Shown in pieces: positions 1-58,570 of a DNA stretch of 58,570 nt. The position numbers and the translations under genes are program-made. Every line of letters starts with the position of its first letter. Positions within the stretch are counted from its first letter, which is position 1. Below the pieces are notes generated by a model, which was not told the origin of the DNA, did no database searches, and worked only from the letters and a program-made list of their open reading frames with translations. Source of the DNA: Nitrospinota bacterium (GTDB lineage Bacteria > Nitrospinota > Nitrospinia > Nitrospinales > VA-1); the NCBI GenBank assembly GCA_014382285.1, contig JACNKA010000118.1, positions 1-58,570 of the forward strand. Direction: 5' to 3'.

Positions 1-1905
1 TTTCCCGTCAAGTTTTACGGTCATGTGGAGTCCAGCCAAAATGCGCAAGGCGAAAAACAACATAAATGGGTCGAAACTCAAGATGTCATGGCCATGGCTT
101 ACGACATTCCTGTCCCCGGTTATAAAAATGATACGGTCAACAATCTCCGCCTATGGAGTGCCCGGTCCAGCCGGGAGTTGGAACTGGACTATTTTCAGGC
201 CGGTGATTATTTTCAAGCCGTGCAAAACAAACATGAAAGCGAAATAATTTCCAAAGTATTGTATCCGCAGGACCATAATCCATCAGGAAAAGAACTCCGG
301 TTCAAGCAGGAATATTTTTTTGTCTCTGCCTCACTCAGCGATATTATCCGGCGATATAAAAAACAGCATACAACCTTTGACGAGTTCAGCAACAAAGTTG
401 CCATCCAACTGAATGATACTCACCCCGCGCTATCCATTGCTGAGTTAATGCGCATTTTAATTGATATTGAAAAATTGCCCTGGGCTAAAGCCTGGAAAAT
501 AACGGTCAACACCTTCGCATTCACCAACCACACCATTCTTCCCGAAGCGATGGAAAAATGGTCCTTGGAGCTATTCAGTCGGGTTTTACCCCGGCATCTC
601 GACATCATTTTCCAGATCAACCAGGATTTCATGGATCAGGTGCAGAAACGTTATCCGGGTGACCTGGAAAAAATGACCAGAATGTCTCTCATTGAAGAGA
701 ACCATACAAAGTATATTCGCATGGCAAACCTTTCCATTATTGGTAGTCATTCCACCAACGGGGTAGCGAAACTGCATTCCAGCATCCTCAAGGAAAAAGT
801 GTTTTCCGACTTCCATGAAATGTTTCCCGACCGCTTTAACAATAAAACCAACGGCATCACTCCACGTCGCTGGTTGAAGGCCTGTAATCCTGACTTATCC
901 AACCTGATCACAGAGTATATTGGGGATTCATGGGTTCGGAATCTGTCAGATATAAAAAGCCTTCAAGAACATATTAATGACACCCAACTGATTGACCGCT
1001 GGAAAAAAATAAAAACCGCCAATAAAAAGCATCTAGCAAAATATATTCAGGAAACTTTGAGCCTCGAAATTGATCCGAATTCTCTGTTTGAAACACAGGT
1101 CAAACGGATTCATGAATATAAAAGGCAGGTTTTAAGTGTTCTCCACACCATTGCACTTTATAACCGCGTGCGTAGAGACCCAAAAAACTTTAATACACCA
1201 AGAACCGTCATGTTTTCCGGGAAAGCCGCTCCGGGTTATGCCATGGCAAAGCTGATCATTAAGTTCATCAATAATGTCGCAGAGACCATTAATACCGACC
1301 CAAGTTTGCTGGAAAAACTAAAGGTTGTTTTTTTGCCCAATTCCTCCGGGACCCTTGCGGAAAACATTATTCCCGCCGCAGACCTTTCCGTGCAAATTTC
1401 AACCGCAGGTATGGAAGCATCGGGAACCGGTAACATGAAACTGTCTCTCAATGGTGCACTGACCGTGGGGACACTCGATGGAGCAAACATTGAAATCATG
1501 GAGGAGGTGGGTGAGGAAAATATCTTCATCTTCGGCTTGAATGCCGATGAGGTCAGGCAAAAAAAGCAATCCGGTTATCAGCCCAGGGAAATTTATGAGC
1601 AGAACCTGGAGTTGCGAGAAGTTCTGGATATGATTCGGAAAGGCTTTTTCTTCGGCCCACAGCCCAATCTTTTTCAACCCATTCTGGAAGGTCTATTGGA
1701 TCAGGGTGATCCTTATATGGTTCTGGCAGATTTTCAATCGTTCTGTGACATCCAAGAAAAAATAGGCCATGCTTATTTAGATATCAACGCATGGACACGA
1801 AAAGCAATCATCAATGTATCGCGGATGGGAAAGTTTTCCAGCGACCGCTCTATCAAAGAATATGCAGAAAACATTTGGAACGTGCCCGTTAACCCACAAC
1901 GCTAA
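1..1905 (+). CDS. glgP: Glycogen/starch phosphorylase (5' end outside window)
   Basis: Frame is open from base 1 (FPVKFYGHVE...). Motifs QLNDTHP, FTNHT, NKTNGITPRRW, QVKRIHEYKRQ and the PLP-lysine motif EASGTGNMK. Confidence 0.97.
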   Translation, partial: FPVKFYGHVESSQNAQGEKQHKWVETQDVMAMAYDIPVPGYKNDTVNNLRLWSARSSRELELDYFQAGDYFQAVQNKHESEIISKVLYPQDHNPSGKELRFKQEYFFVSASLSDIIRRYKKQHTTFDEFSNKVAIQLNDTHPALSIAELMRILIDIEKLPWAKAWKITVNTFAFTNHTILPEAMEKWSLELFSRVLPRHLDIIFQINQDFMDQVQKRYPGDLEKMTRMSLIEENHTKYIRMANLSIIGSHSTNGVAKLHSSILKEKVFSDFHEMFPDRFNNKTNGITPRRWLKACNPDLSNLITEYIGDSWVRNLSDIKSLQEHINDTQLIDRWKKIKTANKKHLAKYIQETLSLEIDPNSLFETQVKRIHEYKRQVLSVLHTIALYNRVRRDPKNFNTPRTVMFSGKAAPGYAMAKLIIKFINNVAETINTDPSLLEKLKVVFLPNSSGTLAENIIPAADLSVQISTAGMEASGTGNMKLSLNGALTVGTLDGANIEIMEEVGEENIFIFGLNADEVRQKKQSGYQPREIYEQNLELREVLDMIRKGFFFGPQPNLFQPILEGLLDQGDPYMVLADFQSFCDIQEKIGHAYLDINAWTRKAIINVSRMGKFSSDRSIKEYAENIWNVPVNPQR

Positions 1906-1909
1906 GTAC

Positions 1910-3406
1910 TTACCCTCTGCCATAGGTTTTAGTCATATCAGCAAGTTTTTCCGCATCGCCAGCTGACCATTGCCCCGGAAGCAACCTCCACTCCCAATTA
2001 TTCTCAGCTATACCTGGACGGTTCATGCGAGCTTCAGAACCCAGCCCCAACACATCCTGCAACGGAAAAATAACCGTATCGGCAATTGATCGCATTGCCA
2101 GAACCAGCATTTCTTCACCCACTGTTTGTGAGTCCACCTTTTTTCCAAGAATATTTTCCAGGTTCATCATCGCTTCATCGCTCAATTCTTCCTCAAACCA
2201 TCCACGCACTGTATTACAATCATGCGTTCCGGTATACAGGAAACAGTTCTTCACATGATTATCCAGGGCGTAAGGGTTTTGCGAAATGTCACCATCGAAA
2301 GCAAAGAGCAAAATTTTCATTCCGGGAAACCCAAACTGAATCATAGCGTCTTTGACATCCTCGGTAATCACACCCAGGTCTTCAGCGACAACAGGAATAG
2401 ATTTAAATTCTTTTAATAGCCGACAAAAGAATTCAACCCCTGGACATTCCTGCCAACGGCCATTTTCAGCCGTTGCATCACTGGCAGGTATCTCCCAGGC
2501 CGCCAGAAAACCGCGAAAATGATCTATTCTCACCAGATCAAATAGTCTCAGACTATGTTTCATCCTCTCCAACCACCAGAGATAATCATTCTCGCGAAGA
2601 ACATCCCAGTCAAACACAGGATTCCCCCATCGTTGTCCCGTCTCACTGAAGTAGTCGGGAGGAACACCCGCAACGACGACAGGTTTCATATTGTGATCGA
2701 GCTTAAAAAACTCCGGGTGCGCCCATACGTCAGCACTATCTTCGTTGACATAAAGAGCGACATCGCCAAAAATACGAACCCCCTTATTGCGGCAATACTC
2801 TTGCAATTCTGTCCATTGTCGAAACAAAACAAACTGAAAATACTTTTCCTGTTCGACAAGTGCCCCCATCCTTGAAACATATTTTTCGACCGCATTTCTT
2901 ATCTTTATACCCTCCGGCCACTTACTCCATGAATGCCCACCAAAATGTTTTTTGAGCACAGAAAAAAGACAAAAATCTTCCAGCCAATAGGTGTTAGCAA
3001 AACAAAATTTTTCGAACTCATTTTTATCCACACGTCTGCTAAAACGAGTGTAACTTTTTTCCAGAAGGCTTATCTTGAAATTTAAAACAGAGGTGTATTG
3101 AACACGATGCGGAGAACATTCGAGATCAATCTCCAAATCATTCTCTTCCAGAAAACCATCACGAATCATAAATTCGGGGCTAACAAACAAAGGACTGATC
3201 GCAAATGCCGAGGTGCAGCTATAAGGCGAATTACCAAATGACGTAGGGTTTATCGGAAGAATTTGCCAAAGGGCCTGGCCTGCTTGTTTTAACAAATCGA
3301 CAAACTCAAATGCGGAGGGGCCAAAGTCGCCCACTCCATATTTTGAGGGCAGAGATGTAATATGAAGAAGAATTCCACTGCATCGAGACTCATGATTATG
3401 CGACAT
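1910..3406 (-). CDS. malQ: 4-alpha-glucanotransferase (amylomaltase, GH77)
   Basis: GILLHITSLP N-terminus, WQILP, SPY, GVPPDYFSETGQRWGNP, RIDHFRGF, AEDLG, YTGTHD. Confidence 0.96.
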   Translation of the reverse strand: MSHNHESRCSGILLHITSLPSKYGVGDFGPSAFEFVDLLKQAGQALWQILPINPTSFGNSPYSCTSAFAISPLFVSPEFMIRDGFLEENDLEIDLECSPHRVQYTSVLNFKISLLEKSYTRFSRRVDKNEFEKFCFANTYWLEDFCLFSVLKKHFGGHSWSKWPEGIKIRNAVEKYVSRMGALVEQEKYFQFVLFRQWTELQEYCRNKGVRIFGDVALYVNEDSADVWAHPEFFKLDHNMKPVVVAGVPPDYFSETGQRWGNPVFDWDVLRENDYLWWLERMKHSLRLFDLVRIDHFRGFLAAWEIPASDATAENGRWQECPGVEFFCRLLKEFKSIPVVAEDLGVITEDVKDAMIQFGFPGMKILLFAFDGDISQNPYALDNHVKNCFLYTGTHDCNTVRGWFEEELSDEAMMNLENILGKKVDSQTVGEEMLVLAMRSIADTVIFPLQDVLGLGSEARMNRPGIAENNWEWRLLPGQWSAGDAEKLADMTKTYGRG

Positions 3407-3450
3407 ATATATACTTATGAGCTTAGTGTTTAATTAAGGAACCTATGGAT

Positions 3451-4929
3451 TCAGACCGGGAAGTCGATCGTGGCTATTTTAACTACGTTTTGATAAATCT
3501 GTGCACCATTTCCCTTTTCAGGAACATTACTCTTCGCCAGTTCCAGCAACTTTAGAAAATCAGGCTCCAACGAAACCCCAGAAAGTTCTTCAGCGAGTTG
3601 AATGGCTCTTCCTGCGTATAATAAAATCTGTTCCGTTTCGATCCCTGATATATCGTTAAAAAACCACCCGCAACTGGTGTACATGAGCATGGAGTGGCGT
3701 TGAAGCTCCAAAAGATTGTGAGCAACAACTTTCTCAGATTCTTTCAAACCGCTTCGGGATTGCTCGGATAGAAAAACATCTCTATCACACTGGCTCAAAA
3801 GAATACAAATATAACGGTTCCTCGCCTCCCAGGGGTCTTCAAAATATTTCGTGCCGAGGTCCGCATAAATAGAATCCACTCTGCATTGCAACCAATCCAG
3901 CGCGTGCCTAAGAGGAGCTCTCCAATGCTGGTTCCACTCTGGATGACCGCCCGTGTGGCATCCACAATTAATACTCCAGCGCGCGACCCCATGCGCACAA
4001 CTCCATGAAGTCCTTTCTTTTATTTCAATCTCCTGTTCAGGAGGAAATTTCTCTAAATATTCCGCATAATTGGTCAACTGCGTATCTACCTGGTCATCAA
4101 TATATCGCAGGGCAAAAGCCAAGGCCATATCGCCAAACTTATGATGATGTCCATAGGTTTCTCCGTCCGTGGCTATACTGAGCAAATGAGGCTCGTCACG
4201 CATGTCAGTCTGAATTAATTTTTCAGCAAAGGATTTTCCATCCCGCAAAAGATTTTCAAACGCCAGGGATTGAGACAAGAGCCCATTGTAGAAAAAAATA
4301 TCAATACTTTTACCCGCATGCAGTCTTACCTTATAAGGGTGGTAAATATCTAACGGTCCTGACTCCTCTGCATGAACTAATAGTTTTCCGGCCTGATGAG
4401 GGGCTAAAATCGTAAATCGAATTCCCAAGTCAGCCATTAACTGGAGAGTTTCTAAATCCACCGCCGTTTCCGGGAGCCACATTCCCTCAGGAAAACGCTT
4501 AAAGCGAAATTCAAAATCCCGGATTCCCCAATAAACCTGAGTGTATTTATCTCGCGAATTGGCCAAAGGCATGATCATATGTGAGTAGCATTGCGCTATC
4601 GCGGAACCATGCCCTGAAAATAATTTTTGACTAATTTTATCGGCTTCTAAAACCAACTGGTAAGTATCTGGAGCCTTAGACTCCATCCAGCTTAATAAGG
4701 TAGGACCAAAGTCAAAACTCATTCTGGAATAATTATTAACTATTTCGGAAACGTTGCCCTTTCCATCAAGTATTCGAGCCTGGGTGTTGGGGGCATAACA
4801 CTCGGCGTTAATACGTTCATTCCAGTCATGGAAAGGGTATGCCGAGTGCTGATAGGTGATAGCCTTCAACCATGGGTTTTCCCTGGGGGGCTGATAAAAA
4901 TGCCCGTGTACACAAACAAATCTGCTCAT
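3451..4929 (-). CDS. GH57-family glycoside hydrolase (DUF3536-associated type), short form
   Basis: HGHFYQPPRENPW, WNERINAECY, GMWLPETAVD, ATDGETYGHH, SWSCAHGVARW, MYTSCGWFF; located between glgB and malQ. Confidence 0.85.
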   Translation of the reverse strand: MSRFVCVHGHFYQPPRENPWLKAITYQHSAYPFHDWNERINAECYAPNTQARILDGKGNVSEIVNNYSRMSFDFGPTLLSWMESKAPDTYQLVLEADKISQKLFSGHGSAIAQCYSHMIMPLANSRDKYTQVYWGIRDFEFRFKRFPEGMWLPETAVDLETLQLMADLGIRFTILAPHQAGKLLVHAEESGPLDIYHPYKVRLHAGKSIDIFFYNGLLSQSLAFENLLRDGKSFAEKLIQTDMRDEPHLLSIATDGETYGHHHKFGDMALAFALRYIDDQVDTQLTNYAEYLEKFPPEQEIEIKERTSWSCAHGVARWSINCGCHTGGHPEWNQHWRAPLRHALDWLQCRVDSIYADLGTKYFEDPWEARNRYICILLSQCDRDVFLSEQSRSGLKESEKVVAHNLLELQRHSMLMYTSCGWFFNDISGIETEQILLYAGRAIQLAEELSGVSLEPDFLKLLELAKSNVPEKGNGAQIYQNVVKIATIDFPV

Positions 4930-4978
4930 AAATTCAGAATCTGTTATTTATTTTCCATAGAAAATAAAATATTAATTA

Positions 4979-6919
4979 TTAGCATTTTAAAAAGATAGCC
5001 GCAAGAGGAGGCAAAACCAGACTGATAGAACAAGGTTGCCCGTGCCAGCTCATCGGTACGCTTTGCACCGGCTGTGGATTACCGACCCCTCCTCCGCCAA
5101 ATTCTTCGGCATCGCTGTTAAGAATTTCCTTCCAAGCTCCTTCGCAAGGAACCCCAACCCGATAATCAAACCTTGGAACCGGGGTAAAGTTTAAGGCCAC
5201 GATAATTTTTTCAACAGGATCAATCCCCTTCCGCATTAAAATGAGAGCGCATTGTTGAGAGTCACTGCAATCAATCCATTCAAACCCTTCAGGAGAAAAC
5301 TCATTTTCAAAAAGAGCTGGCTCATTATTATAAAGATGGTTGAGGCTTTTGAACCAAAGTTGCAGTCCTTTATGGTTTGGGTATTGCAAGAGATGCCAGT
5401 CAAGACTCTTGTCATGATTCCATTCTGCCCACTGCCCAAACTCTCCGCCCATGAAGAGAAGTTTTTTCCCCGGCAGGGCAAACATATTGCCGAATAACAA
5501 TCTCAAGTTGGCAAATTTTTGCCAGTCATCCCCCGGCATACGAGCTATCAAGGAACCCTTGCCGTGAACCACTTCATCATGAGATAGGGGTAAAATAAAA
5601 TTTTCATGATAGGCATACAACATACGGAAGGTTAAGCGATCGTGGTGAAATTTCCTGTGAACAGGATCTTTTTTCATATACTCCAGCGTATCGTGCATCC
5701 AGCCCATGTCCCACTTCATTCCGAAACCCAGGCCACCCACATAAGTGGGTTTTGAAACCATGGGCCAGTCAGTTGACTCCTCAGCCATGGTCTGGGCATG
5801 AGGATGTTTGTCATAGACCTGTTCATTAAATTTCCGCAAAAAACCAATGGCCTCCAGGTTTTCCCGACCTCCATGAATATTGGGAATCCATTCCCCCTCT
5901 TTTCTTGAGTAGTCCAGATAGAGCATGGACGCTACGGCATCAACCCTCAAGCCATCAATGTGAAACACGTCCAACCAATAAAGCGCGTTGCTGATAAGAA
6001 AACTAGCTATCTCATTCCGGCCATAATTAAAAATATGCGATCCCCAGTCTGGATGAAAACCCTGTCGCGCATCGGCATGTTCATAGATATGGGTGCCATC
6101 AAACAAGCCCAAAGCAAATTCATCGACAGCAAAATGGGAGGGTACCCAGTCCAGTATCACCCCAATATTATTCTGGTGGAGGTGATCCACAAGATACATA
6201 AACTCCTGTGGCGTTCCGTAACGACTTGTTGGGGCAAAATATCCCGTACACTGGTAACCCCATGATGCATAATAGGGATGCTCCATAACAGGAAGAAACT
6301 CTACATGAGTGAACTCCATCTCTCTGAGGTACTCCGTTAAAAGCGGAGCCAACTCAAGATAGGAGAGTGGAGAATCACCCTCCGTACGCATCCAGGACCC
6401 AATATGCATTTCATAAATGGAAACAGGTCTATTATGCAAGTTATGTCTCTTGCGCCCCTGCCCCATCCAGTCTTGATCCTTCCAGGAGTAATCCAGATCC
6501 CAGACAATGCTCCCGCTCTTAGGCGGTGTTTCGCAGAACAGCGCAAAAGGGTCGGCCTTCTCAACCTGGTATCCATTATTGCGGGATTGAATATAGTACT
6601 TATAGATATTGCCCTTCTCAACTCCGGAAAAGAATCCCTCCCATATCCCAGACTCTTGTTTAGGGCGCAAGGGATGTTTTCCCTTCTGCCAACCATTGAA
6701 GTCGCCCACCACATCGACATGTTCCGCGTTGGGAGCCCAGACCGAAAAATAAGTCCCAGACACTCCATCCACCTCAACCCTGTGGGCCCCCATCTTTTCA
6801 TAAAGACAAAAATGATTTCCCTCATTGAAAAGATGAAGGTCATCATTCGTCAAAAGAGAAAAGGATGCGACCTTCTCATCTTCATTTTTTTTGGGCATTT
6901 TGGGTACGCTTCGAGTCAT
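4979..6919 (-). CDS. glgB: 1,4-alpha-glucan branching enzyme
   Basis: FSVWAPNA, IYEMHIGSW, SWGYQ, LDWVPSHF, GLRVDAVASMLYLDYSR, AEEST, LSHDEVVHGKGSL. Confidence 0.97.
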   Translation of the reverse strand: MTRSVPKMPKKNEDEKVASFSLLTNDDLHLFNEGNHFCLYEKMGAHRVEVDGVSGTYFSVWAPNAEHVDVVGDFNGWQKGKHPLRPKQESGIWEGFFSGVEKGNIYKYYIQSRNNGYQVEKADPFALFCETPPKSGSIVWDLDYSWKDQDWMGQGRKRHNLHNRPVSIYEMHIGSWMRTEGDSPLSYLELAPLLTEYLREMEFTHVEFLPVMEHPYYASWGYQCTGYFAPTSRYGTPQEFMYLVDHLHQNNIGVILDWVPSHFAVDEFALGLFDGTHIYEHADARQGFHPDWGSHIFNYGRNEIASFLISNALYWLDVFHIDGLRVDAVASMLYLDYSRKEGEWIPNIHGGRENLEAIGFLRKFNEQVYDKHPHAQTMAEESTDWPMVSKPTYVGGLGFGMKWDMGWMHDTLEYMKKDPVHRKFHHDRLTFRMLYAYHENFILPLSHDEVVHGKGSLIARMPGDDWQKFANLRLLFGNMFALPGKKLLFMGGEFGQWAEWNHDKSLDWHLLQYPNHKGLQLWFKSLNHLYNNEPALFENEFSPEGFEWIDCSDSQQCALILMRKGIDPVEKIIVALNFTPVPRFDYRVGVPCEGAWKEILNSDAEEFGGGGVGNPQPVQSVPMSWHGQPCSISLVLPPLAAIFLKC

Positions 6920-7000
6920 ATTTTCGGTTAATATGAGTATTAAAGATTCTACACATATCTTTAAAAGTTCAGCCTCATCATAGCATCTGGATGGGTTTTC

Positions 7001-7030
7001 TAAAAAACCTTTAAAATGCCTTGCCGATAA
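7001..7030 (+). promoter_or_regulatory. Possible sigma28 (FliA)-type promoter
   Basis: Perfect -10 GCCGATAA at 7023-7030, 40 nt before ATG 7071. The -35 (TAAAAAAC at 7001) is imperfectly spaced. Confidence 0.3.
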
Positions 7031-7070
7031 GTTTTAAGCAGGGTGATCAATGCGGTTCCAAGGTAGCACC

Positions 7071-7439
7071 ATGAACGATAAAGACGATCCCCAAAAATCT
7101 CTGGATTTCGCCCGCCGTCAGTTGAAAGGGGGCATCGACGATTTGGATGCCGACACCCGCGAAAAATTGCTGCAACTACGGCATCGGGCTATGGAATCCT
7201 CTCTGGAAGGAGAAAATCGTTTCCCCGACTGGGCCACCCTGCCCATAATAGCATTCGTGACGGCAGTGATTTTCATTTCACTGGTCTATATTAAACCCAA
7301 CCCAGCACCCCCTATCAACGAATTTTACGAGGACTGGGAAATCCTGCTAGCCAATGACCCGCTTGAATTTTACGAAAACCTGGAGTTTCTCCAGAAATGG
7401 AAGGAAGAAAGTATTGCGCGTGAGAAAGAAAGCAATTGA
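7071..7439 (+). CDS. DUF3619-like single-pass membrane protein (putative anti-sigma type)
   Basis: LDADTREKLLQLRHRAM segment, one TM helix and a C-terminal LLANDPLEFYENLEF motif typical of the family. ATG 7071 follows AAGGTAG; alternative start at 7050. Confidence 0.6.
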   Translation: MNDKDDPQKSLDFARRQLKGGIDDLDADTREKLLQLRHRAMESSLEGENRFPDWATLPIIAFVTAVIFISLVYIKPNPAPPINEFYEDWEILLANDPLEFYENLEFLQKWKEESIAREKESN

Positions 7440-7803
7440 TATAGTTTTTTTTCTGGCTGTGCTGATATTTTCAGTAAGCCCGGGCATGGGGCAGGAAAAC
7501 AGCCTGCAGTGGGAGGCAATGGACTCTGAAGAAAAACAAATTCTGGCCCCCCTTCAGGGTAAATGGAATGAATTTTCATCGGCAAAACAAAACCGCTTAA
7601 ACCACGGGGCGAAAACTTGGAACGCATTGAGTCTGGAACAAAAAAAGATCTTCAAACAAAAACTCCAGGCCTGGAAACAAAAAACCCCAGACGAAAAAAA
7701 TTATCTTCGCAAACAGTTCGGGCGTTTTCAAAATCTACCCGAGATCGAAAAGCAATCCCTACGTAAAGCTTATAACGCGCAGAGGCATATTAAGCCGAGA
7801 TAA
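7420..7803 (+). CDS. DUF3106-like exported helical-repeat protein
   Basis: GTG at 7420 gives a signal peptide (VRKKAIDIVFFLAVLIFSVSPGMG) followed by W-x-x-(M/L/F)-(S/D/T)-x-E-type repeats (WEAMDSEEK, WNEFSSAKQ, WNALSLEQK, WKQKTPDEK). Overlaps the upstream gene. Confidence 0.6.
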   Translation: MRKKAIDIVFFLAVLIFSVSPGMGQENSLQWEAMDSEEKQILAPLQGKWNEFSSAKQNRLNHGAKTWNALSLEQKKIFKQKLQAWKQKTPDEKNYLRKQFGRFQNLPEIEKQSLRKAYNAQRHIKPR

Positions 7804-7862
7804 CTCCTTGCTCGTCAAACCAGACTATTGAGGTAATAGTTAAAGGATCGGGTCACAATACT

Positions 7863-8681
7863 TTAACGTGGCAAGTTTCTTCTTTCAATCGGAGCATCGA
7901 ATTTTTTCTCACAATGAGGGCACTGTAAGGGTCGACTTTTCTGTTTTTGCAGTTCTTCAACAAAACCGTATGCGATGATGCCAACAGGCAAACCAAAAGT
8001 TCCCAAACCCAGCATAGAAATAAAACCACCAAAAATTTTCCCCAGAGTAGTGATGGGATAAACATCGCCATAACCCACCGTCGTCATGGTAGAGACAGCC
8101 CACCACATCGCCGCAGGAATGCTCGAAAAAGATTCTGGTTGGGATTTATTCTCGATAAAATAAATAACCCCTGAGGCGAAAACCAGCATTCCCATTGTTA
8201 CCGCCAAGACGATGAGTAGCTCCTGTTTCGTATCTCGCAATACCGCTTTAAAAAGATGCAGGGATTGGGAATACCGCGCCATTTTGAACAAGGTAAAAAG
8301 TCGGAATAAACGCAGCACCCGAAGAAATCGCAAATCCAGATCAAAAAAGAATGGCAGATAAAAAGGAATCACCACCATCAGGTCGATGATCGCGGCAGGC
8401 GTGAGCATGTATCGAATCCGCCCTATAACCGGACGGCTGTATTCCGGCTTCAACGTGCAAGTCCAAACACGCAAAACATATTCAAGGGAAAACACCGCTA
8501 TGGAAAACCACTCAAAGACCTTGAGCGACCCGGAATACTGTTCAGAAATATCCTGAATGGTCTCTACGGAAACCGCAAAGATATTGAGAACAATCAGGGA
8601 AATAATAAAAACATTAAAACCACGACTCAGGAAATCGCTTTTAGACTCCGGCTCAAGAATTTCGCCAATCCTTTGCTTCAT
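7863..8681 (-). CDS. Voltage-gated potassium channel (ion transporter)
   Basis: Six TM segments, S4-like LRFLRVLRLFRLF, selectivity filter TTVGYGD, C-terminal CPHC. Confidence 0.93.
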   Translation of the reverse strand: MKQRIGEILEPESKSDFLSRGFNVFIISLIVLNIFAVSVETIQDISEQYSGSLKVFEWFSIAVFSLEYVLRVWTCTLKPEYSRPVIGRIRYMLTPAAIIDLMVVIPFYLPFFFDLDLRFLRVLRLFRLFTLFKMARYSQSLHLFKAVLRDTKQELLIVLAVTMGMLVFASGVIYFIENKSQPESFSSIPAAMWWAVSTMTTVGYGDVYPITTLGKIFGGFISMLGLGTFGLPVGIIAYGFVEELQKQKSRPLQCPHCEKKFDAPIERRNLPR

Positions 8682-8894
8682 GGGCTATTTCCTTTCAATG
8701 AGGTGGGCTTCAATCTCATCACGATATATTTATAATCATGGCACCTTATGTATTTGAAATTAATAGACAATATATTGACACAAGCCGAGGGGCTAACCCT
8801 ATTCGTCAGTCAAGTGCCTCACAGCAAAAGTTGTCGATCAGTCTAATCACATTATTTAAAAAGACTTATAATAATTGCTCGCAGTAGTTAAAGT

Positions 8895-8911
8895 TTGGCA
8901 TAAAACTTGCC
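8895..8911 (+). promoter_or_regulatory. sigma54 (RpoN) -24/-12 promoter candidate
   Basis: TTGGCATAAAACTTGCC matches TGGCAC-N5-TTGC with exact GG-N10-GC spacing. Confidence 0.6.
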
Positions 8912-8967
8912 GTAAAGGAGTATAAATGAAGGATAATTCTGCTTCTATTACAGGAAGGTAATCGAAC

Positions 8968-9093
8968 ATGGAAAAGGTTAAAGTTGCATATCCCGTCACT
9001 GAAAGTGCTACGGACTCGTTTGTATTCAAAAGTATTGTCGCCTCTTTAGCAGGAGCCTCTATTCCCGCAGTCATTTTCTATTTTTTGATGTAA
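8968..9093 (+). CDS. 41-aa small membrane protein (not in ORF track): MEKVKVAYPVTESATDSFVFKSIVASLAGASIPAVIFYFLM
   Basis: AGGAAGG Shine-Dalgarno at 8952-8958, ATG 8968, TAA 9091-9093, hydrophobic C-terminal helix, downstream of a sigma54-like promoter. Confidence 0.55.
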   Translation: MEKVKVAYPVTESATDSFVFKSIVASLAGASIPAVIFYFLM

Positions 9094-9129
9094 AGAGCGG
9101 TTGAAATCAACCTGTTGTTACAACAAGAT

Positions 9130-9981
9130 TTATCGCTCCTCCACCTTTATAAATACGCTCCTTTTTTCTACCTGTCTGGACGTATTTCTACCGGCAATTT
9201 TCGAGTCTTGCCCATCTCGATTCTGATTCAATCCCCCTAACTCAATCCAATCGCCAACCTGCCCTCTTATCACGGTATCAAGACCCGTTGTTTCTATTTT
9301 TCCATTAGTTATTCTGGATTGCTGTGGTGAAATTTCCAGAATAACCTGATCTCCTCGAATATGAGGTAGCACTCTGAATCCGGTCCGTACATCTCTAAAT
9401 TGGGTGGATTCAAATTGAGTGACAGTGTTTCCCGTCCTGAAGTTTTCAGTTGCCTTGAAAGGCACCTGCTGACCAATATAAATTGTTGCCGCATTTCCCT
9501 CCAGAGTGGTGACGACCTGCGTATTCATTTCATCTAAAAAGGATTCGCTGGCAGAAATTCTCCCCCGCACTGTCCCTTTACCCGGCTTGTCTTCTAGAAT
9601 CACTCCACTTTTTACTCGCGGATTGATAATCACCCGCCTCGAATCACCGATGGGAACTTCACCACTCACCTCACTTTCCCGCTCACTCAATTGAGACCGC
9701 AGGCCCTGCTTCACAGTAATGCGCAAATTTTTAAGTTGGCCATCAATTTTTTCGAGTAGCCCCTTAATCTCCAGCAATTTCTGGGGAGAAGCTCGTACAA
9801 TGAGCTGCTGACGCATTCCCGTGACGGACTCATTACGCCCCAACAGTGGGCGGATGATAGGGATCACATCTTCCACCATTCTATTCTTAAGAGGAATGAC
9901 CTCCATCTTCTCCTGAGCCATGACCGCCGGGGTGATGAAGAGAACGAGTAAAAAAACGTATTTAAGAACTCTTGGCAGCAT
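9130..9981 (-). CDS. Short secretin-like protein (NolW/secretin N-domain plus truncated secretin domain)
   Basis: Signal peptide; VIPLKNRMVEDVIPIIRPLL...QLIVRASPQKLLEIKGLLEKID N-domain; VTTLEGNAATIYIGQQVPF and TGFRVLPHI secretin-like segments. Confidence 0.75.
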   Translation of the reverse strand: MLPRVLKYVFLLVLFITPAVMAQEKMEVIPLKNRMVEDVIPIIRPLLGRNESVTGMRQQLIVRASPQKLLEIKGLLEKIDGQLKNLRITVKQGLRSQLSERESEVSGEVPIGDSRRVIINPRVKSGVILEDKPGKGTVRGRISASESFLDEMNTQVVTTLEGNAATIYIGQQVPFKATENFRTGNTVTQFESTQFRDVRTGFRVLPHIRGDQVILEISPQQSRITNGKIETTGLDTVIRGQVGDWIELGGLNQNRDGQDSKIAGRNTSRQVEKRSVFIKVEER

Positions 9982-10183
9982 AAAATAAACCAGGACAGTA
10001 AAAGCGTTGATAAAGGTTATAGGCTTTAAAAACTGAAGGATATTTCATTGCCTTTATTATACACTCTCCAGGAGGCCTCTAAAAATCACGAATGAATAGG
10101 CTTTTATTTTTAAGGGCTATAAGTTTCAGAATTATCTAATATAAAACTATTTAAGGGACCCCATAATAATATAAAATCAGTCT

Positions 10184-10867
10184 ATGATCGAACTGACCTC
10201 AGTCCTCTTTATCCTGCTTTTCTTTGCATTCCCCCTGCCCGCATTGGCTGGCAGCTTAGGAATATTTACCACCTGGAACCTTTACAGGAAATATGAAGCA
10301 TTTAAGACCCAACCCCATGAGGGGAAGAAAAACCTGATCCTGGGAGCGGCATTATTCCTGATAAATTTTATCTGCAGTATTTTCCTGGGAATCGCCATGG
10401 CCTTTGCGGTCTATTATTTTATTTATGATAATTCATATCTTTTTATCTTCAACTTTTTATTCTGCTCAACGATTTCACTGCGATGGTTTGACTTCACCCA
10501 CAACCTTTATCGATGGTTTATTTTCAAACTCCAATCCAAAAATACGTTCATAACATCCCATTTTGCCGTTTGCCAGGGCTTTCGCGAAAGAGATGATTTC
10601 GGGCTTAGCCCGGTCTACACCGATGCAGGAACATTGAGGCTGGAGGACAAACAATTGATCTTTAAAGGGGTGTTTCGTGAAGAAATCTTCTCTCCCGCAA
10701 ATATCATTCAGGTAGAGAAAAAAAGCTCCGAAAAAATAAAAATTCGCTCAAAGCCGAACAGTTTTAAAAATGCGGAAGTATTTTTAATCACCTTGAAGGA
10801 AAAATTTTATCCATTCAAAAGCCGTCAGGACCGCGATGAAATTTTCAAAACCCTTTTATCCACGTAG
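10184..10867 (+). CDS. Hypothetical membrane protein
   Basis: 227-aa ORF with about three N-terminal hydrophobic helices and a soluble C-terminal part; AT-rich. Confidence 0.6.
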   Translation: MIELTSVLFILLFFAFPLPALAGSLGIFTTWNLYRKYEAFKTQPHEGKKNLILGAALFLINFICSIFLGIAMAFAVYYFIYDNSYLFIFNFLFCSTISLRWFDFTHNLYRWFIFKLQSKNTFITSHFAVCQGFRERDDFGLSPVYTDAGTLRLEDKQLIFKGVFREEIFSPANIIQVEKKSSEKIKIRSKPNSFKNAEVFLITLKEKFYPFKSRQDRDEIFKTLLST

Positions 10868-11135
10868 AAATCCCGGCATCACCGTAATAATAGGCATGGG
10901 ATTATTTGTGTTCCCAATTTTCTCAATTGATTGATTTAGCCACTCAGGTTTCAAATGCTCTGGCGTAGAATCTTTATGAATCTATGGGCTATAAGAAGAA
11001 CGAGTCTTTTTATCACTACAGCCTGCTAATATGAAATAAGCACCTTAACTCAAGTTGATTGAACTGGCGGTTTCAAAAAGATAGAATGTCAGTATACGAA
11101 TTTACTGCCACTGAAATACTAAAACCTCACCCACT

Positions 11136-12047
11136 ATGGCCCAGCCCACCACCCGAAATTATTACAAGATTCTCGGCATCACCCAGAAGACATCCAAAGC
11201 CGATATCAAAAAACGCTATCGGGAACTGGCGAGAAAATACCATCCCGACACCAACTCGGGGAGCAAGGCCGCCGAGGATAAATTCAAAATCGTCTCTGAA
11301 GCTTATGAAGTGCTCAGCGATGCAAAAAAAAGGAAAACCTATGACCGCGAGCGGTCCTATCAGAAGAAGGCTCCGCGACGACCCAAAGGACAACCCGATT
11401 GGAATCCGCCTCCCGGTGGTTTCGGAAAAGGACCCAACGACAACCAACAAGGATATGAAGAACCTTTCGCTCAGGAACCGGAGCCGATTGATCCAGATAT
11501 GCCAACGAGTGGATTCGACCTGCAGTTCATGGTTGATGTTCCGCTCCCTGTTGCGGCGCTAGGAGGAACAATCCCCTACTCGTATGAAAAATACGTTCGC
11601 TGCGAAGAATGTGAAGGCACCGGCGCCCAGGGAAGTGACGAATGCCCGGAATGCCAGGGGAAACAACTGGTCGTGCGTCCTGTTACTCTGGATGTCAGAA
11701 TTCCTCCGGGCGTGGCCGACCAATACACTCTGGCCTTTATTAAGGAAGGTGGAGAAGGCCGAAATGGAGGTCCCCCCGGAGATTTGTTTTTAAAAGTCTG
11801 CATACAACCTCACCCAAAATTCAAACGGGTCAAAAACGATATCATCCATGAAGTGACCATTTCTTCTAAACTCGCAGAAGAAGGCGGGCCACTTGAGGTT
11901 GAAACCTTGAATGGCACCAAAACAATTCAAGTGGAAGAAGAAACCCTGGTTGGAGAAGAGCTGCGCGTATCCGGAGAAGGCTCAGCCATAAGCTGGGGAA
12001 AAAAGCGGGGTGACCTCATCATCAAATTCAATATTGAGGAAGATTAA
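11136..12047 (+). CDS. DnaJ-class co-chaperone paralogue (J domain, reduced Zn finger, DnaJ_C)
   Basis: NYYKILG...LARKYHPD J domain, CEECEGTG and CPECQGK motifs, GGPPGDLF and RGDLIIKF. Confidence 0.88.
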
Positions 12048-12049
12048 AC

Positions 12050-12328
12050 ATGGCATTTACTTTATTCATGATCGTCTTCGCCCTGATTCTGGTGCTGATT
12101 CTCTGGCTACTTTTTCGACCTGGAAAACCCCAGCCCGTAAAAAAAGCCAAGCGGCAGATGAAAAAAATGCAACCCAAAGGAAAACCACCCACCACTACGA
12201 ACAGCCCTTTAAACGCCGAATCGGACGTCCCAAGCGATGATCACATGAAAGAAATTGCTACGGAATTACTGAAGAAGAATCCGCAAGTGGTCAGCCACGT
12301 GGTAAAGCGGTGGCTACGCGAACGGTGA
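12050..12328 (+). CDS. Small membrane-anchored protein with FliF C-terminal-like tail
   Basis: N-terminal TM helix, basic/Pro linker, C-terminal ELLKKNPQVVSHVVKRWLRER; starts 2 nt after the dnaJ-like stop. Confidence 0.65.
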   Translation: MAFTLFMIVFALILVLILWLLFRPGKPQPVKKAKRQMKKMQPKGKPPTTTNSPLNAESDVPSDDHMKEIATELLKKNPQVVSHVVKRWLRER

Positions 12329-12331
12329 GAC

Positions 12332-13093
12332 TCAGCCCTTGCGGGCCTTCACTTCTGCCGCATGGGCTCTAGCCCTTTTGAGCATTGCGGCTCTTTCCTC
12401 TGAGGAAAAGTCTTTTCTGGGAATGGGTTTTGGGGTGCCTCCTGAAGCCTTGGGTGCCGCTGTAGCAGGCGCTGCTTGTGCTGCCCCAGCCGGAGCTTCT
12501 GCCGGTTGCTCGCTGGCCGCCGTTACTTCTGGAGCAGGTGCCCCTGCCTTAGCAGGCGGAGCCTCTCCCTCTTTACGGATCAACCGCATTGAAGACCAGA
12601 CATCTGCGGTAGGATAATCCGTATCAACGCCAATCTTTAAATCCATGCGGATAATTTTTTCATCGGAACACTCGGAGATCCAGGTGTTCGAGGCACCACC
12701 GGGCGCAAATATCGAGTCAATGGGATAACTCGTCCCATTTTTATCGACCAGAGATTTCACACCCGTCTTATCGAACAGTGTCACCGCCTCTGCCTTAGTC
12801 GGAATACGCCAATTATCGTAGCCACCAAACTTGTCTTTATTTTCGTTGACCCAGTCCACATATTGGCTGTGGTCGGCCCAAGTATAAAACTTTTTCATAT
12901 CCAGCCAGGCATCGGTCTTCTTCCACATATAGCTGGTATTGGGGTCGGTGATGGTCCCATCATCATTATCGACAAGGGGTTCTCCTACCGGACCCGCCTT
13001 TTTTGCCGCCTCTGCCTTTTTGGCGGCTGCAAGTTTGGCCTTTTCAGCGGGCGATAAAGCTGTGGCTTCTGAAGAAGGGGGAGTGTCTGACAT
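12332..13093 (-). CDS. DUF1566 (Lcl C-terminal-like) domain protein with Ala/Pro-rich flanks
   Basis: LVDNDDGTITDPNTSYMWKK and GGYDNWRIPTKAE are DUF1566-type motifs. Confidence 0.75.
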   Translation of the reverse strand: MSDTPPSSEATALSPAEKAKLAAAKKAEAAKKAGPVGEPLVDNDDGTITDPNTSYMWKKTDAWLDMKKFYTWADHSQYVDWVNENKDKFGGYDNWRIPTKAEAVTLFDKTGVKSLVDKNGTSYPIDSIFAPGGASNTWISECSDEKIIRMDLKIGVDTDYPTADVWSSMRLIRKEGEAPPAKAGAPAPEVTAASEQPAEAPAGAAQAAPATAAPKASGGTPKPIPRKDFSSEERAAMLKRARAHAAEVKARKG

Positions 13094-13095
13094 AC

Positions 13096-13371
13096 TTAGC
13101 CTCTATGTGCCGGTTCTATATCTTCTAAAATATCACTCAAATCTTTTCCCGTATCGGTAAGATCTTTCAATATCTCACCAAGTCTGGTCGCAGAATAGGC
13201 TTCTAACCGAGATTGGAAGTCTACTCTATAGTCTGCGGCATTTTTACGGACCCAATCCACAGCTACCTGCTCCTGAGCCTCACAACTCATATTGGCGCAT
13301 TTTTTATCGAGCAGCTTCGTCTGAGATAACCGTATGATTTCGCAGATCAAATCTTCTTTGATCCGATTCAT
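13096..13371 (-). CDS. Hypothetical protein
   Basis: 91-aa ORF with normal composition, ending 2 nt before the DUF1566 gene start. Confidence 0.6.
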   Translation of the reverse strand: MNRIKEDLICEIIRLSQTKLLDKKCANMSCEAQEQVAVDWVRKNAADYRVDFQSRLEAYSATRLGEILKDLTDTGKDLSDILEDIEPAHRG

Positions 13372-13580
13372 GCTAAGATTTTAACACAAAATATGACGGG
13401 AAATTAGCCCTTTGGCTATAAAAAGGGGCCACTCTATAACGGTTTTTCAGGCTTGTCAACGTGATATTTAGGAAACCTGATATCTCATTGATATTTATAA
13501 AGTTATTGGCATTTTTTTGCACATGACTGACAACATTTCTCGCACAGGGTTTTATTACCTCGCCCAACAAAGATGAGGTC

Positions 13581-14402
13581 TTATAGTCTGCGCTTCGATG
13601 ATCGTGGATCGAGAACCTCCCTCAAGCCATCCCCTAAGAAATTGAACGACAGGATGGTCAAAAAAATAGCCAGCGAGGGAAACAAAATGAGATGCGGGTA
13701 AAACTTGATCGCCGTCCAACCATCATTGGCCAGAGTCCCCCAACTGCTGAATGGAGGAGCTATTCCCAGCCCAATAAAACTCAAGGTCGACTCAGCCAAA
13801 ATCGCCATGGGTATGCGAAAACTCAAGGTCACTATCAATATGCCCAGAATATTAGGAAGAATTTCCCGCACCAGTATCCTTGTCGGGCTGGCACCCAGCG
13901 CACGAGCCGCCTGCACATAGGGATATTCCTTGATCCGCAGAACTTCTCCGCGCACCAGTCTGGCAACCGTGACCCAACTCACCAGCGATAATGCGACAAA
14001 AACCCCAGCCACTCCCCGCCCCATCAAAACGGTAATGAGAATGATCATTAACAGGTCGGGCAAAGCGAAGACCACATCCACCAGCCGCATCATCAGGTTG
14101 TCAGTCCTGCCACCGACATAAGCAGAAATCGCGCCATAGACCGTCCCTACCAGCAAGGCAAACAAGGTTGTGAATACACCGATAAACAGCGATACCCGCG
14201 CCCCATAAATCATGCGCGAAAGAAGATCGCGGCCCAGGCGGTCGGTTCCCATCCAATGATCCAGACTGGGAAAAGCCAGTGTCTGCAGCGTATCCTGCGT
14301 TTCATAGGAATACGGAGCTACCCATGGGGCCAATACCGCAATCGCTGAAACCATCAGCAGGAAACCAGCACTCAATTTGGATGTCAGAGAATATTGCCAC
14401 AT
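13581..14402 (-). CDS. oppC: Oligo/dipeptide ABC transporter permease (OppC/DppC-like)
   Basis: HWMGTDRLGRDLLSRMIYGARVSL, EAA-like YVQAARALGAS, ILAESTLSFIGLG, FNFLGDGLREVLDP. Confidence 0.93.
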   Translation of the reverse strand: MWQYSLTSKLSAGFLLMVSAIAVLAPWVAPYSYETQDTLQTLAFPSLDHWMGTDRLGRDLLSRMIYGARVSLFIGVFTTLFALLVGTVYGAISAYVGGRTDNLMMRLVDVVFALPDLLMIILITVLMGRGVAGVFVALSLVSWVTVARLVRGEVLRIKEYPYVQAARALGASPTRILVREILPNILGILIVTLSFRIPMAILAESTLSFIGLGIAPPFSSWGTLANDGWTAIKFYPHLILFPSLAIFLTILSFNFLGDGLREVLDPRSSKRRL

Positions 14403-14455
14403 ACGTACTTTGATGATAGTTTGTTTACAGTTTCAAGTGCATGAACCCTGATATT

Positions 14456-16303
14456 TCAGTTAACCTCTGAACTCAAAGTTCTTTGGCCTTCAGTTTTTTG
14501 TAGCACCGAAATCACCTTCAAAAAACCAGCCGCATAACGCTCCAGCTTGGCTTTCCCCACACCGGGTAACCTGCCAAACTCTGCCATTGACGTGGGTCTT
14601 TTTTGCACCATTTCTAATAATGTCCTGTCATGGAAAATAATGAATGGAGGTACTTTTTGTTCGCTGGCCACCTCTCTGCGGTGAGTGCGCAACTCCTGAA
14701 AAAGAGACTCATCTTTCTCATTATCAAGCGTAACTTTAGCCTTTATTTGTCCAGGCTTTTTACCCCTTGACCGCCCCGCTGTTTTACTAAATTGCTCTTC
14801 CCTTAACAGTACTTTTTCTTCTCCACGCAAAACTGCCTTGGAACTTTTTCCCAAGCTATAACCACCATGACCTTCCATATCAACAACCAATAGATTTTTT
14901 GCTACCAATTGACGAAAAACAGATTGCCATTGGTTTTTGGAGTATTCTTTTCCAATGCCATAAGTCGATATTTTGTCATGACCAAATTGGATAATCCGAG
15001 CAGAATTACCTCCCAGCAAGACATCAATTATATACGCCGCCCCGAACCGCTCCCCTGTTTTATAAACGCATGAGAGAGCCTTCTGTGTCGCCACAGTTGC
15101 ATCAAAAGATTTTACTGGCTCCAGGCAAGTATCACAATTTCCGCAAGGATTTTCTAAACCTTCACCAAAATACTTCAACAGAACTTGCCGTCTACACTGT
15201 ATGGTTTCGCAAAAACCAAGCAGAGTATCCAGTTTTTGCCGCTCTATTCTTTTTTGATCCTCTGAGGCATTTGATGACACAATAAAACCGATAATCTTTG
15301 ACACATCTTCAAGCCCGTAAGCCAACCATGCGTTGGATTTAAGACCGTCCCGCCCGGCACGTCCCGTTTCCTGGTAGTAGGACTCTAAGCTTTTTGGCAG
15401 GTCGAGATGAGCCACAAAGCGAACATCCGGTTTGTCAATCCCCATACCAAAAGCAATGGTCGCCACCACAATAACGCCCTCTTCCTTATAGAATTTATCC
15501 TGATTTATTTCGCGCTGATTTTTGTCCATTCCCGCATGATAAGGCAATGCGTTAAAGCCTTCCTCAACTAACCATTTAGCTGTTGCTTCAACCTTGTTTC
15601 GGGACATGCAATAGACTATTCCTGAATCCCCTGAATGATTATCTTCAATAAATTTTATCAGTTTATTTTTTGAGTCAACCTTGGAAACGATTGCGTATTT
15701 AATATTTGGCCGGTCAAAACTGGAAACAAACAATTCTTTGAGTTCCAGATGCTCGATAATATCGTGGCGCGTGGGGGCATCAGCAGTTGCGGTCAGTGCC
15801 AGCCTGGGAGTTTCGGGGAACAGCTTTTTTAACAGGTTTAACTTTAGATATTGAGGACGAAAATCATGACCCCACTGAGAAACACAATGCGCCTCATCAA
15901 TTGCAATCACGCTCAGTTTACACTTGCCCAAGTGATCAAGGAAATCCTGCGTAAGCAGTTTTTCAGGAGATACATATACCAAGTCCAGGGAACCCTCTAA
16001 TAATTTCTGCTCTGTTGCCTTGGTTTCTCTATGGGTGAGTGTTGAATTTAAGACGGATGCTCGAACGCCTAACTGGTTGAGCGATTCCACTTGGTCACGC
16101 ATTAAAGCGATCAACGGAGAGATCACCAGCCCCACCCCATCCCGGCATAAAGCAGGAACCTGATAGCAGAGGGATTTCCCGCCACCTGTTGGCATCAGCA
16201 CCAGAGCGCAATTCCCCGCAATCACATGGTCGATGACTTCCTCTTGGAGGCCTAAAAAAGAATCAAAGCCAAAAATATTTTTTAAAACCTCCGATTTTCT
16301 CAT
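14456..16303 (-). CDS. recQ: ATP-dependent DNA helicase RecQ
   Basis: [43 protein letters not shown] Zn cysteines and a C-terminal HRDC domain. Confidence 0.97.
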
Positions 16304-16349
16304 TTAACCAAGCCTCTCTTTTTGAAAGTGTGCGATTTAAAGACATGTT

Positions 16350-17267
16350 CTATTTCAACGTCACTCTCGGGTCCAGCCAGCCATAAATCATGTCCACCAC
16401 CAGATTCGCGATCACAATCAGCACGGCGTAAACCAGAGTCACCCCCATGATTAAAGGATAGTCCCGGTTGGTCACAGCAGTTATGAAAAACCTTCCCATG
16501 CCCGGAATGGAAAAAATAAATTCGATAACAAAAGAGCCAGTGATCAGCCCCGCTGTTAGAGGGCCCATCACCGAAACAATGGGGTAGATGGAATTTATCA
16601 AGACATGTTTGAACATTATCACCGGTTCTGTCAGGCCCTTGGCCCGTGCGGTTCGGATATAATCCGAGGACAAAACATCAAGAACCTTGGTTCGGGTTAA
16701 ACGTGCTACGTAACCGGCAAAACCTGCTCCCAGCGCGAATGCCGGCAAAATCATATGGCGAGGCCCTTCCCATAAAGCAGGGGGAAGCCAGTGCCAGTGA
16801 TGCGAGAAGATCCATACGGAAATCGCCCCCAATACAAAACTCGGGACCGAAATCCCCATTGCCGCCACAAACAGGACAGACCGATCCAGCAAAGAGTTTT
16901 GCCAGTACGCCGAAATCATCCCGGCAGGCACCCCCAGCCCCAAAACAACAAGAACAGCGCAGAGCCCCAAGGTAAAAGAAACAGGAAACGTATCCCGAAT
17001 GATATCCGAAACATCCCGCCCTAAATATTTATAAGACGGCCCCAGGTCGCCCTGAAACAATTGCTTCATGTACAAAAGGTATTGCAGGGGAACAGGCTTA
17101 TCGAGATGATATTTGGCTTCTACATTGGCCTTGATTTCTGGAGGAAGAATTTTTTCCGTATCGAACGGTCCGCCCGGAACCCAGTGCATGATGAAAAAGG
17201 TGAGCGTTGCAACCGTGACCAGAACGGGTATCCCTAACAAAATTCGCCTGACAATAAATCGCAGCAT
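16350..17267 (-). CDS. oppB: Oligo/dipeptide ABC transporter permease (OppB/DppB-like)
   Basis: PGGPFD, GDLGPSY, YIRTARAKGL, IEFIFSIPGMG, NRDYPLIMG, LDPRV. Confidence 0.93.
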   Translation of the reverse strand: MLRFIVRRILLGIPVLVTVATLTFFIMHWVPGGPFDTEKILPPEIKANVEAKYHLDKPVPLQYLLYMKQLFQGDLGPSYKYLGRDVSDIIRDTFPVSFTLGLCAVLVVLGLGVPAGMISAYWQNSLLDRSVLFVAAMGISVPSFVLGAISVWIFSHHWHWLPPALWEGPRHMILPAFALGAGFAGYVARLTRTKVLDVLSSDYIRTARAKGLTEPVIMFKHVLINSIYPIVSVMGPLTAGLITGSFVIEFIFSIPGMGRFFITAVTNRDYPLIMGVTLVYAVLIVIANLVVDMIYGWLDPRVTLK

Positions 17268-17415
17268 GAGATTATTTTATCATATCCCACAACAATGACC
17301 GAGCAAGAGAAACAGGGCGATCACTCACCCCACACCAAGCCGGATAAATAATTCCCTCCCTACCCCAGCCGGTAGGATACAATAGAAGGTCGTTTATTAA
17401 TTTACCGAAAGTTTC

Positions 17416-19236
17416 ATGAACTACCCATCGCTAAGAGAATTCATAGGCCGGCTGGAACGTGAGGGAGAACTGCTGCGTATTAAAGAACCCGTTTCGCCCA
17501 TTCTCGAAATCACGGAAATCACTGATCGGGTCTCCAAACAAGCCGGTGGCGGAAAAGCCCTTCTGTTCGAAAACGTCGAAGGCAGTTCCATGCCAGTACT
17601 GATCAACGCTTTTGGCAGTGCCAGGCGAATGAACATGGCATTGGGTGTCCATGATATTGAAGACATCCCCAAAAGAATCGAACGTTATATAAAAATCCCG
17701 ACTCCCACTACTTTGCTGGACAAGGCAAAGCTTCTACCCATGCTTTTACAGGCGGCGCAGTTTCCACCCAAACTTTTACATACGGCACATCCTCCCTGCC
17801 AGGAAGTTGTCCATCTGGACGATGATATTGACCTGGGAGCGATCCCGATTCTGCAATGCTGGCCTGAAGATGCAGGGAGGTTCATCACCTTTCCCATCGT
17901 CATCAACCGCAGTGTCGACAAAAAAATCAGAAATGTCGGTCTCTATCGCATGCAGGTGTATGACCGCAAAACCACCGCCATGCACTGGCATATCCATAAA
18001 GACGGAGCCCATTTTTTTCATGAATTCAAAAAACAGGGCAAAAGGATGGAAGTAGCAATCGCCTTGGGTGCTGACCCGGCATCCTGCTATTCCGCTTCTG
18101 CCCCCCTGCCCTATGGCATTGATGAATTTCTTCTGGCAGGTTTTATCCGCAAGCAAAGCGTGCCCTTGGTGAAATGCAAAACGGTTGATCTCGAAGTCCC
18201 GGCCAATGCAGAAATTGTTTTGGAAGGATACATCGACCCCTCTGAGATGCGGCTGGAAGGGCCTTTCGGGGACCACACCGGCTATTACTCTCAGGATGGG
18301 GATTATCCGGTTGTGCACCTCACCGCCATCACTCACCGCAAAGATCCGGTTTATCTGACCACCATAGTAGGCAAACCCCCTCAGGAAGATTTTTATCTAG
18401 GACGAGCCACCGAACGTATCTTTCTGCCTCTTCTCAAAACCCAGCTCCCTGAAATTGTCGATATGGACATGCCGGTTGAAGGTGTCTTTCATAATTGTGT
18501 CATTGTTTCTATCGAGAAGCGTTACCCCATGCAGTCCAGACGATTGATGAGTGCCTTGTGGGGACTCGGCCAAATGAGCTTTGTCAAAACCATCGTCACA
18601 GTGGATGCCGAAGTCAATGTTCACGACTATGAAGAGGTAGCAAAAATTTTACTCAGCACGGTGGACTTTGAAACGGACCTGTTTTTTTCAGAAGGAATTC
18701 TCGATGTTCTCAACCATGCCTCGGACCAGATGCTATACGGTTCGAAACTGGGCATAGATCTAACCGCTAAAATAGAAGGCGAGCTGGGCTATGGCAAAGA
18801 GATCCCTGCGCTCGCCCATCCCCACCCTCTTCCAACACCAGAAGAAGTGATGGGAGTATTTCAGGAACTTAAATCCTGTCGGATTTTAGAACTTCAAGCC
18901 CCCATTCTGCTCGTGGCTCTCGATAAAACCACTGCCAATCAAGGTGCAAAGTTCATCAATGCATTTCTAGATCACCCTGACTTTTCTGCCATAGAAATTG
19001 TCATCGTGCTGGAAGGCCATGTCGACATCACTAACATCTCCACCGTAATGTGGAAGTTCTTCAACAACATCGACCCAAAACGGGACTTTCATTTCCAGGA
19101 AGAACGACTGGGCATTGATGTGACGCAAAAACTTCCCGAAGAAGGTTATCAACAAAACTGGCCGGAGGAAATTGAAATGACTTCCGAAATTAAATCCAGG
19201 GTCGATAAAAAGTGGCTCACCCTTTTCAAAGAATAA
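17416..19236 (+). CDS. UbiD-family prFMN-dependent decarboxylase (menaquinone-biosynthesis type, extended C-terminus)
   Basis: [50 protein letters not shown]-like [11 protein letters not shown]. Confidence 0.9.
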
Positions 19237-19246
19237 CTCCCTCATC

Positions 19247-22066
19247 ATGGCACTGGATCACATCACCATAAAAGGCGCAAGAGAACATAACCTTAAAAAC
19301 CTTAACCTCACTCTGCCTCGGGAAAAACTAGTGGTGATAACGGGCTTGAGCGGTTCGGGAAAATCGTCTCTGGCTTTCGATACAATTTATGCCGAGGGCC
19401 AACGACGATACGTTGAGTCCCTTTCCGCCTACGCACGGCAGTTCCTCCAATTGATGGAGAAGCCAGATGTTGATTCCATTGATGGGCTCTCTCCGGCTAT
19501 TTCAATAGAGCAGAAAACATCCAGCAAAAACCCCCGTTCCACGGTTGGGACGGTGACCGAAATTTACGACTACCTGCGCCTGCTCTACGCCAGAGTCGGA
19601 AAGGTTTCCTGTTATGGTTGCGGGCGACAAATCACTTCACAAACCGTACAACATATCGTTGATCAGGTTCAAGCCATCCCCGTAGGCAAAAAGGTGATGA
19701 TTCTTTCCCCTGTAGCCCGGAACAAAAAGGGAGAATTCAAAAAAGAAATTCTGGATATGAAGCGGAACGGGTTCGTGCGCGTACGGATCAACGGTGAAGT
19801 CCGCTCTCTGGAGGAGGAAATTGTTCTCAACAAAAAATTCAAACACACTCTGGAAACAGTGGTGGACAGGCTCGTTATTAAGGAAAGCATGGGCAAGCGC
19901 CTGGCCGACTCGGTAGAAACTGCACTCAAGCATGGAGAAGGTTCTCTGGTCGTTGTAATTCTTGAAGATAAAGAAGATGAATTATTATTCAGCGAAAAAT
20001 TTGCCTGCAGTTACTGCAACATCAGCTACCCGGAACTTGAACCGCGCTTGTTCTCCTTCAACAATCCGCAAGGAGCCTGCTCTCAGTGTGATGGTCTGGG
20101 GATCAAGATGGTGATCGACCCTGAACTGGTCAGTCCGAACCCCAAACTTTCGGTTCGCGATGGAGCATTGAAGCCTTGGGAAAAACGCAGCTCCATCTAT
20201 TTCCACCAGATGCTGGACACAATCTCCACCCATTTCAAGTTCAAACTCAGCACCCCGTTTGAGAAACTCCCTAAAAAAGTTCGTGACATTTTATTATTCG
20301 GTTCCGGTGATGAGCCTATAAAATATTTTTTTGAAAAGGACGGCAGAAAACAATTCTACACAGATACCTTCGATGGAGTGATCCCCGAGCTGGAAAGACG
20401 TTACCGTGAGACCGACTCCGCCTCCAGCCGGGAAGAAATTGCACGCTACATGCGCCCTCTTCCCTGTCAAACCTGTGATGGCGACCGATTGCGCAAAGAA
20501 GCCGTCTCGGTAAAAATAGCCGACTTGAATATAGTCGAACTCACAGCATTCTCCATTGGCAAAGCCCATCAATTTTTTGAAGAGTTGAAATTGACTCGGC
20601 AGGAACACAATATCGCTCGCAGAATCGTTAAGGAAATTAGAGAACGGCTGGGGTTCCTCATTAATGTCGGGCTGAATTATCTTTCGCTCGACCGTTCTTC
20701 AGGCACTCTGTCGGGCGGAGAAAGTCAACGCATTCGTCTTGCCACTCAGATAGGCTCCAGCCTGATGGGAGTCCTGTATGTCCTTGATGAACCCAGCATT
20801 GGACTGCACCAAAGAGACAACGACCGCCTGCTCAATACCCTGCTTCGTCTGCGCGATCTGGGCAACACCGTCATCGTGGTCGAGCATGATGAAGCAACCA
20901 TCCGAGCCGCCGACTATGTGGTGGATCTGGGCCCTGGCGCAGGAGTCCATGGCGGTGAGACCATTTTTGCAGGAACCCCTAAAGCCTTGCTTAAATCCAA
21001 AGATTCCCTGACGGGACAATATCTAACGGGGAAAAAAAAGATCCCGCTCCCCAAAATTCGGCGCAAGGGCAATGGGAAAACACTTGAGATATTGGGAGCA
21101 AAGGAAAACAACCTTAAAGACGTATCTGTGAAAATACCTCTGGGCTGTTTTGTCTGCGTGACCGGGGTTTCTGGTTCGGGGAAAAGCACTCTCACCATTG
21201 ATATTTTATACAAGGCTCTGGCCCGGCATTTCTGGCACTCGCTGGACAAGCCCGGAGAGTTTAAAAAAATTGAAGGCATTCATTGGCTCGATAAGGTCAT
21301 CGACATTGATCAGTCACCAATAGGAAGGACACCCAGATCCAATCCTGCCACCTATACCGGTGTATTCACCCTCGTCCGGGAATTGTTCAGCCAGGTTCCC
21401 GAGTCTCGCGCGCGCGGTTACAAACCGGGCCGATTCAGCTTTAACGTTAAAGGGGGACGATGCGAGGCCTGTCAAGGAGATGGAGTCATCAAAGTAGAAA
21501 TGCATTTTCTTCCCGATGTGTTTGTCACCTGCGATGTTTGCCAGGGAAAACGCTTCAACCGCGAAACCCTGGAAATTCTTTATAAAGGAAAAAGTATCGC
21601 CGATGTGCTGGATATGACCGCCGAGGAAGGTAAAGATTTTTTCACCAACATTCCTCCCATAAAAATCAAACTGCAAACCATCACTGATGTCGGGCTGGAT
21701 TATATAAGGCTGGGACAACAGGCCACCACATTATCAGGCGGAGAAGCGCAGCGGGTGAAGTTATCAAAAGAGTTGAGCAAGCGCAGTACAGGAAGAACCC
21801 TGTATATTCTGGACGAGCCTACTACCGGGTTACATTTTGCCGACATAGAACACCTGCTCAAAGTTCTCGACAAGCTGGTCGATTCCGGCAATACCGTGGT
21901 CATCATCGAACATAATATGGACGTGATCAAAACCGCCGACCATATCATCGACCTCGGCCCCGAAGGTGGCGATGGTGGCGGAAAGGTACTGGCAGAAGGC
22001 ACACCTGAACAGGTGGCGAAAGTCAAAGCCTCATACACCGGGAAATATTTAAAGGATTATCTTTAG
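19247..22066 (+). CDS. uvrA: Excinuclease ABC subunit A
   Basis: [32 protein letters not shown], two ABC cassettes ([16 protein letters not shown]) and Zn fingers. Confidence 0.98.
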
Positions 22067-22068
22067 AC

Positions 22069-23888
<1,820 letters not shown>

Positions 23889-23919
23889 TCATTCCCCTCC
23901 ACAATTTTCAGTATCGCCA

Positions 23920-24786
23920 TCAACCTTTCAGAGCTTCGGCGCCATTTACGATTTCTATCAATTCTTTAGTGATGTATGCCTGTCGAGCTTTATTGTAAGT
24001 CAATGTCAGGCCTTCAATCATCTCACCGGCATTGCGACTGGCACTATCCATCGCTGTCATCCGCGCCCCATGTTCACTGGCACTGGATTCCAGAAACGCA
24101 CGATACACCTCTACTGTCATATAACGTTTCAGCAGTTCATCGAGAATCGATTCTTCATCCGGCTCGTAGATATAATCCACGGCAAATGTGTCCTCTTTAT
24201 GTGCCAGTTTCTCAGGAACAACGGGAAGCAATTGCTCAACAACAACTTCCTGCTGCATCACCGACTTAAATTCGTTGTAAACCATGAAAACCTTGTCGAC
24301 CTTCTTCTCTGTAAACAGAGCGGCCAGGTTTTCACCGATAGACTGTGCCTTCAAGTAATCAAAGTCTTTAGTCCAACCAATAATATTCTGTCGGATGTTG
24401 ACCGGGCGATTCTGAAAAACATCGTTGCCCTTTTTACCGGCAATGATCAAGGAGTTATCATTTTGCTCATTGTCTTTCAGATATTTGGCCGTCTTACGAA
24501 TGATGCTTCCGTTGAAACCACCGCATAGACCTTTATCCGAAGTGATGATTAGAAGCAGATGACGGTGTCCTTCCCGCTCGTCCAGTAAGGGATGCAGATC
24601 ACCACTGCACCTTGCCGCCAAATGATTGAGAACGTCCATCATCTTAATGGCATAAGGCCGGGCCTCCAGAATCGCGTGCTGAGCCTTGCGCAATTTCGAT
24701 GCCGCAACCAACTTCATGGCTTTGGTGATCTGTTGCGTATTTTTTACGCTCTGGATCCGTCTTTTAATATCTTTTAAATTAGGCAT
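23920..24786 (-). CDS. atpG: ATP synthase F1 gamma subunit
   Basis: SVKNTQQITKAMKLVA, SDKGLCGGFN, ARMTAM, NKARQAYITKELIEIV. Confidence 0.98.
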   Translation of the reverse strand: MPNLKDIKRRIQSVKNTQQITKAMKLVAASKLRKAQHAILEARPYAIKMMDVLNHLAARCSGDLHPLLDEREGHRHLLLIITSDKGLCGGFNGSIIRKTAKYLKDNEQNDNSLIIAGKKGNDVFQNRPVNIRQNIIGWTKDFDYLKAQSIGENLAALFTEKKVDKVFMVYNEFKSVMQQEVVVEQLLPVVPEKLAHKEDTFAVDYIYEPDEESILDELLKRYMTVEVYRAFLESSASEHGARMTAMDSASRNAGEMIEGLTLTYNKARQAYITKELIEIVNGAEALKG

Positions 24787-24789
24787 ATA

Positions 24790-26298
24790 TTAATTTTTAA
24801 AAAGACCCTTGAATTCTTCAATAGCGGCTTTCACCTGAGCTTCAGTTTCATCATCAAGTTTTTTAACTGCTGCAATCTTATCCATCACAGCCTTATGCTT
24901 GTCATCCATAAAATTGAGCAGGCCGCTTTCAAATTTTTGAATATCGGCTACAGGGATATCGTCAACCAGACCTCGTACACCCGCAAAGATAGAAACGATT
25001 TGCTCAACAACGCTCAAAGGTTTGTACTGCCCCTGCTTGAGCAACTCAACAAGCCGTTCGCCCCGGTGAAGCTGGGCCTGAGTTGCCGCATCCAAATCAC
25101 TACCAAACTGTGCAAAGGCTGCCATTTCACGATACTGAGCAAGGTCCAAACGCAACTTACCAGCAACCTGCTTCATGCCCTTAATTTGAGCCGCTCCACC
25201 AACACGAGAAACTGAAAGTCCAACGTTAATAGCAGGACGCACTCCAGAATAAAACAGATCAGTCTCAAGAAAGATCTGCCCGTCTGTAATGGAAATCACG
25301 TTAGTCGGGATATAGGCAGAAACGTCACCCGCCTGTGTTTCAATGATAGGCAATGCCGTCATGGATCCCGCTCCCAACTCGTCACTGACTTTTGCAGATC
25401 GCTCCAGCAATCGGGAATGCAGAAAGAAAACGTCACCCGGATACGCTTCGCGTCCCGGAGGACGTCTTAACAAGAGAGACAGCTGTCTGTAAGCCGCCGC
25501 CTGTTTACTGAGATCATCATAAACAATCAGGCAGTGCTGGCCGTTATCACGAAAATACTCACCCATTGCGCATCCGGCATAAGGTGCGATGAACTGCATC
25601 GGTGCCGGGTCACTGGCCGATGCCGAAACGACGATGGTGTATTCCATGGCACCATGCTGTTCCAGCGTTTTAACCACCCGGGCAACGGTAGACCGCTTCT
25701 GCCCCACCGCTACGTAAATGCAGAACATATTCTGCCCTTTTTGATTGATGATCGCGTCAATAGCAACGGCGGTTTTCCCCGTTTGCCGGTCACCAATGAT
25801 CAATTCTCTTTGTCCGCGACCAATAGGAATCATTCCATCAATAGACTTGATCCCGGTTTGCATGGGTTCATGAACCGATTTTCGGTCAATAACACCCGGC
25901 GCGACTCTTTCAATCGGGCCAAATTTTTCTGTCTTGATGGGTCCCTTGCCATCGATGGGTTGCCCCAGGCCATCTACCACCCGGCCGACCAGCTCAGGTC
26001 CGATTGGAACTTCCATGATGCGACCGGTCCGTTTGACCTCATCGCCTTCTTTAATATTATCGTCACGCCCGAGCAGAACTGCCCCGACATTATCTTCTTC
26101 AAGGTTCAAGACCATTCCAGCCAGGCCACCTGGGAATTCCAGAAGTTCACCCGACATGGCTTTTCCGAGGCCATAAATCCGCGCGATTCCGTCGCCCACA
26201 GAAATCACCCGTCCGGTTTCCTTGAGCTCGATCCCCTCTTCAAAGCCTTCAATTTGCTTTTGAATCAAGGAACTGATTTCATCGGCTCGTAAATTCAC
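24790..26298 (-). CDS. atpA: ATP synthase F1 alpha subunit
   Basis: [32 protein letters not shown]. Confidence 0.99.
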
Positions 26299-26850
26299 TT
26301 AGGCTACCTCCTCATTTTCTATTGTTCGTTTCAAGATCTCTAAACGGTTGCGAATGGTGTCATCCGCCACTTGGTCTCCGATGCGTAACATGATGCCGCC
26401 AATCAACGACTCATCCACCTCGGTATCGATCAAAATAGTTTTCCCTAAAACCTTATTCAACGCGGCTTTCAACCGGTCAATATTGGCTGTGGTCAAGGGG
26501 TGGGCAGAAGTGACATGAACCCGCATACGCCCCAAACGGCGGTCGACCACCAACTCAAAGTATTCAACAATTTTCCCCAGAAACAAGATCCTGCCTCGCT
26601 CATTGAGCAGGGTCATCAAACTGGATACCTTTTCTTCCACCGCCAGCCGATTGCATATCTCCTGAACAACGTTCTTTTTCTTTTCCGAGGAAATGGAAGG
26701 ATGCTTAAAAAATTGCGCCAGTTGTGGTTCTATCTTCATGGCCTCGTTGAAAGCCTTTAAATTTTCAAGGGCTTTTTCCAGCGCACCCGTATCAGAAATA
26801 TTCCCCGACAGGGCCTCGGCATATCTTTTTCCAACCTGGTTTTCGAGCAT
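26299..26850 (-). CDS. atpH: ATP synthase F1 delta subunit
   Basis: RYAEAL N-terminus, VDESLIGGIMLRIGDQVAD; operon position. Confidence 0.95.
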   Translation of the reverse strand: MLENQVGKRYAEALSGNISDTGALEKALENLKAFNEAMKIEPQLAQFFKHPSISSEKKKNVVQEICNRLAVEEKVSSLMTLLNERGRILFLGKIVEYFELVVDRRLGRMRVHVTSAHPLTTANIDRLKAALNKVLGKTILIDTEVDESLIGGIMLRIGDQVADDTIRNRLEILKRTIENEEVA

Positions 26851-26872
26851 CGTTCAGCCTTAAATTAGCGTG

Positions 26873-27400
26873 TCAATTTCGTTGACGTTTTTCCAGTTCC
26901 TGAACAACCTGTTCAATGGACTCTTCCACAAGCTTTTTCTTGTCATCTTCACCCAGAACTTTTTTCAGAAACTTCTCTGTCGAGGCAATCGTCAAAGCTG
27001 CTGCGTAACTGCGGATTTCCTGAAGAAGCTTGTTGCGCGAGTTCAGAACTTCCTGCTCTGCGTCTTTTTGAATCTGCCGAACTTTCGCTTCGGTTTCCTG
27101 AAGGCTTTTTTCCTGCGCCTTCCTGGACTCATCATGGGCCAACTGTACAATCGTCTCGGCCTTACCATGTGCGGCTTTCAGCGTTTCTTCCAGTTGTGTT
27201 TTGATTTCCAGCGCTTCGTTTTTCAATCTCTCAGAGTCTTCGATGTCATTCCGAATCTTTTTCTCGCGCATTTCCAGAGCTTCCAAAATGGGAGGAAAAG
27301 CAAATTTCTTGAGAATAAAAAACAAAAGTCCGAAAGAAAGCAACGACCAGAAAATCAGTGAGCCAAAAACAGAAACCTGTTCAAATTGTGGCATATCCAA
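26873..27400 (-). CDS. atpF: ATP synthase Fo b subunit
   Basis: TM helix, then FAFPPILEALEMREKKI and a coiled coil; operon position. Confidence 0.95.
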   Translation of the reverse strand: MDMPQFEQVSVFGSLIFWSLLSFGLLFFILKKFAFPPILEALEMREKKIRNDIEDSERLKNEALEIKTQLEETLKAAHGKAETIVQLAHDESRKAQEKSLQETEAKVRQIQKDAEQEVLNSRNKLLQEIRSYAAALTIASTEKFLKKVLGEDDKKKLVEESIEQVVQELEKRQRN

Positions 27401-27452
27401 TCCTTATGAAAAGTTCGTCCAACAGAGCAATGGCACCAGGCCATAGCCCCTT

Positions 27453-27674
27453 TTACGGCATGATGATAAAGGCGATGACCAATGCATACAGCGCAATCGC
27501 TTCTACCAATGCGAAACCGATCCAACAATATTTAGCAACCCGGGCCTCTGCGTTCGGCTGTCGCCCAACCGTCTCAATGGTTTTCGCGAAAATATAAGCG
27601 ATCCCCAAAGCGGCCCCAAAAAAACCGGCGGCACACAATCCCATTCCAATTAATGCAGCAGCTTCTGAACCCAT
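27453..27674 (-). CDS. atpE: ATP synthase Fo c subunit
   Basis: Helical hairpin with RQP loop and proton-binding Glu in ALVEAIALY. Confidence 0.96.
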   Translation of the reverse strand: MGSEAAALIGMGLCAAGFFGAALGIAYIFAKTIETVGRQPNAEARVAKYCWIGFALVEAIALYALVIAFIIMP

Positions 27675-27705
27675 TCTACCCTCCTAAGTTTTTGTCAAAA
27701 AATAA

Positions 27706-28437
27706 TTAATGCAACTTGATCACATCGCCAATATAAACACAAGTCAGCGTTGTAAAGATATAAGCTTGAATAAACGCAATCGCGATTTCCAATCCGTTAA
27801 TTACGATTGTAAACCCAAAAGGCAACCAGCCCAGCCATAGTGGCCCCGTCATGGCAAGCCCAAATAACACCGCGAGAACGGTATGCCCCGCCGTCATATT
27901 GGCGAACAAACGAACCGCAAGCGAAATAGGACGCGCCAGCATACTGATAACCTCAATAGGAACCATTAACGGAATCATGATTTTGGGAACTCCCGGTGGC
28001 ACAAGAATTCCCAGAAAATGCATGCCGTGCTTGCCAAATCCGATCACCAGAGTCAGGAGAAAGATGCCAACGGCAAAGGCCCCGGTCACTGCCAACTGAC
28101 TGGTGATGGTGTAAGAACCAGGAATCAGCCCGATCAGGTTGCAAGCCAGAATAAATAAAAACAGGCTGGCAATGAACGGAACATATTTCTTACCCTCGTC
28201 TTCTCCGATGAATTCATAGACCATACTGCGTATGAATTCCAGAGAGATTTCCAAAATGCTCTGCAGTTTTCCCGGTATGGGAGAGACTCCCCGGTTCACC
28301 ACAAGCATGAAACTCCCGGCAATGACGGCCAACCCCACCCACATCGCCACTACAGCGTTGTTGATAGAAAGATCCAACCCAGCTATATGAATAGGAATAA
28401 TATTGTGAACTTCAAAATGATGTAACGGACTTTCCAT
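27706..28437 (-). CDS. atpB: ATP synthase Fo a subunit
   Basis: PGKLQS, NLIGLIP, SLAVRLFANMTAGH (essential Arg), IQAYIFTTL. Confidence 0.97.
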   Translation of the reverse strand: MESPLHHFEVHNIIPIHIAGLDLSINNAVVAMWVGLAVIAGSFMLVVNRGVSPIPGKLQSILEISLEFIRSMVYEFIGEDEGKKYVPFIASLFLFILACNLIGLIPGSYTITSQLAVTGAFAVGIFLLTLVIGFGKHGMHFLGILVPPGVPKIMIPLMVPIEVISMLARPISLAVRLFANMTAGHTVLAVLFGLAMTGPLWLGWLPFGFTIVINGLEIAIAFIQAYIFTTLTCVYIGDVIKLH

Positions 28438-28456
28438 AGTTCAAATCAAATCCAAA

Positions 28457-28702
28457 TCAGGAGTTATTATCATCGTCTTCATTAAATTCTTCGGCACTCA
28501 GCAACATGGCCGCCCGATAAACATTCAAACTGCCAGCCGCCCCACCAAGGACAACCCCAACTGCCAAACCCCAGGGCCGGATGCCAAAAAATTGATCCAC
28601 ACCATAACCCAGCATTGCACCTATAAATGTGGCTACCGTCAGTTCAGTTCCCAATCTGAACGCGATCTGCATACCCTGGCGAAAGCCGTTGTTTTCTCTC
28701 AT
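28457..28702 (-). CDS. atpI: AtpZ/AtpI-family ATP synthase protein I
   Basis: ELTVATFIGAMLGYGVDQFFGIRPWG; first gene of the atp operon. Confidence 0.85.
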   Translation of the reverse strand: MRENNGFRQGMQIAFRLGTELTVATFIGAMLGYGVDQFFGIRPWGLAVGVVLGGAAGSLNVYRAAMLLSAEEFNEDDDNNS

Positions 28703-28943
28703 TATTTCAGTGCTTGGGAGGAACTAGCAGGAAACCGGGGTCATCATACCTCAACGTCCTAATGTTGTCCAAAAAATTATTTTCACAGCTGAATCGCCCC
28801 AACTACTTGAAATCACCGGCCTAAACCTCATTAATCAGGTATTAAACCAGAATCAGAAGGAATTTTTTATTGCGCGTACAGCCTGAAAGCCCATTAAAAA
28901 GGCCTCAGGATCACAACTAATTTTCAATATATGGGTTCTTTAA

Positions 28944-29270
28944 TTAATAAGGGAGGGTTCCGTATTCAGTTTCATAAGCTTCAAGGGGTATCATATCGAT
29001 CGCATCCCAGGGACAACCTTCTAACAGAGTATCCATTGGACCTTTAGTGATACACTTTTTACAACCAATGCAAAGCAAGGGATCTACATGAACACGGTTA
29101 AAAGCCGGAGCATCTGGATTCTGCACCTCATACATACAAAGATCAACGGGGCACTCAGTGACACAAATGGGTGAGCCACCACAACCGGTACAGGCATCGT
29201 TGATAACAGCCAGTATTTTTGGTTTTCGTTTTCTCTGTACGTTACGCTTAACTTTTTCTATGGTGGCCAT
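28944..29270 (-). CDS. 4Fe-4S dicluster ferredoxin-like protein
   Basis: CTGC-x5-CxxxCP and CIGCKKC-x12-CP motifs. Confidence 0.85.
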   Translation of the reverse strand: MATIEKVKRNVQRKRKPKILAVINDACTGCGGSPICVTECPVDLCMYEVQNPDAPAFNRVHVDPLLCIGCKKCITKGPMDTLLEGCPWDAIDMIPLEAYETEYGTLPY

Positions 29271-29664
29271 AAATCTACCCTATTAAAAATCAGTTTAAAG
29301 AGGCACTCGGTAAGTGTAACAAAATCGTTGGGAATTATAACCTCAATTGATCTGCCATTTCAATATTTAGGCGGATAAAGAATGAGAAAAAATTAAAGAG
29401 TGCCCACGCCCACCCACCCGCTATGCTGACAGTCCAGGGAAATCTCCAGCAAAAACTTTATCCAAGACCCTTTTTAATTTACACCCAAGGTCTCGTTGTA
29501 TTAAGATAAGGCTTGAGTGGTTTCGGGATAAGTTCAACTTCTTTAAGGGGTTGTGGCTATTCCGTATTTCCGCACCGGATCGTGAACCGGATAATTCAAA
29601 TAAGAAACCCTTCCCTGTCTCTTCTCCCATCATTGGAAGAATAGGTGAGCCAAATGTTTTTGCC

Positions 29665-30684
29665 ATGTCATTCAAATCGATTCTGGGCCAGTCGCAGCCT
29701 AAAAAAATACTGACCAACGCACTCCAAAACAGCAGTGTTGCACACGCCTACCTGTTTTATGGGCCTGATAGTGTTGGCAAAAAAATGTTAGCCACCACCC
29801 TGGCAAAAGCTCTCAATTGTAAAGGGGCTGATCCGCTGGATGCCTGTGATGAATGCGAGTCCTGCCGAAAAATTGAGCGCAGAATCCATCCAGATTTTTT
29901 CTACCTTGAGCCGGTCAAAAGTACCCCAACAGCCCGGGAAGCATCCATCAAAATAGAAGCCATTCGCGAGTTACAAAAAAAACTGGCCTACCTGCCGTAT
30001 GAGGGGAAAACAAAAGTTGTGGTGATCGATTCGGCCGAACTCATGAACCCGCAAGCCATGAACTCATTTTTAAAAACGTTGGAGGAGCCACCCTCCTCCA
30101 CCGTACTAATACTTATCTCTGCTAATCCCAATAGGTTGTTGCCGACCCTACTCTCGAGATGCCAGGGAATTCAGTTTCATCGTCTATCTTCTGCAAATAT
30201 CAGGACCATCATCCAGTCCCAACCTGAGGGAGAAGAAGAACCGCTAAAGGAATCAGAAATTGATTTTCGCGTCCACCGTTCACAGGGAAGTGTGACCCGG
30301 GCACTGGAAGAAGACATTGCAGAAGTAGAACATTTAAGAGAACAATTGCTTGAGGTTCTGGAAAAAGTTTCTTTCGAGCGCATGGACATTGTCTTTGCCT
30401 TTGCCAAAGCCTGGGCAAGACAAACAGAGCAACTTCAACCTGTTTTGAATGAATTGTTAGGATTGATTCGCGATCTGGCCCTATATCGTTCCGGCTGTAG
30501 TCAATCAGATATCCAAAATGGGGATTTATCCGTTAAGATGATACCCATTGCAGAAAGTCATAGCCTAAAAGCCTGGATGGATCGATTCACTGCCGTCCGC
30601 AATACCCAGATCGCCTTATCCGGCAACGCCAATCCCCAGTTGTTTCTTGAAAACATGCTCATCGAATTTTGTGAGGCCGCATAA
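29665..30684 (+). CDS. holB: DNA polymerase III delta' subunit
   Basis: MSFKSILGQ start (ATG 29665), AHAYLFYGP, CDECESC, HPDF, NSFLKTLEEPP, LLPTLLSRCQ. Confidence 0.93.
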   Translation: MSFKSILGQSQPKKILTNALQNSSVAHAYLFYGPDSVGKKMLATTLAKALNCKGADPLDACDECESCRKIERRIHPDFFYLEPVKSTPTAREASIKIEAIRELQKKLAYLPYEGKTKVVVIDSAELMNPQAMNSFLKTLEEPPSSTVLILISANPNRLLPTLLSRCQGIQFHRLSSANIRTIIQSQPEGEEEPLKESEIDFRVHRSQGSVTRALEEDIAEVEHLREQLLEVLEKVSFERMDIVFAFAKAWARQTEQLQPVLNELLGLIRDLALYRSGCSQSDIQNGDLSVKMIPIAESHSLKAWMDRFTAVRNTQIALSGNANPQLFLENMLIEFCEAA

Positions 30685-30689
30685 AACTT

Positions 30690-31586
30690 ATGAATACCGC
30701 TGTTGAAGAAAAACCCCAAAATCCATCTGCCAAGCAACCGCCCAAATTTGTTATCGGGGTACGGGTTCTTGAGCAGATTAAGTCAGAACTTTATAACCCC
30801 GGTGATTTGAAGCTGAAAGTCGGAATGACAGTAATGATCAACACTCAGCAAGGTTTGAAAATGGGTGTGGTGGCCTCAAATAAAGTCCTTAATTTCCGCA
30901 AGGATAGTAACGAGACCCGAGTATTACGCATCGCCAATGACAACGATTTTCAGGCGGAAAACCGACGACAACAGATTGAGGAAAAGGCCAGAACCCTATG
31001 CATTAACAAGGTCGCAGAACTGAAACTGTCGATGAACCTAAGCCGGGTGGTACACCAGCCACATATGAACAAAACTATTTTTTTCTTCACCGCCGAAGGT
31101 CGGGTAGACTTCCGCCAATTGATCCGCGATCTCGCCGCCAACCTGCGCCACCGCATTGAGATGAAACAGGTCGGGGTGCGTGACGAAGCCAAAGTTATAG
31201 GAGGATATGGAGTGTGCGGGGAAACGCTTTGCTGTTCCACCTGGCTGCCCGACTTTACACCGGTGACCATAAAAATGGCCAAGAATCAGGGGATGGCTCT
31301 CAACCCCAGCAAAATTTCCGGCGTATGCGGACGGCTCATGTGCTGTCTTCAATATGAACACGATAACTACAAAGCTCTCATCAAGAATCTTCCCCGAGTA
31401 AACAGCCATATTAAAACTCCGGATGGCCAGGGTCGTGTCCTTAAAAATGAAATACTGGAACAACGTGTCGTGGTTCTACTGGAGGATGCTAGTGTAATGA
31501 CCTATGCTCTGGACGAACTGCCAAAACCCCAGGACTCGCAAAACCATGAAAACTCTCGAAAACCTGAACACTCCCAAAAACCCTGA
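30690..31586 (+). CDS. PSP1-domain protein (YaaT/RicT family)
   Basis: FFFTAEGRVDFRQL, RIEMKQVGVRDEAK, CGETLCC, KISGVCGRLMCCLQYE; usual holB-PSP1-metG synteny. Confidence 0.92.
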   Translation: MNTAVEEKPQNPSAKQPPKFVIGVRVLEQIKSELYNPGDLKLKVGMTVMINTQQGLKMGVVASNKVLNFRKDSNETRVLRIANDNDFQAENRRQQIEEKARTLCINKVAELKLSMNLSRVVHQPHMNKTIFFFTAEGRVDFRQLIRDLAANLRHRIEMKQVGVRDEAKVIGGYGVCGETLCCSTWLPDFTPVTIKMAKNQGMALNPSKISGVCGRLMCCLQYEHDNYKALIKNLPRVNSHIKTPDGQGRVLKNEILEQRVVVLLEDASVMTYALDELPKPQDSQNHENSRKPEHSQKP

Positions 31587-31603
31587 AGCTGAAAACCCAA
31601 TAC

Positions 31604-33526
31604 ATGCCGCAAAACAAGTTTTATATCACCACCCCTATTTATTACGTGAACGATGTACCCCATATTGGCCATGCCTACACCACCATCGCCGCAGATGTAA
31701 TTGCACGATACAAATGCCTCGAGGGTTATGAAGTCTTTTTTCTGACGGGTACCGATGAGCATGGACAAAAAGTTCAGCAAGCTGCCACTGACCTTGGCGT
31801 AAGCCCTCAGGAGCATGTCGACAAACTGCATCAGAGGTTCAAGGAACTCTGGGTGCGGCTCAATATTTCCAACAGTGATTTCATCCGCACTACCGAAGAG
31901 CGACATAAAAAATTAGTCCGTGACATTCTTCAGGACCTCCACTCCAGAGATGAAATTTACCGGGATAGTTATGAAGGCTGGTATTGCACGCCATGTGAAC
32001 GCTTCTGGACCGAAAAAGATCTAGCGGAAGGAAACTGTCCGGAATGTCGGCGCAAGGTCGAAAAAATTAAAGAACATAATTATTTTTTTCGCATGGGAAA
32101 ATATCAGCAATGGCTGATAGATCGGATTAACAGTGATCCGCATTTCATTCTGCCCGCTTCGCGGAGAAATGAAGTTCTCGGGTTTCTGGATCAACCGCTT
32201 GAAGATTTATGTATTTCGCGGCCCAAGTCCCGGCTTCCCTGGGGCATCCCCCTTCCCTTCGATGAAGAATACGTCACCTATGTATGGTTCGATGCTCTGA
32301 TCAACTATATCTCCATTCATGGTTCTTTGGACGATATCAAGGCATCCGGGTTCTGGCCTGCCGACCACAATATGGTTGGCAAAGACATTCTCACCACGCA
32401 TGCGGTGTACTGGTCCACCATGCTGAAGGCCATCGGACTGGAGCCACCCAAAAATATTTTCGCACATGGCTGGTGGACAGTGAACGGACAGAAGATGTCC
32501 AAGTCTTTGTTCAACGTTGTCGAGCCCAATAATTTGATTGACCAGTTCGGGGTCGATGCCATTCGCTATTTCCTTCTGCGCGAAGTTCCCTTTGGACTAG
32601 ACGGCGACTTCTCACACAAAGCCCTCATAGGTAGACTCAATAGCGATCTGGCGAACAACCTCGGTAATTTATTGAACAGAACCATCAGTATGATGAAGAA
32701 GTATTTCGATGGAGTCATACCTCCTCCTGCCACGGTAGGCGATGAAGATAGTGAGCTAGTCACCAAATCTAAAGAAGTCATTGACGATGTACGCAAACTT
32801 TACGATGAACTGGCTTACAATAAAATCCTTCAGAAGGTCTGGGAATTGGTGGACGCCACCAACCAATATATCGACAAGGCTGGTCCATGGAATCTCGTCA
32901 AAACTGACGAGGGTAAAGAACGATTAAAAACCGTGATGTACAACTCAGCCGAATCACTTCGCGTGCTGGGAGTATTGTTGAACCCCTTCATGCCAGAGAG
33001 CACAACATTGCTAATGAAACAATTAGGGGTTGAAACTTCTATCGAAGAACAAGGCATGAAGTCCGTCGATGTCTGGGGTGGGTTGAAACCGGGGAGTCAG
33101 ACGCAAAAGGCCAAACAATTGTTCCCAAGAATCGAAGACAAACAGGCAGAAAATATTCTTGCTGAACTCTCCGCCCCCAAAGAAGAAAAGAAGGACGATG
33201 GCAATCAGATCACCATTGACGATTTCATGAAGGTAGAGCTGCGAACCGGAAAAATTCTCGAAGCAGAAAAAGTCAAAAAATCTAAAAAACTCATCCAGCT
33301 TAAAGTTGATATTGGCACCGAGACAAGACAGGTGCTGGCGGGCATTGCCGAAAGTTACGAACCGGAAGACCTTGTTGGTCGAACAGTGATCATCGTTGCC
33401 AATCTTAAGCCTGCCAAGCTAATGGGCATCGAGTCACAGGGCATGGTTCTGGCGGCAAGCAAGGACGGAAAAATTCTTCTGGCCGGGTTCGATGAAGAAC
33501 CGGGACAAGGTATACAAGTAAGATGA
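31604..33526 (+). CDS. metG: Methionine--tRNA ligase
   Basis: PHIGHAY, KMSKS, YVWFDALINY and a C-terminal tRNA-binding OB domain. Confidence 0.98.
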   Translation: MPQNKFYITTPIYYVNDVPHIGHAYTTIAADVIARYKCLEGYEVFFLTGTDEHGQKVQQAATDLGVSPQEHVDKLHQRFKELWVRLNISNSDFIRTTEERHKKLVRDILQDLHSRDEIYRDSYEGWYCTPCERFWTEKDLAEGNCPECRRKVEKIKEHNYFFRMGKYQQWLIDRINSDPHFILPASRRNEVLGFLDQPLEDLCISRPKSRLPWGIPLPFDEEYVTYVWFDALINYISIHGSLDDIKASGFWPADHNMVGKDILTTHAVYWSTMLKAIGLEPPKNIFAHGWWTVNGQKMSKSLFNVVEPNNLIDQFGVDAIRYFLLREVPFGLDGDFSHKALIGRLNSDLANNLGNLLNRTISMMKKYFDGVIPPPATVGDEDSELVTKSKEVIDDVRKLYDELAYNKILQKVWELVDATNQYIDKAGPWNLVKTDEGKERLKTVMYNSAESLRVLGVLLNPFMPESTTLLMKQLGVETSIEEQGMKSVDVWGGLKPGSQTQKAKQLFPRIEDKQAENILAELSAPKEEKKDDGNQITIDDFMKVELRTGKILEAEKVKKSKKLIQLKVDIGTETRQVLAGIAESYEPEDLVGRTVIIVANLKPAKLMGIESQGMVLAASKDGKILLAGFDEEPGQGIQVR

Positions 33527-34914
33527 TCATTGACACCCACGCGCATATTGATGTCGCCGATTACGATGAAGATCGCGAAGCGGTGATCGAACGCGCCCGT
33601 GAAAACGGTGTGCAATATATGATCAATATCGGTTGCGATGTCGAAAGCAGTTACCGCTCCATGGAACTGTCGGAGCAATACGATTTCATATACGCAACTG
33701 CTGGTGTTCATCCGCACGATGTCAAGTCTATTGACGCAGACACATACGCCCACTTAAGGCAACTGTTACAACACCCGAAAGTCATCGCTCTGGGTGAGAT
33801 TGGACTCGACTACTTCAAAAATTATTCTCCGCAAGATGAACAGCGCACCCATTTCCGCAAACAAATTCAGCTTGCGCGGGAAATGGACAAACCCATCGTC
33901 ATACATAGCCGGGATGCTAATGAAGACATCATCGCCATTCTATCCGAGTTTTACCCGAAAGACCCGACAGCACATTCGGGAATCTTCCACTGCTTTTCTG
34001 GCGATCAGGAACTGGCCGACAAAGCCCTCGAAATGGGATTCTATATTTCCTTTTCCGGATCGATCACGTTTAAAAAAGCCGAAGCCCTCAGGGATGTGGC
34101 AAAAACCGTTCCGGCAGACCGACTGTTCGCCGAAACCGACTGCCCTTACCTGACCCCTGCTCCTCACCGGGGCAAACGCAACGAGCCGGCCTATGTAAAC
34201 TTCACTGCCGAAAAACTTGCGGAAATTCGCGGACTTAAAATTGAGGATGTCAAACGCACCATGGCCCTCAACTTCTTCGAACTGTTCGGAATTGGAGACA
34301 GCGCAAAAACCGGAACCGTTTCATATAAAATCCGCAACTCGCTTTACCTGAACCTGACGCAACGGTGTACCGCAGATTGCGTGTTCTGCACCAGGTTGAC
34401 CCGGCCTGTAGTCCAGGGCTACAACCTGAAGCTGGATCGAGAACCCACAGCAAAAGAAGTTTGGGAGTCCATCGATGATGTTAAAAATTATGACGAGGTT
34501 GTGTTCTGCGGTTTTGGTGAACCAACATTGCGACTGGACGTTATCAAGGAAGTGGCGCAAAAAATAAAAGATGCTGGCGGACGTGTACGGCTCAACACCA
34601 ACGGGCATGGCAACGTCATCAACAAGCGCAACATTCTTCCTGAACTGTCGGGCCTGATTGATGAAATTTCAGTGAGCCTCAATACTGATACCTCAGAAGC
34701 CTATGATGAAATCTGCCAGCCTTTACCCATGTTCCGAAACGGCATTTATGCGAAGATCAAGGAATTCATCGCCGAGGCAAAAAAACATATCCCGGAAGTG
34801 CAGGCCACCATCGTCACGCATCAGAAAAATGTCGATGAAACCCAGTGCGAAGATATTGTCAATAAAGAGTTCGGCGTGAAATACAGGGCAAGAAGATTTA
34901 ATATAGTTGGTTAG
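33523..34914 (+). CDS. TatD-family hydrolase fused to a radical SAM domain
   Basis: DTHAH, GVHPH, GEIGLD, IHSRDA, HCF, ETDCPYL (TatD), followed by NLTQRCTADCVFC (CxxxCxxC), FCGFGEPT and RLNTNG. Confidence 0.92.
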   Translation: MIIDTHAHIDVADYDEDREAVIERARENGVQYMINIGCDVESSYRSMELSEQYDFIYATAGVHPHDVKSIDADTYAHLRQLLQHPKVIALGEIGLDYFKNYSPQDEQRTHFRKQIQLAREMDKPIVIHSRDANEDIIAILSEFYPKDPTAHSGIFHCFSGDQELADKALEMGFYISFSGSITFKKAEALRDVAKTVPADRLFAETDCPYLTPAPHRGKRNEPAYVNFTAEKLAEIRGLKIEDVKRTMALNFFELFGIGDSAKTGTVSYKIRNSLYLNLTQRCTADCVFCTRLTRPVVQGYNLKLDREPTAKEVWESIDDVKNYDEVVFCGFGEPTLRLDVIKEVAQKIKDAGGRVRLNTNGHGNVINKRNILPELSGLIDEISVSLNTDTSEAYDEICQPLPMFRNGIYAKIKEFIAEAKKHIPEVQATIVTHQKNVDETQCEDIVNKEFGVKYRARRFNIVG

Positions 34915-35013
34915 TGGCGAGCCGCCACTGGCAAGTGGCAATAGATTTCTCTGGCGAACAAAAAATTGTCTCTGCGTGAAATACAGGGCAAAACGATTTA
35001 ATATAGCTGGTTA
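34874..35013 (+). repeat. 40-bp imperfect direct repeat (34874-34913 and 34974-35013) duplicating the 3' end of the TatD/rSAM gene
   Basis: gcgtgaaatacagggcaagaagatttaatatagttggtta versus gcgtgaaatacagggcaaaacgatttaatatagctggtta: 3 mismatches, 100-bp period. Confidence 0.9.
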
Positions 35014-35056
35014 AATCACCCCAGCCCCTCTTCAACGAAGGGGGTCGGGGGGATTT
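35013..35056 (+). terminator. GC-rich palindromic hairpin (REP-like element and/or terminator)
   Basis: aaatcaccccagcccctcttc-aac-gaagggggtcggggggattt followed by gctttttat. Confidence 0.55.
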
Positions 35057-35077
35057 GCTTTTTATCCTGAGTGAAGG

Positions 35078-35509
35078 ATGATAATGGAAGAAAACGACAA
35101 GACTACAATCGGCAACAACAAGTCCGGCCTTGGCTGGGTTTCGCTCGGTGCAGGGCTTGCCGGGCTTAGCGTCATGCTCGGTGCATTTGGCGCACATTCT
35201 TTAAAAGCCCGACTGACAGAAAAAAAGCTCGCCACGTTTCACACCGCGACGGACTACCTCGGCTACCACGCTCTCGGCCTGATCGCTATTGGCATTCTGA
35301 TGCTGGCTCTTAGTGAAGATATCCGCGCCAAGCTACAACGCTCGGCCCGGTGGGTCAGCGCAGGCATTGTTTTATTCAGTGGAAGCCTTTATGTGCTCAC
35401 CTTCGATGGACCGCGTTTTTTTGGCCCCATCACCCCTCTGGGCGGACTCTGCTTCATGATCGGTTGGTTCACATTAGCTTACAGCCTTTTGAAATATTCC
35501 CGCACCTGA
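35078..35509 (+). CDS. DUF423 (YgdD/TMEM256-like) membrane protein
   Basis: VMLGAFGAHSL, YHAL, GIVLFSGSLY, GPITPLGGLCFMIGW. Confidence 0.9.
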   Translation: MIMEENDKTTIGNNKSGLGWVSLGAGLAGLSVMLGAFGAHSLKARLTEKKLATFHTATDYLGYHALGLIAIGILMLALSEDIRAKLQRSARWVSAGIVLFSGSLYVLTFDGPRFFGPITPLGGLCFMIGWFTLAYSLLKYSRT

Positions 35510-35559
35510 GCCCATGCAATGACTTCGAGCGCAACGGGGTCGTATTTCTACCACAAAAT

Positions 35560-35590
35560 AAAAAAGGCTCGGGGGTTACCCCGAGCCTTT
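35560..35590 (-). terminator. Rho-independent terminator downstream of the peroxidase gene
   Basis: Stem aaaggctcgggg/ccccgagccttt followed on the minus strand by a T run. Confidence 0.75.
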
Positions 35591-35608
35591 ACGTAATACT
35601 TTTATCCG

Positions 35609-36619
35609 TCAGGGTAGTATGGGCAGTGTCACCCTGATAGGATCACCATCCAGGGCTTTGAGGAATTCGAGCAAATCCTTTTTTTCCTGCTTACTCAACT
35701 CCAGTGGAGTGATAAACGGACTCAGGTTTCCCTTGGTATCCCCACCGCGATCATAGAATTCGATCACATCCTGCAAAGTGGCTTCGCTACCATTATGCAT
35801 ATATGGGGCGGATTTAGTGATGTCTCTCAATCCCGGAGTTTTGAAAGCTCCTTTATCGAAATCGTCTTTGCTTTCATTGTATCGGCCCAGGTCAACTTTC
35901 AAGGGACCGGCTGGTTTGACGCCAATATTATGAAAACCACTGTCGGTAAACACCGGGCCATTGTGACAAATGACACATTTGGCCTTGCCAAAAAATAGAT
36001 TCATCCCATTCACAGCGGAAGCAGACATGGCACTTTTATTACCTGCCCAGTATTTATCATAAGGAGCATTTTTAGAAATCACTGAGCGTTCAAAGGTAGC
36101 AATCGCCTTGGCAATATTGTCTATGGTTAATGTATTCTTGCCAAATACCTTGTCGAATCGACTCACATAACCGGGAAGGGCCTTCAACTCTCGAACCAAT
36201 TCATCATAATCCTGATTCATTTCAACGGATGCGGCGATGGGTCCCTTGGCCTGATCTTCCAATGATTTTTTACGGCCGTCCCACATTTGCAGAGCAAAAT
36301 AACCGCTATTGATGATGGTGGGGGCGTGACGACCCAACTCTTGCTGACCATCACCAATGGTGCGTGGCAAACCATCACTCCAACCCAGCCCAGGGTTATG
36401 ACAGGTGGCGCAACTGATCCAGTTACTTCCTGAAAGTCGGGGATCAAAATAAAGCATCTTGCCCAGTTCTTCCTTGCCTTTGGACCATTTATTATCGGAG
36501 GGATGCTTCATGGCCGGGACGGGCTCGTAGAACGAATCTTCTGCAAAACCTTCAACCGGCAAAAAACCAACAGCACATAAAACCGCTACAACCCAGAAGT
36601 TTTTGGCGATAAATTTCAT
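35609..36619 (-). CDS. Di-heme cytochrome c peroxidase (CCP/MauG family)
   Basis: Signal peptide, LGKMLYFDPRLS, CATCH and CVICH heme motifs, MWDGR, FKTPGLR, APYMHNG. Confidence 0.92.
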   Translation of the reverse strand: MKFIAKNFWVVAVLCAVGFLPVEGFAEDSFYEPVPAMKHPSDNKWSKGKEELGKMLYFDPRLSGSNWISCATCHNPGLGWSDGLPRTIGDGQQELGRHAPTIINSGYFALQMWDGRKKSLEDQAKGPIAASVEMNQDYDELVRELKALPGYVSRFDKVFGKNTLTIDNIAKAIATFERSVISKNAPYDKYWAGNKSAMSASAVNGMNLFFGKAKCVICHNGPVFTDSGFHNIGVKPAGPLKVDLGRYNESKDDFDKGAFKTPGLRDITKSAPYMHNGSEATLQDVIEFYDRGGDTKGNLSPFITPLELSKQEKKDLLEFLKALDGDPIRVTLPILP

Positions 36620-36676
36620 AGCAAAACCTCATCCTTTACTCATTAATTTTTAACAGAGGCCTTTTTCAACAGTCTG

Positions 36677-37144
36677 CTAATGGCAATTCCCAAGGCCTCG
36701 TTTTTCGAGGTATTTTTGATGGTAGTCTTCCGCAACAAAATATTCAGATGCCGCAGTGATCTCCGTAACAATGGCTGATCCGAAACGCCCGGATTGATCC
36801 GCCTTCTCTTTTGACGCTTTGGCAGAGGCTTCCTGATCCGACGAATGAAAGAATATCGCGGAACGATACTGGGTGCCACTATCCGGCCCCTGCCGATTTA
36901 ATGTCGTGGGATCATGACAGCCCCATAACACATCAAGCAATGCTTCATAAGAAACGATGGAAGGATCAAACTCCACCCGAACCACTTCTGCATGACCGGA
37001 GCGCCCGGTGCAAACATCTTCATAAGTAGGATTCTGGGTTGTCCCCCCCGTATAGCCAACCGAAATGGATGTCACGCCCGTGGTTTTTTGGAAGGTCAGT
37101 TCCACACCCCAGAAACACCCGGCACCAAAAGTAGCAACGGCCAT
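36677..37144 (-). CDS. msrA: Peptide-methionine (S)-S-oxide reductase
   Basis: GAGCFWGVE, GHAEVV, QGPDSGTQYRS, AEDYHQKYL. Confidence 0.96.
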   Translation of the reverse strand: MAVATFGAGCFWGVELTFQKTTGVTSISVGYTGGTTQNPTYEDVCTGRSGHAEVVRVEFDPSIVSYEALLDVLWGCHDPTTLNRQGPDSGTQYRSAIFFHSSDQEASAKASKEKADQSGRFGSAIVTEITAASEYFVAEDYHQKYLEKRGLGNCH

Positions 37145-37153
37145 ATTGTTCTC

Positions 37154-37432
37154 CTAACTGCGGCTGGTGATTTCGATCAGGTGATACCCAAACGAAGTCT
37201 GCACGGGACCATGTACAGCTCCTACTTCTTCATTAAACACAACCGTATCAAATTCAGGAACCATCTGGCCGGGGCCGAATGAACCAAGGTCGCCACCCGA
37301 TTTTCCGGAGGGACAGTCAGAGTGTTCTTGAGCCATATCACCAAAGTCCGCCCCACCTTCAATTTGCTTTTTCAAATCTTCACAGGCCTCTTCGGATTTA
37401 ACCAATATGTGCCGAGCTGTTGCTTGAGTCAT
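37154..37432 (-). CDS. ppiC: Parvulin-type peptidyl-prolyl isomerase
   Basis: ARHILV, HSDCPSG, GGDLG, MVPEFD, QTSFGYHLI. Confidence 0.93.
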   Translation of the reverse strand: MTQATARHILVKSEEACEDLKKQIEGGADFGDMAQEHSDCPSGKSGGDLGSFGPGQMVPEFDTVVFNEEVGAVHGPVQTSFGYHLIEITSRS

Positions 37433-37445
37433 AAGAACATCCTTT

Positions 37446-38270
37446 CTATTTTTGGTTATAAATTCTGTAATGATCGCCCAAAAGAACCAGAGCCGTAAAC
37501 GCTAAAACGGTAAAATGCGGCATGTATTTCATGGAATACCAAACAGGAGAAAAACGCACTGTACCACTGATCTCCCCGGAATAATGCTTCAACATTTCCC
37601 CGTATTCTATCATCAAGCGGACGGGAAAACGATCCTGTTCCTGGTTTTTCCGGCGATAAACACGAACTTCAAAGTTCTTTGCTTCACCTCCGTACAGGGT
37701 AAAGCCCATCGTGCCCGAAAAATCCTGCGCTTCTATACCGGGAGGCAGTAAAAGCATCATTCTTATATTTTTGAGCGATCCCGATCGATTCTGAAGAAAC
37801 ACTTTCAAGATGGAAGAATCCAAGTCGGTCGCAGACTCCAGGCTTCCCTCCACTTTGAACACCACAGGCTCTTTGAAAAAAAACGAGTCTGTGACCAGAA
37901 CCGATTTTTTAGTCCCGCTATTCGGATGCGTCCAATATTCCACCATGGCAGTCAGGGGATAGCGGCCCACTCGCATGACAGGGGGATGTTTATCATTTTC
38001 CAGGGTGATGCTCTGCCCCGGATTCAGACGCATGATCTTCGACATCATAGACATCGAGTGGTGAAAATGGAACATCGAACGGACATGATAAACGGGTTGA
38101 GAGCCCGCATTCTTCAAGGTCAACGCCAACTTCACATTTCCAGCGTCATCAACCTGATTCTGGATGGAAACCTCCAGCGGTTCGGCCTGGGCAGAACATA
38201 CCTTCCCAGCCAAAACAGCAAAAAATATTACAGAAAGCTTTAGATAGAGAGACATGGGCCATTTTAACAT
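37446..38270 (-). CDS. Hypothetical exported protein with C-terminal membrane anchor
   Basis: Start reset to ATG 38270 (or 38255), giving a signal peptide (...SVIFFAVLAGKVCSAQA), a beta-rich body and a C-terminal TM helix. The longer track ORF overlaps the SPFH gene antisense. Confidence 0.65.
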   Translation of the reverse strand: MLKWPMSLYLKLSVIFFAVLAGKVCSAQAEPLEVSIQNQVDDAGNVKLALTLKNAGSQPVYHVRSMFHFHHSMSMMSKIMRLNPGQSITLENDKHPPVMRVGRYPLTAMVEYWTHPNSGTKKSVLVTDSFFFKEPVVFKVEGSLESATDLDSSILKVFLQNRSGSLKNIRMMLLLPPGIEAQDFSGTMGFTLYGGEAKNFEVRVYRRKNQEQDRFPVRLMIEYGEMLKHYSGEISGTVRFSPVWYSMKYMPHFTVLAFTALVLLGDHYRIYNQK

Positions 38271-38355
38271 TGTAGAAACGCAATATAAACTCGGACTTAG
38301 CTTGCAAAAGTTGTTATCATCAGGGTAGCCATCCAATAATTTCAGGAGAACCGTT

Positions 38356-39108
38356 ATGGATTTTCTAATGACCCCGCTAATATTACTCGCCCTACTGCTT
38401 TTCAGCATGTTCAAGGTTTTGCGTGAATACGAAAGGGGAGTAATTTTCCTGTTCGGAAGATTCTGGAAGGTTAAGGGACCGGGAATCATCGTTGTATTTC
38501 CCGGAGTCCAGAAAATGGTCAAGGTCAGCCTGCGCACTGTGGTGATGGATGTTCCACCGCAAGATATCATCACCAAGGACAATGTGACGGTGAAAGTCAA
38601 CGCAGTGCTTTATTTCCGTGTAGTCGATTCCAAAAAGGCCATTATCGAGGTGGAGGACTATCTGTATGCAACTTCACAACTCTCACAAACGACTCTGCGA
38701 AGTGTTTTAGGACAAAGCACACTCGACGACCTGCTCTCCAATCGTGAAGAGATCAACGCTCATCTGCAAAAAGTAATCGATGAGCAAACCGAGCCGTGGG
38801 GGGTCAAGGTTGCTAACGTAGAAGTCAAAAATGTTGATCTGCCTCAGGAAATGCAACGCGCATTGGCGAAACAGGCAGAAGCCGAGCGCGAAAGACGGGC
38901 AAAAGTCATCAATGCTCAGGGTGAGTTTGAAGCGGCGCAGAAAACCTGTGATGCTGCAGACCTCATCGGGGCGCACCCGCCAGCATTACAACTGCGTTTT
39001 TTTCAAACTCTGCTGGATCTTTCAAGCGGTGAAGGCACTCATACTTATATCCCAATTCCCTTTGACCTGTTCGATTCGATGCGTAATAAGACTAAAAATG
39101 ACAATTGA
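38356..39108 (+). CDS. SPFH/band 7 (slipin/stomatin-like) protein
   Basis: [15 protein letters not shown]-like [48 protein letters not shown]. Confidence 0.93.
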
Positions 39109-39673
39109 GATTAAGGGAAACTGGGATAAAGGGTTTGCTCATGATGACCATATAGTTAACAGCGTTTACAAAGGACTAAATGAGTTTGGGCACAAAGATT
39201 TTGACAATACCTATAGCCCAATGGGTAGACTGGTCAATAAACTTAAATACAAAAATGACAAATCTGTCATCAAAGGAATTGTCGATTTGCTTGGCAAATA
39301 CGAAGGCATCGCCAAATTCGATGCCATTATTCCAGCACCTTCCTCAAAAAAAAACCGGCCCTACCAACCCGTTGATGAAGTTGCCCTTGAACTGGGAAAA
39401 CGAATGGGTGTTAATGTATTAATTGGTTTTCTTGAAAAAAAAGAAGGTAGCAAACAACTCAAGAATATTGAAGTCTTAAAGGAACGCATTCAGGAACTCA
39501 AAAAAGTCACTTTCATAGCTTCTGATAAAAATATTTCAGGCCAAAAAGTGCTATTATTGGATGACTTATATGACACTGGAACCACACTTAGAGTTTCGAC
39601 CGACTTACTCTATAAACAAGCCAGAGTGAGTACAGTAAGTGTTCTAACAATGACAAAAACCAAGGACAGCTGA
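39098..39673 (+). CDS. ComF-like type I phosphoribosyltransferase
   Basis: ATG 39098 overlaps the SPFH 3' end. KLKYK, IIPAPSS, RPYQPV and the PRPP-binding loop [13 protein letters not shown]. Confidence 0.85.
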
Positions 39674-40236
39674 TGACAACTGTGTTTTTATCGGGTTCGC
39701 GGCAGTTAAACCGACTGAATGACACGATAAAGGCTCGGATCAATAATATGGTCGAGCAAAATTTCCTCATTCTTGTGGGTGATGCCAACGGCGCAGACAA
39801 AGCAATGCAACAATATCTCACTGACTCTCACTACTCGAATGTTAAGGTTTTTTGTGCAGGGAACACGTGCAGGAACAATACTGGCAATTGGGATGTAACA
39901 CAGGTCTATGTAGACTCAAAACTTAATGGACGCGATTTCTACACCGCAAAAGATAAAGAAATGGCCGCGAAAGCAGATTACGGTTTTGTTTTGTGGGATG
40001 GCAAGAGTTCAGGTGCAATCAATAATGTATTTGAGCTATTAAAATATAATAAACAGGCTGTCATATATTTCTCACCTGAAAAAGAGTTTCATACTATTTC
40101 GCATTTAAATGACGCAAAAACTTTACTAAATAAATGCGACCCCGCCACCGTTGACTTAATCAGCAAAAAAATCAAACTGCCCAGTTCAATAGCAGACATC
40201 CAAAAGGCAGCACAAGGAAACTTGGCATTATCTTAA
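39673..40236 (+). CDS. SLOG-superfamily (YspA/DUF2493/DprA-like Rossmann) protein
   Basis: VFLSGSR, VGDANGADKAMQ, KDKEMAAKAD, LWDGKSSGAINNV; TGATG stop/start overlap with the PRTase. Confidence 0.7.
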   Translation: MTTVFLSGSRQLNRLNDTIKARINNMVEQNFLILVGDANGADKAMQQYLTDSHYSNVKVFCAGNTCRNNTGNWDVTQVYVDSKLNGRDFYTAKDKEMAAKADYGFVLWDGKSSGAINNVFELLKYNKQAVIYFSPEKEFHTISHLNDAKTLLNKCDPATVDLISKKIKLPSSIADIQKAAQGNLALS

Positions 40237-40359
40237 TTATATTTAAAGCTACTCTTAAAACCTGCGCATGATACTGGTCGAGGGAGTGCGCAAAATTTTG
40301 ATATTTCCACAATCCCCAACGCAAACGTTTAGCAGGGCTACTAAAACGTCCTGAACGAT

Positions 40360-43300
40360 TTAATGAACGGAAGTTAACTCTTGTTGTTCTGCATAACCCT
40401 GTCTTCGGGAAAATCGGTACTGCAGAACCATGGCATAGAGTGCAGGAAGAACCACCAGATTCAATAATGTCGCGGAAACCATTCCTCCTACCATTGGAGC
40501 GGCAATTCGTTTCATCACTTCAGATCCCGTTCCAGTTCCGATCATGATGGGAATGAGTCCGCCCACTGTGGAAATGACAGTCATCATGATGGGACGAATC
40601 CTCGAGCTGGTTCCTTCCAGAACGGCTTTGAGCACATCCACAGAACTCTTGATCTCACCACGGGCCATCCGTTTTTCAAAAGTCTGGTTCACATAGACCA
40701 GCACCAGAACTCCAATTTCTGTCGCCACCCCGGCAAGTGCAATGAAACCCACCGCCACAGCCACACTCAAATCGTATTTCAAAAAATACAAAATCCACAC
40801 CCCGCCAATTAATGCCAGCGGGAAGGAGAGCATAACAATAACGGTTTCGGCAACTCTTCTAAAGTTTAAATACAACAATAGCAAAATAAGTGACAAGGTC
40901 AATGGCACCACCACCTTCAACCGCTCCTTCGCCCGCTCCATATATTCATACTGGCCGCTCCATACCAGGTTATAGCCGGGAGGAAGCACCAGACCCGCAT
41001 TGACAATTTTTTTCGCCTGTTCCACATAGGTGCCCACGTCAATATCTTTCAGATCGATGTATACCCAGGCATTGAGTCTCGCATTTTCGGTTTTAATTAC
41101 AGGAGGACCTTTTCTGATAACAATTTTGGCGACCTGAGCCATGGGAATATGCTCCCCGCCCGATGTGGGGATAAGCACTCTGTGCAATTTATCCAAATCA
41201 CTTCTAAGTCCACGAGGATAACGGACGTTTATAGGATAACGCTCCAGCCCCTGGATAATGGTCGATACATTCATGCCACCGATAGCCGTCTGGATAACAT
41301 CCTGAATATCGCCAACCGTCAGTCCATAGCGGGAAGCCTCTTCCCTGTTAATTTCAAAGTCCAAATAATTCCCTCCCACAACCCGCTCTGAAAACACACT
41401 TAAGGTTCCCGGAGCATTTTTTATGAGAGCCTCCACTTCCTTCCCCAGTTTTTCCAATACAACCAAATCATTTCCTGAAATTTTAATACCCACCGGAGTT
41501 TTAATTCCCGTGGATAACATATCAATGCGGGTCTTGATAGGCATGGTCCATGCGTTGGTAACACCGGGAATCTTTAAAGCCGCGTCCATCTCCTGGATCA
41601 ATAATTTTTGCGTCATGCCCTCCCGCCATTCTGATTCAGGCTTCAGAGCGATGATCGTTTCCACCATACTGAGAGGAGCAGGGTCAGTCGCCGTTTCCGC
41701 CCGCCCTATTTTCCCAAAAACATGATGCACTTCTGGAAAGGTTTTAATTATCTTGTCCGTTTGTTGCAGAAGTTCTTTCGCTTTGGTGATCGAAATTCCC
41801 GGCAGAGTGGTTGGCATGTACAACAAATCGCCTTCATTCAATGGGGGCATGAATTCAGAACCCAGCCGTTGCAAAGGAATATAGGTCACAGCCATCAATA
41901 GTAATGCGACAACAACCACCAGCACCTTCATCCTCAATGCGAGCCAAATGAAAGGTTTGAACAACCAGACAAACAACAGGTTGAGAGGGTTGTAACGTTC
42001 TGGCAGAACATAACCACGAATAAAATATCCCATTAATACCGGAACCAAAGTGATCGCAAGAAGCGCGGAGCAGGCCATCGAATAGGTTTTCGTGAAAGCC
42101 AAAGGAGAAAAAAGCCGACCCTCCTGCGCCTCCAGGGTAAAGACAGGAAGAAATGAAACAGTAATGATCAACAGGCTGAAAAATAGTGCCGGCCCCACTT
42201 CTGAGGCGGCTTCATATATAATCTGCCAATGGTCTTTTCCCCCGCGATCGGATTCCAGGTGCTTGTGCGCATTTTCGATCATAACAATCGCGCCATCGAT
42301 CAACGCGCCGATGGCTATCGCAATTCCCCCCAAAGACATTATGTTTGCGTTCAATCCCTGCTGGTTCATAATAATGAGGGCCATCAAAACGCTTAAAGGA
42401 ATGGTGATGATCGCAACCAGTGCTGACCTCAGGTGCAAAAGAAACAAAACACATATGATGGCTACGGCGATGCCTTCTTCAATCAGCTTTTCTTTTAAGT
42501 TGTCAACGGCTCTCTCTATCAGCCCAGAGCGATCATACACAGGAACAATTTCCACCCCTTCGGGCAAACCAGACTTTAAAGATTCCAGTTTATTTTTAAC
42601 GTTCTGGATAACTTCCAAAGCGTTTTCTCCAAACCGCTGTATGACAACACCCCCCACCACTTCACCTTCGCCATTCAGATCAACAACTCCACGTCTTAGT
42701 TCGGGGCCCAGTCGAACACGGGCAACGTCCCGCATCAAAACAGGCGTTCCATTTTTAGCCACGCCTAACGGTATACTCTTGATGTCCTCCAGGTTCTGGA
42801 TATAACCCAGGCCACGAACCATGAATTCTGTTTCAGACATTTCCAGCAAACGTCCACCCACGTCATTATTACTACGTTTGATCGCCGCCACGATTTTGTG
42901 CAAAGGCAGGTCATAGGCCGCCAGTTTATTGGGGTCGACCTCAACCTGATATTGTTTGACAAAACCGCCGATACTGGCAACTTCTGAAACTCCCGGAACG
43001 GTTTGCAACTCATATCGAAGATACCAGTCCTGAATAGAGCGCAATTCAGACAAATCGTGATTTCCGGTTTTATCCACCAGCGCGTATTCAAAAACCCAAC
43101 CGACCCCCGTAGCATCCGGCCCCAAAGTAGGGCTGATGTTCGGAGGCAAACGCCCGGACACAAAGTTCATCTGTTCCAGAACCCGGCTTCTGGCCCAGTA
43201 CATATCCGTTCCATCTTCAAAAATAATATAAACGAAAGATAATCCGAAAAAGGAGTAGCCCCGCACCACTTTCGCGTAGGGAACAGAAAGCATTGCGGTC

Positions 43301-43509
43301 GTCAAAGGGTAAGTGACCTGATCTTCTACAATTTGAGGGGCTTGACCGGGAAACTCTGTGAAAATAATGACCTGCACATCGCTCAAGTCAGGGATAGCAT
43401 CCAAAGGCGTTCGATTCAGAGAATAAACACCCCACGCAACCACAAAGGCGGTAGCCAAAAGCACCAGAAAGCGATTCTTTAGAGAAAACCCGATAATGTG
43501 TTTTATCAT
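40360..43509 (-). CDS. cusA: Cu(I)/Ag(I) heavy-metal efflux RND permease
   Basis: DAIPDLSDVQVII, LGPDATGVGWV, GDLLYMPTTLPG, TDPAPLSM, WTMPIKTRIDM (Met-triad regions), RIRPIMMT. Confidence 0.96.
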   Translation of the reverse strand: MIKHIIGFSLKNRFLVLLATAFVVAWGVYSLNRTPLDAIPDLSDVQVIIFTEFPGQAPQIVEDQVTYPLTTAMLSVPYAKVVRGYSFFGLSFVYIIFEDGTDMYWARSRVLEQMNFVSGRLPPNISPTLGPDATGVGWVFEYALVDKTGNHDLSELRSIQDWYLRYELQTVPGVSEVASIGGFVKQYQVEVDPNKLAAYDLPLHKIVAAIKRSNNDVGGRLLEMSETEFMVRGLGYIQNLEDIKSIPLGVAKNGTPVLMRDVARVRLGPELRRGVVDLNGEGEVVGGVVIQRFGENALEVIQNVKNKLESLKSGLPEGVEIVPVYDRSGLIERAVDNLKEKLIEEGIAVAIICVLFLLHLRSALVAIITIPLSVLMALIIMNQQGLNANIMSLGGIAIAIGALIDGAIVMIENAHKHLESDRGGKDHWQIIYEAASEVGPALFFSLLIITVSFLPVFTLEAQEGRLFSPLAFTKTYSMACSALLAITLVPVLMGYFIRGYVLPERYNPLNLLFVWLFKPFIWLALRMKVLVVVVALLLMAVTYIPLQRLGSEFMPPLNEGDLLYMPTTLPGISITKAKELLQQTDKIIKTFPEVHHVFGKIGRAETATDPAPLSMVETIIALKPESEWREGMTQKLLIQEMDAALKIPGVTNAWTMPIKTRIDMLSTGIKTPVGIKISGNDLVVLEKLGKEVEALIKNAPGTLSVFSERVVGGNYLDFEINREEASRYGLTVGDIQDVIQTAIGGMNVSTIIQGLERYPINVRYPRGLRSDLDKLHRVLIPTSGGEHIPMAQVAKIVIRKGPPVIKTENARLNAWVYIDLKDIDVGTYVEQAKKIVNAGLVLPPGYNLVWSGQYEYMERAKERLKVVVPLTLSLILLLLYLNFRRVAETVIVMLSFPLALIGGVWILYFLKYDLSVAVAVGFIALAGVATEIGVLVLVYVNQTFEKRMARGEIKSSVDVLKAVLEGTSSRIRPIMMTVISTVGGLIPIMIGTGTGSEVMKRIAAPMVGGMVSATLLNLVVLPALYAMVLQYRFSRRQGYAEQQELTSVH

Positions 43510-43519
43510 AATGTTCTCC

Positions 43520-43546
43520 CACTAAAAGGCATTGGGCCTTTTAGTG
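43520..43546. other. Perfect 11-bp inverted repeat between cusB stop and cusA SD
   Basis: cactaaaaggc-attgg-gccttttagtg. Confidence 0.8.
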
Positions 43547-45202
43547 CTTAGGCTCCTCTTTCAAAGTTAGTTCCATGCTCTTGCTTTTTTTGCCGGACCT
43601 ATTCATCATCTTCTCATCCATTTTGTTTAACGCTTCTTTAAGCTGACTTTCAGAGTCGATCAGAAAAACCGAGGAGGTCACTACCTTTTCGCCTACTTTT
43701 AAACCTTTCAGGACCTGAATATAGCCCTTGCTTTTTACTCCCAGGGTAAGTTCCCGCGAATCAAACGCGCCAGAAGGACGTTGAACCATCGCCATGGTTT
43801 TATCCCCAGCATAAATCACAGCTTCTTCAGGTATCGCCATTTCTTTTCGGGCCGCTTCAGGCTTAAGGGTGACGTTGGCATACATTTCCGGTTTCAACTC
43901 ACCGCCAGGGTTAGAGAACTCTACCCGCACTTTTAAAGTGCGGGACTTAGAATCCATTATCGGGTCAATAAAAGTCACTTTACCTTTGAATTTTTTTCCA
44001 GGAAAATAGGAGAGATTCATCTCCGCTTCCTGTCCCAGCTTGACCCAAGGCACTTCATACTCGTAGACATCCACAATGACCCAAATGTTAGAGAGGTCGG
44101 CAATCATGTATAAATTCATTCCAGGCTGAACATGCATTCCTTGCAAGGCATTTTTCTTGACGACAACCCCCTTTACCGGAGAGTGAATATGCATGGTTTT
44201 CCTGACTTTTTTATTTTTAATCAACTCCGCAATCTGATGTCCTGGAACATCAAATAATTCCAGGCGCTTTAGAGTGGAGTCCACCAATCCTTTAGCACCC
44301 CGGCTGATCTCAGGGAAGGAACTGCTTTTCAGGGACTCCTGATATTTCAAGGCCAGAATCAATTCTTCCTGAGTGGTGACCAGTTCTGGACTGTAAATCT
44401 CCAGAAGAACATCATTTTCATTCACTTCCTGACCGGTAAAATCGACCTCCAGTTTATCTATCCATCCGCCGTATTTAGTATGAATGTGGTGGATCAAGCG
44501 TTCATCATAAGTCAGGCGTCCGATGGTTCTTATTTCCCGACTCAAGGATCGCTTTTTTACAACTGCCGTTTTAACCCCAATGTTTTGCACCATAGTGGGA
44601 TTAATGGAGACGTTCCCTCCTATTTCATCCTTATAAACAGGCACTAAATCCATTCCCATCGGCCCTTTGCCAGGCTTGTCGGAGATATAATCAGGGTTCA
44701 TCGGAGCCCGCCAATGTTTGATTTCTCTTCCTGGCTTCTTTGTCGCACTGCCCACCGGTTTCACAGACGGGGCATCGACTTTGTCCACCATCTCCAGCGT
44801 TTTTCCATACATCATGCTGGCAATTGGCTTCACCTTCGTGACTCCAACCAACACCCATTTTCGGCCCTCATCAACCCATTGCGACAACACATCCGGCCGG
44901 GTTCCGAATCCCACAAGAAAAGCCGCCCCCAACAAGCTGAACAATAAAAATATTCGTAAGACACTCAACCCGGTTTTCTTTCTCAACATAGCCATCCGTT
45001 CAAAACGTTTTAAAGGGAATAATATCTCCTCTTGATTCACGTCATCAGGGGTTGGACTATGCCCGCTATAGTTTTCAGTCTGTCGCTCATTGCCCCGCTC
45101 TGGAGTCTGGGAAATTTTTCCAACAACCGCATCGCTCAACGGGTCACCTATACCTTTTTCCAGATGTTGGTCTTCATTTTCATGATTTATCTCATTCATC
45201 AC
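43541..45202 (-). CDS. cusB: RND periplasmic adaptor subunit with N-terminal heavy-metal-binding motif
   Basis: WRAPMNPDYISDKPGKGPMGMDLVPVY, IYSPELVTTQEE, RTLKVRVEFSNP, LKPEMYA. True start ambiguous (45202 or near 44995). Confidence 0.92.
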   Translation of the reverse strand: MMNEINHENEDQHLEKGIGDPLSDAVVGKISQTPERGNERQTENYSGHSPTPDDVNQEEILFPLKRFERMAMLRKKTGLSVLRIFLLFSLLGAAFLVGFGTRPDVLSQWVDEGRKWVLVGVTKVKPIASMMYGKTLEMVDKVDAPSVKPVGSATKKPGREIKHWRAPMNPDYISDKPGKGPMGMDLVPVYKDEIGGNVSINPTMVQNIGVKTAVVKKRSLSREIRTIGRLTYDERLIHHIHTKYGGWIDKLEVDFTGQEVNENDVLLEIYSPELVTTQEELILALKYQESLKSSSFPEISRGAKGLVDSTLKRLELFDVPGHQIAELIKNKKVRKTMHIHSPVKGVVVKKNALQGMHVQPGMNLYMIADLSNIWVIVDVYEYEVPWVKLGQEAEMNLSYFPGKKFKGKVTFIDPIMDSKSRTLKVRVEFSNPGGELKPEMYANVTLKPEAARKEMAIPEEAVIYAGDKTMAMVQRPSGAFDSRELTLGVKSKGYIQVLKGLKVGEKVVTSSVFLIDSESQLKEALNKMDEKMMNRSGKKSKSMELTLKEEPKH

Positions 45203-45239
45203 TCGATTCCCAATTCAACAATCGGTTTGCACAAATGCA

Positions 45240-46514
45240 TTAAAACAAATTTTTCCCGGCACTCTGTTCAATCACTGCCAGGTTTTTTTCATAATCCGTC
45301 AGTTCACGGTGATACTTGATCTGCCAATTAAATAATGTCAACTGATTGTCCAAAAGAGTCAGAAAATCAACTTTATCGACGCTGTAACCGGCGAGTGCCG
45401 ATTCAAGAGACTGCCGAGCCTGAGGAAGAATTCCCTGCTCAATCAACCCAAGGGTTCTACTGCCCTGCTGTTCCTTATCAACCAGTTTCTTTAAATTCAG
45501 AAAGATTTGGTTTTTGGCCTTGTTATAGGTCTCACTCGCCATTTCCACCTTGTAAGCCGTTTCCGAAACACGACGTGACTGTTTGGTTTTGTACCAGATG
45601 GGAATATTGATGCCGACAAAGGCCGAAACAAAATCAGGACGATCTATCATTTGGGTCCCGTCTCTTTGTCCATATTTAAGTCCAACATTAAAATCAGGGT
45701 AGTATTCCTTTTCAGCTAACTTTTTCGATGACCCATATCGCTCTTTGAGAGAAAGTATTTTAGACAACAAAGGGCGATGCTTCTCCGCGATAGCTTGAAG
45801 TTTCTCCACGGTGAAATTGAAATCCGTTTTGCCAATGCCATGCGGAATCATCAAATCCTCCTGAGGCAGGAGATTCATCAGGGAGTTCAGCTTTGCCTTT
45901 TCAAATCCCTCGAGTTTTTGCAGTTCAATCAGTCTCTCCATAATCTTGCTCAGTTCCACCTGGGCTTTGAGTACATCCTGTTGCAGCCCTTTGCCCACTG
46001 AATACTTTGACTCGGCAATGACGACAAACTGCTCCAGAAGTGTTTTGTTTTCCTTTGTGATATTCGTAGCCTCCAAGACAAAACACAATTCGTAAAAAGC
46101 CAGCTTCACATCACGGGTGATGGTCAGTCTGGCTTCTTCCAGATCCTGCTCGGTGATGGCTATATTTTTCCCTGCGATTTCCGCCTTGAGTCCCAGCTTT
46201 CCGGGGTAAGGCAGTTTTTGGGAAAGTGAAAACAGTTTTTGCGTCATATTCTCCTGAGACAAATCAAACGTATCGACCGGCATATTCATCAACTGAAATT
46301 GCAGAATCGGGTCGTCCAGAGAACTCACCTGAGAAGGGACTTCCTGAGCCGCTTTGATTCGATTTTGAAACTCTTTTATCGCAGGATTGTTTTCCAACGC
46401 TGTCGTGATAAAACTCTGAAGAACCGATTTGAATGGATTTTCCTGTGCACTACCTGAATCCGGGAACAGCATCAGTAACGTTCCCATAAATAGTAGAAAC
46501 CGAATGGATCTCAT
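45240..46514 (-). CDS. cusC: TolC-family outer-membrane efflux protein (CusC-like)
   Basis: Signal peptide after ATG 46514 (SD GGAAGAGG), ALENNP, LSQKLPYPGK, YSVDKVDFLTLLD; first gene of the cus operon. Confidence 0.85.
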   Translation of the reverse strand: MRSIRFLLFMGTLLMLFPDSGSAQENPFKSVLQSFITTALENNPAIKEFQNRIKAAQEVPSQVSSLDDPILQFQLMNMPVDTFDLSQENMTQKLFSLSQKLPYPGKLGLKAEIAGKNIAITEQDLEEARLTITRDVKLAFYELCFVLEATNITKENKTLLEQFVVIAESKYSVGKGLQQDVLKAQVELSKIMERLIELQKLEGFEKAKLNSLMNLLPQEDLMIPHGIGKTDFNFTVEKLQAIAEKHRPLLSKILSLKERYGSSKKLAEKEYYPDFNVGLKYGQRDGTQMIDRPDFVSAFVGINIPIWYKTKQSRRVSETAYKVEMASETYNKAKNQIFLNLKKLVDKEQQGSRTLGLIEQGILPQARQSLESALAGYSVDKVDFLTLLDNQLTLFNWQIKYHRELTDYEKNLAVIEQSAGKNLF

Positions 46515-46633
46515 AACTGCCTCTTCCAATATGTGGAGTTGATTTTTCCCCAGCCTGCTAAATTAGCGCAAGACTAAAATTATAGCTAAATTGGGCTAAT
46601 GCAGGGATGGAGCAACAAAACAAGCTGGAAAGG

Positions 46634-46900
46634 TTATTGAGGGGGGTGATCGAAAGGCAATGGCGCCGGAGTGGGCATATCTGCCAAGGCATCATCCGGG
46701 CAAGCGGTGAAGGAGTACTCATACTGCAGGCCTGAAAGCTCAGGCACACTGATGATACAGCAGTTTTCACAAGCCGTCTTGACCGTGCAATCATCCATAT
46801 GAAGAGGCATGGTGATGGCAGTGGAAGACGTAAACATAAAGCAGATAGCCAGAAACAGAGCAACCGCCAAACGCTTTTGATTGTGTGAAAAAGCTTTCAT
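46634..46900 (-). CDS. 88-aa exported Cys-rich protein with Pro-rich C-terminus; putative CutF/CruR (DUF2946)-like leader
   Basis: Signal-like N-terminus, HMDDCTVKTACENCC, C-terminal MPTPAPLPFDHPPQ; 119 nt upstream of cusC on the same strand. Confidence 0.65.
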   Translation of the reverse strand: MKAFSHNQKRLAVALFLAICFMFTSSTAITMPLHMDDCTVKTACENCCIISVPELSGLQYEYSFTACPDDALADMPTPAPLPFDHPPQ

Positions 46901-47098
46901 ACTATTCTCATCGGTTACAGTGCTAACAATATAAACCCTTTTAAACGATTTGTCCATAAGTGAGCCCGGTTTAGACTTGGAAGAATACTGACAACCATTT
47001 TCACAAGGTTTCTAAAAAATCCTGAACTGTTTTATTAATTGGGTTTCGCGGCTGGGCTGTAATAAACTGGAGGAGTGTTAAATTTTTCCCAGTGACCC

Positions 47099-50000
47099 AT
47101 GCAATCCTCTTCAAAAATCCACCACTTTCTCAACCGGCTTCAGGCTAAATGGAACCGGGTTCTTCTCATTCAGGCCGCCTATTCGGTATTAACCGTTATA
47201 GCCGGGTGCGCTCTTGCGACCGGGCTGTTTTTTTATTTTCAATCCCCATTGTTGAGCTACGGCTGGTCCAGCCTGATCATAATTTTACTGGGTTGGTGCC
47301 TCCACTCCTATTCCGGGTTTAGCAGAATAGACCGAGAGCAGGCCGCGCTTCTGACCGAAGCCAAATATCCCGAATTAAACAACTCCCTGATCAATGCCAT
47401 ACAGTTGGAACGTCATTTAACAAAACCTCAAGGAGGAATTTTTTCTCTTTCTTTCATTCGCGAACAACTCCAGCGCACTGAATCTGAAATTCAGAAGCTC
47501 GACCCGGATTCAGTAGTGAGTGGCCAAAGATTTGTTCCCGCGCGCAACGTGTTTCTGGTAACGCTTCTTGCCTTAATCACAGCCACCACATTATTGCCTG
47601 ATTTCAAAGTTTCTTCAGACTCGCAGGAGATGGCCATCCAGAAAGAAAATAAAGAGGATCTCCAACCTGTTGAAAACCAGACGGCGTATCAAATAGACAA
47701 CCTGTCTCTGACGCTGGAGTTCCCCGCATACACACGATTGAAAAGGCAAATCATTACGCAGGGTTCCTTCAAAGCTTTGCCCGGGACCGAAGTGCAAATC
47801 AGCGGCAATAGCAACCTGCCGGTCGAGCGAGCAGAGTTGGTGGTGAACAACCGTGACCATTTTGTAATGACTGTGAACGACTTTAAAAATCTGAATGGTT
47901 CTTTCATGCTGCGTGAAAAAGGCCATTACCAGTTCAGGGTAAAACCTCCTGATGAGGAAAAGGTTCTTCTTAAAGAAAAATATTCCATCGAGTTGGATCA
48001 GGATAAGTCCCCTCAAGTGATTTTGTTTCCGGCAAATCCCAAGCCGGTTTATTATGAAACCGACAGGGTGCAAATATTTTATGAAGCCCACGATGATTTT
48101 GGAATCCGCAAAATTGACCTGATCGCCCAGGTCAATGACACCACCCTGACGAAAAGTGTCAAGAGCTTCAAGCACTCGGAAAAGGATTCAACAGGGAGTT
48201 ACACCTGGAACCTTTCTCTGGAAAAACTTCAACCGGGAGATGAAGTTCAATATTTCCTGGAAATTAAAGATAACGATAACGTCACCGGCCCCAACACCGG
48301 TCAATCAGAAATTTACAGTTTCATTGTTTTTGACAGCAGAAAAGAGCAGGAAAACCTGGTGCGTCTGCAAGAAGAGTTATCGGAAAAAATGATTGCCCTG
48401 CTGGCCAATGGACTTGTTGAAGGAGAGATACTTAAAACCTCCACCACCGATCCACTTTACGGGAAAAAGATTCTAGCTTCGCATGCTGATGCATTGATAG
48501 ATATCATCGGCCTGGCCCAGCGCATTAAAGATCAGGCAAAGGATTTTGACAATTTTCCCCGGCCTTATCTCACTCTTCTAACCAGCATCATTACTGGCTT
48601 GACCGCCATCCGCGAAGACCAGATTGATACCCTGAATAAAATACAAGGAACGATTATGAAACCCACGCCAGTGAGTTTCAATCTGGGTTCTGTTGAGATT
48701 CTTAATGCCAGAATGGTCACTCACCTGGAACAAGATATCCTTTATCTTATCAAGATGACCAATCGTCAGAAAATGGATCAGGTCATGGACCTTGAAGATC
48801 AATTGTCCCAATTAACTGAAGCTCTGCGGGAGGAGTTTGAAAATATCCGTGATAAAAAGTCTCCTCTGACTTCCAAACAGGTCAATTCCAAGCTAAATGA
48901 AATTCAACAAACCTTGCAGAAAATGATGGATAAACTCTCCCGGCAGAACCAGTCTGCCCCCGATGAGTTCCTCAATTCCAAGGCTTATAAAAGTATGAAT
49001 CTGGAAGAGACCCTGGCTTCGCTGGAAAAAATCAAGGATCTTGCCAATCAGGGAAAGATAGATGAAGCACTGGAACAACTCAAAAAGGTCGCTGAAGACC
49101 TGAGAGAACTGGCGAACCAGTTGGATCAGTCAAACTCCTCCATGGATTCACTTGTGGACAATCAGGTCATGGAGCAAATCAATGAATCCGTCGCGAAACT
49201 TGAATCTCTGGAAAAAAAGCAAAAAGAGATCATCGAAAAAACCTCCGAAATCAACCAGAAGCTACGCGCTAAACAGGCCAGACAATTTGAATTTTTAATA
49301 AAAAATTTCTTTGATGAATTAAAAAAAGATGTGACCGCCATTCAGAATCTTCTGGAAGAAAATTCAAAGTATCTGGATGAACACAAGGCCATGACAAAAA
49401 TGCGCGAATTAATGCAAGAGGAAACAAGAATCAGGCAGAAGATAAAATCACTGAGTCAAAAAACCATAGACTCAAGCCTGAGCGAAGATTTGGGAGACAA
49501 CTTCAAAGCATTGAATGAAGCTCGAAAGCAGTTGTCTACAACCGTCATTGAACAAGACAATCTGCGGACACGGGGCTTTCAGAATTTCAAGGAAAACCTT
49601 CCTCAGATTAAAAAGCGCTATGAAACCTTGAGAGAATTGACCGAACTGAACGAGTTGAACGAGTTTAACGCGCTCTTCAAAAACACATACCCTGAAATAT
49701 TTCGCTGGCAGGGTAGTATGAGGAGCACTCGTAATCAAAGGGAAGATATTGGCGACAGACTGAATCAGGATCTGAGAGAAGTCACGCGGCTTAATGCAGA
49801 GATTTCGAAAAAGCTAGGCTCTCTGAAACGCTCTATTGAAAGAGATAGCCAATCACTTCTGACTGATAAGGAAAAAACCCAACTCGATCAACTGTCCAGA
49901 CAGGAACAGGAAATGAGCCAGCAGGCTGAAGCAATGAAGGATTCATTCATTAAGATGAACCAGGAAAATCCTTTAGTCCCTCCCACCCTTTCGAGAAACA

Positions 50001-50383
50001 TGGGAGACGCGCAAAGGAACCTTAAAAATGCTCAGGATCGGTTGCAGACCCAACAGGTTCAAAGAGGCATTGATTCGGAGAACAGAGCTATGAAATCCCT
50101 TCAAGACACCCGAAAACAGTTAAACGAAATCAAAAACTCCGGCACTCAAATGTCTAACCAGGGCAAACGAGAAACCCCACTTCGGCTGGGAACAGGAAGC
50201 AGGAGGGATTCCAGACGTGGCGGCTCTGTCCGCATGCAAAAAGAAAAAGTGCTTCTACCCTCTGAAGACCAGTACAAAGTTCCCAGCGCTTTCCGTGAAG
50301 ACATACTAGACGCTATGAAAAAACAAACACCAAAAGATTATGAGCGTCTGGTTAACGAGTACTACAAGGAACTGGTACAGTGA
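47099..50383 (+). CDS. DUF4175-like large membrane-anchored coiled-coil protein
   Basis: N-terminal TM helices, LINAIQL, PAYT Ig-like region, DDFGI, DNDNVTGPNTG, long helical tail, C-terminal PKDYERLVNEYYKEL. Confidence 0.75.
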   Translation: MQSSSKIHHFLNRLQAKWNRVLLIQAAYSVLTVIAGCALATGLFFYFQSPLLSYGWSSLIIILLGWCLHSYSGFSRIDREQAALLTEAKYPELNNSLINAIQLERHLTKPQGGIFSLSFIREQLQRTESEIQKLDPDSVVSGQRFVPARNVFLVTLLALITATTLLPDFKVSSDSQEMAIQKENKEDLQPVENQTAYQIDNLSLTLEFPAYTRLKRQIITQGSFKALPGTEVQISGNSNLPVERAELVVNNRDHFVMTVNDFKNLNGSFMLREKGHYQFRVKPPDEEKVLLKEKYSIELDQDKSPQVILFPANPKPVYYETDRVQIFYEAHDDFGIRKIDLIAQVNDTTLTKSVKSFKHSEKDSTGSYTWNLSLEKLQPGDEVQYFLEIKDNDNVTGPNTGQSEIYSFIVFDSRKEQENLVRLQEELSEKMIALLANGLVEGEILKTSTTDPLYGKKILASHADALIDIIGLAQRIKDQAKDFDNFPRPYLTLLTSIITGLTAIREDQIDTLNKIQGTIMKPTPVSFNLGSVEILNARMVTHLEQDILYLIKMTNRQKMDQVMDLEDQLSQLTEALREEFENIRDKKSPLTSKQVNSKLNEIQQTLQKMMDKLSRQNQSAPDEFLNSKAYKSMNLEETLASLEKIKDLANQGKIDEALEQLKKVAEDLRELANQLDQSNSSMDSLVDNQVMEQINESVAKLESLEKKQKEIIEKTSEINQKLRAKQARQFEFLIKNFFDELKKDVTAIQNLLEENSKYLDEHKAMTKMRELMQEETRIRQKIKSLSQKTIDSSLSEDLGDNFKALNEARKQLSTTVIEQDNLRTRGFQNFKENLPQIKKRYETLRELTELNELNEFNALFKNTYPEIFRWQGSMRSTRNQREDIGDRLNQDLREVTRLNAEISKKLGSLKRSIERDSQSLLTDKEKTQLDQLSRQEQEMSQQAEAMKDSFIKMNQENPLVPPTLSRNMGDAQRNLKNAQDRLQTQQVQRGIDSENRAMKSLQDTRKQLNEIKNSGTQMSNQGKRETPLRLGTGSRRDSRRGGSVRMQKEKVLLPSEDQYKVPSAFREDILDAMKKQTPKDYERLVNEYYKELVQ

Positions 50384-51933
50384 AAAACGCTCTTAAAATC
50401 CTACTTACAATTAGCCTTCTCATTTCAGGGTCAGAAAAAAGTTTTGCATCACTCCCGATTTCCGATGCTGTGTACCGAGGCTATCAACTTGTCCAGGACT
50501 GGGATATCGCAGCAGCAGAAAAGCTCTCAGAGCAACTATTAAAAAAATATCCTGAATCAGGAGATGCCCATTTTCTCCAAGCCCGCATCGATTTCATGAA
50601 AGGGGATTATGAGCGCTCATGGAAAACACTTCTCCAGGTCGGAGACAACTTTAAAGAGATCAAAGAATTCAAAAGTCATGTCGATGCCACCCGCAGAGCT
50701 GCTAAAAATTTCATATCAAGGGAAAGCGAGCATTTTATCTTTCGCTATGAGCCGGGGCCTGATGAAATTCTGATCCACCATGCTGAGGAAGTTCTTGAGA
50801 AGTCTTATCGCGTTCTCGGAAAAATTTTACATTACTACCCGAAAGAAAAAGTGTTGGTGGAGATTTATCCTGACCGAAAACCATTCGCGCAAATATCCCC
50901 ACTGACACTTAAAGACATTCTCACATCAGGAACCGTGGCACTTTGCAAGTATCACCGCATCACGATCATATCTCCCGGCTCGTTGGTTCGGGGGTTCAAC
51001 TGGATGGACACCCTGAGCCATGAATACGTTCATTACCTCTTAACCAAAAAAAGCCGCAACCACCTGCCCCTCTGGATGCATGAAGGCATTGCTAAATATC
51101 TTGAGACCCAGTGGCGTGGGCAGAAACAATATCTTTCTCCTGTCATGGAGACGGTGCTTTCCAATGCTTTGAAAAATGACTACCGGGTACCACTGGAAGC
51201 GATGATGCCCTCTCTCGCAAAACTAAAAACAGCAGAAGACGTTCAACTGGCTTATGCTGAAGTGTCTTCCATGATGGAATACCTTGCCGCCCTCAAGGGC
51301 CGCGATATTTTCCCACAGATACTGGAAGACCTTGCCTCCGGAGCTGTGTTTAATGATATCTTTATCAAACATGTGGGACAGGATTTAACAGCGTTCCAGA
51401 ATAGCTGGGAAAGCTGGGCAAAAAAACTGGAGCTTAAAATTATCCCCGGAATTAAAACCCTGCCCACGGAGTTTAAAAACAGGAATGGGCCGGAAAACAA
51501 AGAGTACACAGAGCTGGAATCTCGAAGAGCGCGAGATCTGGCCTACTTGGGAGATATTCTCAAGTCCAGGGACTATTTTAAAGCCGCCATCGTTGAATAC
51601 CAAAAAGCACTGGATGAATCGTCTTCCCATTCCCCGGTATTGTTCAACAAACTCGCGGGAACCCACCTGCAAACCCAGAATTATAATGAAGCGGAAAGTC
51701 TATTAAAAGAAAGTCTGGCATTTTTCCCGAATTTTCACACCAGCCTTGCTAATATGGGAGAGGTGTATTTTTCCAACCAAGAATATGAAACAGCCCAGGT
51801 TTATTTTGAAAAAGCAGTACGCATCAACCCCTTCAACCCTTTTGTACACATGCGGCTGATCCATGTCTACGACAAGTTAGGCTTGACCAGGGAAAAAGAA
51901 TTGCAGGCGCGGCAGTTCAGTTATATAGATTGA
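50380..51933 (+). CDS. TPR-containing peptidase MA-like (HEXXH) protein
   Basis: Signal peptide, TLSHEYVH, PLWMHEGIAKY, AYAEV and C-terminal TPRs; GTGA overlap with the upstream gene. Confidence 0.8.
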   Translation: MKNALKILLTISLLISGSEKSFASLPISDAVYRGYQLVQDWDIAAAEKLSEQLLKKYPESGDAHFLQARIDFMKGDYERSWKTLLQVGDNFKEIKEFKSHVDATRRAAKNFISRESEHFIFRYEPGPDEILIHHAEEVLEKSYRVLGKILHYYPKEKVLVEIYPDRKPFAQISPLTLKDILTSGTVALCKYHRITIISPGSLVRGFNWMDTLSHEYVHYLLTKKSRNHLPLWMHEGIAKYLETQWRGQKQYLSPVMETVLSNALKNDYRVPLEAMMPSLAKLKTAEDVQLAYAEVSSMMEYLAALKGRDIFPQILEDLASGAVFNDIFIKHVGQDLTAFQNSWESWAKKLELKIIPGIKTLPTEFKNRNGPENKEYTELESRRARDLAYLGDILKSRDYFKAAIVEYQKALDESSSHSPVLFNKLAGTHLQTQNYNEAESLLKESLAFFPNFHTSLANMGEVYFSNQEYETAQVYFEKAVRINPFNPFVHMRLIHVYDKLGLTREKELQARQFSYID

Positions 51934-51947
51934 TCAGGGAGATTATC

Positions 51948-52934
51948 ATGAAAGATTTGGAGCTGGCGCAGGAACTTTTAAAAGCAAAGAATGAAGTCGT
52001 TCAAGAAATCCGCAAAGTCATTGTAGGTCAGGACAAGGTGATTGAGGATCTTTTGGTTGCTTTATTCTGTAAAGGTCACTGTCTGTTTGTCGGCGTACCT
52101 GGCCTGGCAAAAACTCTTTTGGTGAGCACCCTGTCGCAGACGCTCAACCTGGGCTTCAGTCGCATCCAATTCACTCCCGACTTGATGCCCTCTGACATCA
52201 CCGGCACAGACATCCTGCACGATGACCCCGTGACGGGTAAGAGAGTGTTCCAGTTTATCAAGGGGCCCGTTTTTTCCAATATCATTCTGGCGGATGAAAT
52301 CAATCGCACCCCGCCCAAAACCCAAGCGGCCCTGCTCCAGGCCATGCAGGAAAAAAAGGTGACCGTTGGCGGAAACACCTACGACCTCGACCAACCATTT
52401 TTGGTTTTCGCCACGCAAAACCCTATTGAGCATGAAGGAACCTATCCCCTACCCGAAGCCCAACTCGACCGGTTCATGTTTATTATCAACGTTCCTTACC
52501 CCACCAGGGAAGAGGAAATTAATATTGCGCTTTCCACCACCTCCGGGCATTTGCCCGATTTGAAACCAGTGCTCAACGCTAAACAGGTTCTCGAATTTCA
52601 GGAACTGGTTCCACAAGTTCCGGTTTCGGAGCATGTGGCAAAGTATGCTGTAGAACTGGTGCAGAGCACCCGGCCAAACCAAAATGGAAGCGGTCCGGAT
52701 TTCGTGCGGGAATGGATAGACTGGGGAGCCGGGCCACGAGCTTCTCAATATCTGCTTCTGGGCGCCAAGGCCACTGCTCTGTTGGATAACAGAGTTGCCG
52801 CGACAGTTGAAGATGTTCAGGCCGTTTGCCGTCAGGTTCTCGAACACCGCATCATTCTTAACTTCAAAGCCGAGGCGGAAAACATCAAAGTCACGGATAT
52901 GATCGAGAAACTACTCAAAACAGTTAAAACCTGA
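51948..52934 (+). CDS. MoxR-family AAA+ ATPase
   Basis: GVPGLAKT, RIQFTPDLMPSDITG, LADEINRTPPKTQAALL, ATQNPIEHEGTYPLPEAQLDRF, WGAGPRA. ATG 51948 follows AGGGAG. Confidence 0.95.
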   Translation: MKDLELAQELLKAKNEVVQEIRKVIVGQDKVIEDLLVALFCKGHCLFVGVPGLAKTLLVSTLSQTLNLGFSRIQFTPDLMPSDITGTDILHDDPVTGKRVFQFIKGPVFSNIILADEINRTPPKTQAALLQAMQEKKVTVGGNTYDLDQPFLVFATQNPIEHEGTYPLPEAQLDRFMFIINVPYPTREEEINIALSTTSGHLPDLKPVLNAKQVLEFQELVPQVPVSEHVAKYAVELVQSTRPNQNGSGPDFVREWIDWGAGPRASQYLLLGAKATALLDNRVAATVEDVQAVCRQVLEHRIILNFKAEAENIKVTDMIEKLLKTVKT

Positions 52935-52968
52935 TACGGTGGGAAACAACTTTTTAAAAGAAAAACAA

Positions 52969-53595
52969 TCAGATCAGGTTTGCGGTTTTCCAGTCCACTT
53001 TAAGCTCAAGAGGGTTCCCGGATCTGCTCTGGTACTTCACAAAACCGTGTTTCTCGCCGAACAGATATAAGTCTCTGGTGATTTCCACATCCTGCCGACA
53101 ATACTGGATAATTTTATTAATCTTTCCTTCCTTGTACCATTGCAGAGAAACCAATCCGTCCGCAGACTTCTCAGCATGGAGCGTGTGTTGTGCCAGATGA
53201 TTGAGGCTCAACCGGAACCCCAGATTCTTTTTCACATCAACCAGCATATCGAAGGTGTTGATTTCCTGTAAGTCGAAATCAGAGTACGGCTGAAGAACCG
53301 TGTAGTCGAATCCAATGATGTTGAACCCGACTGCCAAATCAGCGGTACGCAGCTTTTCCACCAATTGAGCGGCATCCTTTTCTTCGTAGGTAAAGAATTC
53401 CTGATCCAAACTGTCCCAGACTACCCCGACAGCCAGACCCATTTTATGAATATTGCCCCATCCTCCCACATCCTCAGCGCTCTTCTGGGTTTCCAGGTCA
53501 AAATATTGCACCCGGGGGCTTGCGACCTCCTCTGCCACGATTTTTTTAGCTTCCTGATCTTCTGCTTCTCCGAAAAGTCCGAGTTGTTCCGACAT
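52969..53595 (-). CDS. Stand-alone RNase H-like/DEDD exonuclease domain protein (YprB/RNase_H_2-like)
   Basis: YFDLETQ, VGFNIIGFDY, SLNHLA, YCRQDVEIT. Confidence 0.8.
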   Translation of the reverse strand: MSEQLGLFGEAEDQEAKKIVAEEVASPRVQYFDLETQKSAEDVGGWGNIHKMGLAVGVVWDSLDQEFFTYEEKDAAQLVEKLRTADLAVGFNIIGFDYTVLQPYSDFDLQEINTFDMLVDVKKNLGFRLSLNHLAQHTLHAEKSADGLVSLQWYKEGKINKIIQYCRQDVEITRDLYLFGEKHGFVKYQSRSGNPLELKVDWKTANLI

Positions 53596-53764
53596 TTTCC
53601 TACCAATTTTTAAGGAATAATTGCTGTTAATTTAGCATTCTCGCCCCCCAAATCAACGCTTTTTTACAACCCCCCAAATTCAAACGAGTTAAGACTCGTT
53701 TAATCAGCTTCTTTTGCGAAAATACCCAGCCAACTACAGCCTCTGCTTTTAACTTTAAAATGAT

Positions 53765-53792
53765 TAAAGTTTCGTTTTTTTAAGACCGATAA
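53765..53792 (+). promoter_or_regulatory. sigma28 (FliA) promoter of fliD
   Basis: TAAAGTTT-N12-ACCGATAA versus consensus TAAAGTTT-N11-GCCGATAA, 58 nt before fliD. Confidence 0.6.
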
Positions 53793-53850
53793 ACCAAGAG
53801 ATAGAACTCGTGTGCACACCTGAAGGTTACTGCCAAAGAAAGGTCGTTAA

Positions 53851-55473
53851 GTGGCTCAAACTGCAATTTTTGGAATCAACTCCAACCTCGATACCGGCGG
53901 TATTATCGATAATCTGGTGAAACTCCAGCGTAGCCCGATTACTATTGTCGAAGCTAAACGGACTTTAGAAGATGCAAAGCTTTTAAGCTTTCAAGATCTG
54001 AAAGACCGACTCCAAACCTTCAAAGGTGTGGTCAACACCCTCAACACCGAATCACGGTTTTTAGCTACTAAAGCAGACTTTTCCAACAATAGCGCCACCG
54101 ACACAAACTCGGTGGTCAGTATGAGCACCAGCAGCCAAGCCGCATCTGGAACATTTTCCCTGACAGTCAACAATCTCGCCCGGGAAACAAAACTTGTTTC
54201 AACTGGTTTTGCGGAAGTCACCAGCGCTATCTCAACGGGAACGATGAATATAAGTGTTGGCACCACATCCGTTGCTATCAACATCGACAGCTCCAACAAC
54301 ACACTCGATGGCTTGCGTCTGGCCATCAACAACTCCGGGCTGGATGTAAAAGCCACCTTCATTAACGATGGTAGTAGTACAAATCCCATACGCCTGTCAG
54401 TCTCAGGCAACAAATCGGGTGTAGACAACGCCGTGAGTATCGGAGTAACCGGCACTCTCTTTGGCGCAGGAACCACAAACCTTGTCAACTTTACCCAGAC
54501 CCAGGCAGCTCAGAACGCAAACTTTGTCCTGGATGGTGTTGCTGTCACCAAATCCGGCAATGTTGTCTCCGATGTCATAACCGGAGCAATTATAACTTTA
54601 GAGTCTGCCGGTTCCGGGACGGTCACCCTAAGTTCCGATACCGATAAAATCAAAGAAAAAGTCCAAGCCTATGTAGATGGTTATAACGATTTGACGTCGC
54701 ACTTGAGTTCAGAGCTGGCTTTGGATACTTCAACTGGTGAAACCGGTGTTTTGTTTGCCAACTTCACAATTCAGAATCTGCAACAAAAACTGCGCGATAC
54801 TGTCAGTGGTCAAGTATCAGGAGTGACTGGAGATTTCAGTTATCTCTCACAAATCGGAATTCGGACACTAAGCGATGGCACTCTTGCCATTGATGACGGC
54901 GAGTTCAGCGATGCCCTGGCAAAAGATGTTGGCAACGTCAGTCAACTATTTTCCAGCAGCAGCGTGAGCACAAACTCCGCAGTGACCTTTGTCGGGTTCA
55001 CCAACGACACCAAACCAGACAGCTATAATGTCAGGGTTAGCAACGGGGTCCCACAACTGGCTGCATCCGGGTCCACCACATTCACAGATGCCGTGGGAAA
55101 CGGGAACTTTTTCGCCGGAGCAGAGGGAACGGATGCAGAGGGACTGAACTTTAGAATCGCCTCTCTCAGTGATGGGGACTATGGGACACTCACGCTATCT
55201 ATTGGCGTGGCCCAAATCACAAATCGTATTCTGGCAAACCTGACTGATGCCTCTCTGGAAGGCCCTCTGAAAGCGGAGCTCGATACCGCAGTAGAAACCA
55301 TTAAGGATTTTGATGAAACAATAACCCAACTGGAAGCACGGGCCGTATTGTTTGAAGAAAATCTGAGAGAACGATTCACTAATCTTGAAGTGCTATTGGG
55401 AAGGTTGAATTCCCAAAGAGATGCCTTTGATCAATCAATTGCTGGAATCCAGGCTTTATTCAGCGGCAAATAG
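53851..55473 (+). CDS. fliD: Flagellar filament cap protein
   Basis: GINSNLDTGGIIDNLV, TQAAQNANFVLDG, FVDGYN-like YVDGYND, LSQIGI, C-terminal RFTNLEVLLGRLNSQ. Confidence 0.93.
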   Translation: MAQTAIFGINSNLDTGGIIDNLVKLQRSPITIVEAKRTLEDAKLLSFQDLKDRLQTFKGVVNTLNTESRFLATKADFSNNSATDTNSVVSMSTSSQAASGTFSLTVNNLARETKLVSTGFAEVTSAISTGTMNISVGTTSVAINIDSSNNTLDGLRLAINNSGLDVKATFINDGSSTNPIRLSVSGNKSGVDNAVSIGVTGTLFGAGTTNLVNFTQTQAAQNANFVLDGVAVTKSGNVVSDVITGAIITLESAGSGTVTLSSDTDKIKEKVQAYVDGYNDLTSHLSSELALDTSTGETGVLFANFTIQNLQQKLRDTVSGQVSGVTGDFSYLSQIGIRTLSDGTLAIDDGEFSDALAKDVGNVSQLFSSSSVSTNSAVTFVGFTNDTKPDSYNVRVSNGVPQLAASGSTTFTDAVGNGNFFAGAEGTDAEGLNFRIASLSDGDYGTLTLSIGVAQITNRILANLTDASLEGPLKAELDTAVETIKDFDETITQLEARAVLFEENLRERFTNLEVLLGRLNSQRDAFDQSIAGIQALFSGK

Positions 55474-55515
55474 ATAACACAACTAAAATCGGCCAGTCCT
55501 AAGGAATGAAATAGA

Positions 55516-55944
55516 ATGGGTCCATCACAATATCACAACCAATACCGCAGAAACGAAATCTCCACCTCCAGCCAGGGGCGCCTCATCATTATGATGTATG
55601 AAGGAGCCACCAAATTTACAACCATGGCAATTCAAAGCATTGATAAGGGAGATATCGCCGGACAGGGGAAATATATCAACAAAACCCACGATATTATTAA
55701 TGAGCTTTCACTGGCTCTAGATCTGAAAAAAGGGGGCGAAGTAGCTCTGCGTCTTGAATCTTTATATCAATATATGCTCAGCCAATTGACACTGGCGAAT
55801 ATCAAGTCCGACCGAAAAGCCCTCGAAACCATCATTAAAATACTCGGTCCGCTTACCGAAGCCTGGGAACAATTATTTAATGCCAGCACCAATACAGGAC
55901 AAGGCGACCACGAGCCGCCAAAAAATATCGCATCAAAATGTTAA
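55516..55944 (+). CDS. fliS: Flagellin export chaperone
   Basis: LIIMMYEGA, IINELSLALDLKKGGEVALRLESLYQYM, EAWEQ. Confidence 0.95.
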   Translation: MGPSQYHNQYRRNEISTSSQGRLIIMMYEGATKFTTMAIQSIDKGDIAGQGKYINKTHDIINELSLALDLKKGGEVALRLESLYQYMLSQLTLANIKSDRKALETIIKILGPLTEAWEQLFNASTNTGQGDHEPPKNIASKC

Positions 55945-56050
55945 TAGCCTCCCTACTTACAACTCTTCCACTAACAAAAACTCGTATAACCCCACAGTAT
56001 TGACACGAAGGAACTTCAAGGAGTGATCGCAAATAAATGGCAGGCTCATT

Positions 56051-56087
56051 AAAAAAAGGCTTGCCGGATAAACCCGACAAGCCTTTA
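56051..56087 (-). terminator. Rho-independent terminator (T-run on minus strand; possibly bidirectional)
   Basis: aaaggcttg/caagccttt stem around ccggataaacccga; A7 run at 56051-56057 reads as a U-tail on the minus strand. Confidence 0.7.
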
Positions 56088-56120
56088 TGGTTAAACAAAG
56101 ATTGAGGCATATGTCAGCCT

Positions 56121-56249
56121 TTATTGCTCCATCTTACTTTTCAGATAAGGTGCGTATTTTTGATCCGCGCCAAGAATGTGATTCACCAACCAGTTTTTCA
56201 GGAAAGATAACAGTTCATGGCTGATATCCTCCCCTATTCCTCGACCTTT
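56121..56249 (-). pseudogene. C-terminal remnant of a bacteriohemerythrin
   Basis: Translates to KGRGIGEDISHELLSFLKNWLVNHILGADQKYAPYLKSKMEQ*, matching the hemerythrin LxxWLxxHIxxxDxxY motif. In-frame TGA immediately upstream and no start codon. Confidence 0.8.
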
Positions 56250-56342
56250 TCAGAGTCCGGGTAATTTATTTTGACATCTTCCCAATTCCTGTGCTAAAAA
56301 TTATCTTTCAATTTTCCCCTCATAATAATTCGATGGAATTTC

Positions 56343-57503
56343 ATGAAGATTCATGAGTATCAAGCCAAAGAGATTTTAAGAAAACATAATGTAGCCGTGC
56401 CCAACGGAATTCTGATTTCCAAAAAATCAGAAGCCGCTGCGGCAGCTAAAAAAGTTGGCACTGATGTTGTCGTGGTCAAAGCCCAGATTCATGCAGGAGG
56501 ACGCGGGAAAGGCGGCGGCGTCAAACTGGCGAAAAGTCCACAGGAAGCCGAGAAACATGCTGGCAATATTATAGGCATGACGCTCGTCACCACACAGACT
56601 GGATCTGAAGGCCGACTGGTTAAAAAAGTGCTGATCGAAGAAGGCATGTCCATAGCCAAAGAGTTGTATATGGGCATTCTGGTCGACCGTGAAACCAGCC
56701 GGGTTCTCATAATGGCTAGCGAAGCGGGCGGAATGGAAATCGAGGAGGTCGCTGCAGCCACCCCGGAAAGAATCATTAAAGAAACGGTGGCCCCGGTGAT
56801 CGGCGTTCAACCTTACCTGGCTCGAAAAATAGCTTTTGCCTTGAACATTGAAGGCGCAGCTTTAAAAGCAATCATCCCTTTCATCATCAATCTCTACGAC
56901 GCGTTTATAAAAGAAGACTGCTCCATGCTGGAAATCAATCCGCTTGTCATCACCACTGACGACCGGGTTCTGGCTCTGGACGCGAAGGTGGACATAGACG
57001 ACAACGCCATGTTCCGCCATAAAGAAACGCTCGCATACAGAGACCTGGATGAAGAAGATCCCTTGGAAGTAGAAGCCAGCAAGTTCCATCTGAACTACAT
57101 CAAGCTTGATGGAAATATTGGTTGCATGGTTAACGGTGCTGGTCTGGCAATGGCAACGATGGATATCATCAAGTTGTCTGGCGGTGAACCGGCTAACTTT
57201 CTTGATGTTGGCGGTGGAGCTGATGAGGAAATGATTGAAAATGGTTTCCGCATTATTCTTTCCGATCCATCTGTAAAGGGAATCTTCATTAATATTTTTG
57301 GTGGCATTCTTCGCTGTGATATTCTTGCCCGAGGGGTGGTCGCAGCAACCAAAAAGCTGAAAATTAAAATTCCCATTGTGGTTCGGATGGAAGGCACCAA
57401 CATGGAAGAAGGACATAATATTCTTAAAGACTCCGGCCTGAACTTCGCCATAGGAAGTGGCATGAAGGACGGCGCCCAAAAAGTGGTCAAAGCGATAAAA
57501 TGA
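56343..57503 (+). CDS. sucC: Succinyl-CoA synthetase beta subunit
   Basis: [62 protein letters not shown]. Confidence 0.98.
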
Positions 57504-58369
57504 GCATACTCGTTGATGAAAAAACAAGACTGATAACCCAGGGTATCACTGGTCGGGAAGGCATGTTTCATACCGAGCAATCGATGAAATATGGAACCCA
57601 TGTAGTAGGCGGAGTGACCCCGGGTAAAGGCGGACAAAAAGTATTGGGAAACGTGCCGGTCTTCAATACGGTGCAAGATGCGGTGGTCAAAACCAAAGCC
57701 AACGCGACCATGATCTTTGTTCCCCCGCCCTTTGCCGCTGACGCTATTTTAGAAGCGGCCGATGCCGGTATTGAGTTGATCATATGCATCACCGAGGGAA
57801 TCCCGGTGAGCGACATGGTGAACGTCTATAAATATCTGCAAGGCACCAACAGCCGGTTAGTCGGGCCGAATTGCCCTGGTGTTATTTCTCCCGGTAAAGC
57901 CAAGATTGGTATCATGCCAGCCCACATCCATAAAAAGGGCAATGTCGGGATCATTTCCCGCAGCGGAACCCTGACCTACGAAGCTGTTGGCCAGTTGACT
58001 GCGTTAGGAATCGGTCAGTCCACCTGTGTGGGAATTGGTGGCGACCCCATCATCGGCACAAGGTTCATTGATGTCCTGGAACTGTTTCAGAGAGACCGTG
58101 GCACCAAAGCTATTTGCATGATCGGGGAAATCGGCGGTACAGCCGAAGATGAAGCGGCTTACTACATTAAAAAACACGTTACCAAACCGGTGATCGGGTT
58201 TATTGCCGGGCAGACTGCACCTCCAGGCCGACGCATGGGACATGCTGGTGCTATCATTTCTGGAGGTCAGGGAACTGCTGAGGAAAAAATGAAGGTCATG
58301 AAGCGGTGCGGAATCAAAGTTGTGAAGAGCCCTGCCGACCTCGGCAAAACTCTACAAAAAGCCCTCTAA
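57500..58369 (+). CDS. sucD: Succinyl-CoA synthetase alpha subunit
   Basis: [44 protein letters not shown]. Confidence 0.98.
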
Positions 58370-58570
58370 CCCTCTCACGAGGGTTGCAGCTAGCAATAAC
58401 CTCTACTGCTAGCAAAAAAGTTATCTCGGCTCAAAATGTAATTGCACATGTCCACCGGCGGTTCGCCGGTCTCTAGCGAGGGATGTGTGATATTTGACCT
58501 AAGCCTTCATGCCCCTAAGCAACTGTGTTAAATGTCAAGCATTGGAGATGAGATTTTCATTCCAGAGTGT

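What the first reader, a model, noticed from the sequence alone, without database searches (positions are those of the whole stretch)
39098..40236. AT-rich PRTase + compact SLOG gene pair: candidate ShosTA-like anti-phage / toxin-antitoxin variant
Seen: two translationally coupled genes (TGATG), a ComF-like PRTase with an intact DDLYDTGTT loop and a 187-aa Rossmann protein with SGSR / GDANGAD / KDKEM / WDGKSSG motifs. Hand-counted 60-nt lines are 25-40% GC versus 48% in a line of the flanking SPFH gene. The pair is wedged between unrelated host genes, with an IS-end-like motif and hairpin on the right. Known: PRTase + DprA/SLOG pairs (ShosTA, DprA-PRTase) are toxin-antitoxin defence systems acting through nucleotide metabolism. 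The partner here looks like the YspA/DUF2493 SLOG type rather than full DprA, and the PRTase has no extra fused domain. Inference: a minimal, possibly uncharacterised two-gene nucleotide-depletion or signalling defence system.
Basis: partly seen in the sequence, partly recalled or inferred. Interest (0 to 1): 0.8.

Follow-up and report, generated by a model that had tools for sequence, protein, structure and literature searches.

The report
Minimal PRTase-SLOG toxin-antitoxin gene pair
Two small overlapping foreign genes, a phosphoribosyltransferase and a compact DprA-like (SLOG) protein, were inserted between two housekeeping genes of a marine Nitrospina; they form a widespread, untested, stripped-down relative of the ShosTA/PsyrTA toxin-antitoxin phage-defence systems.

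Summary
The gene pair is real: PRTase at 39098-39673 (191 aa) and a SLOG-fold protein at 39673-40236 (187 aa), joined by a TGATG overlap. GC is 0.387 against 0.461 for the window. It is a roughly 1.25 kb insertion. Four genomes of the same genus have the SPFH stop followed directly by the cusA stop, and only 3 of 23 genomes in the genus carry the pair. Both genes are under purifying selection, and metatranscriptome contigs cover both.

The PRTase matches the PADLOC PsyrT and ShosT models, and its fold is ComF/ShosT-like. The partner matches no sequence model, but its predicted fold is closest to ShosA and DprA.

Comparative data support a toxin-antitoxin or defence reading:
- All 75 readable PRTase loci have a SLOG-superfamily gene directly downstream: 69 compact, and 6 true PsyrA/ShosA-type DprA.
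- Compact SLOG genes also occur alone, or fused to antitoxin or effector domains (HigA-like HTH, YhfG next to Fic, Abi_alpha, HEPN).
- The pair sits on 101 plasmids and in variable islands with RM, TA and CBASS genes.

It lacks ShosT's pyrophosphatase domain and ShosA's SAM domain, so I call it a new variant, not a member. The claimed IS-end motif is not supported. Function is inferred, not shown. Interest is moderate.

The parts
39098..39673 (+). Minimal ComF/ShosT-type phosphoribosyltransferase (191 aa), the presumed toxin or effector. It has an N-terminal beta-rich 'hood' (GNWxKGFAxDxH...) and the PRPP loop [12 protein letters not shown].
   Evidence: Translation. Pfam PF00156 scores 26.1 bits against a cut-off of 26.3. 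PADLOC PsyrT 3e-13 and ShosT 2.8e-10. Family alignment with invariant D155, D156 and G161. AF2 pLDDT 91.5, with best fold matches HpComF 7p0h and ShosT 8zvc (TMq 0.56). dN/dS is 0.19-0.24.
39673..40236 (+). Compact SLOG-fold (DprA-core-like) protein of 187 aa, the presumed antitoxin or sensor. Motifs: SGSR, GDANGAD, CRNNxGxW, KDKEM, WDGKSSG. It ends in a three-helix C-terminal tail.
   Evidence: Translation. No Pfam, PADLOC or NCBIfam hit at threshold. AF2 pLDDT 92.8. Foldseek best matches are ShosA 8zva, HpDprA, TRPM SLOG and YpsA, and viral DprA-like and YspA/DUF2493 proteins. hhalign against PsyrA/ShosA-type partners gives E = 0.0023 with the motifs in register. dN/dS is 0.09-0.12.
39671..39675 (+). 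TGATG stop/start overlap, consistent with translational coupling. Most relatives use a 4-nt ATGA overlap instead.
   Evidence: Sequence. In 80 genome loci the PRTase typically ends 4 nt inside the SLOG gene.
39096..40343 (.). Inserted segment of about 1.25 kb with approximate boundaries: the two genes plus about 107 nt of 3' non-coding tail. No terminal repeats.
   Evidence: Comparison with empty sites in L081, L082, L087 and L090. There the sequence ...AAAGGCAAGGATACCTGA is followed directly by the cusA stop. The original CCTGA remnant is seen at about 40344 in the window. No IR or TSD.
40237..40343 (+). 3' non-coding tail with a weak hairpin (about 40263-40292) followed by an A/T-rich run. 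Not a significant terminator or IS end.
   Evidence: The fold has z = +0.8 against shuffles. No terminator was called on the + strand. The tail is conserved only in L034.
38356..39108 (+). Host SPFH/Band_7 gene. It is context, not part of the system. Its 3' end was rewritten by the insertion, and its transcript appears to read into the pair.
   Evidence: SPFH is present in 10 of 11 tested genomes of the genus whether or not the pair is there. Band_7 was found next to the pair only in the two Nitrospina loci among 145 neighbours. A metatranscriptome contig spans 38881-39153.

Best explanation
The pair is a mobile two-gene toxin-antitoxin-type conflict module. It is probably an abortive-infection or anti-phage system that also acts as an addiction cassette. 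It is a stripped-down relative of ShosTA and PsyrTA.

Inferred mechanism:
1. The 191-aa PRTase is the toxic effector. It uses PRPP through its intact DD...TG.T loop, and its strongly conserved N-terminal hood selects an unknown acceptor. The result is disturbed nucleotide and DNA metabolism, as shown for ShosT.
2. The 187-aa SLOG protein, translationally coupled downstream, keeps the PRTase harmless. Most likely it acts as a DprA-core-like binder of ssDNA or of a nucleotide. On that view it counteracts or gates the toxin indirectly, as in type IV systems, and releases it on a phage cue.

Shown here: anatomy, fold class, insertion, accessory distribution, obligate PRTase-to-SLOG linkage, selection, transcription, and mobile or defence contexts.

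Inferred only: toxicity, neutralisation, the trigger and phage protection.
For: 1. Homology of the effector.
- PADLOC PsyrT 3e-13 and ShosT 2.8e-10.
- The fold is close to ComF 7p0h and ShosT 8zvc.
- The PRPP-loop aspartates, whose mutation abolishes ShosT toxicity (PMC11961720), are invariant.

2. The partner is SLOG/DprA-like by fold. Its motifs (GSR, GxAxGxD, RNNW, G-rich loop) align with PsyrA/ShosA-type proteins.

3. Linkage, starting from the PRTase.
- All 75 of 75 readable metagenome loci have a SLOG-superfamily gene immediately downstream.
- 69 of these are compact. The other 6 are true DprA, matching PADLOC PsyrA at 1e-49, ShosA at 4e-40 and Pfam DNA_processg_A at 4e-40.

4. Asymmetry expected for a toxin and its antidote.
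- Only 56 of 77 readable SLOG loci keep a PRTase.
- Several keep an intact SLOG beside a truncated or frameshifted PRTase: L006, L010, L069.

5. The SLOG sits on the antitoxin or sensor side in other architectures.
- SLOG fused to a HigA-like 'addiction module antidote' HTH, on plasmids next to a 'ComF family protein'.
- SLOG-YhfG fusion next to Fic.
- SLOG+Abi_alpha, SLOG+HEPN_AbiU2 and a PRTase-SLOG single-chain fusion.

6. Mobility and context.
- 101 plasmid records, 55 of them conjugative.
- One copy lies beside CBASS, ImmA/IrrE and VapC on a Brucella anthropi plasmid.
- Neighbours are highly variable and include Fic, HNH, RM, HipA and AlbA_2.
- About 60% protein identity across phyla.

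7. In this lineage.
- An insertion with empty sites.
- Present in 3 of 23 genomes of the genus.
- Decayed remnants in G019 and in L163, L164 and L169.
- IS3 and a broken BsoBI RM system next to it in L001.
- Low GC and purifying selection on both genes.
- RNA-library contigs cover both genes and both junctions.
Against: - There is no experimental evidence for this compact form. The tested systems have a PPase-PRTase toxin and a SAM-DprA antitoxin.
- The partner does not match the ShosA or PsyrA HMMs. The hhalign probability against DprA-type partners is only 12.6%.
- The SLOG is more conserved than the PRTase (dN/dS 0.1 against 0.2; also identity across phyla). This is unusual for a classical antitoxin and fits an enzyme or a binder of a conserved ligand.
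- In this genome the pair has no promoter of its own and lies between housekeeping genes, not in a defence island.
- No copy was found in 50,697 phage records.
- Metatranscriptome contigs can contain DNA carry-over.
- No control gene set was run for the neighbourhood enrichment.
Confidence: 0.68

Rival explanations
1. Writer/eraser or signal pair instead of a DprA-style type IV TA. The PRTase phosphoribosylates a base. The acceptor could be free, in a nucleotide, or in nucleic acid. Alternatively the PRTase makes a nucleotide signal. The SLOG protein is then an enzyme, such as a LOG-like phosphoribohydrolase, or a high-affinity receptor that removes or senses that product. This would be analogous to DarT/DarG or to the nucleotide-centred systems of Burroughs et al. 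2015.
For: - The SLOG superfamily includes LOG N-glycosidases and nucleotide sensors such as ThsA (PMC9503650 and PMC6459960).
- The 12 invariant residues of 65 diverse members (G36, D37, G40, D42, Q46, V57, R67, D94, M97, W108, S112, G114) lie mostly on loops at the C-terminal edge of the beta-sheet. That is the usual Rossmannoid ligand site.
- The SLOG is under tighter constraint than the PRTase.
- A natural PRTase-SLOG single-chain fusion exists.
- NADAR-SLOG and DUF4326-SLOG fusions point to ribosyl-linked chemistry.
- A YpsA-PRTase gene-pair branch was predicted to act on nucleotides.
Against: - LOG structures are not among the top 50 fold matches. DprA, ShosA and YspA-type matches dominate.
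- The motifs align with DprA-type GSR and GxAxGID, not with LOG's PGGxGTxxE.
- The family is basic, with median pI 9.1, as expected for a nucleic-acid binder.
- A sister PRTase clade uses true DprA-type partners.
- The two-gene form contains no separate effector for a signalling model.
Confidence: 0.2
2. Pure addiction or stabilisation cassette of plasmids and genomic islands, with no role in phage defence.
For: - 101 plasmid records, 55 of them conjugative. PGAP names the HTH-fused partner 'addiction module antidote protein'.
- None found in phage genomes.
- Long vertical retention at one chromosomal site, with dS like that of the flanking gene.
Against: - The closest characterised relatives, ShosTA and PsyrTA, do defend against phages.
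- The pair co-locates with CBASS, RM, Abi-type and Fic genes.
- SLOG fusions to Abi_alpha and HEPN_AbiU2 are abortive-infection architectures.
- The two roles are not mutually exclusive.
Confidence: 0.1
3. Housekeeping function: a ComF/DprA-like competence pair or a nucleotide-salvage PRTase with a helper.
For: - The best PDB fold match of the PRTase is H. pylori ComF. The partner is DprA-like.
- NCBIfam comF gives E = 3e-12.
- No PF02481 DprA was detected in this 94%-complete assembly.
Against: - Only 3 of 23 genomes of the genus carry it, and clean empty sites exist.
- 18 of 23 genomes of the genus, including both other carriers, have a normal ~380-aa DprA.
- The genome has another, better ComF-like gene, at 107 bits against 46.
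- The comF score is far below its cut-off, 46.7 against 233.6 bits.
- No competence genes are among the 145 neighbours.
- The pair is carried on plasmids and has low GC.
Confidence: 0.02

Closest known systems
ShosTA (also called DprA-PRTase or Rst_DprA-PPRT; E. coli APEC O1 and the P2 hotspot; PDB 8zva-8zvd; PMC11961720, PMC12961424)
   Same: - Gene order is PRTase then SLOG/DprA-fold partner, tightly coupled.
- The PRTase matches the ShosT HMM (2.8e-10) and the ShosT fold (TMq 0.56).
- The PRPP-loop DD that ShosT needs for toxicity is conserved.
- The partner's best solved-structure match is ShosA.
- Both are mobile and found in defence contexts.
   Different: - The toxin lacks ShosT's N-terminal pyrophosphatase domain (191 aa against 424 aa) and has its own conserved hood.
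- The partner is 187 aa against 328 aa. It has no SAM domain, lacks the C-terminal half of the DprA domain, and does not match the ShosA HMMs.
- Whether it binds ssDNA or RecA is unknown.
- Not tested experimentally.
PsyrTA / RqlHI (RecQ-like helicase-PRTase toxin plus DprA-like antitoxin; PMC4670107)
   Same: - The best PADLOC hit of the PRTase is the C-terminal PRTase of PsyrT (3e-13).
- A sister clade of the same minimal PRTase is paired with proteins matching PsyrA at 1e-49.
   Different: - The toxin has no RecQ helicase part.
- The window's partner does not match PsyrA.
YpsA-family SLOG + PRTase gene pairs noted by comparative genomics (Burroughs et al. 2015; Brzozowski et al. 2019, PMC6459960)
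   Same: A small stand-alone SLOG protein coupled as a gene pair with a PRTase, placed among nucleotide-centred conflict systems. The GxD/E substrate-loop signature is present (G40-A41-D42).
   Different: - Only 3 of 65 members give even a weak hit to Pfam YpsA. DprA and YAcAr similarities are more frequent.
- I could not read the 2015 paper to check whether this exact family is the one they drew.
- No experiments exist for that branch either.
ComFC and DprA of natural transformation
   Same: Same two folds. ComF is the best PDB fold match of the PRTase, and both competence proteins handle ssDNA.
   Different: - Accessory, horizontally moved, and carried on plasmids.
- Lacks the ComF zinc finger and scores far below the family cut-off.
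- The host genus has its own ComF-like and DprA genes.
Other defence PRTases (type III retron effectors; Ophion OpnC, bioRxiv 10.1101/2025.09.30.679545)
   Same: A PRTase acts as the effector of a defence system. That preprint reports that the defence PRTases form one clade.
   Different: Different partners (reverse transcriptase/msDNA, or rSAM+PHP). No retron or Ophion genes are present here.

Membership tests
ShosTA | Toxin contains a type I PRTase domain with a functional PRPP loop (the DD needed for toxicity) | tested here: met
   PADLOC ShosT 2.8e-10. D155, D156 and G161 are invariant. Fold match to 8zvc with TMq 0.56.
ShosTA | Toxin has an N-terminal pyrophosphatase (hydrolase) domain fused to the PRTase (ShosT residues 1-164) | tested here: not met
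   The protein is 191 aa in total, and all of it aligns as hood plus PRTase core. ShosT architecture is from PMC11961720.
ShosTA | Antitoxin is a DprA-family protein recognised by ShosA/DNA_processg_A models | tested here: not met
   No PADLOC ShosA or PsyrA hit at E <= 1. Pfam DNA_processg_A gives E = 0.089 and 12.4 bits against a cut-off of 29.6. Hits are sub-threshold in 25 of 65 relatives.
ShosTA | Antitoxin has the DprA/SLOG Rossmannoid fold | tested here: met
   Foldseek's top PDB match is ShosA 8zva (E = 1.1e-3, 147 columns, rmsd 3.9), followed by HpDprA. hhalign against ShosA-type partners gives E = 0.0023 with motifs in register.
ShosTA | Antitoxin carries an N-terminal SAM domain, which is needed for ShosA stability | tested here: not met
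   The SLOG core starts at residue 3.
ShosTA | Toxicity of T, neutralisation by A without direct binding, ssDNA and RecA binding by A, and phage defence | not testable with these tools
   Needs expression, EMSA, pull-down and plaque assays.
PsyrTA/RqlHI | Toxin is a RecQ-like helicase fused to a C-terminal PRTase | tested here: not met
   Only PsyrT profile positions 537-685 of 689 are matched. The protein is 191 aa.
Toxin-antitoxin / mobile defence module (generic) | Two small coupled genes, accessory and horizontally mobile, in variable or defence contexts and on plasmids | tested here: met
Toxin-antitoxin / mobile defence module (generic) | The presumed toxin never occurs without its antidote, while the antidote may occur alone | tested here: met
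   All 75 of 75 readable PRTase loci have a SLOG-superfamily gene downstream. Only 56 of 77 SLOG loci have a PRTase, and some of those PRTases are truncated. The two samples come from different collections.
SLOG superfamily | Rossmannoid fold with Gly-rich loops after beta1 and beta2 and a G-rich loop before the last core helix | tested here: met
   AF2 model with pLDDT 92.8. Matches to ShosA, DprA, TRPM MHR, Moco carrier protein and YpsA, and to viral YspA/DUF2493 and DprA-like proteins.
YAcAr / YspA (Pfam PF10686, formerly DUF2493) | Match to the Pfam model at the gathering score | tested here: not met
   No hit for P0002 at E <= 1. Sub-threshold hits in 16 of 65 relatives, best 4e-4.
YpsA (Pfam PF06908) | Match to the Pfam model; GxD/E substrate-loop motif | tested here: inconclusive
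   Model hit in only 3 of 65 relatives, best 0.066. The GxD motif is present (G40-A41-D42, invariant), but DprA shares it. The YpsA 2nx2 fold match is rank 30.
ComF (TIGR00201) / competence | Score above the family cut-off; conserved housekeeping distribution with competence genes | tested here: not met
   46.7 bits against a cut-off of 233.55. Present in 3 of 23 genomes of the genus. A better ComF-like gene lies elsewhere in the genome.

The most novel reading that the evidence does not exclude
The 187-aa protein may represent a portable SLOG 'antidote/sensor' module, not just a trimmed DprA. In this reading one conserved ligand-binding crevice reads a common infection cue, either ssDNA or a phosphoribosyl or ADP-ribosyl-type nucleotide. 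It thereby gates unrelated toxins: a bare PRTase here, Fic through a fused YhfG, and Abi_alpha and HEPN effectors in single chains.

In the PRTase pairs it could be the enzymatic eraser of a PRPP-dependent base modification. That would make the pair a DarTG-like writer/eraser system and would reveal the still unknown acceptor chemistry of the whole ShosT/PsyrT/retron-PRTase class.
Probability: 0.2. Interest if true: 0.75.

Novelty: new variant of a known kind. Interest (0 to 1): 0.45.

Why it matters
How defence PRTases kill is still unresolved. The acceptor substrate of ShosT is unknown, and two recent papers propose different neutralisation routes (PMC11961720, PMC12961424).

This family is the minimal form of that system: PRTase core plus hood, and SLOG core only. 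Several properties make it a useful test case:
- It is widespread. It was found in 463 of about 185,000 species genomes, in 2,198 protein clusters, and on 101 plasmids, including Klebsiella and Enterobacter plasmids that could be moved into E. coli.
- The PADLOC library used here does not match the partner, so the pair would not be called a complete system from these models, and defence-system counts may miss it.
- Its small size and high conservation make it a good subject for finding the acceptor, the trigger and the role of the SLOG crevice.

For Nitrospina biology it is a minor accessory trait.

Tried and rejected
- Sequence-profile searches of the SLOG family against PDB found nothing relevant (A1 and the broader A4). 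Only fold comparison linked it to ShosA and DprA.
- Pfam, PADLOC and NCBIfam gave no usable hit for the partner.
- I looked for IS ends, a target-site duplication or a terminator at the right edge and found none. A conserved 3' or 5' flank across phyla was also absent.
- SPFH as a third component is rejected. It is present with or without the pair and is not a neighbour in other lineages.
- The competence or housekeeping reading is rejected.
- Phage carriage: no tblastn hit in 50,697 phage records. Earlier scan notes report more distant compact pairs in P2-like prophages, which I did not verify.
- Burroughs et al. 2015 could not be read, so identity with their YpsA-PRTase branch is unresolved.
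Only the GSR arginine (R10) could be aligned through hhalign.
- I did not run a control gene set for neighbourhood enrichment, so the defence-island association is qualitative.
Full report
**1. Observation**

The window holds two same-strand ORFs.
- P0001, 39098-39673, is 191 aa.
- P0002, 39673-40236, is 187 aa.
- The PRTase stop TGA (39671-39673) shares one base with the partner's ATG, giving TGATG.

In family alignments their core residues are invariant or nearly so. In the PRTase these are D155, D156 and G161 of the PRPP loop. In the partner they are G36, D37, G40, D42, R67, D94, M97, W108, S112 and G114 across 65 sequences that are only 31-56% identical to it.

The GC content of the pair is 0.387. 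The window is 0.461, SPFH 0.473 and cusA 0.472. Only 6 of 1149 windows of the same size are as low.

The PRTase ATG lies inside the last codons of the upstream SPFH/Band_7 gene, whose stop is at 39108.

The one element I could not confirm is the 'IS-end-like motif and hairpin' on the right.
- There are no terminal inverted repeats or target duplication.
- No + strand terminator was called.
- The 7-bp hairpin near 40263-40292 is no more stable than shuffled sequence (z = +0.8).
- The 3' tail is conserved only in the closest relative.

**2. The pair is an insertion and an accessory trait**

The organism is a marine Nitrospina. The nearest loci are L034 (Nitrospina sp.) and L001 (Nitrospinales).

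Only 3 of 23 genomes of the genus carry the partner gene, plus one fragment. None of 17 genomes outside the genus do.

SPFH is present in 10 of 11 tested genomes of the genus. In four of them (L081, L082, L087, L090) its stop is followed within roughly 10-100 nt by the stop of the convergent cusA gene. Comparing junctions places the insert at about 39096-40343. It replaced the last two SPFH codons, and the old 'CCTGA' end of SPFH is still visible at its right edge.

Two kinds of decayed copies exist.
- In G019 (L086), the first ~45 nt of the PRTase are fused to a 143-nt piece of the SLOG gene, followed by an HNH-domain gene.
- In L163, L164 and L169, the PRTase is cut at residue 83 and there is no SLOG.

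In L001 the pair is followed by an IS3-type transposase and a frameshifted BsoBI restriction gene.

Among the three intact copies, dS of the pair (0.55-0.84) is like that of SPFH (0.53-0.84). This suggests one old insertion that was then inherited vertically. Both genes are under purifying selection: dN/dS is 0.19-0.24 for the PRTase, 0.09-0.12 for the SLOG and 0.05-0.08 for SPFH.

The identical stretch is present in independent marine metagenome studies. Contigs from four metatranscriptome libraries cover both genes, the SPFH-PRTase junction (38881-39153) and the PRTase-SLOG junction (39600-39901). This suggests read-through transcription from SPFH, with the caveat that such libraries can carry DNA.

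**3. What the proteins are**

*PRTase*
- Pfam Pribosyltran scores 26.1 bits against a cut-off of 26.3.
- PADLOC gives PsyrT 3e-13 (the C-terminal PRTase part) and ShosT 2.8e-10.
- NCBIfam comF gives 3e-12, far below its cut-off.
- The AF2 model (pLDDT 91.5) is closest to H. pylori ComF 7p0h by E-value and to ShosT 8zvc by TM-score (0.56).
- The first ~50 residues form a beta-rich hood with many invariant residues (W9, G12, H18, S22, G26, G31, T38, G43). This is where type I PRTases hold the acceptor, so a specific acceptor is likely (inference).

*Partner*
- It matches nothing at threshold in Pfam, PADLOC, NCBIfam or PDB sequence profiles.
- Its AF2 model is confident (pLDDT 92.8).
- Foldseek ranks ShosA 8zva first, then H. 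pylori DprA, TRPM SLOG domains, Moco carrier protein and YpsA.
- Among viral models the best matches are small 'DprA-like' and 'YspA/DUF2493' SLOG proteins.
- Scanning 65 diverse relatives gives only sub-threshold hits: DNA_processg_A in 25, YAcAr/DUF2493 in 16 and YpsA in 3.

It is therefore a distinct compact SLOG family lying between DprA and YAcAr.

**4. Comparative evidence for function**

The partner family is large. It has 881+ clusters at 90% identity, 2,198 clusters at 50% with E <= 1e-3, and 463 loci among about 185,000 species genomes across many phyla. Identity to the Nitrospina protein is about 60% across phyla.

*Linkage.*
- In 80 genome loci, 56 have the PRTase directly upstream, typically with a 4-nt overlap. 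Three more are cut by contig ends.
- Starting instead from the PRTase, I read 80 metagenome loci. All 75 loci whose 3' side is readable have a SLOG-superfamily gene immediately downstream.
- 69 of these have the compact type. Six have a 315-325-aa protein that is a true DprA: PADLOC PsyrA 1e-49, ShosA 4e-40, Pfam DNA_processg_A 4e-40.
- Those six PRTases are the same minimal type, hood included, and are 42-43% identical to P0001. This ties the family directly to ShosTA/PsyrTA.

A profile-profile alignment of the compact family with these DprA-type partners is weak (E = 0.0023, probability 12.6%). Even so, it puts GSR, GxAxGxD, RNNW and the G-rich loop in register.

*Asymmetry.* SLOG genes occur without a PRTase in 21 of 77 loci, or beside truncated or frameshifted PRTases (L006, L010, L069). 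I saw no intact PRTase without a SLOG-type partner. This is what is expected if the PRTase is the dangerous component.

*Other architectures of the compact SLOG:*
- fused to Abi_alpha
- fused to HEPN_AbiU2
- fused to a HigA-like 'addiction module antidote' HTH
- fused to YhfG, the Fic antitoxin
- fused to NADAR and to DUF4326
- fused to the PRTase itself in one chain

In Thiothrix the SLOG-YhfG fusion is followed by Fic and preceded by either an HNH gene or the PRTase.

*Mobility and neighbours.*
- On plasmids (101 records, 55 conjugative), PGAP annotates the pair as 'ComF family protein' plus 'addiction module antidote protein' or an XRE regulator.
- In a Brucella anthropi plasmid it sits between a CBASS operon (DncV-like cyclase plus patatin), an HTH-ImmA/IrrE pair and a VapC module.
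- The 145 immediate neighbours in genome loci fall into 125 Pfam families with no conserved partner. The most frequent are Fic (8), HNH (7), ORF6N, type I/IIG methylases, HipA, Schlafen/AlbA_2 and GIY-YIG.
- No competence genes appear.

**5. Mechanism**

Established knowledge from the literature:
- ShosT is a PPase-PRTase toxin that binds PRPP. Its DD mutant is non-toxic.
- ShosA is a SAM-DprA dimer that binds ssDNA and RecA. It neutralises ShosT without binding it.
- Phage shut-off or phage ssDNA releases the toxin (PMC11961720, PMC12961424).

By homology and context, the most likely reading is that P0001 is a PRPP-using toxin and P0002 its neutraliser or sensor.

Whether P0002 works like a mini-DprA or as an enzyme or receptor for a phosphoribosyl product is open.
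- For the mini-DprA reading: it has a basic pI (median 9.1), a GSR arginine, and DprA-type partners in the sister clade.
- For the enzyme or receptor reading: invariant polar residues line the Rossmannoid crevice, it is under stronger constraint than the toxin, it is fused to NADAR and DUF4326, and a single-chain fusion exists.

I give the overall toxin-antitoxin/defence reading about 0.68. Within it the DprA-like mode is somewhat more likely than the writer/eraser mode.

**6. Rivals**

- A housekeeping ComF/DprA role is excluded. The evidence is the distribution, the empty sites, a better ComF-like gene elsewhere and a normal ~380-aa DprA in 18 of 23 genomes of the genus, including the other two carriers. 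The absence of DprA from this 94%-complete assembly is probably a gap.
- SPFH is not part of the system.
- A pure addiction role cannot be separated from defence without experiments.

**7. Novelty**

The concept is known: a PRTase toxin with a DprA/SLOG partner, as in ShosTA, PsyrTA and the DprA-PRTase pair of the P2 hotspot. A YpsA-PRTase gene-pair branch has also been noted by comparative genomics.

I found no experimental work on this compact form. The PADLOC library used here recognises only the PRTase, and only weakly.

It fails three defining ShosTA features: the PPase domain, the SAM domain and the ShosA HMM. I therefore file it as a new variant of a known kind, not as a member.

Earlier notes of this scan describe the same family in other genomes with the same conclusion. 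I treated them as leads. Nearly all the analyses above were run before I read them, and I set my scores independently of them.

Noticed in passing
L026:7426-9321 (Thiothrix MAG); also L012, L015, L016, L017, L018: A three-gene arrangement: PRTase, then a SLOG-YhfG fusion (249 aa), then a Fic toxin. In sister Thiothrix loci an HNH gene replaces the PRTase. One SLOG protein may therefore serve as antidote for two different toxins.
   Followed up: partly
L130, L134, L135, L138, L140, L160 (metagenome contigs): A sister clade of the same ~193-aa minimal PRTase is paired with full-length PsyrA/ShosA-type DprA proteins of 315-325 aa. This is an intermediate form between classical ShosTA/PsyrTA and the compact pair: a minimal toxin with a full antitoxin.
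   Followed up: partly
L086:1147-1340 (G019) and L163, L164, L169: Decayed remnants of the pair sit at the same SPFH-downstream site in relatives. One is a PRTase/SLOG deletion fusion followed by a 296-aa HNH-domain gene. The others are a PRTase truncated at residue 83 with no SLOG.
   Followed up: partly
L001:8622-11503: Downstream of the pair in a Nitrospinales genome lie a short possible Schlafen/AlbA_2-like fragment (no Pfam hit at E <= 1e-3), an IS3-family transposase (orfA/orfB), a methyltransferase fragment and a BsoBI restriction endonuclease split into two ORFs. The site is a variable mobile or defence spot.
   Followed up: partly
P0210, P0280, P0224, P0225, P0308 (proteins): Compact SLOG domains are fused to Abi_alpha, HEPN_AbiU2, NADAR and DUF4326. 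One 700-aa protein has no recognisable second domain. Their genomic contexts were not examined.
   Followed up: no
L066:6491-7528 and L086:223-1110: These proteins share an N-terminal 'NVGWM..Y.G....E..GG...N...GHEV.NF' region. It is joined to NOV_C in one and to HNH in the other, next to an orphan SLOG or a SLOG remnant. This may be another conflict-system family.
   Followed up: no
window 9850-11100: This is the only other stretch of the window with GC as low as the pair (0.377-0.39 in 1139-nt windows). It may be another foreign islet.
   Followed up: no
window 37446-38303 (- strand): A ~285-aa protein is conserved next to SPFH throughout the genus but has no Pfam hit at E <= 1e-3. The ORF list extends it to 384 aa from an upstream TTG, which is probably not the real start.
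   Followed up: no
G000 whole assembly: No PF02481 DprA gene was detected in this genome, although 18 of 23 genomes of the genus have one of about 380 aa. This is most likely an assembly gap (94% complete).
   Followed up: partly
L093:1-5861 (Brucella anthropi plasmid NZ_CP008817.1): A PRTase plus SLOG-HTH pair lies directly beside a CBASS operon (DncV-like cyclase plus patatin), an HTH-ImmA/IrrE pair and a VapC module. This is a compact plasmid defence island.
   Followed up: no

Follow-up and report, generated by a model that had tools for sequence, protein, structure and literature searches.

A putative CutF-like stalling leader upstream of the cusCBA operon in Nitrospinales

Copper-efflux regulation is usually exerted at the level of transcription, by two-component systems (CusRS) or by MerR-type regulators (CueR). 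A cusCBA operon of a Nitrospinota bacterium (contig JACNKA010000118.1; the 58,570-nucleotide stretch of DNA analysed here is referred to as the window) raises the question of how such a pump might respond to copper when no regulator of this kind lies beside it. An earlier note on this DNA had remarked on the lack of cusRS and cueR next to the operon, and had pointed to a short ORF in front of cusC as a possible copper-sensing leader. The first of these observations holds: no regulator genes, cusRS and cueR included, occur within ~10 kb on either side of the operon, and neither CueR nor CsoR was found in genome-wide searches. A two-component copper sensor may be encoded elsewhere in the genome.

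The leader ORF and the operon it heads

The elements of the transcript, in the order in which they are read, are as follows.

46928..46956, minus strand: sigma-70-type promoter driving leader-cusCBA (-35 TGGACA at 46956-46951, 17-nt spacer, -10 TATATT at 46933-46928)
46634..46900, minus strand: leader ORF, 88 codons plus TAA
46811..46900, minus strand: candidate Sec signal peptide, codons 1-30, as read from sequence (basic n-region, hydrophobic core 10-24, small residues before M31)
46757..46810, minus strand: candidate Cu(I) ligand cluster, codons 31-48 (M31-P-L-H-M35-D-D-C38-x5-C44-x2-C47-C48)
46664..46756, minus strand: intra-leader spacer, codons 49-79, fixed in length and free in sequence
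46637..46663, minus strand: tail PLPFDHPPQ, codons 80-88, candidate ribosome-pausing motif (Pro86 46645-46643, Pro87 46642-46640)
46515..46633, minus strand: leader-cusC spacer RNA, 119 nt, nested helices forming a rod, capped by an apical hairpin at ~46582-46599 (TTAGCC-N6-AGCTAT)
46625..46633, minus strand: anti-Shine-Dalgarno (anti-SD) arm CCUUUCCAG, starting 1 nt after the leader stop and paired with 46520-46529 in the MFE and centroid folds
46520..46529, minus strand: SD arm UUGGAAGAGG, the cusC Shine-Dalgarno (SD), 5 nt upstream of ATG 46514
45240..46514, minus strand: cusC-type outer-membrane factor (OEP) gene, the proposed gated gene (PF02321 at 5.5e-35)
43541..45202, minus strand: cusB-type adaptor gene, start uncertain, HMBD domain in an N-terminal extension (PF16576 at 1e-80, PF19335 at 2e-7)
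40360..43509, minus strand: cusA, Cu(I)/Ag(I) RND pump (TIGR00914, 1256 bits)

The leader runs on the minus strand from ATG at 46900 to a TAA ending at 46634, and its product is MKAFSHNQKRLAVALFLAICFMFTSSTAITMPLHMDDCTVKTACENCCIISVPELSGLQYEYSFTACPDDALADMPTPAPLPFDHPPQ. Its Cys motif reads H34-M-D-D-C38-x5-C44-x2-C47-C48 and its C-terminus is PTPAPLPFDHPPQ; the 88-aa ORF, its predicted Sec-type N-terminus, the Cys cluster and the C-terminal motif are real, with coordinates and motifs as first described. Gene callers lengthen the leader to 107 aa by starting at ATG 46957, a start which is not favoured because it overlaps the -35 box. The promoter has 10 of 12 consensus matches in a consensus scan, and both hexamers are conserved in both subfamilies of the leader, at an unchanged distance from the leader ATG. 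A scan of the leader-cusC spacer for promoter-like and terminator-like sites on the same strand found none. One metatranscriptome contig, which carries no strand or start-site information and may reflect DNA carry-over, covers the leader, the spacer and the start of cusC, and one strandless rRNA-depleted RNA-seq contig, which may contain DNA, covers the leader. In the AlphaFold2 (AF2) model, residues 6-23 form the sole confident helix; no folded domain is predicted for the mature part, and pLDDT is <50 for codons 49-79.

Downstream of the leader lies a pump of the CusCBA type, comprising a CusA-type RND protein with the three methionines, a CusB-type adaptor (176 bits with the CusB NCBIfam model) and an OEP. 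CusA scores 1267 bits against E. coli CusA structures and 584 against ZneA, and its methionines align with E. coli CusA M573/M623/M672, which we take to be the Cu(I)/Ag(I) site. The operon contains no cusF.

Conservation of the leader and of the Shine-Dalgarno helix

The leader accompanies cusC obligately in Nitrospinales: among 41 genomes of this order, 20 of the 21 cusC orthologues have a leader directly upstream, and the 21st lies at a contig edge. Homologues of the leader occur in 24 of these genomes and in 8 of 11 genera, and some members of the family (paralogues with PPPK tails) head multicopper oxidase genes. In one lineage, a histidine kinase has been inserted just upstream of the leader. 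No Pfam or NCBIfam match was obtained with the leader itself, nor any Pfam match with ten divergent relatives, and a sequence search found no PDB relative. When the order-wide alignment profile was run against 5.8 billion proteins, only unannotated relatives were retrieved, with no bridge to proteins labelled PF11162.

Conservation within the family is confined to a few positions. In a 19-sequence order-wide alignment (~22% identity) only C38, C44, C47, P86 and P87 are invariant, and the distance from the CxxC to the PP (C47 to P86) is 38±1 residues, nearly gap-free, across a spacer whose sequence is not conserved. M31 and M35 are invariant inside the two Nitrospina-type subfamilies. The predicted export signal (basic n-region, 15-residue hydrophobic core, small residues before M31) is conserved in all members, as is an S-x-A|M pattern near the predicted end of the signal peptide in the family. 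The tail is either [FY][DY]HPP[QGKR] or PPPK[ITS], always 1-2 residues ahead of the stop; a survey for conserved Cys and HPP/RAPP upstream of cusC, which the earlier note had proposed, thus finds the Cys and the terminal HPP/PP conserved and RAPP absent, the pump-linked tail being [FY][DY]HPP. Pairwise differences in tail codons 83-91 amount to 178 synonymous against 9 non-synonymous, and the Cys codons show synonymous changes only, whereas changes in intra-leader spacer codons 71-82 are mostly non-synonymous. The ORF is far beyond chance, and selection on it acts on the encoded amino acids, with three Cys and the PP at fixed spacing as its focus.

A second conserved element lies in the RNA between leader and cusC. 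The leader-cusC spacer is 116-125 nt long in the Nitrospina-type subfamilies and 94-136 nt order-wide, and no Rfam match was found for this region. In 14 of 15 distinct spacers, bases from 1-5 nt past the stop pair with the SD region in the MFE fold, and a duplex test gave per-locus empirical p values of 0.004-0.07 at 14 of 15 loci (0.44 at L011); by the same test, anti-SD/SD pairing is found in three lineages despite different arm sequences. From one MAFFT alignment of both subfamilies' spacers, RNAalifold recovered the apical hairpin only, and the subfamilies were therefore folded apart and bridged by a covariance model. RNAalifold returned the same rod topology for each subfamily separately, and the covariance model built from subfamily A detects subfamily B with E-values of 6e-4 to 9e-3. 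In the rod alignment 90.7% of cells are paired, as compared with 33-52% with slid partners, a level reached by 0 of 500 shuffles, and double (compensatory) changes occur in 25 of 33 rod pairs, as counted on an alignment fitted to the model. The RNA helix that links the post-stop bases to the cusC SD is conserved and covaries.

Three observations on this helix weigh against the proposed clamp. The spacer of the window folds only modestly better than its shuffles (z = -1.82), its SD is predicted to be only 84% paired in free RNA, and the closing helix is missing from the MFE fold in distant genera (L052, L054, L048 and L057). A natural variant (L012/G014) speaks for the clamp: its 47-nt deletion removes precisely the end of the leader (tail codons plus stop) together with the anti-SD arm, and the signal-peptide region has a frameshift as well.

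A candidate translational copper switch and its alternatives

A Cys-bearing leader that ends in Pro-Pro before a Cu/Ag pump, with its stop abutting an SD-hiding helix, is very probably a translational copper switch of the CutF type. The specific reading adopted here, that the 88-codon ORF acts in cis as a CutF-like stalling leader gating translation of cusCBA on a leader-cusC-cusB-cusA transcript, is given a probability of roughly 0.65. The suggestion of a CutF-like leader before cusCBA gains support from the invariant spaced motifs, from the presence of a leader at every assessable cusC, from the covarying SD helix, from the PPPK sisters that head multicopper oxidase genes, and from the lack of cusRS and cueR nearby and of CueR and CsoR in the genome. 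Of the sequence-level checks suggested in the earlier note, all but the DUF2946 HMM search were favourable.

Under this reading, the nine bases right after the leader stop would pair in free mRNA with the cusC SD and close the 119-nt rod, which would hold pump translation low. The leader peptide would be exported co-translationally via its Sec signal, and codons 49-79 are read as a putative tunnel ruler: with the ribosome at His85-Pro86-Pro87-Gln88-stop, ~38 residues would lie between the peptidyl-transferase centre and C44-x2-C47, and the Cys/Met/His cluster would by then have reached or passed the tunnel exit, on the side of the translocon and the periplasm. Copper on the three invariant Cys would prolong the intrinsically slow Pro-Pro step, perhaps by blocking disulfide formation or folding that otherwise pulls the chain out. 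The paused ribosome would cover and unwind the anti-SD arm and set the SD free, and CusC, and with it CusBA, would be translated, with the polarity shown for CutF-CutO. Export, copper binding, HPP pausing and the direction of the response are inferred. In modelled folds, the unpaired probability of the SD GAGG core goes up from 0.16 in free RNA to 0.31-0.47 once the footprint of a ribosome at the PP or stop codons is masked, and in 14 of 15 sequences such masking makes the SD more likely to be unpaired.

Several points weigh against this scheme. The 38-residue gap would place the CxxC pair at the tunnel exit or translocon and not clearly in the periplasm. In E. coli, a motif of two prolines causes a weak pause when EF-P is present, and we know of no ribosome arrest demonstrated for HPP-Q/G/K/R. 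In favour of the scheme, XPPP reporters in E. coli showed a histidine ahead of a proline run to be one of the contexts that stall strongly (PMC4176338).

The position of the anti-SD arm, 1 nt past the stop, also suits plain translational coupling, since any terminating ribosome would open the helix. Leader translation to the stop would then expose the SD each time, cusC output would track leader translation and transcription, and the Cys and Pro residues would serve export or turnover with no metal sensing. This account is unlikely, as it leaves unexplained why only three Cys and the PP are invariant, a fixed 38 residues apart, at ~22% identity, why amino-acid selection on the tail is strict, and why the alternative tail should be PPP, a classical staller.

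A somewhat less likely alternative is that the mature 58-residue peptide works in trans with the pump as a periplasmic copper-binding protein, a substitute for the CusF missing from the operon, the RNA structure being unrelated. Export is predicted for the peptide, which has Met, His and Cys ligands, and CutF itself was initially conjectured to be a chaperone (PMC9426467). Such a protein would not be expected to conserve five residues only around a free spacer sequence, to lack a predicted fold (AF2) or to head multicopper oxidase genes, for which a stand-in for CusF would be pointless; the CusB here has an N-terminal HMBD domain of its own, and neither the invariant PP by the stop nor the anti-SD arm next to it is accounted for.

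The leader might also follow the logic of CruR, with a default stall at HPP shielding the spacer from Rho and copper relieving the stall to allow Rho-dependent termination, or with the reverse polarity. CruR does operate in this way (PMC9426467), and the 5′ half of the spacer appears by eye to be C-rich and G-poor. This mechanism is improbable: switching off an efflux pump and an oxidase in response to copper would be maladaptive, and the spacer, far from being an unstructured rut site, is an extensively paired rod with SD pairing as the conserved feature.

Finally, the spacer palindrome TTAGCC-N6-GGCTAA was rejected as a DNA operator of an unknown repressor controlling a spacer-internal promoter, a highly improbable arrangement: it is the most conserved spacer motif order-wide and has a TAAAAT/TAATAT-like hexamer on its 3′ side, but there is no acceptable -35 box at 16-18 nt (nor any promoter on this strand in the spacer scan), the G-U wobble variants UUGGCC...GGCUAA (L006, L008) suit RNA pairing and not a DNA palindrome, the window's own copy is imperfect, and the degenerate pattern has 0 matches genome-wide and therefore no regulon.

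With the CutF-like stalling leader as the preferred reading, its wider meaning can be stated. To our knowledge, one oxidase (CutF-CutO) and one importer (CruR-BfrG) are the only cases in which a nascent exported peptide has been demonstrated to sense copper at the level of translation. The leader belongs to a sequence family that is new and unannotated, and the phylum is new as well; the mechanism class is already published, and no new category is opened. The Nitrospina family would be an unusually clean comparative case of CutF logic on a cusCBA pump, with five invariant residues, a fixed ruler, a covarying SD clamp and a natural deletion of tail and anti-SD arm, and it would offer a compact system (~400 nt in total) in which to ask whether HPP is a copper-tunable pause. 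The leader may also explain the copper response of abundant marine nitrite oxidisers that are without CueR and CsoR. As a tentative extension, less probable than the reading on which it builds, the Nitrospinales leaders might represent a copper sensor of a minimal "tunnel-ruler" type, its arrest motif as yet uncharacterised, in which C-x5-C-x2-C and [FY]-x-H-P-P, exactly 38 residues apart, suffice to turn periplasmic or translocon copper into pausing. This could then be the main copper sensor of the phylum, CueR and CsoR being absent from the genome studied here, and a module exchanged between two targets, the RND pump (HPP tail) and the multicopper oxidase (PPPK tail).

Comparison with known copper leaders and arrest peptides

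Among small periplasmic copper proteins, the CusF family HMM (PF11604) gives no match to the leader, whose mature part has no AF2 fold. A parallel in gene order is SilD/CusD of Cupriavidus metallidurans CH34 (silDCBA, pMOL30), whose gene likewise directly precedes the genes of a Cu/Ag RND system. SilD is a small exported Cys/His protein; its sequence, as read from NC_007971, comprises 131 aa and has a proline run (RPPPRP) close to the C-terminus, 14 residues before the end. This protein, which has been labelled CutF-like (PMC9973294) and has no PF11162 match, was used as a stand-in CutF-like protein for hhalign, and its similarity to the leader was limited to the signal peptide, at a probability of 24%.

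Arrest peptides of the RAPP-like "RQH" type have been sought as small unannotated uORFs that encode an export signal at the N-terminus and, >30 residues further on, a conserved motif at the C-terminus (PMC10987492, PMC12992588), and the leader, with its predicted export signal, has all four of these properties. RQH peptides lie upstream of sec/yidC and end in R/Q/H-A/G-P-P, whereas the leader precedes copper genes and its X-H-P-P ([DY]-H-P-P) falls outside that set. SecM-secA provides the precedent for an SD-sequestering structure opened by arrest, as is proposed for the leader.

CruR (Bp2923 of Bordetella pertussis, DUF2946; PMC9426467) shares with the leader an export signal (predicted here), an invariant CXXC, a Pro-Pro by the C-terminus with conserved fixed CXXC-PP spacing, and a place at the head of a copper-related operon with a long spacer. 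CruR matches PF11162, while the membership in DUF2946 for which the earlier note had suggested an HMM search is not borne out: the leader has no match at E<=1, ten diverse members have none at E<=10, and a six-frame search of the 41 Nitrospinales genomes found 0 with a match, control genomes being matched. The CruR tail is RAPP (~3 residues before the end) as against F-D-H-P-P-Q-stop in the leader, and the CXXC-PP spacing is ~45 as against 38±1 residues. The read-out of CruR is Rho-dependent termination, that of the leader most likely SD unmasking, and, since the leader's target is an exporter, polarity opposite to that of CruR is expected.

The closest known system is CutF of Rhodobacter capsulatus (cutFOG; PMC8456105, PMC9973294, bioRxiv 10.1101/2025.02.05.636593). 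The rule set of Ozturk et al. 2023 (PMC9973294) for CutF-like proteins asks for <150 aa, a signal peptide, PP among the final 15 residues and, within 1000 nt, a following gene on the same strand; the leader has 88 aa, a predicted signal and PP at 86-87 of 88, and is followed after 119 nt by cusC in the same orientation. RND outer-membrane genes were already listed there as the commonest neighbour of CutF-like genes, the lists being drawn mostly from Pseudomonadota and Bacteroidota, whereas the leader belongs to Nitrospinota and is known from sequence alone; Nitrospinota was not found in the supplement text of PMC9973294 that was searched. CutF appears to have no detectable sequence similarity to the leader, which is without a Pfam match. 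It carries CxxxC rather than C-x5-C-x2-C, its tail is PPP rather than the [FY][DY]HPP-x-stop of the pump-linked leaders, and its RNA element is a local stem-loop rather than a 119-nt multi-helix rod with a closing helix spanning the whole spacer. Both CutF and the leader are small Cys-motif proteins, exported (as predicted here for the leader), with consecutive prolines at the C-terminus; both are encoded by the first gene of a copper-detoxification operon, and in both an RNA stem between leader and target hides the target SD. By analogy, copper-on polarity would be expected for the leader, and just as cutF precedes cutO, the Nitrospinales PPPK paralogues precede multicopper oxidases.

A conserved leader gene in Nitrospinales

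The 88-codon ORF in front of cusC is a real, conserved gene, and its features are exactly as the earlier note gave them: a Sec-type N-terminus, basic and then hydrophobic, the metal-ligand cluster H34-M-D-D-C38-x5-C44-x2-C47-C48, and a Pro-Pro tail within the C-terminal PTPAPLPFDHPPQ. The genes and sites of this region are as follows.

46956-46928, minus: sigma-70-like promoter TGGACA-17-TATATT, just 5′ of the leader
46900 (ATG) to 46636-46634 (TAA), minus: leader ORF, 88 codons
From ATG 46957, minus: long gene-caller reading of the leader (P0002), 107 aa
45240-46514, minus: OEP/CusC gene, first gene 3′ of the leader
43541-45202, minus: CusB-type adaptor with an extra HMBD metal-binding domain
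40360-43509, minus: CusA

The promoter hexamers are kept in both Nitrospina-type groups, subfamilies A and B. P0002 starts with ATG-GAC-AAA, which lies across the conserved -35 box TGGACA, and its "conserved" Y-I codons coincide with the -10 box TATATT, so the apparent conservation of the 107-aa reading is explained by the underlying hexamers, and its N-terminal extension is most likely promoter DNA rather than coding sequence. The short 5′ UTR (46901-46920, minus) contains ACCGATGAGA. Its CGAT, 12-17 nt before the leader ATG, is invariant in both subfamilies (CCGAT in most members), a conservation exceeding what a Shine-Dalgarno (SD) sequence alone would need.

A search of 5.8 billion proteins returned 15 clusters of ~88-aa relatives, all unannotated, and exhaustive phmmer against 1.8 billion representatives added two relatives at ~31% identity; named genome records assign relatives to Nitrospina and Nitrospinales MAGs. 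Within the order Nitrospinales, a leader match is present in 24 of 41 genomes and 8 of 11 genera. An order-wide alignment of 19 sequences, including divergent members from other families of the order (~22% identity to the window protein), has only five invariant columns: C38, C44, C47, P86, and P87. All members are 86-99 aa long, and the stretch from CxxC to PP spans 38±1 residues, nearly gapless in the alignment and not conserved in its sequence. Pairwise comparison within the Nitrospina clade gives 178 synonymous versus 9 non-synonymous differences in the nine tail codons and only synonymous changes in the Cys codons, whereas changes in codons 71-82 are mostly non-synonymous. This means that the peptide itself is under selection, chiefly at its cysteines and prolines and in how far apart they lie. 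From the same alignment, AlphaFold2 predicts a single confident element, an N-terminal helix (residues 6-23), and a mature part lacking secondary structure, with pLDDT <50 around the Cys motif; no relative of the leader was found in the PDB.

Linkage to copper pump and multicopper oxidase genes

The name cusCBA for the downstream operon proved correct: the RND protein matches E. coli CusA with 1267 bits and ZneA with 584, and methionines stand where CusA has M573, M623, and M672, the Cu(I)/Ag(I) site of that pump. It was likewise confirmed that no cusRS or cueR adjoins the operon; there is no regulator gene within ~10 kb, where one flank carries a DUF4175/TPR-peptidase/MoxR cluster and the other a PRTase pair, an SPFH protein, MsrA, and cytochrome c peroxidase. 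Neither CueR nor CsoR was found in the genome (94% complete), so a leader-based switch could be a main copper response of this organism. The CusB adaptor has 553 aa, compared with about 407 in E. coli, and its long N-terminal extension bears the HMBD heavy-metal-binding domain at residues 163-189. Because the operon has no cusF, this extension may serve as the chaperone instead. In the lineage with leader protein P0007 (L001:3149-5941 and L002-L005), two inserted genes separate the leader from the DUF4175 gene, one for a PBP_like_2 periplasmic binding protein (phosphate-binding-like) and one for a HisKA/HATPase_c histidine kinase; this pair may form a second layer of control or be unrelated.

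All homologues with enough flanking DNA are followed by an OEP gene and then by CusB and CusA. With the window CusC as query, 21 orthologues were recovered from the same 41 genomes. A leader match lies directly 5′ of 18, and two more (G034 and G023) have a leader there when read by eye, the last being at a contig edge. A leader thus stands in front of 20 of the 21 orthologues. A second set of members, found in other Nitrospinales, has the tail PPPK[ITS]-stop (YHPPK-stop in one case) and sits 143-333 nt 5′ of multicopper oxidase genes; thus, two independent kinds of target connect the family with copper.

L055:1602-4037, L056:1790-4338, L057:1459-3912, L060:1607-1873, and L048:1498-3276: oxidase-linked paralogues, 89-93 aa, SASMHHMDDSDC-x5-C-x2-C ... 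PPPK[ITS]-stop

At L056, an anti-SD-like UUCCCUUAAA straight after the leader stop matches the oxidase SD region. Another locus, L049 (G029:C51:6500-12893), has three leader-type ORFs on one contig: a plus-strand tandem pair at 5494-5760 (PPPKS tail) and, 322 nt later, 6086-6343 (AVHHMDVSDC...CDHCC), and a minus-strand ORF at 2336-2623, 5′ of an OEP gene.

Spacer RNA and a candidate translational switch

The leader stop and the target ATG are separated by 116-125 nt in Nitrospina-type loci. In 14 of 15 distinct spacers, the minimum free energy (MFE) fold is a single rod, whose closing helix pairs bases starting 1-5 nt after the stop with the SD region of the OEP gene. In the window, the two arms pair in both the MFE and the centroid fold:

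46633-46625, minus: anti-SD arm CCUUUCCAG
46529-46520, minus: SD arm UUGGAAGAGG, 5 nt before ATG 46514

The arms read CUUUUCCAAUU / AAUUGGAAGAG in subfamily A and CCUCUAAAUCC / GGAAUUAAGAGG in subfamily B, and L014 has a third version; complementarity is kept although the arm sequences differ between lineages. Scored against random 18-nt windows of its own locus for pairing with the SD region, the post-stop segment is among the best 0.4-7% in 14 of 15 loci. RNAalifold, run on the subfamilies separately, gives the same nested topology from different sequences, and a covariance model built from A alone recovers B (E 6e-4 to 9e-3). In the resulting alignment, 90.7% of cells are paired versus 33-52% with partners slid by 1-3 columns, and 25 of 33 pairs are changed on both sides, a count inflated by the fitting of the alignment to the model; 0 of 500 shuffles reach these values. 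Both the slid controls and the separately obtained folds speak for a real covariation signal. With a ribosome footprint masked over the PP or the stop codons, the SD core is predicted to be unpaired with higher probability in 14 of 15 sequences; in the window the value goes from 0.16 to 0.31 and 0.47. Three points count as weaknesses: the window spacer alone reaches z = -1.82 against shuffles, the MFE fold of some distant genera has no closing helix, and Rfam gave no match in the region. An apical hairpin or palindrome, TTAGCC-N6-GGCTAA(WWT) (46582-46599, minus), occupies the same place in all loci and is the most conserved spacer element order-wide, even with differing flanking helices; its G-U variants favour an RNA hairpin.

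A natural variant occurs in a complete Nitrospinales chromosome of the same genus (L012 = G014; OZ252246).

L012:6180-6230 (= G014:C1:~737,250-737,600): 47-nt deletion of exactly the tail codons, stop codon, and anti-SD arm

A 1-nt deletion also frameshifts its signal-peptide region; the remaining spacer, the SD arm, and cusC itself are intact. Natural derepression of the pump is probable here; the joint loss of leader and SD-locking arm, in this single case, is what the switch model would predict for one. Metatranscriptome contigs match the region at 100% identity, one spanning 46473-46759 (cusC start, whole spacer, and half of the leader), and an rRNA-depleted RNA-seq contig covers 46648-46829; being strandless and possibly derived from DNA, they are compatible with one leader-cusC transcript and no more.

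The selection pattern, RNA pairing, linkage, and paralogue contexts are established by computation, and, so far as sequences can tell, the copper-leader interpretation first put forward is supported. By analogy with CutF, the product would be a leader peptide that acts in cis. As the nascent chain is exported, its Met/His/Cys cluster would come to lie at the tunnel exit or beyond it while the ribosome decodes Pro86-Pro87, and copper on the three cysteines would make the slow Pro-Pro step last longer. A ribosome pausing or terminating there would then unwind the anti-SD arm, which begins 1 nt after the stop, exposing the cusC SD so that the pump is made. With an exporter and an oxidase as targets, the switch is expected to have the polarity of CutF (copper on), not that of CruR.

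Plain translational coupling without sensing is unlikely, as it leaves the invariant Cys/PP ruler unexplained. A trans-acting periplasmic chaperone appears slightly less probable still, fitting poorly with five conserved residues, the absence of a predicted fold, and the oxidase-linked paralogues. Rho-based control of the CruR kind has a lower chance again, since a pump would call for the opposite polarity and the spacer forms a paired rod. That the spacer palindrome is an operator or promoter is very improbable, with no promoter-like or terminator-like site on the same strand between leader and cusC and no other copy of the degenerate palindrome pattern in the genome.

Comparison with known copper leaders

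The defining features of CruR (DUF2946) are an export signal, a CXXC motif, RAPP at the C-terminus, and a spacing of 45 residues; its arrest is relieved by copper, after which Rho terminates transcription (PMC9426467). CutF combines a Sec signal with CxxxC and a PPP at its C-terminus; a stem-loop hides the cutO SD, copper-induced stalling melts it, and EF-P counteracts the stall (PMC9973294; bioRxiv 10.1101/2025.02.05.636593). The Nitrospina leader agrees with these systems in each element of its architecture, down to the fixed Cys-to-Pro ruler and the RNA that sequesters the SD, and the PPPK[ITS] leaders before multicopper oxidase genes reproduce the cutF-cutO arrangement of Rhodobacter. By sequence, on the other hand, the leader is not a CruR/DUF2946 member: its tail is [FY][DY]HPP versus RAPP and its spacing 38 versus 45. 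The HMM search against DUF2946 suggested in the earlier note came out negative: PF11162 gave no match to the leader or ten divergent relatives even at E<=10 and nothing in the 41 genomes of the order, while control genomes responded.

The leader has all four features screened for in Sec-linked arrest peptides, but its X-H-P-P falls outside their RAPP-like motif set. E. coli XPPP reporters place His before a proline run among the contexts that stall strongly (PMC4176338), which may lend indirect support to stalling at HPP. It also falls within the rule-based definition of "CutF-like proteins", of which 5,334 have been reported, with RND outer-membrane genes as the most frequent neighbour and SilD of C. 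metallidurans among those so labelled (PMC9973294). SilD has no PF11162 match either, and it resembles the Nitrospinales family only in the signal peptide. The leader thus appears, from its sequence, to represent a new, unannotated, Nitrospinales-wide family within a published functional class: the family is new here, and the CutF-like class, including its RND outer-membrane neighbours, was already known (PMC9973294).
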